DNA of 41,010 nucleotides, taken from IMG/VR virus record IMGVR_UViG_2529292921_000022; one strand, given 5' to 3'. Under the pieces are notes generated by a model. It was not told the origin of the DNA. It worked only from the letters and a program-made list of their open reading frames with translations, and searched no databases. Shown one piece after another: positions 1 through 41,010 of this stretch (position 1 is its first letter; the number at the start of each line of letters is the position of its first letter). A program made the position numbers and the translations under genes. This DNA is from a virus (lineage: Duplodnaviria; Heunggongvirae; Uroviricota; Caudoviricetes).

Positions 1-10533: not shown

Positions 10534-11142
10534 TTAATCTCCGAAAAAGATGACTGGTGCTTCCACCAGCGATTTAATACCGTACTCGCGCACAACCTTC
10601 CGGCGCAGACGCACCGTCATATCGTAGCGGCGGACCCATTGCTGATTAATAAGTTCAGGGAAGGGAGTCAGACCTGTGTAATCGCCAAGAGACAGCCCCA
10701 GCGCATTCAGTGCTGCGTTGTTCTGCGGTACAGATATACCGTCACGAAACCGGGACGCATACACCATCCCCGCCGGACCATAAAACGAAGCCATACACTC
10801 AATCGTTTCATGCCGCCAGAGCTGAGAGCCATCATCGGTCTGTCTGATGAATGCCGGACTGTCATCACCTGACCATCCGATAACCCCAAACGCACACCAG
10901 TTCGTTTCAGCCGGTAGCAGTGGCGGCTGCTCTTTCTGCCAGCGCGGACGAACCATCCCGGCAGACAGACCGGAAACGTTACGCATCCACTGGCTTAACA
11001 GCCTGTCGAGCGCTTCGTCATAATCCGGATCGCCACTGGTTGGTATCAGCCATCCGCGCTCTGTGCTGGTGTTATTGCTCAACCGGAATTCCCCCATCAA
11101 ACGGCAGCAACTCACAATGCGCCTGAACGAATCCGGCCCCAT
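10534..11142 (-). CDS. Hypothetical tail/neck protein
   Basis: 202-aa ORF in structural operon. Confidence 0.35.
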   Translation of the reverse strand: MGPDSFRRIVSCCRLMGEFRLSNNTSTERGWLIPTSGDPDYDEALDRLLSQWMRNVSGLSAGMVRPRWQKEQPPLLPAETNWCAFGVIGWSGDDSPAFIRQTDDGSQLWRHETIECMASFYGPAGMVYASRFRDGISVPQNNAALNALGLSLGDYTGLTPFPELINQQWVRRYDMTVRLRRKVVREYGIKSLVEAPVIFFGD

Positions 11143-11461
11143 AAGCTGTATACGGGTCGACGAAGGTCACACGATAATCACGGTCCTGATACGTCACGAT
11201 ATCGGCATCAAGGCCAGTCTGTCCCTGCGTCAGTCGCTCAGTCGTCACAATCAGAATTGCACCGCTGATTACCTGCCCTGCCTGCATACGGCGGTTTTCC
11301 AGAGAGCGATCAACAGTTACGACTCCGGCAAACTGCTTTTTAACTTCACTGTCGCTGCCGATCCCGTCCTCATCCACCGTTTGCACTCGGCGTGTTACCC
11401 ACAAATTGAAGTCGCAAAAATCGGGGTCAAAAAGCACATCTGTTACATCAAGAGTCGGCAT
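11072..11461 (-). CDS. Hypothetical head-tail joining protein
   Basis: 129-aa ORF in structural operon. Confidence 0.35.
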   Translation of the reverse strand: MPTLDVTDVLFDPDFCDFNLWVTRRVQTVDEDGIGSDSEVKKQFAGVVTVDRSLENRRMQAGQVISGAILIVTTERLTQGQTGLDADIVTYQDRDYRVTFVDPYTAYGAGFVQAHCELLPFDGGIPVEQ

Positions 11462-12002
11462 CTTTATCCCTCACAACATGGGTAATAGCTCTGCGATATT
11501 GCCCGGTATCAATTAATGGTTTCGCCAGTTCGGTTCCCGGAGATTCGCCAGCAGCACGCCGGGCAAGTTCCAGTGTTGCCCCCTTGCGCCCCCGACGAGC
11601 CCGGGCTTCAACAGTGCTGTCAGCAAGCGGCGTAAAGCCGGTAATGGTCATGTAACGCCTGACGCCATTAGCGGCCAGCGTTCCGGCACGGTTGAGTGCG
11701 CGTTCTGCTCCCGCAGCATTACCATCAAGTGCAGCCTGCGCCGCGGCTTTGAGCTGCGGCACCGTCTGCTCTTCTGCCGATTTAACGCCGGGGACCAGGT
11801 GAGGTCGTGGCGGGATGTTCTGCTCTGGTGAGCCGTATTCGTTGAGGTAACCGATGCCCGCATTACCAAACGGAACATCATCCCGCCCGCTGTCTTCCGA
11901 AGGGATGCCGACCAGCACATCTTTTTTGGTTAACGACCTGAGCGCATCCAGAATGGCCTTAGCGTTATCCACCCTCGTTGTTACACCGCTTTTGAAACTC
12001 AT
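11448..12002 (-). CDS. Hypothetical head completion / morphogenesis protein
   Basis: 184-aa ORF in structural operon. Confidence 0.35.
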
Positions 12003-12406
12003 AGCTGGCGACCGCCTGCACCGAACATCGTGATCAACTGATAAAATTCAGCGCCATATCGGGTGTTATTCCAGAAGCCTGCATCAGGATTCAGCGTCGC
12101 GCTGATGTCATAACTGACACTTACCTTGTCAACGGACTTTGAGGACTGAACACCATTGGTTGAGCCGCCAGGGCCACCAGCCAGCATCGCCCTGCTGTCA
12201 GCCGCCCAGAGCGTCATGTAGTGCGCAACGAACAATCCGGCAAAGTACGGAAACAACTTTTTGCCGGTGACGTTTTCGCTCAGCAGTTCATCTGCCAGAT
12301 TCAGACGAAACTGGATTTGCGCTTCGGGATATTTGGCAGGGTCAGCAAACTGCGGGAAGTCGCGGCGAAAATCACTTACCGCTGGCAGACTTTGATTCTT
12401 TGGCAT
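11999..12406 (-). CDS. Head-tail adaptor-like protein
   Basis: 135-aa ORF following the capsid genes. Confidence 0.35.
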
Positions 12407-12593
12407 TTTTTACCTCGTTACGCGCGTCTGTGGCTTTGCCAACGGATACTTCCGCGTGCGCACGAGTGAACCAGTGCGTGGCAACGTCTTCCTCCACAGC
12501 ATGACGGCCTTTAACAAACTCGCGCCGTGAACCGTCGGGAAGCGTGAGCACAAACGGGGTATGTACGTGTATTACTGCATTATTTTTTGCCAT
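12372..12593 (-). CDS. Small hypothetical structural-operon protein
   Basis: 73-aa ORF after the major capsid gene. Confidence 0.3.
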
Positions 12594-12634
12594 CGGGTCA
12601 TCCTTAATGGCCCCGCCAGGGGGCCATATGGCTG

Positions 12635-13576
12635 TTAAATGCCATCAACGTACGAAATGGTTTCTTTGTACACTGGCTCGACTGCACCCAGCTTGCCGTA
12701 GTAAGTGACGATCTGATACAGACCGCGATACTGCACCGGCACGCTCTGAAGCGGAACCAGCGGGTAGCGGACGTATTTTTTATCGTTGGTGTACGCAACC
12801 ATGCGATCCTTATTCCCCACACCACGGCCTTTCAGCCATTTAACCGCGCGGATATTCAGCGGAACACCGTTCTGGTGATAGCTGATGGTGTTGGTCTGAA
12901 GGTACGTCAACAGGGACTGGTTACCCGCAGATGAAACGATGATGCTGGACAACAGAGCAAACTGCTCAGGCGGGATCAGCAAATCACGCGGAACCACAGA
13001 GTAACCGGAAGCGGCCCACGCATCAGACAGCACCTGGTTAATGCTTGCGCGGATTTCGTCCGGTGTTGAGGTTGCCCACGTTTTGGCAGCGTTGTTGACA
13101 GGCACACCGTCCAGGGTAACAAGACCTTTCAGGTTTAATGCGGAATCGCCAACATACACCTGTTCATCGTTATCCATCTGCCATTTCAGTTGCATCCCGT
13201 CATACTTCTGCGTATCGATCGGGCGTCCGACCTGCTGAGCAGCCTGCAATTCTATGACCGTCCAGCCAAGTTCCATCCCCCACAGGTTCAGCGGGTTACC
13301 GGATTTGCCGATATCCACGTTTACGCCAGCAATAGCGGTTGAGTCTTTGCCTACCCAGTTTTTGCCATTCGGATTTGCACCAGTACCCGCAGCGGCGAAG
13401 CTGGTATTCGTCCAGCTGGAAATGTCATCTGCGATGGAGACATCTTCACGCAGTTGGATATCGCGGGTCCAGGTGTACCCCACCAGTGGCAGGTTCAGCG
13501 TCTGGTCGAGTCGCTCCAGCTCCCCGATGAGAAAGGCACCAGAGCTGTCAACGGTTGCCTGATCAAAAGTAATCAT
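12635..13576 (-). CDS. Major capsid protein
   Basis: 313-aa ORF after the scaffold-like and decoration-like genes. Confidence 0.55.
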   Translation of the reverse strand: MITFDQATVDSSGAFLIGELERLDQTLNLPLVGYTWTRDIQLREDVSIADDISSWTNTSFAAAGTGANPNGKNWVGKDSTAIAGVNVDIGKSGNPLNLWGMELGWTVIELQAAQQVGRPIDTQKYDGMQLKWQMDNDEQVYVGDSALNLKGLVTLDGVPVNNAAKTWATSTPDEIRASINQVLSDAWAASGYSVVPRDLLIPPEQFALLSSIIVSSAGNQSLLTYLQTNTISYHQNGVPLNIRAVKWLKGRGVGNKDRMVAYTNDKKYVRYPLVPLQSVPVQYRGLYQIVTYYGKLGAVEPVYKETISYVDGI

Positions 13577-13587
13577 TCGTCTGTTCC

Positions 13588-14094
13588 TTAAATCTTCCAG
13601 GAAATTTCTGCATTGCCGTCAGCATCACCGGCACCTGTGAATTCAGCGTTGGTCAGCACCACGTTTTTGCCACTGACTGACGTGGCCATGAATCCACCCA
13701 GCGGCACTTTGATGGATTCATCAGTGGAGACGACAACGTATACCGGGTCGCCTTTTTTGATGGTGCTGGCATCAAAATCAGAACCGAGATTAACGGTCAC
13801 GTAGCCACGCTTCATGGCGTCGCCCGGGAAGTTCTTGCCACTCCCCACCTGGCGAACCATGTCCGGCTGCGAAGTGGTCGGATAAGGGCGCACGTAGATC
13901 CCCTTCACCTTGTCTGCGGTATCACCATCTGCCAGCGGCACGAAAAAACCGTCATCATCGTATTTACCAGCCAGCCCATAGGCAGCGAAGGCGTTATCGG
14001 ATTTAAGGACCACCGGTTCGACGGTTAAGTCCTGCGGGCGAGAGACAGCCCCGGCAATGCCAACAGGCATCCGGTACAGAAATACATTATTCAT
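13588..14094 (-). CDS. Capsid-associated protein (decoration/cement-like)
   Basis: 168-aa ORF between scaffold-like gene and major capsid gene. Confidence 0.4.
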   Translation of the reverse strand: MNNVFLYRMPVGIAGAVSRPQDLTVEPVVLKSDNAFAAYGLAGKYDDDGFFVPLADGDTADKVKGIYVRPYPTTSQPDMVRQVGSGKNFPGDAMKRGYVTVNLGSDFDASTIKKGDPVYVVVSTDESIKVPLGGFMATSVSGKNVVLTNAEFTGAGDADGNAEISWKI

Positions 14095-14097
14095 TTT

Positions 14098-15318
14098 TTA
14101 CCCTTTACGGTTTGCCCAGAATTCGGCGTTTTGTTTGTTCAGGGAAGCGATACTGGTCATGCCCATGTTTGGGCGCTGTGCATCGCCGGTGGTGGCGCGG
14201 GTGTTTCGCCCTTTGGCAATCTCAGACACGGCATTAAACGCCATGTCGACCGATTGTTTCGGTAATTTGCGGATATCCGCATCGCCGACTATCTGGCGAA
14301 CCAGCGTTTTGTCAGCAGAAGCCAGAACCTCGCGTTTGAACGCGGTCGGTTTCATCTTACGGCTCAGATCGATACCCGGAACGATAACTTCGGCACGCCA
14401 GGCTGAGTCACCAGTAATCGTGGTTTCCTCTTCATCGTCCTCGCCGTCACCGGTCGGATTATCGTCAGGCTTATTGTCGTTATCGCCCGTCGCATTTCCT
14501 TCCAGCTTAGCCAGCAGGGCTTTCAGTAATGTTTTGAGGTCATCATCACTGTCGCCGGTTGGACCTCCGCCCATCTCTGGTGCTTTGTCCGGTAGCGGTT
14601 GCTGCGGGGACAGGTTGATGTTGAGATTAACGCCCTGCGGCAAATCCCCCTCATCTCCTGTAACCGATGCGGGAGCCGACTCCACCAGTTCGTTCATGGT
14701 GTCAGCGTCACCCGTTTTGATGGCCGTGCGCATGCGGGTCCACCAGCTTTTCTTTTGATTTGCCATTGTGTCTCTGTCTCCAATTGCACAACGATTTCCG
14801 GCTCTGCCTTTAGGGACAAGAGCCACATGGTTTCCGGTAATATCGACCTGCTCGGCTTTACCTGGCTCGGTCTGCTCATACTCCGCGTCATAGCCGCACG
14901 ACACTTCGCGCAGGCCATCTTCGATAAGCTGAATGGCGCTTTCGTCTTTGACGATAAGGTCAGCCAGCATCAAATCAGACAGCTCACCCGTCCCGCGCCG
15001 GACATTCTGGAGGTGCCCGACAGCAAGCTCTTTCCAGTTCTCGGGATTTACCAGCCGCACATTCCCGTTTTCATCTTCAGGATGCAGAATCGTGATGCTC
15101 ATCCCTTCGAATGAGGCAAGCGTGGCCGGATGGAATACCTGCTCAGGAGAACGCGTGACGACTATTTCACCGAACTTATCGGGTTTCAGTTTTGGCAGGT
15201 CATCAGCACCATAGAGCTGCTTACCTGTTCGTCCTATCGGCACGTCTTTGCACAGCAACGAGCCGTCAGCCAGCTGATAGCGGGTTTCCCCCAGCCGGGT
15301 ATTGAAAAAATATTTCAT
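14098..15318 (-). CDS. Scaffold/prohead protease-like protein
   Basis: 406-aa ORF with an acidic low-complexity stretch (GDNDNKPDDNPTGDGEDDEEE); position between head morphogenesis and capsid genes. Confidence 0.45.
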   Translation of the reverse strand: MKYFFNTRLGETRYQLADGSLLCKDVPIGRTGKQLYGADDLPKLKPDKFGEIVVTRSPEQVFHPATLASFEGMSITILHPEDENGNVRLVNPENWKELAVGHLQNVRRGTGELSDLMLADLIVKDESAIQLIEDGLREVSCGYDAEYEQTEPGKAEQVDITGNHVALVPKGRAGNRCAIGDRDTMANQKKSWWTRMRTAIKTGDADTMNELVESAPASVTGDEGDLPQGVNLNINLSPQQPLPDKAPEMGGGPTGDSDDDLKTLLKALLAKLEGNATGDNDNKPDDNPTGDGEDDEEETTITGDSAWRAEVIVPGIDLSRKMKPTAFKREVLASADKTLVRQIVGDADIRKLPKQSVDMAFNAVSEIAKGRNTRATTGDAQRPNMGMTSIASLNKQNAEFWANRKG

Positions 15319-15332
15319 GTGTTACCTGCGAT

Positions 15333-16106
15333 TCAGGCGGGATAAGAATGGGAGGTGGGAAAAACGATTTCTTTATAACAGCGACAATTCGGGAGCTCGC
15401 CAGCGTGACCGGTCATGCCATCAAGCGTTGGAGGTTTGCCCCATTCGACAAATTTACCTTCCATTTCCCGATGAGAATGCCTGACGTCACCATCTTCGGC
15501 TGTACGCCAGATATAACCATTCGAACCAATTGACAGCGCACGCGCCTGATCCAGCGCGCCGGTTGCACGTCCAAGTTCAGTACGGGCAATCAGGTCAACT
15601 CTGGACTTTGCTATATCACCCGATGCGGCTATTTCTTTAGCAAAATGTTCTGCTCTCCCGCCGGTCACAACAGCTTCTGTCGCCCGATTCTGGATGTCGT
15701 ACACCCTGTCAGCCGCCTCGAGGGGGAGCGATTTGATGTACTTGACCTGTTCGGCGATGATGGATTGCATCACCTGGCCCACAGGAGCGCTTTCCACAAG
15801 ATTGCGGAGCTCGCGACTGATGTTCTTGCTGTGTTGCCGCCAAACTTTCTCGTTCTGCCGGGTTAGGTCCGCAGTAAAGTTTTCCGCGACCTTTGTCGCC
15901 CAGGGGGTGATGATTTTACTGTAGCGTTCCAGCGCCTCAATAATTTCCGTGATACTGTCATTTGAACCATCGTAGTGACCATTGACGATGTCTCCGACCG
16001 CCCGCGCTATCCTGCGTAGGCTGGTTCGATAGCGGATTTCCGCCTGACGGTTCCTGCGGTTCGTCATCAGGTTCGCCGATGCCGGGCGGCGCTTCATCTT
16101 CGGCAT
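15333..16106 (-). CDS. Head morphogenesis protein (Mu F / SPP1 gp7-like)
   Basis: 257-aa ORF immediately after portal; N-terminal 149 nt overlap the portal ORF, so the true start is uncertain. Confidence 0.45.
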   Translation of the reverse strand: MPKMKRRPASANLMTNRRNRQAEIRYRTSLRRIARAVGDIVNGHYDGSNDSITEIIEALERYSKIITPWATKVAENFTADLTRQNEKVWRQHSKNISRELRNLVESAPVGQVMQSIIAEQVKYIKSLPLEAADRVYDIQNRATEAVVTGGRAEHFAKEIAASGDIAKSRVDLIARTELGRATGALDQARALSIGSNGYIWRTAEDGDVRHSHREMEGKFVEWGKPPTLDGMTGHAGELPNCRCYKEIVFPTSHSYPA

Positions 16107-17424
16107 TCTCGATGTCCTCGTCGGTAATGGATGCCCCGATGCCGGTTACGTCAGAATTTTCGCGCAAATCAGTCATAGCGGCTTTCAGTGTCATCAGACC
16201 ATCACCCAGCGCCGTACTGATTGCGTTGGTGGTGTTTAACGCCACCGTTGAGCGATCGACATCAGACATTTGCCAGAGCGGGTTAAACTCAAACGTGAAA
16301 TCATCCGGGAGCGGCTTGCCAAGTTCCGAACGATGCATGATGTCCAGTATCCGCCGCACCGGAAGACGTAAACGTCTCTCCTGCAACGAACTGATGCGGT
16401 CGTAATAGTTGGCAAGGTCTGCATCACCGGTAGAAAATCCTTTCGGGGACTGTCCGAACAACCGCACCAGTGGGATACCAACAGCGCCACTAATCTGTTC
16501 TGCAAACTGTGATAGGATGTCATCCAGACCACTGAAGCTGTACTGATGCGTTTCAAACTTATCCCGCGAGTCCATGAGCGTCATGCCTTCATTGCTCTGG
16601 AACTGTCGAATCAGGTCGATATTCTTCAGCAACGCTTCATACGCAGGACCACCAAGTGCGATAAGCTCGCGTAGCTTCTCCACGCTGTAGGTACGCAAAT
16701 GCGCTTTGTAGACCAGCTGCGCCGCGCCGACAGTAGCGCTGTCGAACGCGGTAAGACGATCCCAGATACGCTCTACAACCGACATTCCCCATTCGTTCTC
16801 GGTCATCTTCTGCTGAAATGGCAGCGTGACGCCATCAAAGCGAATCAGTCGACTGTGATGAATGCGCCAGGCAGGAATTCCCGTTGCTGTGGTCACCACA
16901 TCGTAAAACTCAGGTTTACCCAGGTCCGGCCCCATATCTTTAATGCGGCGGGTCAGTACCGGGTCAATCATCCAGCGGTCGAGCGGGAGAATCCCCTTAA
17001 ACTTGCCCTTACCGATGGTTTCGGGTCGCAGCGGGGTCATTGGTGCCTGCCCCTCAATCATGATGAAACCCACCGCGCCGCCGTAGAGGCGCGACCATTT
17101 CAGCACGTCATTCAGCGCATCCCAGATTTGCAACTCATCCAGTTGTGATTCGAGAATGCCACGATCTTTTGCATCAATTTCCGAAGTGATGCGAATGCCT
17201 TTGCGGGTCATATCATCCGGGATAGCATCGACTGCTTCGCCGATGATCCAGGATGAACGATAGGACCATTCCACCAGCATGCGGTTACGACTGGTGAAAT
17301 TAGCCCGGTAGGTGGATGCTGAGTGCTGGTTAGGTGTCTGCATCCCTACGCGGGCAATAAAATTCTCATAACCATCAGCTGTGGCCTGCGCAGTTCGCCG
17401 CAGGGCTCGTTTGTTTCGTGCCAT
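15958..17424 (-). CDS. Portal protein
   Basis: 488-aa ORF directly downstream of the large terminase with acidic C-terminus. Confidence 0.65.
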   Translation of the reverse strand: MARNKRALRRTAQATADGYENFIARVGMQTPNQHSASTYRANFTSRNRMLVEWSYRSSWIIGEAVDAIPDDMTRKGIRITSEIDAKDRGILESQLDELQIWDALNDVLKWSRLYGGAVGFIMIEGQAPMTPLRPETIGKGKFKGILPLDRWMIDPVLTRRIKDMGPDLGKPEFYDVVTTATGIPAWRIHHSRLIRFDGVTLPFQQKMTENEWGMSVVERIWDRLTAFDSATVGAAQLVYKAHLRTYSVEKLRELIALGGPAYEALLKNIDLIRQFQSNEGMTLMDSRDKFETHQYSFSGLDDILSQFAEQISGAVGIPLVRLFGQSPKGFSTGDADLANYYDRISSLQERRLRLPVRRILDIMHRSELGKPLPDDFTFEFNPLWQMSDVDRSTVALNTTNAISTALGDGLMTLKAAMTDLRENSDVTGIGASITDEDIENAEDEAPPGIGEPDDEPQEPSGGNPLSNQPTQDSAGGRRHRQWSLRWFK

Positions 17425-19046
17425 CAGGCCTGTCTCCCTAGCAGCTCCCAGATGTTCAGGGCTGAATTCATTGGGGCATAGTTGATCATCACCGAGTCGG
17501 CAAGGTTTGGCGACCGGGTTCCATCAGGCTGTTTATCAATAACGATTTTTCCCACACTATTAATGGAATAGGTCGGCTGCGAAAGCTCGATGATGAGTTT
17601 ATCTTTGAGTGCCATGCTACTGCTGATTGAGATGATTTCGTCCGGGTTGTAAGCCATACCTTCAACCACGGCGCGCCAGGTATTCTGAAAAAGTTTACGT
17701 AACCGCCACCAGCTCTGGGCTTTGGCGTTAGCGAAGAAGTCCTTGTTAAGACGTGCGGCTTGCCCGTTGTCCCCGCGAACAGCTTCATCATCCGGATCAA
17801 ATACCGCGCCACTACCTCGAAACGGTGTGGCGAGTATTGACGGTCGGCGCGCAGCGTTACGCAGTTCGTTGATAGCGCGTGCATCGCCGCGAACGCCAGC
17901 GCCCAGCCCGTCCTCGTCAAAGCGAAACTCTTCGAGGTTGTCCTGTTCGCAAAAGCCGAAAACCTTCTCGACGGACTGATAAATGTCGCTGCCCACACCG
18001 GACCATTCCCGCACATTCTCCAGGAGGAAGCCATGACGGGTGGAAAAGGCATTTTTGTCCCTGCCTTCGTCGGCGACATCCATCGCGCCAAGTCGTTTGC
18101 CTGTTGGCTGGATCCCCAGTTTGATATGCGCATCAACGGCAGCCTGTACCCATTCGGATGGAATCAGGACGCCTTCCGCTGATGCGCTGTAGTTCAGATC
18201 AAGTTCCTGTGCCACCACCACCGGATTATCGATTTTCTCGCATTCCCTGCGATACCACTCTTCATCCTTGCGAGGATCATCCCGCCAGTGGAATGTGAAT
18301 ACCGGTATCTTCCCGCCATGACGCTTCTGAGCGAACGGGTTCGCCATGCCATTAACTGAACTCAGGTCAATACGGCAACGCGTCGTTTGTGACAACGCCG
18401 CATCAATCAGCAGAGGACGCTGAAGGAATGCAGCCTCATCAACCAGATAAAGCGTGGTACGGTCACCACGACCAATATTATCGCCAGCCTCGCCTTTGAT
18501 AACGGCACCAGTTTCAGGAAACTCAACACGCATATATGGCGCGTGCTTCTTCTCGCTCCACGAACCGCGAAACTCTACAGGTAGTGTTTCCACGAACTTG
18601 CGCGCCTTCCAGAACAATGCTTTCGGGTCACCGGTGCTGTCGACGTATTCCTCTTTACGGGAGCCGAAACCGATAACCATTTCTTTGTTGAAGAGACAAA
18701 GCGAGCAGGCCAGTCCGATCGCGGTCCAACTGAGCCCCATTTCACGGGATTTTTCGGTAATACCATTCTCCCGATTGCCCCAGCGTTCCATAATCCAGTG
18801 GATCCACTCCTCCTGCTTAGGGAAGAGTAAAAACGGAATGGTCACCGGCAGGCCATAATCAATATTACGCGGGTCCGTTGTCATGCCCCAGTCGATGATG
18901 AACTGAGCCGGATTGGTTCGGTAAAACTGTTTTAGTGCAGGCAATATTTCAGGATTCTGGCGAATGCGCTGTAAGCGTTCCATCCGCCATTCAAAAACCA
19001 TCTGGTAATCAGGATGTTTAAAATCGAAGGGGAATGGTAACGGCAT
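17424..19046 (-). CDS. Terminase large subunit
   Basis: 540-aa protein with ATPase-like N-terminal region and nuclease-like C-terminal region; follows small subunit. Confidence 0.8.
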
Positions 19047-19048
19047 AC

Positions 19049-19600
19049 TTAGCCCATCATTTTTCTATACGCTTCTGCAACCTGCTCCGGCGTTAAGTTG
19101 GTAATTTCTGTTCTGACTGGTCCTCCGTCAGCACCAGTCACTTCATTTTTGACATTGTCTTTAAACGCCTGAACAGAAACATGACGCCCGAGCAACTCAA
19201 GGTTTTTAACCTTATCAGGCCATTTGATTTTCTTCAGAAGTGCGGTGCTATCTGCGGATGCCATCTCCACGACATCCATTCCTGATAACGTTGTGCGCCA
19301 TACCTTAGGCCAGTCTTTAATGGGTTTTAGCTCACCGTTTTGCAGGAGAATGTCAAGCACATCCATCTGGTCGATTTCAATAAGGCGATTAAGTACATAT
19401 TCTGCATTAATACCAACAAGATCATTGCGTTGCGCTTTCAGTTCGGCGATTCTTAACTTGATGTCAGGTTTTGACAGGTTTTCGGATGCGGTACGGTTAG
19501 CTGTCTTAGCGCTGTACCCCGCCCGAATAGCCGCTTGCGTGGCGTTTAAATCGATGAGGTACTCGCGACAGAACATCTCTTGTTTGTCGGTGAGCGCCAT
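19049..19600 (-). CDS. Terminase small subunit
   Basis: 183-aa ORF immediately upstream of TerL; ATG at 19600 with SD 'gaggt'. Confidence 0.6.
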
Positions 19601-19616
19601 TTAGTTACCTCGGGGA

Positions 19617-20078
19617 ATGATAATGAATTTATTAGATTTTTGTGTTGAAAAATATGAATCTGGAGAGCGGTCCTTCAGAAATGGAGTAGAACCAAACAAA
19701 GATAAAGTTGCTGAAATGCTGAACTTTGTGTTTACAACTCTTAAGAATGGCATTCAGGATGATGTAAGCAATTATCCCTCCATCAAAGCCCTGTTGAATC
19801 TCGAGTTGACCCCAAATGGCGGATTTAACATGAACTATCTCCCAGATCTTATCGCGCTTGTATTTGACGTTGTAACCGACCGGAATCGTAACCCGGAACT
19901 TTGGTTTCAAAAGATAGGCGGCATTTCTGATGAAATATCATTCACAATCTCTATACTTCTGTACGGTCCTATTGGGCATGTAACCCATTCAGGTAAAGGG
20001 GCCGCATATGGGAAAAATTATGAATCAGTTAGGTCTAATCTCATAGATGATTTGGATGCAAATATTTTCCACGGATAG
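19617..20078 (+). CDS. Hypothetical protein, opposite-strand moron between lysis genes and terS
   Basis: 153-aa ORF on the opposite strand to the late operon, AT-rich, no signal peptide, no recognisable family. Confidence 0.45.
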   Translation: MIMNLLDFCVEKYESGERSFRNGVEPNKDKVAEMLNFVFTTLKNGIQDDVSNYPSIKALLNLELTPNGGFNMNYLPDLIALVFDVVTDRNRNPELWFQKIGGISDEISFTISILLYGPIGHVTHSGKGAAYGKNYESVRSNLIDDLDANIFHG

Positions 20079-20215
20079 GATTTTGAGTTCTGATTTAACG
20101 GAGAGAGCAATCTGGCCTGGGGCACCGATTCGATGGCCTCCCAGTCCGGTTTTGCCATGAATTTTTCCTCTTAGTGACATTATCGAAGCTCCTTATCAAA
20201 GGAGCTTCTGTAATG

Positions 20216-20401
20216 TCAGTCCCGAACAAACGTAACCTTCGTGTTTGTCGCTCGCCTTACAAGGCGCGCCGCTTCGCGTTGCATTTCATCGATAACTTTT
20301 GGCGTCATCGGCTGATGCGCATATTTACGTTCAATCTCTGCAAAAATCCCGTTCATCGTTTCGCTGTCTGGTGGGATAACTTCAACGTTTAATCGTGCCA
20401 T
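20216..20401 (-). CDS. Small hypothetical protein downstream of Rz/Rz1
   Basis: ORF-track start at 20428 is TTG; first ATG at 20401; overlaps the Rz1 3' end, weak SD. Confidence 0.3.
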   Translation of the reverse strand: MARLNVEVIPPDSETMNGIFAEIERKYAHQPMTPKVIDEMQREAARLVRRATNTKVTFVRD

Positions 20402-20660
20402 TAGTTTGTGCTGCCCTGTTTTTCTCAAAAGTCCTGATATCAGCCTTATCCCTGTTGCACTGTGCTAACGCTGACAACAACGCAACATTCAGGTTAAGGC
20501 TGGCTCCCCACGTAAACGGGTCGGGTAAATCTGGCTGGGGTGTTTCATCCGTCAGACTGGCTGGTAACGGAACGACCGGCACCGACACGTATACCGTTCG
20601 CGTATTCGTGCAACCGCTTAACTGCGCCAGAAGGAACGATACGAACAGCGCAATCATCAT
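20382..20660 (-). CDS. Rz1-like o-spanin (outer-membrane lipoprotein)
   Basis: Begins inside Rz in another frame; 'MMIALFVSFLLAQLSGC' lipobox then Pro-rich segment 'PVVPLPASLTDETPQPDLPDP'; extends past the Rz stop; exact start uncertain. Confidence 0.5.
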   Translation of the reverse strand: MMIALFVSFLLAQLSGCTNTRTVYVSVPVVPLPASLTDETPQPDLPDPFTWGASLNLNVALLSALAQCNRDKADIRTFEKNRAAQTNGTIKR

Positions 20661-20937
20661 CCGCAACAGCCACTTTGATATCTTCCTGGGTTCTCTGTGA
20701 CTCCAGTGCGATCTGCTGTTTTGCATGCTGGTTAGCCTCTATAACTGTATTGATGATTTGCAGTGATTGCAGGACGTTACTGGTAATAGCTGTTGCAGAT
20801 TCAGCATTTCGTACAGCCTCATCAGCACGCTCCTTTTCGTGTTGATATTTGCTGTAGTAATGCCCGGCAGACCAGATAAAAGAACCGATGACGGTAACAA
20901 AGAAGGCAACAATAACCAGCTTATATCTCAGCTTCAT
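20545..20937 (-). CDS. Rz-like i-spanin
   Basis: 130 aa, N-terminal transmembrane segment then charged helical region, immediately after endolysin. Confidence 0.6.
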   Translation of the reverse strand: MKLRYKLVIVAFFVTVIGSFIWSAGHYYSKYQHEKERADEAVRNAESATAITSNVLQSLQIINTVIEANQHAKQQIALESQRTQEDIKVAVADDDCAVRIVPSGAVKRLHEYANGIRVGAGRSVTSQSDG

Positions 20938-21397
20938 TTACCACCCCACCAGCTTCTTTAAATCGGGAAATCAGGTCACCGATTCTATGTTCATACTGAC
21001 CGTAACCTGCACCAGGTAACGACGCCCAGATATTGCTGCAACGGTCAATTGCCTGACGAATATCACCGCGATCAATCATCGGTAAAGCGCCACGCTCCTT
21101 AATCTGCTGCAATGCCACAGCGTCCTGGCTTTTCGGAGAGAAGTCTTTCAGAGCAAGCTGCTTACGGTAAGCATCCCACCAGCGTGAAAGAAGCTGGTAA
21201 CGTCCGGCGGCTGTTGATTTGAGTTTGGGGTTTAGCGTGACAAGTTTGCGGGGGTGATCGGAGTAATCAGTGAACAGTTCGCCACCAACAATAACATCAT
21301 AACCGTGGTTACGTGTCGGTTGTCGCCCGTTATCCGTTCCTTCTGACCATGCCACCATATCCAGGAAAGCTTTACGCTGTGAATTTAGTGCCTGCAT
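20921..21397 (-). CDS. R: Endolysin, lambda R-like lytic transglycosylase
   Basis: 158 aa; near-identity along the length to lambda R as recalled from memory (NQRKAFLDM.AWSEGTDNGRQ.TRNHGYDVIVGGELFTDYSDHPRKLVTLNPKLKST). Confidence 0.85.
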   Translation of the reverse strand: MQALNSQRKAFLDMVAWSEGTDNGRQPTRNHGYDVIVGGELFTDYSDHPRKLVTLNPKLKSTAAGRYQLLSRWWDAYRKQLALKDFSPKSQDAVALQQIKERGALPMIDRGDIRQAIDRCSNIWASLPGAGYGQYEHRIGDLISRFKEAGGVVNEAEI

Positions 21398-21400
21398 AAA

Positions 21401-21742
21401 TTACTCCTTCGATCTACCAAATTTGTTACCGATTACTCGCATTGCAGCCCCACGAATAGCATCGACACCGATCAGCCCCACGCCACCACCAATGGCAACA
21501 GAAAGCGATTTAGGCCATCCGACATACTCAAGAGCGGATGCAAAGGTCAGCGTCAGAGCGCCACATAGCAAAATCTCGAGCGTTTTTCGCTTCCAGCCAC
21601 CACCACCGCCAAAATAGGCGATGCGCAAACCAGCCATAACGATCGACATAATCACTGCGCCCAGCGGTGTGTCTCCACGCCACCAACTTTGTAAGAGTTC
21701 CAGTAAGTCAGGCCAGGAATGAGGGACATTGTGCATTTTCAT
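21401..21742 (-). CDS. Holin with dual-start (antiholin/holin) motif
   Basis: ORF-track start at 21751 is GTG; two in-frame ATGs follow as Met-Lys-Met after SD 'ggaggtgagg'; three predicted transmembrane segments. Confidence 0.65.
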   Translation of the reverse strand: MKMHNVPHSWPDLLELLQSWWRGDTPLGAVIMSIVMAGLRIAYFGGGGGWKRKTLEILLCGALTLTFASALEYVGWPKSLSVAIGGGVGLIGVDAIRGAAMRVIGNKFGRSKE

Positions 21743-21959
21743 AAGCCTCACCTCCGAAAGTTCGGATGGTGCTAAATGTAAGATTCAGGCTCTCTGGCTT
21801 GCTCACAAGAAGTCAAGGATGTTTCCGGAGCCTAACAACGAAAAAGCCCCGGGACATGCCAGGGCCAGATGGAGTACCAGATTAAGCTTCTGGCGGTATA
21901 TCCTCGTGTTTGATATCGTTAAATCGCCAAAAGTAACCATATCAATTAAAGGAGTATAT

Positions 21960-22154
21960 ATGGCTAGTTTTACTGTCCGCGTTGAGCTTGTGGGTGCATC
22001 ATCCGATGACTACGCTCGCCTTCATGAGGCGATGGAATCCCGAAGATACTTTCGCGAAATTCAAGATGGAGCAGGAAACTGGTTTTATCTTCCAGACGCT
22101 GAGTACACAGCCGAAAAAACGCATCTGCTCGCGCAGTCCGAGAAGAAGTTGTAG
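21960..22154 (+). CDS. Small hypothetical protein in the Q-S region
   Basis: 64-aa ORF from ATG 21960 preceded by strong SD 'aaaggag'; the ORF-track version starts far upstream without SD. Confidence 0.4.
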   Translation: MASFTVRVELVGASSDDYARLHEAMESRRYFREIQDGAGNWFYLPDAEYTAEKTHLLAQSEKKL

Positions 22155-22222
22155 CCATCGCTGGGACAATAAAAAAGAACCCTCGGGTGCTAGTCACTCA
22201 AGCGGCAGATCGCTCATGGCAT

Positions 22223-22453
22223 TTAATCAAGAAGTGAGTTTTGATCGCCATTAACGGGTATTCCGTTCCCGCTACGCCCCTCACCAACCTCAGGGGCGCT
22301 TTCATAGCGCTCCATCGCAATAAACGCGGCAGCGATGCAATGCCCCAAATTTTCAAAATCATCCACCCCCGGGTTAGCCCGAGCCACAATGAACTGACCC
22401 AGTGTGATTTTGGCCTGAGATCGGGAATCAGAAGATAATTCATAAAATTTCAT
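22223..22453 (-). CDS. Small hypothetical protein in the Q-S region
   Basis: 76-aa ORF from ATG at 22453..22451 with SD 'ggagaa'; convergent with 21960..22154. Confidence 0.4.
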   Translation of the reverse strand: MKFYELSSDSRSQAKITLGQFIVARANPGVDDFENLGHCIAAAFIAMERYESAPEVGEGRSGNGIPVNGDQNSLLD

Positions 22454-22469
22454 GGGTGTTCTCCAGAAA

Positions 22470-22495
22470 CAACAAAACCCGCTCAATGGCGGGTT
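22470..22495 (-). terminator. Rho-independent terminator after the ORF6N-like gene
   Basis: Stem aacccgc/gcgggtt, loop tcaatg, A-run on plus strand (U-run on minus). Confidence 0.45.
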
Positions 22496-22590
22496 CTGGT
22501 AAAGTTCATGCGCTTGATTCGCCTCGCGATACAGCTTTGCGAAGCGTACTGGAATTGAAGCAGTTTATGGCTAAAATTGCAAGAACTTTT

Positions 22591-23154
22591 TTAAAGCTGC
22601 ATCAGCCTTTCCACCAGTTTATCTCTGCGAACAACAAACCAACCATTGGCTCTCGCCAGTTCCAGCCATGACTCAAGGGAAATAACAATATCATCATCCC
22701 GCAACTGAATTGTGGAAACAGTGACACCGCCTTGCTGATAACAGAGAACTCGCGTGTCGTAACTTTTCTGGCATGAAACTGGCGCTGACGGATCCTTTTG
22801 TCTGAAATAGCAGTCTTCCAGTCTTTCGAACACATCCCACGCCTGATCGGTTTCGAGCATTTTGGCATGACGGGCTGCGCCGCGTTCTGTCCAGAGGATG
22901 AGGGAGCGGGTTTTTGGAGAAATTTTCACCTCATTTTGCGACTCGTTTAAAACTAGTCGCAAATTTTTGAGCTCATCACCAACAGCTTTAAAGAAGTGTT
23001 TTCCCTCAATAAATCGAGATTTATTTTTATGGTGATTCTGCTGTATACGGATTGCTTCTGTTCCGTAAAGGCGGGCGAGTAACTCAGTTGTGATTACAGG
23101 AATCTGGTTATAAGTGACAGGGGAAAGGTTTTTGACAGCAACTTGAACAGTCAT
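22591..23154 (-). CDS. ORF6N / KilA-N domain protein (anti-repressor-like), first late gene
   Basis: 187 aa; N-terminal 'QIPVITTELLARLYGTE...NHHKNKSRFIEGKHFFK' resembles the ORF6N motif; ATG with SD 'gaggt'. Confidence 0.5.
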   Translation of the reverse strand: MTVQVAVKNLSPVTYNQIPVITTELLARLYGTEAIRIQQNHHKNKSRFIEGKHFFKAVGDELKNLRLVLNESQNEVKISPKTRSLILWTERGAARHAKMLETDQAWDVFERLEDCYFRQKDPSAPVSCQKSYDTRVLCYQQGGVTVSTIQLRDDDIVISLESWLELARANGWFVVRRDKLVERLMQL

Positions 23155-23316
23155 AACGACCTCGCGTTTCGATAATTTTTACCTCACCACCTTCAGGTTC
23201 CAATCATCGGGTGGCGAACTGTGCAGGGTTGGAACTACCGGTCGAAACATCCGGTGCACCTTTCGGTGCCCCCACACAGCCCGCCATAAATCGCGAATGT
23301 GACTGTGCTTAGCGCA

Positions 23317-23337
23317 TAAAAAAACCGCCAGCGCGGT
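23317..23337 (-). terminator. tR'-like terminator downstream of the late promoter
   Basis: Stem ccgcgctggcgg followed by a 7-nt U-run on the minus strand, about 75 nt downstream of the predicted start site. Confidence 0.5.
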
Positions 23338-23397
23338 ATGCACCGTTTCGATATCCGGGGTTCCAATCCCGACGCCAGATTTTGCTGGCGCTTCGGA

Positions 23398-23427
23398 AAT
23401 ATAGCCCCGGATAACAGATTGAGTCAA
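23398..23427 (-). promoter_or_regulatory. pR'-like late promoter
   Basis: Minus strand: -35 TTGACT (overlapping the Q stop), 18-bp spacer, -10 TATATT. Confidence 0.45.
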
Positions 23428-23978
23428 CAGACAGTTTTTAAATCCCCGGAAGAGAATGCATCACGCATCGGCAGATAGAGCATAAACTCTGCCATTTTCA
23501 ACCACGCATCTATGCGATTACGGCACGTGGCGTAACACCACTCAGGGTGTGAATCATTCAGCAATTCAGCCATTTTTCGCTTAGTCATCCCACTCCCTTC
23601 ATATCGTTGCTGGAGGATACAAATCAATCCTGGGTGTTCTGCCAGTACTTCGCCAATAACCCTGTCGATTATTAATGCCTCTGAATCGGTACAATGTGCC
23701 AGCCAGCTCTTTTGCTTGCCGTTAATCATACCCCGCAAAAAAGCCTCAAGTTCAGGTTTGTCCAGACCTGCTTTTTTCATCCTGCGGAGCGCCTCGTTAA
23801 TTTCCGTTTTTGTCAGCTTTTTAGAGGTCAACAACTGGTTGAACATATTCCCCGTCTTACCGCCACCAATATACGACCAGCGCCCCCACATACGCAGTTT
23901 TCCCTGAATCCAGACACTTTCCAGCGTGGTGAGACGAAGGTGTTCTCCGCTTTTTCCTGTATTCGTTGGGTAAATCAT
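23424..23978 (-). CDS. Late-gene antiterminator, Q-like (family uncertain)
   Basis: Located immediately upstream of the pR'-tR' pair; ATG at 23978 with SD 'aggaagg' overlapping the upstream stop (ATGA); ORF-track start at 24098 is probably too far upstream. Confidence 0.45.
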   Translation of the reverse strand: MIYPTNTGKSGEHLRLTTLESVWIQGKLRMWGRWSYIGGGKTGNMFNQLLTSKKLTKTEINEALRRMKKAGLDKPELEAFLRGMINGKQKSWLAHCTDSEALIIDRVIGEVLAEHPGLICILQQRYEGSGMTKRKMAELLNDSHPEWCYATCRNRIDAWLKMAEFMLYLPMRDAFSSGDLKTVC

Positions 23979-24265
23979 AAATAACCTTCCTTTCTCCAGA
24001 TTTCTTGTGTGCGAAAAACACCTTCTGCGTGCATCAGGCGTAATTCTTCTTTGGTGTAATCGCTGGTTTTTACCCGCCCGTCGATTAAATCGTGGCACGA
24101 GCTACAGGCAATCGCTGCCTGCATATCGTGTGGCTTTATCGCCGTTCCGCACGTTCCCGCCAGTCGGTAATGCGCCAGCACAGACGTTTCGGGATTGTGA
24201 TTGCAGTAGCCAGGGATTCTGACCTGGCACATCTGGCCCCGCGCCGCTTTACGTAAATCCACCAT
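23975..24265 (-). CDS. DUF1364/YbcO-like putative nuclease
   Basis: 96 aa with conserved Cys/His pattern (CQVRIPGYCNHNPE...ACSSCHD); nin-region position. Confidence 0.5.
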   Translation of the reverse strand: MVDLRKAARGQMCQVRIPGYCNHNPETSVLAHYRLAGTCGTAIKPHDMQAAIACSSCHDLIDGRVKTSDYTKEELRLMHAEGVFRTQEIWRKEGYL

Positions 24266-24864
24266 TACGCAAACTCCAGCAGCTGCACGGCCACATTTTC
24301 GACTTCCTCCGGAGAGGAAAATTTACGGAACAGGATCCAGTTCCACAGCACATTCAGTACAGATTTATAAACCTGCTGAAACACGGTTTCGTCCATGTTC
24401 GCAAATGCGATAGATTTTGCCCTGCACCCACGACTACCATCAGGATAAATATGCTCGGTGTAAAATCCGGCCTGAATGGTTACCCACTCGCGGAAAGCGT
24501 CAAACGACTTTAGCAATGCCGTATCCCGGGTTCTGCATGTCGCAACTGTATTAAGGTATTGCTCTGCGGCATCACTCAGGGCTGGAGTGTGTTCCCGACC
24601 TACTGATTCGCACAGGTAATCAACGAAGCCTGATACCAGTTTTCGTTCGCGAGGCGTGATCGCCCCACCGACCGGAGTCCAGTAATCGAATCCCAGTTGC
24701 AGGAGTTTGAAAAAACGCTTGTGGAATGCGTAGTTACGCACACGCTTAAAGTCTGCGTGTATCCACTCACCTATTTTGATTTGATGCAAAAAATCGCAAC
24801 TCTCCGGCGTCGCCGGGAGAAGTAATCCGGAAGAGGTTTGTTTGACCAGTTGTATATGCGCCAT
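24265..24864 (-). CDS. Hypothetical nin-region protein
   Basis: 199-aa ORF, ATG with SD 'ggagaa'; stop overlaps the next start. Confidence 0.45.
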   Translation of the reverse strand: MAHIQLVKQTSSGLLLPATPESCDFLHQIKIGEWIHADFKRVRNYAFHKRFFKLLQLGFDYWTPVGGAITPRERKLVSGFVDYLCESVGREHTPALSDAAEQYLNTVATCRTRDTALLKSFDAFREWVTIQAGFYTEHIYPDGSRGCRAKSIAFANMDETVFQQVYKSVLNVLWNWILFRKFSSPEEVENVAVQLLEFA

Positions 24865-24935
24865 CGTAGTTCTCCGCTGGCGCAGTAGAATGGGTGTTCA
24901 GCCCGTTATGTAGTATACCAGAATTAATGCCAATA

Positions 24936-25187
24936 CTAACAGGATGCTCTGACTCGCAATTCATCCAGCAGTTTATCATTTCCCATAATGTCACTTACCC
25001 TCATCGGTAAAAAAATTGCCTTTCGACCATTACGATACATCATTGATTTTGGGGTTTCAGGGAAATAATTCATTTCGACTATAACTGACAGGTCATCACG
25101 ACGTATGACTGCGTATTTGCAACTAAATAGTTTCTTTATTTTTTCCACGATGCCTCCGAGTTTATAAGTACAAACGGTTATATCCAC
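24936..25187 (-). CDS. Doubtful ORF (GTG start, no SD)
   Basis: 83-aa ORF in an AT-rich stretch; no ATG until codon 39 and no ribosome-binding site; may be non-coding. Confidence 0.2.
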   Translation of the reverse strand: MDITVCTYKLGGIVEKIKKLFSCKYAVIRRDDLSVIVEMNYFPETPKSMMYRNGRKAIFLPMRVSDIMGNDKLLDELRVRASC

Positions 25188-25321
25188 ATAGAGACAAAAA
25201 TATTAATCTGAAAAATATTTATTTCACGCCGTATATTTGATTATTTAATGTGCAGGTACAATGACTTTTATTTTTTGTTGTGTATATAATCAAATATATG
25301 GTTATTTTTCACCCTGCACAT

Positions 25322-25345
25322 TCAGCGCGCAACAAAAAACCCGCC
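25322..25345 (-). terminator. Rho-independent terminator at the 3' end of the hok mRNA
   Basis: Stem aaacccgc/gcgggttt, loop cgaa, A-run on plus strand (U-run on minus). Confidence 0.5.
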
Positions 25346-25423
25346 GAAGCGGGTTTAGTGCGGGTGCGTTGAGGGTGCCTGACACATGAGAGGTGGCGAG
25401 GGATTTCTCCCCCGCCTGGTCTC

Positions 25424-25579
25424 TTACTCCTCAGGTTCGTAAGCTGTGAAGACAGCGACCTCCGTCTGGCCGGTTCGGATTCGTACCTCGCAGAGGTCCT
25501 TCCTCGTTACCAGTGCCGTCACTATGACGGTTAAACAGATGACAATCAGGGCGACTAACATCGCCTTTTGCTGCTTCAT
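25424..25579 (-). CDS. hok: Hok/Gef-family type I toxin
   Basis: 51-codon minus-strand ORF absent from the ORF track: MKQQKAMLVALIVICLTVIVTALVTRKDLCEVRIRTGQTEVAVFTAYEPEE; SD 'aaggagaag' matches the plasmid R1 hok leader as recalled. Confidence 0.8.
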   Translation of the reverse strand: MKQQKAMLVALIVICLTVIVTALVTRKDLCEVRIRTGQTEVAVFTAYEPEE

Positions 25580-25634
25580 AGCCTGCTTCTCCTTGCCTTT
25601 CGGTCCGTAAGAGGCTAATCTCTATGTGTCGCAT
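25431..25634 (-). CDS. mok: mok (modulator of killing) overlapping reading frame
   Basis: 67-aa ORF overlapping hok in another frame, starting upstream in the leader; the leader resembles the R1 mok region. Confidence 0.55.
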   Translation of the reverse strand: MRHIEISLLRTERQGEAGYEAAKGDVSRPDCHLFNRHSDGTGNEEGPLRGTNPNRPDGGRCLHSLRT

Positions 25635-25695
25635 AGATATGGCCTCAGATTAATGTTAAGCGTCTTGCAGGACGCGTAATGTTAACTGGGGCTTT
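25628..25695 (+). ncRNA. sok: Predicted Sok-like antisense RNA (approximate)
   Basis: Plus-strand promoter-like -35 TTGCCT / 17 bp / -10 TAATCT at 25593..25621, antisense to the mok translation initiation region; ends approximate. Confidence 0.35.
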
Positions 25696-25836
25696 TCTCT
25701 ATCTGCCTTTTGGTGTTCATGCCTGAGACAGATAGCCTCAAGCACCCGCAGTTATTCTACTTAACTAAGATTTCCCCGCAAACCGTTTTTGTCCGGCACA
25801 GTAAATATCCAACTAAACCAATGGCGTTCGCTGTAT

Positions 25837-26016
25837 TTACCGCCAGTATTCAATGCACATGACCGCCATGAACACCCCTAAAAAAAGGGCATTTATATGT
25901 CCAAACATTAATATCAAAACATCAATTTTTTCCATATACCTTGCTGTGAAGATGATGGGCATACATGATGCGAACAACCAGAACGCAACAAACAAAAACT
26001 GCAATGCGTTTTTCAT
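25837..26016 (-). CDS. Small hydrophobic two-helix membrane protein
   Basis: 59 aa from ATG at 26016 with SD 'aggggg'; flanked by AT-rich non-coding DNA. Confidence 0.4.
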   Translation of the reverse strand: MKNALQFLFVAFWLFASCMPIIFTARYMEKIDVLILMFGHINALFLGVFMAVMCIEYWR

Positions 26017-26136
26017 TATTCCCCCTACAATCAATGTGCAATAACATTTAAACACACCTCAATTTGGCCGGACATATAAATATCTAAACCAGAAAAAATC
26101 ACTTACATAGCGTTACAAACTCTTTAGTCTAAATAT

Positions 26137-26652
26137 TCATCGTAAAACATCCTCCACGCTTATCAGTCCATTTCGTTTCAGGTAATCCATCGCCTTCTCC
26201 GGTAATTTGCAGTCCGGCTGAGCTTTTTTCAGTTGACTGACCAGTCGTTTAACCCACATTGTTAATTCGCTAACCTGATTGCCGGATGCTGGTGGATTGT
26301 CGGCTTTACCCAGAATGGCAGCGCAGCAGGCCTCTCTGAGCACCCAGTCAACAGCATCCTTCCATGCTCCTGTTTCGACTGGCGGATTCTCACGCTTTAC
26401 CTGTTCATAAAAGCGCACGGCTTTAACCAGTCCTTCTGATGTCACCGGGACTGGCGGGCCGATGAATAAGGCCTGAATTTCATAGTTCGGCCTGTCGTTA
26501 CAATCCTCTTTTGTCGGTACATATTTCCAGTCACCAGCCCACGGCTTCCCCTGAAAGTCTGTAACGTCTTTTTTCACGTAGCGATATCGCCATGCAACTG
26601 GTTTTGCCTGCCCTGCCGTTTCATGCCCTTCCTGATAATTAATCTCGCTCAT
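26137..26652 (-). CDS. Hypothetical phage protein (nin-like operon)
   Basis: 171-aa ORF; ATG overlaps upstream stop (ATGA). Confidence 0.5.
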   Translation of the reverse strand: MSEINYQEGHETAGQAKPVAWRYRYVKKDVTDFQGKPWAGDWKYVPTKEDCNDRPNYEIQALFIGPPVPVTSEGLVKAVRFYEQVKRENPPVETGAWKDAVDWVLREACCAAILGKADNPPASGNQVSELTMWVKRLVSQLKKAQPDCKLPEKAMDYLKRNGLISVEDVLR

Positions 26653-26824
26653 TCATCGCCCCACTCATCACAATATGCTTCGACCGGAGTTTTTCCTGCT
26701 TCATAATCATCACGCCATGCTTCAGCATCAGCAGCACTGCCACCACGTAACTCTGCATAATCCATTAACAGTTCATGCCATGCTTCAAAACTGACGTTGT
26801 ATTTAGTTGAACCAAAATCAGCCA
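26649..26824 (-). CDS. Small acidic hypothetical protein
   Basis: 58-codon ORF below the ORF-track cutoff: MADFGSTKYNVSFEAWHELLMDYAELRGGSAADAEAWRDDYEAGKTPVEAYCDEWGDE; SD 'gaggaag'. Confidence 0.35.
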
Positions 26825-27000
26825 TTTTGCTCTTCCTCTTCGTCTTTTATTTCGTGATATGAGTAATTGCAGTAGTTAAAGAAAATATCTTTTGCTTCGT
26901 CATGTATTTCATCAGGCGTCGCATCATCATCCACTTCGAATTCATCCTCGAAATCTCCACCGGCTATTCCCGTTTCAATAATTATTTTAAACTTTCGCAT
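26818..27000 (-). CDS. Small acidic hypothetical protein
   Basis: 60-aa ORF, very acidic C-terminus; weak SD. Confidence 0.3.
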   Translation of the reverse strand: MRKFKIIIETGIAGGDFEDEFEVDDDATPDEIHDEAKDIFFNYCNYSYHEIKDEEEEQNG

Positions 27001-27093
27001 TTAACTACCGCCCTTTCGGGCGGCCTCCTGATGTTCTGAGGGTGCAGAAATCCCTCCGGTTAAGGATTAAATTTTTAACAGAGCTAAATTTAA

Positions 27094-27450
27094 TTATTCA
27101 GTTCTGGATTTTGTCGCCCTGCGTATCCGCGCTTTCGCGTTACGCTCAATCTGAATTAGCTTTTCTATATTTTTTCGCCTTTCCCGCTCCTCCTGGCGCA
27201 AGTGCCTTACATCATCTGCCAGTCTGGTTTCTCTTTTCGCCACAGAGAGCATCCAGTCAAATGGCTCCACAACTGCACCGCAGATTTTACAGCGGACCTG
27301 ACGCTCTTTTTCGTCAACCCGGACAGAGGCGTGATGACAATATGGTCTTTCCGATGGCTCATAAAGAAAATTAACCTGATTACGAGGGTCATCCTCTTTT
27401 ACCGGAAATAAAACGATATTGCTTAACTCATCCTCTGGTTTTATTTCCAT
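27094..27450 (-). CDS. Hypothetical zinc-ribbon-like protein
   Basis: 118 aa with CHH...CKICG motif and basic C-terminal helix; strong SD 'aggagaggag'. Confidence 0.45.
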   Translation of the reverse strand: MEIKPEDELSNIVLFPVKEDDPRNQVNFLYEPSERPYCHHASVRVDEKERQVRCKICGAVVEPFDWMLSVAKRETRLADDVRHLRQEERERRKNIEKLIQIERNAKARIRRATKSRTE

Positions 27451-27889
27451 GCTCCTCTCCTTTGATGCGAATGCCAGCGACGCGTAATGCGTGTTCTAGG
27501 TCAATCAGGTAAAGCCAACTGCCATTTTCTTTAGGTATCATGACATGTCGCTCATCTGCATTTATCGGGTGTCCATATCGAAGGTCGTAGCGAGTCGGTA
27601 ATTGAACTTCCCGCGCTTCCAGTTCAGCAATACGCTTGCTCCCATCAGAGATAACGCCTTCGTAATACTCACGCTGCTCGTTGAGTTGTGATTTTGCTTC
27701 TTCCAGTCCATCCAGCAAATCAGCGATAATATCCGCTTCCCGATGACGGATGTGACGCTTAAACGCAGCAAGAGCCGCATCACAATCCCGTTCAGCATTT
27801 GGGCTGTCCGGGATAGCCTGATACCACGCCAGCGTCGACTGATAGTTTTGTGCTGCCTCACGAAGCGCCTCATAGTTAACCTCTCTCAT
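27428..27889 (-). CDS. Hypothetical phage protein
   Basis: 153-aa ORF; strong SD 'aggaggtg'; ATGA overlap with upstream gene. Confidence 0.45.
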   Translation of the reverse strand: MREVNYEALREAAQNYQSTLAWYQAIPDSPNAERDCDAALAAFKRHIRHREADIIADLLDGLEEAKSQLNEQREYYEGVISDGSKRIAELEAREVQLPTRYDLRYGHPINADERHVMIPKENGSWLYLIDLEHALRVAGIRIKGEEHGNKTRG

Positions 27890-28182
27890 TGAGCCACCTC
27901 CTGATAAATCACCGCATGCCCCAGTTTCTCCGCCAGTGCCAGCTCTGCCTTAGCGCCCGCTGACCGCTGCCAGCCATTCAGCATGTAAATCGCATCCACA
28001 CAACGAATTATTGCCATGCAAATATCCATGTAGTGCGGCTGTGTCAGCCCGTCCGGAAGTACTGCCGGGTTTAAGACGGTATGCCCTTCCCGTTTCAGTT
28101 CCTCTTCCGCCTTGTGAAACGCCTCACGGTTGAAATTTTCATATCCCGTCATTGGACCGGCAATATAAACTCTGACCCTCAC
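27886..28182 (-). CDS. DUF4406-like / nucleoside 2-deoxyribosyltransferase-like protein
   Basis: Motif 'VYIAGPMTGYENFN...'; GTG start at 28182 after AGGAGG, overlapping the upstream stop (GTGA); the ORF-track version (28251) overlaps the neighbour. Confidence 0.45.
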   Translation of the reverse strand: MRVRVYIAGPMTGYENFNREAFHKAEEELKREGHTVLNPAVLPDGLTQPHYMDICMAIIRCVDAIYMLNGWQRSAGAKAELALAEKLGHAVIYQEVAQ

Positions 28183-28571
28183 TCCATCACCTCCTGAAAG
28201 TTTCCCCGATAGAACGCCAGCACACGCTGCATAACTTCGCTCTGGCGGCACTCACGACAAATTATGTTCTGCCGTCTGTTGTAACGACGTATTTCTCCGT
28301 CAGGTAACTTTCGAATCAGTGTCGGGTCAGCAGCCTTCTCCGGTGTCTTACGCCATACGCGATACGCCTGCTCTGATGGAAATACCCCGCAACCAGAGAG
28401 CCAGACATCACCACTGGCCGCAAGCGCACCAGATAAACGACGAATAGCGGTCTTACTGACACCCGTTTTATCTGCCAGTTGTCGAAAAGTTTCTCGTCCG
28501 CTCAGGCGCACGAATTCCACAATGCGCGCCTTCACTTCTTCCCGCTCTTCTGGTGTAAATACTTTTGCCAT
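28179..28571 (-). CDS. Hypothetical phage protein
   Basis: 130 aa from ATG 28571 with SD 'ggagg'; ORF-track start is TTG. Confidence 0.4.
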   Translation of the reverse strand: MAKVFTPEEREEVKARIVEFVRLSGRETFRQLADKTGVSKTAIRRLSGALAASGDVWLSGCGVFPSEQAYRVWRKTPEKAADPTLIRKLPDGEIRRYNRRQNIICRECRQSEVMQRVLAFYRGNFQEVME

Positions 28572-28586
28572 AAGCGCCTCCGGCAA

Positions 28587-29348
28587 TCACTTTTCCGATA
28601 CAACACGGCGGGAAGAATCAGTAATCTGTCGAACAATATCCCGGTGCTTGTTCAGCTCCCGCAGCGCGGCGCAGACTCGCTCCCACTTCTGAACATCACT
28701 TTTCGCCCTGCGCAGCGCCAGGTTTGCCCTGCGAAGGGACGGAAAAATCAGCTCATCTGCTTGCGTTTCGGTAAACGATGGCAACGGCTGCACAATGTCC
28801 GCCACAGTTTCTGTTTTAATTTCTTCCTGTGTTGCGGCTTCCCGGACTGGTAACGCAGCACCTGCTGGCTGAGGAAAGGCCTTACCATCACTTTCCGTTA
28901 CCAGCACGGCTTTCGGCTCTGCTGGTAAATTATCGCCCGGTATGCAGTAACGAAATTTACCGCCCTGATTTACGCGAATCAGACGACCTTTGCTGATTGC
29001 CATTGCCAGCGTTGAAGCCACTTTGCGTGATGTGGTACCAAACAATGTAGCCAGCTCATCAGCCGTTTGTGGTCCGCGTTGTTCAATCGTCGCGGTTAAA
29101 TCGCACTCTGAGATTTTCGCTACTGTTGCTGTGGTGGTTTCTTCCGGCAGTTCTGCCTGCGCTGGCTGTTCCTGCTGAACGTTGTTATCAGCCACACGCC
29201 AGGTGTACGCGCTTTTATCAACAAAACCAGCCTTTTTCAGTTCCCATAGTTCGTTCAGCACTTCTTCACGACTGATATCAAGTCGCGCAGCAAGTTCTAT
29301 GGATGTGGCTTTTCCCATTGCTTTCAGTGCGTCAAAAACAGTCTCCAT
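28587..29348 (-). CDS. Hypothetical winged-helix-like protein
   Basis: 253 aa from ATG 29348 with SD 'gggagaa'; N-terminal helix-turn-helix-like segment. Confidence 0.45.
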
Positions 29349-29370
29349 TAAATTTTTCTCCCGGTAAAAA

Positions 29371-30117
29371 TTACTTCGCAATTCCTGGCTGGACGACATT
29401 CGGACGCCAGCTCTCCCAGTTAAAATTCACCCAACACCCGCCGTTCATGGTCATGCGATCCATAATCCTCTCGCCGAGCAATGTTTTCATGGCCTCATAG
29501 TTCAGGTTTGTCAGCATTCCCACGCTACGCATCGACGCTGTCCGTCGATCAATAATCTGGTGCAGTACCACCTGCTCGTTTTTCGTCTCGCGCTGAATGC
29601 CAATTTCATCAAGAACCAGCAGATCCACTTCGCACAGTTCCCGCAAAAATTTTTCGCCTGACTGCCCGTCGTCATAGCTGGCGTGGAGGGCACTCATAAC
29701 ATCAGCCACGGTAACCACAATCACTGTCTGACCGTCTTTCAGCAGGCGATTCCCGATAGCTGCCGCTAAGTGGTTCTTCCCGGTACCAGGTTTTCCGCTG
29801 AACGCAAAATTTGTACACCCGGTCATCATTTCATCAGCGATGGATTTCGCCTGGCTTAACGCGTATCGCTGCCCTTCGTTCTGCACCTGGTAATTCGCAA
29901 ACGAGCATTTGCGGTGCAACGGCTGGATGCCGGAGCGATTCAGGATTTTTTCCACCCGCAACTGACGATTCTGACGGTTGATCTCCTCACAACGTTTCTG
30001 GCCTTCTGCAAGTTGCCACTCGCGCCACTCCGCCACCGTCCTGAATGGCGCGGTTACATGTGGCGGGGCCAGTCTGCGGATACGTTCCAGAACGCCGCCT
30101 GTCGCAATATTTTTCAT
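29371..30117 (-). CDS. DnaC-like helicase loader (IstB-like ATPase), replication protein
   Basis: 248 aa with Walker A '[15 protein letters not shown]' and Walker B 'LLVLDEIG'; follows the O-like gene. Confidence 0.8.
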
Positions 30118-30123
30118 GCTTCG

Positions 30124-31254
30124 TTACCCCCTGAAGCCTGGTGGGATAGCACTGTCCGGAAACGAGACGGTGTTAACCTGTCGAAGCAACGTCTCAGGCC
30201 GAACGCCTTTCGGCGCGAACAAGCCCTGGTATTCATTGGCGATGCTGTGTCTAATCACCTGCTCAGAGGTAAAACCCTGCTGGCGGAATTTTTCCAGCTC
30301 CCGTATCGCCCCGTTAGCGCCCTGCTCCGTTCGAATCGGTTTTCGCAATGCCTGCCTGAACTGAACCCACTCATGCCAGAGTGTTTCTGGCAACCAGTCG
30401 GGCAGATCAACAGACAACGGGTCAAATTTTTTCTGGCGAACAGCCCCACCGATAACCAGAATTCCCTGCTCGGTGTGCCTTGCGATATCACTGCGCCGCA
30501 AGACACATATCCCGGTTTCAACAGCACCGATTTTGAGCAGTGATTTCTGTCGCGGAGAATTTCGGTCAAGCTCGATCCCACACCGGACACCGTTCCTGTC
30601 AGTCACGACGATATCAATCCGCCCTCCGCAACCGTCACCACGCTCTGGCACCGGATACTCACGACAGACATCCAGGCCAGCAGCCTGCAACGCAACCACC
30701 GCAGAATTACAAAATTCCGCTGCAGTACCGCCAGATAATCTCCCCTCAAGCACTCCAGCCACAAAATCCCGGAACTCCCTTCCGGAAGGGAAGGGTTTGG
30801 GATGGGTTAGATCAGTATTTATATCTTCCTCTTCCTCTTCCTCTGGTAACGCTTTTTGATCCATTTGTGTAACGCTGCCAGCGTTACCTTTTCGTTTCAG
30901 TTCGCGTATTTTTGTAACTCGCTCGTTTGTAACCGCCCGTTTTTTAGAGCTTTTCCCGTTATGACGTTCAAAGTTAGGTAGAGAAAGCCCAACGTCATTT
31001 TCGACCAGCCATCCAACCTGAATTAACGCATCAGCAAAACCAGCCATAAAAGTGATGCGATCTATTGCACTTTTTGTAACGCCGCGAGCGTTACAATCTG
31101 CATTACCGTCTATCATTTGTTGATCCGCCCATGCCCAGAAGCGAATAACCTTCCCTAATGCGGCATCTGGATCAATATTCAGAATCTCAGCAAGCCTGAA
31201 TATTTCCGGCTTATCCGGCGTAATAACCTCGAGCTTTATCCAGTTTGAAGCCAT
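30124..31254 (-). CDS. Replication initiation protein (lambda O / DnaT-like, YdaU-like) with internal insert
   Basis: 376 aa; conserved N- and C-terminal regions with an acidic linker and a Cys-containing middle segment; precedes the DnaC-like gene. Confidence 0.55.
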   Translation of the reverse strand: MASNWIKLEVITPDKPEIFRLAEILNIDPDAALGKVIRFWAWADQQMIDGNADCNARGVTKSAIDRITFMAGFADALIQVGWLVENDVGLSLPNFERHNGKSSKKRAVTNERVTKIRELKRKGNAGSVTQMDQKALPEEEEEEDINTDLTHPKPFPSGREFRDFVAGVLEGRLSGGTAAEFCNSAVVALQAAGLDVCREYPVPERGDGCGGRIDIVVTDRNGVRCGIELDRNSPRQKSLLKIGAVETGICVLRRSDIARHTEQGILVIGGAVRQKKFDPLSVDLPDWLPETLWHEWVQFRQALRKPIRTEQGANGAIRELEKFRQQGFTSEQVIRHSIANEYQGLFAPKGVRPETLLRQVNTVSFPDSAIPPGFRG

Positions 31255-31331
31255 TTGTTTTCACCTTGTAACGCTCGCAGCGTTACATTTAACTGATACC
31301 GAACAAAACAATCCGGCACGATTAATTTCAA

Positions 31332-31754
31332 TCAATGCACTACGACAGAATCGCCGGGCGACCCACCACCGCTGAAATGTGCTTTCCGGTAAACGGCCTG
31401 GACTGCATCATCATGCGCATCAATTGCCGTACTCAATGCTTCCTGCGCCGCCAGTAATGCACGGCGTTCCAGGGTATCGAAGATGCAGAGTCGGTGACGC
31501 AGCTCGCGCGGAAGAATTGCCAGAACCGCAGGGATGAGTTTCTGAATTTTTTCCCTTTGCGCTTTCGTTTCACCTTTCAACCAACGGTGATAGATATTCT
31601 GCTGATTGTTCCAGTCCTTACCTGGTACAAGGGGCAATTCGCCGCCCCCCTGGCGCAGATATTCTTCAGTAATTGCGTTAGCGACCCACGCCTGCCCTTT
31701 TTCGGCTGCCAGGGCTAACAACACTGATTCGATGTGCTCATGCCTGATTTTCAT
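31332..31754 (-). CDS. ydaT: YdaT-like protein (Rac prophage family)
   Basis: 140-aa ORF translationally coupled (ATGA) to the upstream Cro-like gene; Rac-like synteny. Confidence 0.45.
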   Translation of the reverse strand: MKIRHEHIESVLLALAAEKGQAWVANAITEEYLRQGGGELPLVPGKDWNNQQNIYHRWLKGETKAQREKIQKLIPAVLAILPRELRHRLCIFDTLERRALLAAQEALSTAIDAHDDAVQAVYRKAHFSGGGSPGDSVVVH

Positions 31755-31993
31755 GAATCAACCGCTCCTATGCTGTTTTCGCTATGCTTACCGTCTGGGG
31801 GGAATACATCGTCAAGTCCACAATGAGCGCCAAGCCGATTAAGGGTAGAAACAATTTTTCTGCACTCCTCTAGTCCAGGGGTACGAAAATTTGCTTCGTA
31901 ATTTGCCAGTCGGCTTTGTATCCACCCTAACTGAACAGCAAGTTGTCTTTGAGACAGCCCAAGCTGTTTTCGATATGTTGAAATTTTGTTCAT
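31751..31993 (-). CDS. Cro/YdaS-like helix-turn-helix regulator
   Basis: 80 aa with HTH 'LGLSQRQLAVQLGWIQSRLANYE'; divergent from the repressor; strong SD 'ggaggt'. Confidence 0.5.
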   Translation of the reverse strand: MNKISTYRKQLGLSQRQLAVQLGWIQSRLANYEANFRTPGLEECRKIVSTLNRLGAHCGLDDVFPPDGKHSENSIGAVDS

Positions 31994-32017
31994 TGAAAAC
32001 CTCCGATGACAATTTTA

Positions 32018-32032
32018 AACACATCTTGTGTT
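32018..32032. promoter_or_regulatory. Operator palindrome AACACA-TCT-TGTGTT in the divergent intergenic region
   Basis: Perfect 6-3-6 inverted repeat within the spacer of a PR-like promoter (-35 TTGACC on minus strand at 32035..32040). Confidence 0.45.
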
Positions 32033-32063
32033 ATATGGTCAAGCTGTTTTGTGTTTTATGTAA

Positions 32064-32078
32064 ATCACGATTCGTGAT
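32064..32078. promoter_or_regulatory. Second palindrome ATCACGA-T-TCGTGAT upstream of the repressor start
   Basis: Perfect 15-bp inverted repeat 12 bp before the repressor ATG. Confidence 0.35.
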
Positions 32079-32089
32079 ACAAGGATGCA

Positions 32090-32509
32090 ATGGAAAAAGA
32101 AAACGAAAAAATTGCCGCTAGTAGGCTCAATGACAAAATTGCAATGCGTCTTAAAGAGCGCAGGCAGAAGCTTGGTTTATCTCAAGGAAAACTTGCTGAA
32201 ATCTGCGGATGGACGCAATCGCGTATAGGTAACTATGAGGCGGGCAGCAGAAATGTTGGAGTGCATGACGCTGTCGTATTGGGAAAGGCTCTTGGCATAT
32301 CTCCTCCTGAGCTCCTCTTTGGAGAACAGGAATCTTCTGAATTGTGGTTAAATGAATCCCAACGAAAACTTCTTGAGTTGTTTAACCAGCTACCGGGCTC
32401 AGAACAACAACGAATGATTGAGCTATTTGAAGTCCGGCTAAAAGAAATCGATGAGTATGTAGAAAAATATTTGAGAGGCAGGCTTAAAGATAATCCCCCA
32501 CCGGAGTAA
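32090..32509 (+). CDS. racR: CI-like repressor (XRE-family HTH; RacR-like)
   Basis: 139 aa with HTH 'LGLSQGKLAEICGWTQSRIGNYE'; divergent from cro-like gene; followed by a terminator. Confidence 0.6.
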   Translation: MEKENEKIAASRLNDKIAMRLKERRQKLGLSQGKLAEICGWTQSRIGNYEAGSRNVGVHDAVVLGKALGISPPELLFGEQESSELWLNESQRKLLELFNQLPGSEQQRMIELFEVRLKEIDEYVEKYLRGRLKDNPPPE

Positions 32510-32539
32510 TGATCTTGCTATCACAGTAATATGCCAATC

Positions 32540-32563
32540 AGCCCGCTATCAGCGGGCTTTTTT
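32540..32563 (+). terminator. Rho-independent terminator after the repressor gene
   Basis: Stem agcccgct/agcgggct, loop atc, 6-nt T-run. Confidence 0.6.
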
Positions 32564-32592
32564 GTACCATCATCATATGATACCCACCATAA

Positions 32593-32634
32593 AACACATT
32601 TCGTGTTGACACAAGAAAACGTATTGTGTTTAAT
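32593..32634 (+). promoter_or_regulatory. PL-like early promoter with overlapping operator
   Basis: -35 TTGACA (32606..32611), 17-bp spacer, -10 TTTAAT (32629..32634); operator-like AACACA-TTT-CGTGTT at 32593..32607 overlaps the -35. Confidence 0.45.
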
Positions 32635-32814
32635 AAGCATATCCAAACAACGCCCCACCAGAGAACGGCAGGACAATACCTCGAGTTATCCAGCCACTGA
32701 ACAGGGCTAAGTAGCCAGCCTGAGGCATACGAACATGACGGCAGTTGTTGATTGATACAAAGCGCAGTAGATAAAACGTTCCGCCACCCGGCGTTAAGGG
32801 GAAATGAGGTCAAC

Positions 32815-32967
32815 ATGGATACTATCGATCTTGGCAACAACGAATCTCTGGTATGTGGCGTGTTTCCCAATCAGGACGGCACATTCACCGCCATGACGTA
32901 TACCAAAAGCAAATCGTTTAAAACCGAAGCTGGCGCACGTCGCTGGCTTGCCAAAAATACCAGCTAA
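32815..32967 (+). CDS. Small early protein (YdaF/YdaG-like position)
   Basis: 50-aa ORF from ATG 32815 with SD 'gaggt'; the longer ORF-track version lacks a ribosome-binding site. Confidence 0.4.
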   Translation: MDTIDLGNNESLVCGVFPNQDGTFTAMTYTKSKSFKTEAGARRWLAKNTS

Positions 32968-33375
32968 ACCATTTATTGGATTAATTCAATATTCTTGCTG
33001 TAGGGGTATAGCCGAGGCCACCAAAGCCCGGAGGTGGTGAAATAAAACCGGGCACAATACGAAGGCGCATTTCCGGTATCCATAAAGAGTCGGTCTTGTC
33101 TGTTAAATTTAAATGGTGGGAGTGCGCCTCCGGTTGTAAATAACGACATTGCTGTGTCTAGTTTTTGGCGGCATCAGTTCTACTCCGTAGCTGCCCTGCC
33201 GCCCCTTTTTAAAGTGAATTTTGTGATGCGGTGAATGCGGCTAAGCGCACGCGGCGCAGTTAAAAGCATCAGTGTTATGGGGGGATTATCCGGCGTTAAT
33301 TGTTAACTGGTTAACGTCACCTGGAGGCACCAGGCACCGCATCGACAAAATTCATTTGTAAAAATGGAGATAATT

Positions 33376-33597
33376 ATGATTGCTCATCACTTCGGAACTG
33401 ATGAAATACCACGTCAGTGTGTGACCCCTGGCGATTATGTTCTTCATGAAGGTCGGACATATATCGCCTCGGCAAACAATATTAAAAAGCGAAAACTTTA
33501 TATTCGTAGCCTGACTACAAAAACATGCATTTCTGACTGCATGATTAGAGTCTTCCTCGGTCGTGATGGTTTACCTGTAAAGGCGGAGTCATGGTAA
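33376..33597 (+). CDS. kilR: KilR-like cell-division inhibitor
   Basis: 73 aa from the second ATG ([15 protein letters not shown]...); length and position match Rac kilR as recalled. Confidence 0.5.
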
Positions 33598-33767
33598 TGA
33601 CTAAGAAAATAAAATGTGCTTATCACCTTTGCAATAAAGAAATTGAAGAAAGCAAAATCATTACAAGACCACTTCATTTCATGCGTGGAGTTATACCAAC
33701 GACGGAAATGAAAAAATATTGTAGTGAAATCTGTGCCGAAAAAGACCAGATGGCACACGAACTTTAA
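33597..33767 (+). CDS. ydaE: YdaE-like small Cys-rich protein
   Basis: 56-codon ORF below the ORF-track cutoff: [56 protein letters not shown]; ATG overlaps the kilR stop. Confidence 0.45.
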   Translation: MTKKIKCAYHLCNKEIEESKIITRPLHFMRGVIPTTEMKKYCSEICAEKDQMAHEL

Positions 33768-33841
33768 TTAACTGACTATCCGAAACTGAATTTATGCCAG
33801 CAATGGCAGGGATTCGCTCAACCTTAATTAAGGAGAAAAAC

Positions 33842-34117
33842 ATGATTACCAGTTATGAAGCCACTGTTGTTACTACTGATGACATTGTTCACGAAGTTAC
33901 CCTGGAAGGAAAGCGTATTGGCTACGTGATTAAGACAGAAAATAAAGAAACCCCATTCACTGTGGTTGATATCGACGGTCCATCAGGCAACGTTAAAACA
34001 CTTAACGAAGGCGTCAAAAAAATGTGCCTAGTGCATATCGGAAAGAATCTGCCCGCAGAAAAAAAAGCCGAATTTCTGGCAACTCTGATTGCAATGAAAT
34101 TAAAAGGTGAAATCTGA
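33842..34117 (+). CDS. racC: RacC-like small protein
   Basis: 91 aa from ATG 33842 with SD 'aaggagaaaaa'; upstream of the recE-like gene. Confidence 0.45.
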   Translation: MITSYEATVVTTDDIVHEVTLEGKRIGYVIKTENKETPFTVVDIDGPSGNVKTLNEGVKKMCLVHIGKNLPAEKKAEFLATLIAMKLKGEI

Positions 34118-34216
34118 AGAAATAGCCTGCGTATGACGCAGGCTATGAACAGTGTGTATCCGGCAAGATTATTCACTGAACAAACGAATTTTAATCTGAG
34201 TTGAGGTTAAAAAACA

Positions 34217-37200
34217 ATGAGCACCGATAAACAAGTTTACCCACTGTATTACGAAGCAAAAAATGACAAAGTAAGAAAACGTCTCGGTATTAAAGGCGGT
34301 TTTTACTGGGCTGAAGCGAAAAAATTATCCATTGCCATCTCCCGTGGTGCTGTTGCGATTGACGATGCTGGCTACGATGAAGATGACTTCAAAAAACCTG
34401 TTCGCGTCAATTTGCCCGTTGTTGATGACCTCCCGCCAGAAGGCGTATTTGATACGGAATTCTGCAACCGTTACGAAAAAGGCGGGGAAGATGGCATCAC
34501 AATGGTATTTATCGCGCCCTCCCCCTCTGCGCAGGGCAAACCAGCCAGCACTGACAACACCAATGTTAATGGCGAAGACATGACGGAGATTGAGGAGAAT
34601 ATGCTACTCCCGATTTCTGGCCAGGAGCTGCCCATTCGCTGGCTTGCTCAACACGGCAGCGAAAAACCGGTAACGCACGTTTCACGCGACGAACTCCAGG
34701 CATTACACATTGCACGGGCTGAGGAACTACCAGCTGTTACTGCCCTGGCTGTTTCCCACAAAACCAGCCTGCTCGATCCGCTGGAAATTCGCGATCTCCA
34801 CAAACTGGTGCGTGATACTGACAGAGTTTTCCCTAATCCAGGCAATTCAAGCCTGGGGCTGATGACTGCTTTTTTCGAAGCATACATGGACGCAGACTAC
34901 ACCGATCGCGGTCTGCTGACAAAAGAGTGGATGAAAGGAAATCGTGTTTCACGCATCACGCGCACGGCTTCCGGCGCTAATGCTGGCGGCGGGAACCTCA
35001 CCGATCGCGGCGAAGGTTTCGTTCACGATCTGACGTCACTGGCGCGCGATGTAGCCACTGGCGTACTGGCCCGTTCAATGGACGTGGACATTTATAACCT
35101 TCATCCGGCACACGCTAAACGTGTCGAGGAAATTATCGCTGAAAATAAACCGCCCTTTTCTGTTTTCCGCGACAAATTCATCACCATGCCTGGCGGGCTG
35201 GATTATTCCCGTGCCATCGTGGTTGCGTCCGTAAAAGAAGCACCAATTGGGATCGAGGTTATCCCCGCACACGTCACTGAATATCTGAACAAAGTACTGA
35301 CTGAAACTGATCATGCCAACCCTGATCCAGAAATCGTGGATATTGCCTGCGGTCGTTCCTCTGCCCCGATGCCGCAGCGTGTAACAGAAGAAGAAAAACA
35401 GGATGATGAAGAAAAACTGCAACCATCTTGCGCAATGGCAGATGAACAGGCAACGGCTGAAACAGTGGAACCGGATGCAACTGAACATCATCAGGACACG
35501 CAGCCGCTGGATGCTCAGTCACAGGTAAATTCTGTTGATGCGAAATATCAGAAACTGCGGGCAGAACTCCATGAAGCCCGGAAAAACATTCCGCCCAAAA
35601 ATCCTGTCGATGCAGACAAATTACTGGCTGCCTCTCGCGGAGAATTTGTTGAAGGGATTAGCGACCCGAATGATCCGAAATGGGTTAAGGGGATCCAGAC
35701 CCGCGACTCTGTGTACCAGAATCAGCCAGAAACGGAACAGAACGCCCCAAATACGCAACAAAACGAGCCAGAAACGAAACAGCCTGAGCCAGTAGTGCAA
35801 CAACAGGAAACGGAGAAAGTTTGCACCGCCTGCGGTAAGGCTGGCGGCGGCAACTGTCCTGACTGTGGCGCGGTGATGGGCGACGCAACGTATCAGAAAA
35901 CCTTTAATGAAGAAAATCAGAATGAATATCAGGAAAAAGGTCTGGAGGAAATGGAAGGTGCTGAACATCCGCACAAGGAGAACGCTGGCAGCAATCCGCA
36001 TTGCGATTGCAGTGATGAAGCTGGTGAAGCGACAGCACCTGTAGTAACTGAAATCATGTGGCCGTCATATTTCGAGCCTGGCCGCTATGAAAACCTCCCG
36101 AACGAGGTTTATCACTCCGCCAACGGAATAAGCAGCACAATGCTGAAGGATGCCCGCATCAGCCTGATGTATTACCACGGACGGCACATTGCCGGAACTA
36201 TTCTGGGCGAGGAAAGTGATGCATTGCTGCGTGGGCGGATTATTCACAGCTATGTTCTGGAAACGGATAAATTCGCTGATGAGTATGCCATTCCGGTACC
36301 GGTTCCTGAATATGTGGTTACTACTTCTAACGAACTGATCGCCATCATTAAAAAACACAATGCCAGTCTGCCAGCACTGATGACACCAGAGCAGATGAAA
36401 GAGTGGATCGAAAGCTACAACAGCACTCTTATACAGCCACTGTCGGTAAGTACCGGGGCCGAAGAAACAGGCATCCTTTACGGTTCGCTTCCGGAGGAAT
36501 TCCGGCGTATTCCTGAGAGGGAAAAACACACAGCATCAGCAATGAAAGCCTGTATTAAAGAATACAACGCAAGCCTCCCTCCTCTGCTGAAAGCCAGTGG
36601 AACACGAGAGCAGCTCCTGGAGCAAATTGAAACTGTAGATCCAGAACTGGCAAAAAAAGAACGTGCTAAATCTTTGCCTTACAACATCAGTGGCACAAAA
36701 GAGCAATTAACCGAAATCGCCCGGAAAATTCGCCCGGAACTGGTAACACTGGAGGAGTGGCAAAAACGTCAGCAAGAAGAAAACGCCGGGAAAACGTTTA
36801 TCAGTCCGGATATGTATGAACAGGCAAAAAATATTCACGCAGCACTGCAAAACAATACTGATGCAGCAAGGTTACTCAACCACCCGGATCGCAAATCTGA
36901 AATCAGCTATTTCGGGTTTGATGAAGAAACCGGGCTGGAAATCAGGGTCCGTCCTGATATCGAAATCCGGCTGCCATACGAAAGCATTTGCGCCGACGTG
37001 AAGTCAGTCAGCCTCGGTTATGTGCGACAGGAACGACTGAAAGATCGCCTGCACCGTGAAATTATTGAGCGTGATTATCACCTCAGCGCAGCAATGTATT
37101 GCGATGTGGCAAACCTGGACAAATTTTTCTGGATCTTCGTCAACAAAGATGCTGGCTATCACTGGGTGGCCGTCGTGGAAGCCTCGCAGGAACTCCTGGA

Positions 37201-37345
37201 ACTTGGTCGACAGGAATATCGCCGGACGCTACGACAGATAAACGAAGCTCTGGAGACAAACAACTGGCCAGCACCGATTACCGAAAGTTATACCGACGAA
37301 TTAAACGACTTTGATCTTCGTCGTCTTGAAGCACTGAGCATCTGA
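34217..37345 (+). CDS. recE: RecE-like exonuclease VIII (C-terminal PD-(D/E)xK nuclease domain)
   Basis: 1042 aa; long N-terminal region with low-complexity Gln/Glu/Pro repeats and a CxxC...CxxC cluster; followed immediately by an annealing protein. Confidence 0.55.
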
Positions 37346-37356
37346 GGAAGGACACA

Positions 37357-38409
37357 ATGAACGAATTAACTCAACAAGAAAATATTAACTCTAATGTTGC
37401 GGTTTTCAGCCCTCAGTCCCTGGCTGCAATTCAGACATTTTCCCAGGTAATGGCTTCCGGCATGGCTACTGTACCGGAACACCTCCGGGGAAATCCATCA
37501 GACTGCATGGCCATCACCATGCAGGCGATGCAGTGGCAAATGAACCCTTACGCAGTAGCTCAGAAAACTTTCGTTGTGAATGGTGTGCTCGGATATGAAG
37601 CGCAACTGGTTAATGCCGTAATCAGTACTCGTGGGCCGCTAACCGGGCGTATTGAATATGACTGGTTCGGGCCGTGGGAAAAAATTATCGGGAAATTTGA
37701 AATCAGGAAGAACGACAAGGGGAAAGAATATCGTGTACCTGGCTGGAAGCTGGCCGATGAAAACGGGATCGGAGTTCGCGTCCAGGCAACACTACGCGGA
37801 GAGAGCAAGCCACGCGTACTGGAGTTACTTCTGGCGCAGGCCAGAACACGTAACTCAACGTTATGGGCCGATGATCCTCGCCAGCAGCTTGCCTATCTGG
37901 CACTGAAACGCTGGGCGCGCCTTTATTGCCCTGAAGTGATTCTTGGAGTGTACACCCGGGACGAACTGGACGAACCACAGGAAAAAATCATTAATCCGGT
38001 TCAGGAACATAAAAATACATCCGCCTGCCGTGCGGAACGTGAAACAACAATTATTGAGCAGGATGCCGGGGAAAACTGGATCAGGGCTTTCCGTGAACGT
38101 ATTGAGCAGGCACAAAGCACCGGAGAAACAACAGCACTTCGCCAGGAAGTGGAAGATCATAAAAATACACTTGGCGCTCTCTACACAGAACTTAAAGGAA
38201 AAGTGGTTCAGCGTCATCACCGTCTCAATGCTATTGCCCGTATTGAGAAGATGATAAATGACCTGCCTTCATCAGGTGATCCAGAAGCAGAACAAAAATT
38301 TATTGCTCTGGAAAATACGCTGAATGCTGCACGACCACATCTGGGAGAATTATATGAGGCGTATAAAACGACACTGACAGATATGAAACCAGAATATATC
38401 GGCTCCTGA
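37357..38409 (+). CDS. Single-strand annealing protein, RecT/Red-beta family
   Basis: 350 aa; motif 'STLWADDPRQQLAYLALKRWARLYCP' resembles the conserved RecT/Bet C-terminal core; paired with recE-like gene; not the K-12 RecT sequence as I recall it. Confidence 0.5.
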   Translation: MNELTQQENINSNVAVFSPQSLAAIQTFSQVMASGMATVPEHLRGNPSDCMAITMQAMQWQMNPYAVAQKTFVVNGVLGYEAQLVNAVISTRGPLTGRIEYDWFGPWEKIIGKFEIRKNDKGKEYRVPGWKLADENGIGVRVQATLRGESKPRVLELLLAQARTRNSTLWADDPRQQLAYLALKRWARLYCPEVILGVYTRDELDEPQEKIINPVQEHKNTSACRAERETTIIEQDAGENWIRAFRERIEQAQSTGETTALRQEVEDHKNTLGALYTELKGKVVQRHHRLNAIARIEKMINDLPSSGDPEAEQKFIALENTLNAARPHLGELYEAYKTTLTDMKPEYIGS

Positions 38410-38472
38410 TATTTACTATGGCGGTGTAGCCTCACCGCCATAACAAAACTTTATTTTATGAGAGAAAAGACA

Positions 38473-41010: not shown

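What the first reader, a model, noticed from the sequence alone, without database searches (positions are those of the whole stretch)
19601..20215. Opposite-strand AT-rich gene between the lysis cassette and terS
A 153-aa ORF (19617..20078) is encoded against the direction of the late operon, in the slot where lambda carries bor. It has no signal peptide or lipobox and no family I recognise, and its composition is AT-rich relative to flanking phage genes. Any promoter must lie within the 5' end of terS, and a 10-bp hairpin (about 20187..20210) sits downstream. Opposite-strand genes here are often lysogenic-conversion or defence genes.
Basis: partly seen in the sequence, partly recalled or inferred. 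Interest (0 to 1): 0.5.

Follow-up and report, generated by a model that had tools for sequence, protein, structure and literature searches.

The report
Orphan accessory gene beside prophage terS
A real but uncharacterised 151-residue gene sits backwards between the lysis and DNA-packaging genes of an E. coli prophage, in a slot where related prophages carry many unrelated small genes, so it is probably a swappable accessory gene whose function is still unknown.

Summary
A + strand ORF (best start 19623, stop 20078, 151 aa) lies against the late operon between the lysis genes and terS. It has 39% GC against 49% for the window. It is a real gene: it shows purifying selection and its length is conserved in about 27 sequence clusters from Enterobacterales and Pseudomonas. 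The rival antisense ORF is broken in an ortholog. No Pfam, PHROG, NCBIfam, PADLOC or PDB sequence match was found. A confident all-alpha AlphaFold model has no convincing structural neighbour. Family members always lie antisense at the lysis/packaging junction of lambdoid prophages. In E. coli the same slot holds at least 10 unrelated AT-rich genes, each starting 20-27 bp from the terS start codon. The first 80 nt of terS are 92-100% identical across genera and probably anchor the exchange. The gene is rare: 6 of 5,426 complete E. coli genomes carry it. No consensus promoter was found. The most likely reading is a lysogen-expressed cargo gene that acts by binding in phage-phage conflict. That function is inferred, not shown.

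The parts
19623..20078 (+). Coding sequence of the 151-aa orphan protein (the alternative in-frame ATG at 19617 gives 153 aa and is less likely)
   Evidence: ORF list. PGAP start in an identical prophage. 27 homologous clusters of 139-157 aa. dN/dS 0.09-0.33. AlphaFold pLDDT 90.6.
19612..19616 (+). Shine-Dalgarno GGGGA of the accessory gene, 6 nt before ATG 19623. It abuts the terS Shine-Dalgarno on the other strand.
   Evidence: Sequence. Purine-rich equivalents at the same distance in other loci.
19607..19611 (-). Shine-Dalgarno GAGGT of terS, back to back with the accessory gene's ribosome-binding site
   Evidence: Sequence.
19521..19600 (-). First 80 nt of terS. They are 92-100% identical across E. 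coli, Klebsiella, Rahnella and IMG/VR loci while the rest of terS is mosaic. Proposed left recombination anchor of the cargo slot. Any nearby promoter of the + strand gene would have to lie here.
   Evidence: The same 85 bp survives as a relic in P22.
19049..19600 (-). terS (Terminase_2 family), divergent neighbour
   Evidence: Pfam PF03592, E = 7e-40.
19640..20116 (.). Segment replaced by unrelated DNA in the otherwise 95-99% identical REL606/BL21 prophage. This is the exchangeable cargo body. The ribosome-binding site and the first ~6 codons lie outside it.
   Evidence: blastn boundaries 19000-19639 and 20117-20734. Junction alignment.
20112..20153 (+). Terminator-like stem-loop (12 pairs, about -21 kcal/mol) followed by TTTT, 34 nt after the stop codon. 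Candidate terminator of the accessory gene.
   Evidence: Folds. The Klebsiella ortholog has an equivalent stem plus TTTTG, and other family loci have strong hairpins just after the stop. The consensus scan did not call it because it has only 4 T.
20126..20158 (-). 5' stub (MAKPDWEAIES) of a different, 249-aa small-terminase-like gene that is full length in E. coli C25. A scar of a packaging-module replacement.
20175..20218 (.). Part of the shared right flank. It overlaps the stop codon of the small late-strand ORF.
20216..20401 (-). 61-aa late-strand ORF (phrog_12811, unknown function). Right-hand neighbour of the slot.

Best explanation
The ORF is a genuine single-gene accessory cassette (a 'moron'). 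It sits in a recombination hotspot at the junction of the lysis and packaging modules of a lambdoid E. coli prophage. It encodes a soluble, acidic, compact all-alpha protein of a small orphan family.

Shown: it is coding, conserved and rare. It always lies antisense at this junction. Related prophages exchange it for unrelated genes. The exchanges are bounded on one side by the near-invariant first 80 nt of terS.

Inferred: it is transcribed on its own, away from the Q-dependent late operon, and ends at the stem-loop at 20112-20153. It would therefore be made mainly in the lysogen. During lytic growth the late transcript must cross it in antisense to reach terS, which would silence it.

Inferred with least support: the protein acts by binding another protein rather than by catalysis. 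No Cys, His, Ser, Lys or Glu is invariant, and the conserved core is an amphipathic helix plus an NxNP-LW loop. By analogy with packaging-site-adjacent hotspots of P2/P4 and with opposite-strand exclusion genes of P22 and lambda, its role would be to interfere with competing phages (superinfection exclusion or defence).
For: Real gene:
- Homologs keep a length of 139-157 aa, and only 27 clusters at 50% identity exist among 1.84 billion proteins.
- dN/dS is 0.33 (E. coli vs Klebsiella) and 0.09 (Klebsiella vs Rahnella). Other frames are full of stops.
- AlphaFold with 29 sequences gives pLDDT 87.5-90.6 in all five models.

Position:
- Every locus with upstream DNA has the gene antisense next to the packaging module.
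- The gap to a Terminase_2 terS is 22-37 bp in most enterobacterial loci.
- In four loci (three enterobacterial-type and Pseudomonas phage PseuP_222) a few genes are inserted between.
- In Pseudomonas prophages it lies next to a DUF2280-type terS module.

Hotspot:
- 11 sampled E. coli prophages with the same terS head carry at least 10 mutually unrelated + strand genes starting 20-27 bp from terS.
- All are AT-rich, 0.37-0.44 GC.
- This gene is in 6 of 5,426 genomes and the REL606 type in 91.
- The terS head is 92-100% identical across genera.

Independent unit:
- It has its own Shine-Dalgarno.
- Terminator-like stems follow the stop here and in orthologs.
- The homologous P22 site has an 86-aa opposite-strand ORF with AGGAG and a canonical terminator.

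Fast divergence relative to terS: 42% vs 92% identity for the L004/L015 pair.

Precedents:
- Defence hotspots lie directly next to cos in P2/P4 (PMC9122126).
- A lysogen-expressed antisense unit in P22-like BTP1 late genes causes exclusion (PMC7067206).
Against: - No consensus sigma-70 promoter lies upstream. Promoter scans in orthologous loci are not above chance.
- No expression data were available.
- None of the cargo genes sampled from this slot matches a known defence family in PADLOC, so guilt by location is weak.
- Many classical exclusion proteins are membrane proteins, and this one is cytoplasmic.
Confidence: 0.4

Rival explanations
1. It is a counter-defence or host-takeover protein. 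It would be made early after infection or induction and would bind and neutralise a host defence or host factor for the phage's own benefit.
For: It is small, acidic (pI 4.8), soluble and single-domain, with no catalytic signature, which is typical of inhibitor proteins. It diverges faster than the neighbouring terS. It is restricted to phage genomes.
Against: It is oriented against every lytic transcription unit around it, so the late transcript would oppose it. No early promoter is nearby. No similarity to any solved anti-defence protein.
Confidence: 0.2
2. The main function is at the RNA or DNA level. The + strand transcript would act as an antisense RNA against the highly conserved terS 5' end of this and related phages. 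Alternatively the unit would buffer leaky late transcription. The protein would be secondary.
For: The start codons of the two genes are 22 bp apart and their ribosome-binding sites abut. A transcript starting inside terS would be complementary to the near-invariant terS head. A precedent is the STnc6030 antisense RNA of BTP1, which excludes superinfecting phage (PMC7067206). P22 keeps the 85-bp terS head as a relic next to a divergent ORF.
Against: The protein sequence itself is under purifying selection and folds confidently. Family members in Pseudomonas and some enterobacterial loci are separated from terS by 64-1,200 bp and other genes. No promoter was found in the terS head.
Confidence: 0.1
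3. It has a packaging-linked function. The protein would work with or on the small terminase, for example to modulate packaging or resist packaging-hijacking satellites.
For: It is consistently adjacent to the packaging module over a large evolutionary distance, from 25% identity in Pseudomonas phage PseuP_222 to 100% in E. coli.
Against: The same site holds at least 10 unrelated genes in phages with the same terS. Family members sit next to different terS families: Terminase_2, DUF2280 and an unclassified type. The antisense orientation argues against co-expression with terS.
Confidence: 0.1
4. It is a host-directed lysogenic-conversion factor of the Bor type (serum resistance or another surface or virulence trait).
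For: Same slot and orientation as lambda bor (established lambda map; layout).
Against: No signal peptide, lipobox or membrane segment. No match to Bor or any other Pfam family. The family occurs in soil and plant-associated Pseudomonas, Rahnella, Rouxiella and Erwinia as well as enteric bacteria.
Confidence: 0.05
5. It is not a functional gene: either a chance ORF, or the antisense ORF 19632..19910 is the real one.
For: No promoter was found and no family annotation exists.
Against: The reading frame and length are conserved across genera. dN/dS is below 1. The antisense ORF has 7 stops in Rahnella. The fold prediction is confident.
Confidence: 0.02

Closest known systems
Lambda bor (opposite-strand moron between Rz/Rz1 and the packaging genes)
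   Same: Same slot and same antisense orientation relative to the late operon. A single small accessory gene that is not needed for the lytic cycle.
   Different: Bor is an exported lipoprotein. This protein has no signal peptide, lipobox or membrane segment and no sequence similarity to Bor.
[quoted passage not shown] 2022, PMC9122126)
   Same: Conserved flanks with highly variable, AT-rich cargo directly beside the DNA-packaging locus. Exchange is likely by homologous recombination in the flanks.
   Different: This is a lambdoid prophage with a Terminase_2 terS. The cargo is mostly single small genes. None of the sampled cargo matches a known defence system. The pac or cos site itself was not located.
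Morons as defined for lambdoid phages (extra transcription units inserted between conserved genes, e.g. HK97 gp15)
   Same: Present, absent or replaced among close relatives. Deviant base composition. Its own ribosome-binding site and a downstream stem-loop.
   Different: No recognisable promoter. The start site is fixed 20-27 bp from terS, and the first codons are shared with at least one unrelated occupant.
STnc6030 antisense RNA of Salmonella prophage BTP1 (Owen et al. 2020, PMC7067206)
   Same: An antisense transcription unit embedded in the late region of a P22-like or lambdoid prophage. Precedent for lysogen expression and exclusion of related phages.
   Different: STnc6030 is non-coding. 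This locus encodes a conserved protein under purifying selection.
Occupant of the same slot in E. coli B / BL21 / REL606 (WP_000762846.1, phrog_30882)
   Same: Same site, orientation, ribosome-binding-site position and a similar first six codons. Also of unknown function.
   Different: No detectable sequence similarity beyond the first codons. It is far commoner: 91 vs 6 complete E. coli genomes.

Membership tests
Lambda Bor lipoprotein family | Sequence match to the Bor family model | tested here: not met
   No Pfam or NCBIfam hit at E <= 1.
Lambda Bor lipoprotein family | Signal peptide with a lipobox cysteine | tested here: not met
   The N-terminus MNLLDFCVEKYESGER has no hydrophobic h-region. 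The maximum 19-residue hydropathy is 1.06.
Moron (independent accessory transcription unit in a lambdoid phage) | Present in some and absent or replaced in closely related phages whose flanking genes are conserved | tested here: met
   Flanks are 95-99% identical in REL606 with a different insert. At least 10 different occupants were found. The gene is in 6 of 5,426 genomes.
Moron (independent accessory transcription unit in a lambdoid phage) | Base composition unlike the surrounding phage genes | tested here: met
   GC 0.39 vs 0.46-0.53 in neighbours and 0.49 for the window.
Moron (independent accessory transcription unit in a lambdoid phage) | Own terminator | tested here: inconclusive
   Stem-loop 20112-20149 plus TTTT (about -21 kcal/mol), with comparable hairpins after orthologs. 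The consensus scan did not call it.
Moron (independent accessory transcription unit in a lambdoid phage) | Own promoter, active in the lysogen | tested here: inconclusive
   No sigma-70-like site on the + strand within 800 bp upstream. Activity cannot be tested with these tools.
Packaging-site-adjacent anti-phage hotspot (P2/P4 type) | Conserved flanks with many alternative cargo sets | tested here: met
Packaging-site-adjacent anti-phage hotspot (P2/P4 type) | Cargo includes recognised defence systems | tested here: not met
   The target, the REL606 occupant and seven other slot genes from six loci were scanned. None hit PADLOC at E <= 0.01. The other slot occupants scanned against PHROGs fall in families of unknown function or match none.
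Packaging-site-adjacent anti-phage hotspot (P2/P4 type) | Directly adjacent to the cos or pac site | not testable with these tools
   It is adjacent to terS. The pac site of this phage type was not mapped here.
Packaging-site-adjacent anti-phage hotspot (P2/P4 type) | Cargo protects against phage infection | not testable with these tools
   Needs plating assays.
Known anti-phage defence protein families (PADLOC 2.0) | Profile match | tested here: not met
   No hit for the window protein.

The most novel reading that the evidence does not exclude
The junction next to terS would be the lambdoid counterpart of the cos-adjacent defence hotspots of P2/P4. It would be a fixed 'docking site' in which the near-invariant first 80 nt of terS provides both the recombination anchor and the expression signals for interchangeable antisense cargo. 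The 151-aa family would be a new single-protein anti-phage (or anti-satellite) factor with a previously unseen all-alpha fold. The dozen other unknown occupants would then be an untapped set of conflict genes.
Probability: 0.25. Interest if true: 0.65.

Novelty: new member of a known kind. Interest (0 to 1): 0.4.

Why it matters
On its own this is one more prophage accessory gene of unknown function. Its value lies in the context. It marks a sharply defined, easily recognisable exchange site: an antisense gene starting about 22 bp from a near-invariant terS head. In E. coli prophages this site carries many unrelated families, all uncharacterised, including one present in the laboratory strains BL21 and REL606. 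If such sites behave like the P2/P4 hotspots, they offer a cheap way to find new phage-conflict genes. The 151-aa family has a confident model and no structural neighbour, so it would be a new fold with a testable phenotype.

Tried and rejected
- **Profile libraries.** Pfam, PHROGs, NCBIfam and PADLOC gave nothing for the window protein. Pfam and PHROGs gave nothing for any of the 30 family members.
- **PDB sequence search.** A family-profile search found only chance-level hits, E >= 0.06.
- **Lysozyme-like reading.** Repeated weak endolysin and transglycosylase hits suggested it. I rejected it because no acidic catalytic residue pattern is conserved.
- **Promoter search.** Neither the tool scan nor a relaxed custom scan found a site in the window. 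Scans in four orthologous loci were not above chance.
- **Rfam.** Nothing in or next to the gene.
- **Literature.** Searches for the accession numbers and for this hotspot found no description.
- **'Empty site' in FDAARGOS_1059.** It is a deletion derivative of the REL606-type locus, not an ancestral empty site.
- **Species-representative genomes.** The scan returned only one further locus, in Rouxiella.
- **Specific coupling to Terminase_2 terS.** Rejected because Pseudomonas and Citrobacter members sit beside other terS types.

Full report
**1. What is there**

The window is a lambdoid E. coli prophage with its late genes on the - strand. These are holin (21401-21751), GH24 lysozyme (20921-21397), Rz/Rz1 (20382-20937), a 61-aa ORF of phrog_12811 (20216-20401), terS (19049-19600, Terminase_2, E = 7e-40) and terL (17424-19046).

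Between the 61-aa ORF and terS lies the reported + strand ORF, 19617..20078. The likelier start is 19623 (151 aa):
- The GGGGA motif at 19612-19616 is 6 nt upstream of it.
- The 19617 ATG is not conserved in Klebsiella.
- PGAP uses 19623 in a 99.9% identical prophage (WP_001050348.1, 'hypothetical protein').

The gene has 39% GC against 49% for the window. The start codons of terS and this gene are 22 bp apart, and their Shine-Dalgarno sequences (19607-19611 on the - strand, 19612-19616 on the + strand) touch each other.

**2. It is a real gene**

- A word-indexed search found seven relatives of 39-94% identity in Klebsiella, Rahnella and unnamed assemblies.
- An exhaustive profile search of 1.84 billion representatives found 27 clusters, 25 of them 139-157 aa long and two shorter (92 and 113 aa). 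There are no fusions to other domains.
- Named members come from Yersinia, Enterobacter, Citrobacter, Erwinia, Rouxiella and fluorescent Pseudomonas. All are labelled 'hypothetical'.
- Sense-frame dN/dS is 0.33 (E. coli vs Klebsiella) and 0.09 (Klebsiella vs Rahnella).

**3. The protein**

It is soluble (no hydrophobic stretch), mildly acidic (pI 4.8, net charge -7) and has one cysteine.

AlphaFold with 7 sequences gave pLDDT 88. With 29 sequences it gave 90.6, with all five models at 87.5-90.6. The model is a compact all-alpha domain with main helices at 3-12, 26-43, 73-87, 101-114 and 133-145.

Invariant residues are F68, D75 and F81. Nearly invariant are N88, W94, G115 and L140 (N20-G21 in most). 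The signature is ADLIALVFDVVTExNRNPxLW. No Cys, His, Ser, Lys or Glu is invariant, so I see no catalytic site. This is an inference.

**4. Position is the strongest signal**

In every locus that includes upstream DNA, the family member lies antisense at the lysis/packaging junction.
- It sits 22-37 bp from a Terminase_2 terS in E. coli, Klebsiella, Rahnella and one IMG/VR contig.
- It sits 430-1,220 bp away, with one or two inserted small genes, in three IMG/VR contigs and in Pseudomonas phage PseuP_222 (25% identity).
- In Pseudomonas prophages it is beside a DUF2280-type small terminase module. In Citrobacter it is beside an unclassified 200-aa gene.

The association is therefore with the junction, not with one terS family. 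The protein diverges much faster than the adjacent terS, for example 42% vs 92% identity for the same pair of loci.

**5. The slot is an exchange hotspot**

Only 6 of 5,426 complete E. coli genomes carry the gene, but 327 share one or both flanks.

REL606/BL21 has 95-99% identical flanks. It replaces window 19640-20116 with an unrelated 182-aa gene in the same orientation. The ribosome-binding site and the first six codons are alike (MNLLDF vs MKLEDF, 14 of 18 nt), so the joint lies inside the reading frame.

Sampling nine more prophages with the same terS head gave these occupants:
- a YkgJ-type Cys-cluster protein;
- a YodC-family protein together with a DUF6953 protein;
- hypotheticals of 72, 90, 108, 111 and 171 aa.

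Each starts 20-27 bp from terS, except the 108-aa gene, whose annotated start overlaps terS. All have 37-44% GC. They are mutually unrelated by BLASTP, apart from two alleles of the 90-aa gene, and none matches the family profile. They fall in PHROGs of unknown function, and those scanned against PADLOC gave no hit. One apparent empty site is a deletion that kept the REL606-type ribosome-binding site and two codons.

**6. The flanks explain the exchange**

The first 80 nt of terS (19521-19600) are 92-100% identical in all enterobacterial loci, while the rest of terS is mosaic, down to about 20-50% nucleotide identity in 40-nt blocks.

The same 85 bp survives in phage P22 as an unannotated relic with a mutated start codon. 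It lies between rha/orf25 and orf80, upstream of P22's own unrelated gene 3. It is followed there by an opposite-strand 86-aa ORF with an AGGAG site and a canonical terminator.

On the right side of the window, 20126-20158 (- strand) encodes MAKPDWEAIES. This is the first 11 codons of a different 249-aa terminase-small-subunit-like gene that is intact in E. coli C25.

So 5' ends of terS genes are recurrent recombination joints. The accessory gene plus the Terminase_2 packaging module replaced another packaging module here.

**7. Transcription signals**

No sigma-70-like promoter was found on the + strand upstream. Scans of orthologous loci do not exceed chance.

Downstream, a 12-pair stem (20112-20149) followed by TTTT is a plausible terminator. 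The Klebsiella ortholog has the same stem, and most other family loci have strong hairpins just after the stop.

It has no T-run, and it lies in the flank shared with other cargo types and with the C25 arrangement.

The late transcript must read through the whole gene in antisense to reach terS. Expression of the accessory gene and late transcription should therefore oppose each other. This is an inference.

**8. Interpretation**

Shown: a real, rare, conserved orphan gene; fixed antisense placement at the lysis/packaging junction; cassette-like exchange anchored on a near-invariant terS head.

Inferred: the gene is an independent transcription unit expressed in the lysogen, and the protein is a binding protein used in phage-phage conflict. 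Three points support this:
- Opposite-strand genes in lambdoid and P22 late regions are typically lysogen-expressed conversion or exclusion functions (established knowledge for bor and for sieA/mnt of P22).
- P2/P4 hotspots next to cos hold anti-phage systems (PMC9122126).
- BTP1 has a lysogen-expressed antisense exclusion unit in its late genes (PMC7067206).

Against: no promoter, no expression data, no known defence gene among the slot's occupants, and no structural lead. I put this reading at about 0.4. Counter-defence is at 0.2, RNA-level and packaging-linked roles at 0.1 each, a Bor-like role at 0.05, and 'not a gene' at 0.02.

**9. Verdict**

It is a new member (an orphan family) of a known kind of element. 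Interest is moderate, mainly because the locus defines a recognisable hotspot full of uncharacterised genes.

Noticed in passing
L002:3221-3769 (E. coli REL606 NC_012967 790887-791435; also BL21 strains): The occupant of the same slot in E. coli B/BL21 is a 182-aa protein (WP_000762846.1, phrog_30882) found in 91 complete genomes. By eye its sequence has an R-S-E-like pattern (LVLYRGE ... FCWTTD ... GENEFTV) that recalls ADP-ribosyltransferases. No Pfam, NCBIfam, PADLOC or PDB sequence hit supports this.
   Followed up: partly
L030:900-984 and L030:1019-1316 (phage P22-pbi AF527608, about 40409-40825, opposite strand): P22 carries an 85-bp relic of the Terminase_2 terS 5' end with its start codon mutated. 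Next to it is an 86-aa opposite-strand ORF (phrog_16546), unannotated in this record, with an AGGAG ribosome-binding site and a canonical rho-independent terminator.
   Followed up: partly
window 20126-20158 (- strand): An eleven-codon stub (MAKPDWEAIES) of a different 249-aa small-terminase-like gene that is intact in E. coli C25 (L023:2285-3034). It is a scar of a packaging-module swap, and its sequence forms the right arm of the terminator-like stem.
   Followed up: yes
L019:1702-1730 (E. coli FDAARGOS_1059): An apparently empty slot. It keeps the REL606-type ribosome-binding site and ATGAAG, then jumps into the small phrog_12811 ORF, which is shortened to 45 aa. It is a deletion, not an ancestral empty site.
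   Followed up: partly
window 21960-22154 (+ strand): A second opposite-strand small ORF (64 aa, MASFTVRVEL...) with a strong AAGGAG site, lying between the holin gene and the antiterminator region. It has no Pfam hit and is not annotated in the matching RefSeq prophage.
   Followed up: partly
window 23207-23391, 25574-25747, 33153-33204, 38666-38844, 40406-40549: Rfam matches elsewhere in the window: C4 antisense RNA and isrK (adjacent), sok antitoxin RNA, DicF, RalA antitoxin RNA, and the chromosomal SraC/RyeA-SdsR/RyeB pair just beyond the integrase end of the prophage.
   Followed up: no
L016:3802-4236 (IMG/VR contig 2548876519_000005): In one relative, a 144-aa + strand gene is inserted between terS and the family member. 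By eye it has a nuclease-like D...(I/V)Q(V)K pattern (VDIIATIDGSKSISIQVKG). No Pfam, PADLOC or PDB sequence hit was found.
   Followed up: partly
L011 and L012 vs window 19623-20078: Among near-identical E. coli and IMG/VR copies of the gene, the few differences seen (2-3 per copy) are all non-synonymous and none is synonymous. The counts are too small to interpret.
   Followed up: no

What the first reader, a model, noticed from the sequence alone, without database searches (positions are those of the whole stretch)
25322..25800. Intact hok/mok/sok-type type I toxin-antitoxin locus missed by the ORF track
A 51-codon ORF encodes a Hok/Gef-family toxin with the hydrophobic N-terminal helix and the conserved C-terminal ...CEVRIRTGQTEVAVFTAYEPEE. 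The listed 67-aa ORF is the overlapping mok frame. The leader parallels the R1 hok mRNA as I recall it, with a terminator at 25322..25345 and a plausible antisense sok promoter at 25593..25621. Chromosomal hok loci are often inactivated; this one appears complete.
Basis: partly seen in the sequence, partly recalled or inferred. Interest (0 to 1): 0.55.

Follow-up and report, generated by a model that had tools for sequence, protein, structure and literature searches.

The report
Known prophage hok/sok toxin-antitoxin locus

Summary
A 51-codon ORF (25579..25424, minus strand) encodes a Hok/Gef toxin (Pfam 83.6 bits). The 67-aa ORF (25634..25431) is the overlapping mok frame. Only the terminator is misplaced: it is at 25356..25331, not 25322..25345.

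All regulatory elements of the R1 hok/sok paradigm are present. The hok leader matches Rfam RF01794 (111 bits). The mRNA 5' end (tac) pairs with a 3' element (fbi) at probability about 0.99, and this helix shows compensatory changes across genera. An anti-SD box (ucb) sequesters the mok SD. A 69–75-nt antisense Sok RNA is inferred, with a 5' tail and a terminator hairpin.

The locus sits between the nin region and Q of a lambdoid prophage, in the same slot as hokD in K-12 Qin. K-12 hokD lacks the leader, mok and sok.

The exact Hok protein is on at least 998 public contigs under the name HokD. The 87%-identical hokW/sokW locus has been characterised experimentally.

Verdict: interpretation supported, already known, low interest. 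Expression, toxicity and biological role are inferred, not shown.

The parts
25754..25782 (-). Inferred hok/mok promoter: candidate -35 TTTGCG (25782..25777), 17-nt spacer, -10 TAGAAT (25759..25754)
   Evidence: Read from the sequence. The -10 aligns column for column with TATAAT of K-12 hokC and TATGAT of the R1-type plasmid locus. The consensus scan did not flag it. Inferred, not mapped.
25331..25747 (-). Inferred full-length hok mRNA, about 417 nt
   Evidence: The 5' end is placed at the first position of the Rfam RF01794 match, 7 nt after the -10. The 3' end is placed at the terminator T tract. MFE is -168.7 kcal/mol, z = -7.6, with 0 of 100 shuffles as stable.
25736..25747 (-). tac (translational activator element), GGGUGCUUGAGG, at the mRNA 5' end
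   Evidence: Pairs with 25374..25362 in the MFE structure, per-base probabilities 0.97-1.0. The element is conserved in 36 loci.
25686..25692 (-). ucb / anti-SD box (GCCCCAG)
   Evidence: In the full-length ensemble it pairs with the mok SD at mean probability 0.75. In 3'-shortened RNAs it pairs with tac at 0.2-0.72.
25643..25646 (-). mok Shine-Dalgarno GAGG, 8 nt upstream of the mok ATG
   Evidence: Lies in invariant alignment columns across all leader-bearing loci. Present upstream of the mok ATG in the fetched loci.
25431..25634 (-). mok reading frame: 67 codons, +1 frame relative to hok, running through the hok SD and start
   Evidence: Its ATG aligns with the annotated mokW, mokC and Rac 442/2 mok starts. 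The frame differs among relatives, which fits translation mattering rather than the product (PMC9841398).
25611..25615 (-). dcb (GCCUC), which pairs with the mok SD region in the processed, open form
   Evidence: This is the helix in the Rfam consensus structure. SD-dcb pairing probability is 0 in the full-length RNA and up to 0.71 in 3'-shortened RNA.
25593..25621 (+). sok promoter: TTGCCT, 17-nt spacer, TAATCT
   Evidence: Read from the sequence. It is the positional homologue of the sokW -10 region, whose mutation relieved antitoxin activity (PMC8621323); the hexamer TAACCT is my reading of that paper's mutagenic primers. The same or a near-identical promoter (TTGCCT-17-TAAYCT or TTGACC-18-TAAYCT) is found in most non-hokC-type loci from Escherichia, Kluyvera and Photorhabdus; my pattern found none in the hokC-type loci.
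25628..25702 (+). Inferred Sok antisense RNA, 69-75 nt: single-stranded 5' tail (25628..25640), terminator hairpin (25641..25693), then UUUUCUCU
   Evidence: The annotated sokW ends map to 25628 and 25696, and the K-12 sokC ends map to 25628 and 25702. The fold is -29.8 kcal/mol, z = -4.4. It overlaps the first 7 nt of mok and the mok SD. Transcript not observed.
25589..25594 (-). hok Shine-Dalgarno AAGGAG, 9 nt before the hok ATG
   Evidence: Read from the sequence. The GGAGAAG block is invariant in the alignment, including K-12 hokD and the R1-type locus.
25424..25579 (-). hok toxin gene, 51 codons plus stop (HokD-type)
   Evidence: The exact protein is on at least 998 contigs under the name HokD. 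Its DNA is 98.1% identical to K-12 hokD.
25438..25441 (-). TACG motif at the Tyr47 codon (candidate TadA A-to-I editing site, Tyr to Cys)
   Evidence: Read from the sequence. K-12 hokD mRNA is edited at the homologous TAC within TACG (PMC5630033). Not tested here.
25395..25416 (-). 3'-UTR stem-loop (9 bp, GAAA loop), expected to be the 3'-terminal hairpin of the processed mRNA
   Evidence: -18.8 kcal/mol, z = -3.8. It occupies the same position as the stem-loop after the stop codon in the R1-type locus. The role of that hairpin in R1 is described in PMC9841398.
25362..25374 (-). fbi (fold-back inhibition element), CCUCAACGCACCC
   Evidence: Forms a 12-bp helix with one bulge with the mRNA 5' end, mean probability 0.99. 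Compensatory changes occur in other genera.
25331..25356 (-). Intrinsic terminator of hok mRNA (8-bp stem, TTCG loop, T tract)
   Evidence: Found by the terminator scan. -15.7 kcal/mol, z = -4.5.

Best explanation
The region is a sequence-intact hok/mok/sok type I toxin-antitoxin module of the HokD/HokW clade. It is carried in the early-right arm of a lambdoid prophage, between the nin-region genes and rem/NinB-like/YbcO/Q.

Proposed mechanism, following the R1 paradigm. A weak promoter (-10 at 25759..25754) makes a roughly 417-nt mRNA. Its first 12 nt (tac) are locked to a 3' element (fbi), and the mok Shine-Dalgarno is held by an anti-SD box (ucb). In this state the full-length RNA can neither be translated nor be bound by Sok. 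Slow 3' trimming removes the terminator and fbi. The 5' end can then pair with ucb, and the mok SD moves into the SD/dcb target hairpin. Ribosomes translating mok run through the hok SD and start, allowing translation of the 51-aa membrane toxin.

A 69-75-nt unstable antisense RNA, Sok, is made from TTGCCT-17-TAATCT at 25593..25621. It covers the mok SD and start, blocks mok translation and so hok translation, and targets the duplex for RNase III.

What is shown here: the sequence elements, their homology, the predicted pairings and their covariation. What is inferred: transcription, processing, toxicity and the biological role. The role is probably prophage-linked, either addiction or helping lysis on induction as shown for hokW/sokW.
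For: Toxin: Pfam HOK_GEF 83.6 bits; PHROG 251 at 113 bits; the exact protein is named HokD on at least 998 contigs.

Leader: Rfam RF01794 at 111.3 bits against a gathering score of 59, full model length 1-157, from GGGUGCUUGA to the hok AUG.

Homology: 86.9% identity over about 480 aligned nt to 933W hokW/mokW/sokW and 89.4% to the annotated mok/hok of phage Rac 442/2.

Sok: the annotated ends of sokW and sokC map to 25628..25696/25702. The predicted RNA has a 5' tail plus a terminator hairpin, z = -4.4. The promoter is conserved across three genera.

Fold-back: tac-fbi pairing probability is 0.99 and the whole-mRNA z-score is -7.6. The helix recurs 45-56 nt after the stop codon in 34 loci. 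It shows compensatory changes (GGGUGC/GCACCC against GGGCGC/GCGCCC; GAGG/CCUC against GAGA/UCUC) and one G-U intermediate in L049.

Switch: mok SD-ucb pairing is 0.75 in the full-length RNA. After 3' shortening, pairing shifts towards tac-ucb (up to 0.72) and SD-dcb (up to 0.71). A 45-nt nascent RNA forms a local tac hairpin, as described for R1 (PMC9841398).

Experimental support in a homologue: HokW is toxic, sokW counteracts it partly via RNase III and Hfq, and mutating the sokW -10 relieves protection (PMC8621323).
Against: No transcript, processing or toxicity data exist for this copy.

Both promoters match the sigma-70 consensus poorly (about 7 of 12), and the consensus scan did not flag them.

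The predicted conformer populations of the shortened mRNA depend strongly on the assumed 3' end: tac-ucb ranges from 0.2 to 0.72. MFE folds cut at 25375 or 25380 prefer the local 5' hairpin.

Intact chromosomal hok loci (hokA of E. coli C, hokB of K-12, hokC of ECOR24) were reported not to mediate post-segregational killing; this is Pedersen and Gerdes 1999, as cited in bioRxiv 10.1101/2025.08.07.668861.

The NCBIfam Hok subfamily model scores below its cut-off, 49.1 against 73.
Confidence: 0.85

Rival explanations
1. The locus is intact in sequence but physiologically silent. It is transcribed and carried along in the prophage, yet gives no killing, maintenance or lysis phenotype, like the chromosomal hok loci reported as inactive.
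For: [quoted passage not shown] The promoters are weak by consensus.
Against: All regulatory elements are conserved, with compensatory changes, across genera. That implies selection on regulated expression. The 87%-identical hokW/sokW locus is functional and affects lysis timing and phage yield. 42 of 45 Hok homologues tested were toxic.
Confidence: 0.12
2. It is an orphan hok toxin gene without antisense control, like K-12 hokD next to relBE. On this view the 67-aa ORF and the 'sok promoter' are coincidental.
For: K-12 hokD has 98.1% identical coding DNA and lacks mok, sok and the leader. The consensus scan does not flag the sok promoter.
Against: Unlike K-12 hokD, whose leader region is only 51.6% identical (chance level), the window has the complete leader (Rfam 111 bits). 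It also has the mok SD and ATG aligned with the annotated mokW and mokC, and a Sok hairpin and terminator aligned with the annotated sokW and sokC.
Confidence: 0.02
3. The 67-aa ORF encodes a functional protein of its own, rather than serving only to deliver ribosomes to hok.
For: It is a long open frame with its own SD. An exact copy and 68-aa relatives are called as genes in public assemblies, and one is named 'Modulator of killing'.
Against: Among 33 related loci the mok start is conserved but the frame is not. 22 are in-frame N-terminal extensions of Hok, 9 use the +1 frame, and 2 end after 19 codons at a TGA overlapping the hok ATG. No Mok protein sequence is therefore conserved. There is no Pfam, NCBIfam or PHROG hit. 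For R1, only translation of mok up to the hok SD is needed (PMC9841398).
Confidence: 0.02

Closest known systems
hokW/mokW/sokW of Stx2 phage 933W / Sakai prophage Sp5 (AF125520; Takada et al. 2021, PMC8621323)
   Same: It belongs to the same clade: 86.9% DNA identity over about 480 aligned nt, and 91.6% in the leader. The order of elements is the same. The sok -35 is identical and the -10 differs by one base (TAATCT against TAACCT). The Sok 5' end falls at the homologous position, overlapping the mok start. It is also prophage-borne.
   Different: In 933W, mokW is an in-frame N-terminal extension of hokW; here mok is in the +1 frame because of a 2-nt deletion. The Hok C-terminus differs (FTAYEPEE against FVDYESEK). 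The 3' end diverges after the fbi, so the terminator is different. In 933W the locus lies near the right end of the phage record, beside a very large gene, and not in the nin-Q slot.
hokD (relF) of the E. coli K-12 Qin prophage
   Same: The Hok protein differs by one residue (V9 here, I9 in K-12). Coding DNA is 98.1% identical and the 3' UTR, including fbi and terminator, is 92.5% identical. The prophage slot is the same, upstream of rem and a Q-like antiterminator.
   Different: K-12 hokD loses homology just upstream of the hok SD, where relE ends. It has no hok promoter, tac, ucb, mok or sok. The window carries the full-length form that K-12 hokD appears to be a 5'-truncated derivative of.
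hok/mok/sok (parB) of plasmid R1 and other IncFII plasmids
   Same: The architecture and regulatory logic are the same: tac/fbi fold-back, ucb and dcb, mok-hok coupling, and an antisense Sok with a 5' tail and terminator hairpin. The conserved blocks are GCTTGAGGCT, AGCCCC, GAGGC, TAGCCTCTTAC and AAGGAGAAG.
   Different: The leader is only about 64% identical and the coding DNA about 53%; for comparison, the related HokW protein is 44% identical to R1 Hok (PMC8621323). R1 is a plasmid stabilisation locus with proven post-segregational killing. The reference used here is an IncFII plasmid whose Hok is identical to the R1 Hok sequence I supplied from memory.
hokC (gef)/mokC/sokC of E. coli K-12
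   Same: The leader is 80.3% identical and the coding DNA 85.6%. The annotated sokC and mokC map onto the homologous window positions.
   Different: K-12 hokC has IS186 immediately downstream, and its 3' UTR and fbi are not conserved. Its leader lacks the 18-nt extension of the Sok-terminator hairpin seen in the window, Rac 442/2 and 933W loci. mokC is in frame with hokC.
mok/hok of Escherichia phage Rac from strain 442/2 (MN652886)
   Same: 89.4% identity. The +1-frame mok is the same type (68 aa against 67 aa here). The neighbours are the same: hok, rem, DUF1367, ybcO, Q.
   Different: The sok -35 variant is TTGACC with an 18-nt spacer, where the window has TTGCCT with 17 nt. This is the single-T indel visible in the alignment; the TTGACC-18 class is also seen in other loci.

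Membership tests
[quoted passage not shown] | Small (about 50 aa) Hok/Gef toxin with an N-terminal hydrophobic helix and the conserved C-terminal region | tested here: met
   Pfam PF01848 at 83.6 bits against a cut-off of 22, covering profile positions 1-42 of 42. PHROG 251 at 113 bits. The hydrophobic stretch LVALIVICLTVIVTALV and Cys30 are read directly from the translation.
[quoted passage not shown] | Structured hok mRNA 5' leader | tested here: met
   RF01794 at 111.3 bits against a gathering score of 59, full length, E about 1e-24. The model is in hok-sense orientation although it is named 'sok'.
[quoted passage not shown] | Overlapping mok frame with its own SD, translated through the hok translation initiation region | tested here: met
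   GAGG, 8 nt, then ATG at 25634. The 67-codon frame ends 149 nt past the hok ATG.
[quoted passage not shown] | Antisense Sok gene complementary to the mok SD and start, with its own promoter and terminator hairpin | tested here: met
   Met at the sequence level. The promoter is at 25593..25621. The RNA at 25628..25696/25702 is homologous to the annotated sokW and sokC, with a hairpin plus U tract.
[quoted passage not shown] | Long-range 5'-3' fold-back (tac/fbi) that locks the full-length mRNA | tested here: met
   A 12-bp helix between 25747..25736 and 25374..25362, probability 0.99. Compensatory changes appear in 34 related loci.
[quoted passage not shown] | Alternative pairings: ucb with the mok SD in the closed form, tac with ucb and SD with dcb in the open form | tested here: inconclusive
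   The closed form is well supported (SD-ucb 0.75, SD-dcb 0.0). The open form does appear after in-silico 3' shortening, but its share ranges from 0.2 to 0.72 depending on the assumed end.
[quoted passage not shown] | Expression of Sok, 3' processing of hok mRNA, RNase III cleavage of the duplex, and toxicity of Hok | not testable with these tools
   These need Northern blots or RNA-seq and cloning. They have been shown for the homologous hokW/sokW (PMC8621323) and for R1 (PMC9841398).
HokD as named by NCBI | Protein identity with sequences named HokD | tested here: met
   The exact 51-aa sequence is in the collection under the name 'type I toxin-antitoxin system toxin HokD'. RefSeq annotates hokD under the top-ranked E. 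coli matches, the best being 98.2% identical.
NCBIfam NF007279 (Hok family toxin subfamily) and NF007290 (HokA equivalog) | Score at or above the curated cut-off | tested here: not met
   49.1 against 73 bits, and 39.8 against 89 bits. Neither score reaches its cut-off, so I do not file the protein under these two models. This does not affect membership of the Pfam Hok/Gef family.

The most novel reading that the evidence does not exclude
In this prophage slot the module may act as an induction-coupled lysis helper rather than an addiction device. hok is co-directional with the early-right operon (CII, O, DnaC-like, nin, hok, Q), and sok is convergent to it. Antiterminated read-through after induction could therefore occlude the sok promoter, deplete the unstable Sok RNA and release Hok ahead of holin and endolysin. 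That would give a mechanism for the RecA-dependent loss of SokW and the early HokW production reported for Sp5. TadA editing of Tyr47 to Cys could add a further layer of control.
Probability: 0.2. Interest if true: 0.4.

Novelty: already known. Interest (0 to 1): 0.1.

Why it matters
Mostly as annotation hygiene. A 51-codon toxin gene, its antisense RNA and its mRNA elements are invisible to a 60-aa ORF track. One public assembly that carries this exact locus has the mok frame called as a gene at this position and no 51-aa hok call.

The copy is also a clean full-length relative of K-12's 5'-truncated hokD. It would suit experiments on what prophage hok/sok modules do: prophage maintenance, lysis timing or phage exclusion. 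It does not reveal a new kind of system.

Tried and rejected
(1) The sigma-70 consensus scan flagged neither the hok nor the sok promoter, since both match only about 7 of 12 positions. Support for them therefore rests on positional homology with annotated or mutated promoters, not on consensus strength.

(2) The Rfam hit is named 'sok antitoxin', so I first took it as evidence for the antisense gene. The alignment shows the model lies in the hok-sense orientation, running from tac to the hok AUG. I therefore count it only as evidence for the leader.

(3) A sub-threshold isrK hit on the hok 3' UTR (29.8 against 50 bits) was set aside as hairpin and terminator resemblance.

(4) The NCBIfam Hok and HokA models fall below their cut-offs, so I do not use them for membership.

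(5) MFE folds of mRNAs cut at 25375 or 25380 gave the local 5' hairpin and not the tac-ucb stem. Ensemble probabilities show mixed conformers. The open form is therefore reported as plausible, not demonstrated.

(6) I did not run the count of structure pairs on the tac/fbi mini-alignment. The Photorhabdus-type helix lacks the bulge and sits one column out of register in an ungapped alignment. The per-locus duplex predictions and the haplotype table were used in its place.

(7) I looked by eye for a YUNR U-turn motif in the Sok target loop and could not establish one, so no claim is made.

(8) Nine of the 45 loci with full flanks failed my strict tac pattern. Some of these may simply have divergent leaders.

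Full report
**Observation.** On the minus strand, a 51-codon ORF at 25579..25424 encodes MKQQKAMLVALIVICLTVIVTALVTRKDLCEVRIRTGQTEVAVFTAYEPEE. A 67-codon ORF at 25634..25431 overlaps it in the +1 frame. The short ORF is an unambiguous Hok/Gef toxin. It scores 83.6 bits against Pfam PF01848 (cut-off 22, E = 7e-24, full profile) and 113 bits against PHROG 251 'MokW-like host killing'. The hairpin is at 25356..25337 with a T tract to about 25331, not at 25322..25345. The 51-aa ORF was 'missed' only because it falls below a 60-aa listing threshold.

**Identity.** A 651-nt query spanning the locus matches 4938 of 5426 complete E. coli genomes. In 1138 of them one place covers at least 80% of the query. 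The best identity is 98.2%, and the feature annotated under all the listed top matches is 'hokD: type I toxin-antitoxin system toxin HokD'. It also matches 78 phage records. Among these, phage 933W carries depositor annotations for mokW, hokW and the SokW antisense RNA, and phage Rac from strain 442/2 carries annotated mok and hok. The exact Hok protein is present on at least 998 public contigs under the name HokD. The exact 67-aa mok product occurs in one public assembly, and a 68-aa relative is named 'Modulator of killing'. The exact 501-nt locus is present in GCA_053258415.1.

**Anatomy.** Reading 5' to 3' on the minus strand:
- A -10 TAGAAT at 25759..25754 aligns with the -10 of K-12 hokC and of an R1-type plasmid locus. 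A candidate -35, TTTGCG, lies 17 nt upstream.
- The inferred mRNA start is G25747, which is also the first position of the Rfam match.
- tac: GGGUGCUUGAGG, 25747..25736.
- A 5' hairpin spans 25735..25699.
- ucb: GCCCCAG, 25692..25686.
- A long hairpin that is the complement of the Sok terminator.
- mok SD: GAGG, 25646..25643, followed by the mok ATG at 25634.
- dcb: GCCUC, 25615..25611.
- hok SD: AAGGAG, 25594..25589, followed by the hok ATG at 25579 and the stop at 25426..25424.
- A 9-bp stem-loop at 25416..25395.
- fbi: CCUCAACGCACCC, 25374..25362.
- The terminator at 25356..25331.

On the plus strand, the annotated ends of sokW map to 25628 and 25696, and those of K-12 sokC map to 25628 and 25702. 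The inferred Sok RNA is therefore 69-75 nt. It starts 6 nt after the -10 and overlaps the first 7 nt of mok. It has a 13-nt single-stranded tail and then a long hairpin followed by UUUUCUCU (-29.8 kcal/mol, z = -4.4).

**A caution on Rfam.** RF01794 is called 'sok antitoxin' and scores 111.3 bits against a gathering score of 59. However, it matches the hok-sense strand, from GGGUGCUUGA to the hok AUG. It therefore documents the hok mRNA leader and not the antisense gene. Evidence for Sok comes from homology with annotated Sok RNAs, from the predicted structure, and from conservation of its promoter.

**Structure tests.**
- The 417-nt model mRNA folds to -168.7 kcal/mol, with z = -7.6 and 0 of 100 shuffles as stable.
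- In the minimum-energy structure, nt 1-12 pair with 25374..25362, about 370 nt away. Per-base probabilities are 0.97-1.0 and the mean is 0.99.
- In the same ensemble the mok SD pairs with ucb at 0.75 and with dcb at 0.0.
- When the 3' end is shortened past the fbi, pairing shifts towards tac-ucb (0.2-0.72) and SD-dcb (0.11-0.71). The share depends on the assumed end.
- A 45-nt nascent RNA forms a local hairpin that sequesters tac.

These are the closed, open and metastable conformers described for R1 (PMC9841398). The closed form is solid. The open form is plausible but not pinned down, because the processing site is unknown.

**Comparative support.** A scan of one genome per species returned 59 Hok loci from Escherichia, Shigella, Kluyvera, Photorhabdus, Pantoea, Citrobacter, Erwinia and other genera. 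Of the 45 with full flanks, 36 have the tac motif 137-166 nt upstream of the hok ATG. Thirty-four of those have the complementary fbi 45-56 nt after the stop codon. The helix covaries:
- GGGUGC/GCACCC in Escherichia and Kluyvera against GGGCGC/GCGCCC in Photorhabdus and Pantoea, with a G-U intermediate in L049.
- GAGG/CCUC against GAGA/UCUC.

The two loci that lack the fbi are a K-12-type hokC with IS186 downstream and a frameshifted Shigella copy. The sok promoter recurs as TTGCCT-17-TAAYCT or TTGACC-18-TAAYCT in Escherichia, Kluyvera and Photorhabdus. An intact locus is thus the norm rather than an exception.

**mok.** The mok start codon and SD are conserved, but the frame is not. Among 33 loci, 22 have mok in frame with hok (an N-terminally extended Hok, as in mokW and mokC). 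Nine use the +1 frame, including the window and Rac 442/2. Two end after 19 codons at a TGA overlapping the hok ATG. A locus outside that set, E. coli MSB1_4I, also has a 19-codon mok; it is the closest relative among complete E. coli genomes, at 98.2% identity. This fits the R1 result that mok must be translated up to the hok SD while its product is irrelevant (PMC9841398). In the window, mok reads 149 nt past the hok ATG, so the coupling requirement is met.

**Context.** The window is a lambdoid, Rac-like prophage.
- The integrase (39202..40278) lies next to ryeA/sdsR.
- RecE/RecT-like genes and a RalA sRNA are present.
- A repressor lies on the plus strand.
- On the minus strand, in order: CII-like, O-like, DnaC-like, nin-region genes, hok, an 83-aa ORF the same length as rem of K-12 Qin and in the same position (PHROG 1813), NinB-like/DUF1367, YbcO, Q, holin, endolysin and terminase.

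This is the slot occupied by hokD in K-12 Qin (relB-relE-hokD-rem-ydfU-Q-like) and by hok in phage Rac 442/2. K-12 hokD shares 98.1% of the coding DNA and 92.5% of the 3' UTR, including fbi and terminator. Homology stops just upstream of the hok SD, where relE ends, and the leader region is only 51.6% identical. The window therefore carries the full-length form, and K-12 hokD looks like a 5'-truncated derivative of it.

**Mechanism and function.**
- Shown here: the sequence elements, their homology, the predicted pairings and their covariation.
- Inferred from the family: transcription from both promoters, slow 3' trimming, refolding, mok-coupled hok translation, Sok binding and RNase III decay, and membrane toxicity.
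- Experimental support in a close homologue: HokW is toxic and localises to the inner membrane. sokW counteracts it in a way that partly depends on RNase III and Hfq. Mutating the sokW -10 relieves protection. Prophage induction depletes SokW, induces HokW before endolysin, and doubles phage release (PMC8621323).

The biological role of this copy is open. Candidates are prophage addiction, a lysis helper, or phage exclusion. Intact chromosomal hok loci were reported not to give post-segregational killing (cited). Hok genes are about four-fold enriched in prophages (bioRxiv 10.1101/2025.08.07.668861).

**Verdict.** The system, the clade, the protein and even the exact DNA are already in public databases under the correct name, and a close homologue has been characterised. 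Novelty is 'already known' and interest is low (0.1). The least ordinary reading not excluded is that induction-driven read-through of the early-right operon silences the convergent sok promoter and so times Hok release. This is untested.

Noticed in passing
window 25431..25634 and loci L008-L056: The mok reading frame is not conserved among related hok loci. Of 33 loci, 22 have mok in frame with hok, 9 use the +1 frame (including the window), and 2 end after 19 codons at a TGA overlapping the hok ATG. The closest complete-genome relative (MSB1_4I, 98.2% identical, not in that set) also has a 19-codon mok. It carries the same 2-nt deletion just after the mok ATG as the window, and differs from the window by a single T in the leader.
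   Followed up: yes
window 25438..25441 (minus strand): The Tyr47 codon of hok is TAC within TACG, the TadA recognition motif. K-12 hokD mRNA is A-to-I edited at the homologous Tyr, recoding it to Cys (PMC5630033). Editing of this copy would create a second cysteine.
   Followed up: partly
window 25373..25378 (minus strand): The window has a C at 25375 where relatives have T. This creates a second GCACCC just upstream of the fbi and gives the mRNA 5' end an alternative 10-bp register (duplex -23.0 kcal/mol). The global fold still uses the canonical fbi.
   Followed up: partly
window 25574..25747: Rfam family RF01794, named 'sok antitoxin (CssrC)', is modelled in the hok-sense orientation: it starts at the hok mRNA 5' end and ends at the hok AUG. 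A hit therefore marks the hok leader and not the Sok gene or its strand.
   Followed up: yes
window 25837..26055 (minus strand): A 72-aa, very hydrophobic ORF lies in an AT-rich stretch just upstream of the hok promoter. The exact protein occurs on at least 1000 public contigs as 'hypothetical' or 'membrane protein'. It has no Pfam, PHROG or NCBIfam match, and no CDS is annotated in the corresponding stretch of the RefSeq record I examined (MSB1_4I).
   Followed up: partly
window 38666..38844 (minus strand): A full-length RalA sRNA (Rfam 220 bits), the antitoxin of the RalR/RalA type I system of Rac prophage. The prophage therefore carries a second RNA-antitoxin module near its integrase end, next to RecE/RecT-like genes (34217..38409).
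   Followed up: no
window 23207..23391 (minus strand): Adjacent Rfam hits to isrK (72 bits) and C4 antisense RNA (73 bits) lie between the Q antiterminator (23424..24098) and an ORF6N anti-repressor gene (22591..23154). From memory, this resembles the isrK/anti-Q arrangement of Salmonella Gifsy-1.
   Followed up: no
window 33153..33204 (+) and 40406..40549: A DicF sRNA hit lies in the immunity and early-left region. The ryeA/sdsR (SraC/SdsR) pair lies immediately outside the integrase gene (39202..40278), which suggests the prophage is integrated at the ryeA/ryeB locus.
   Followed up: no
L066 (GCA_053258415.1, contig JBNDDL010000206.1): This public draft assembly contains the exact 501-nt locus. 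The gene called at this position is the 67-aa mok frame, and no 51-aa hok gene is listed. This illustrates how gene callers can mis-annotate the module.
   Followed up: partly
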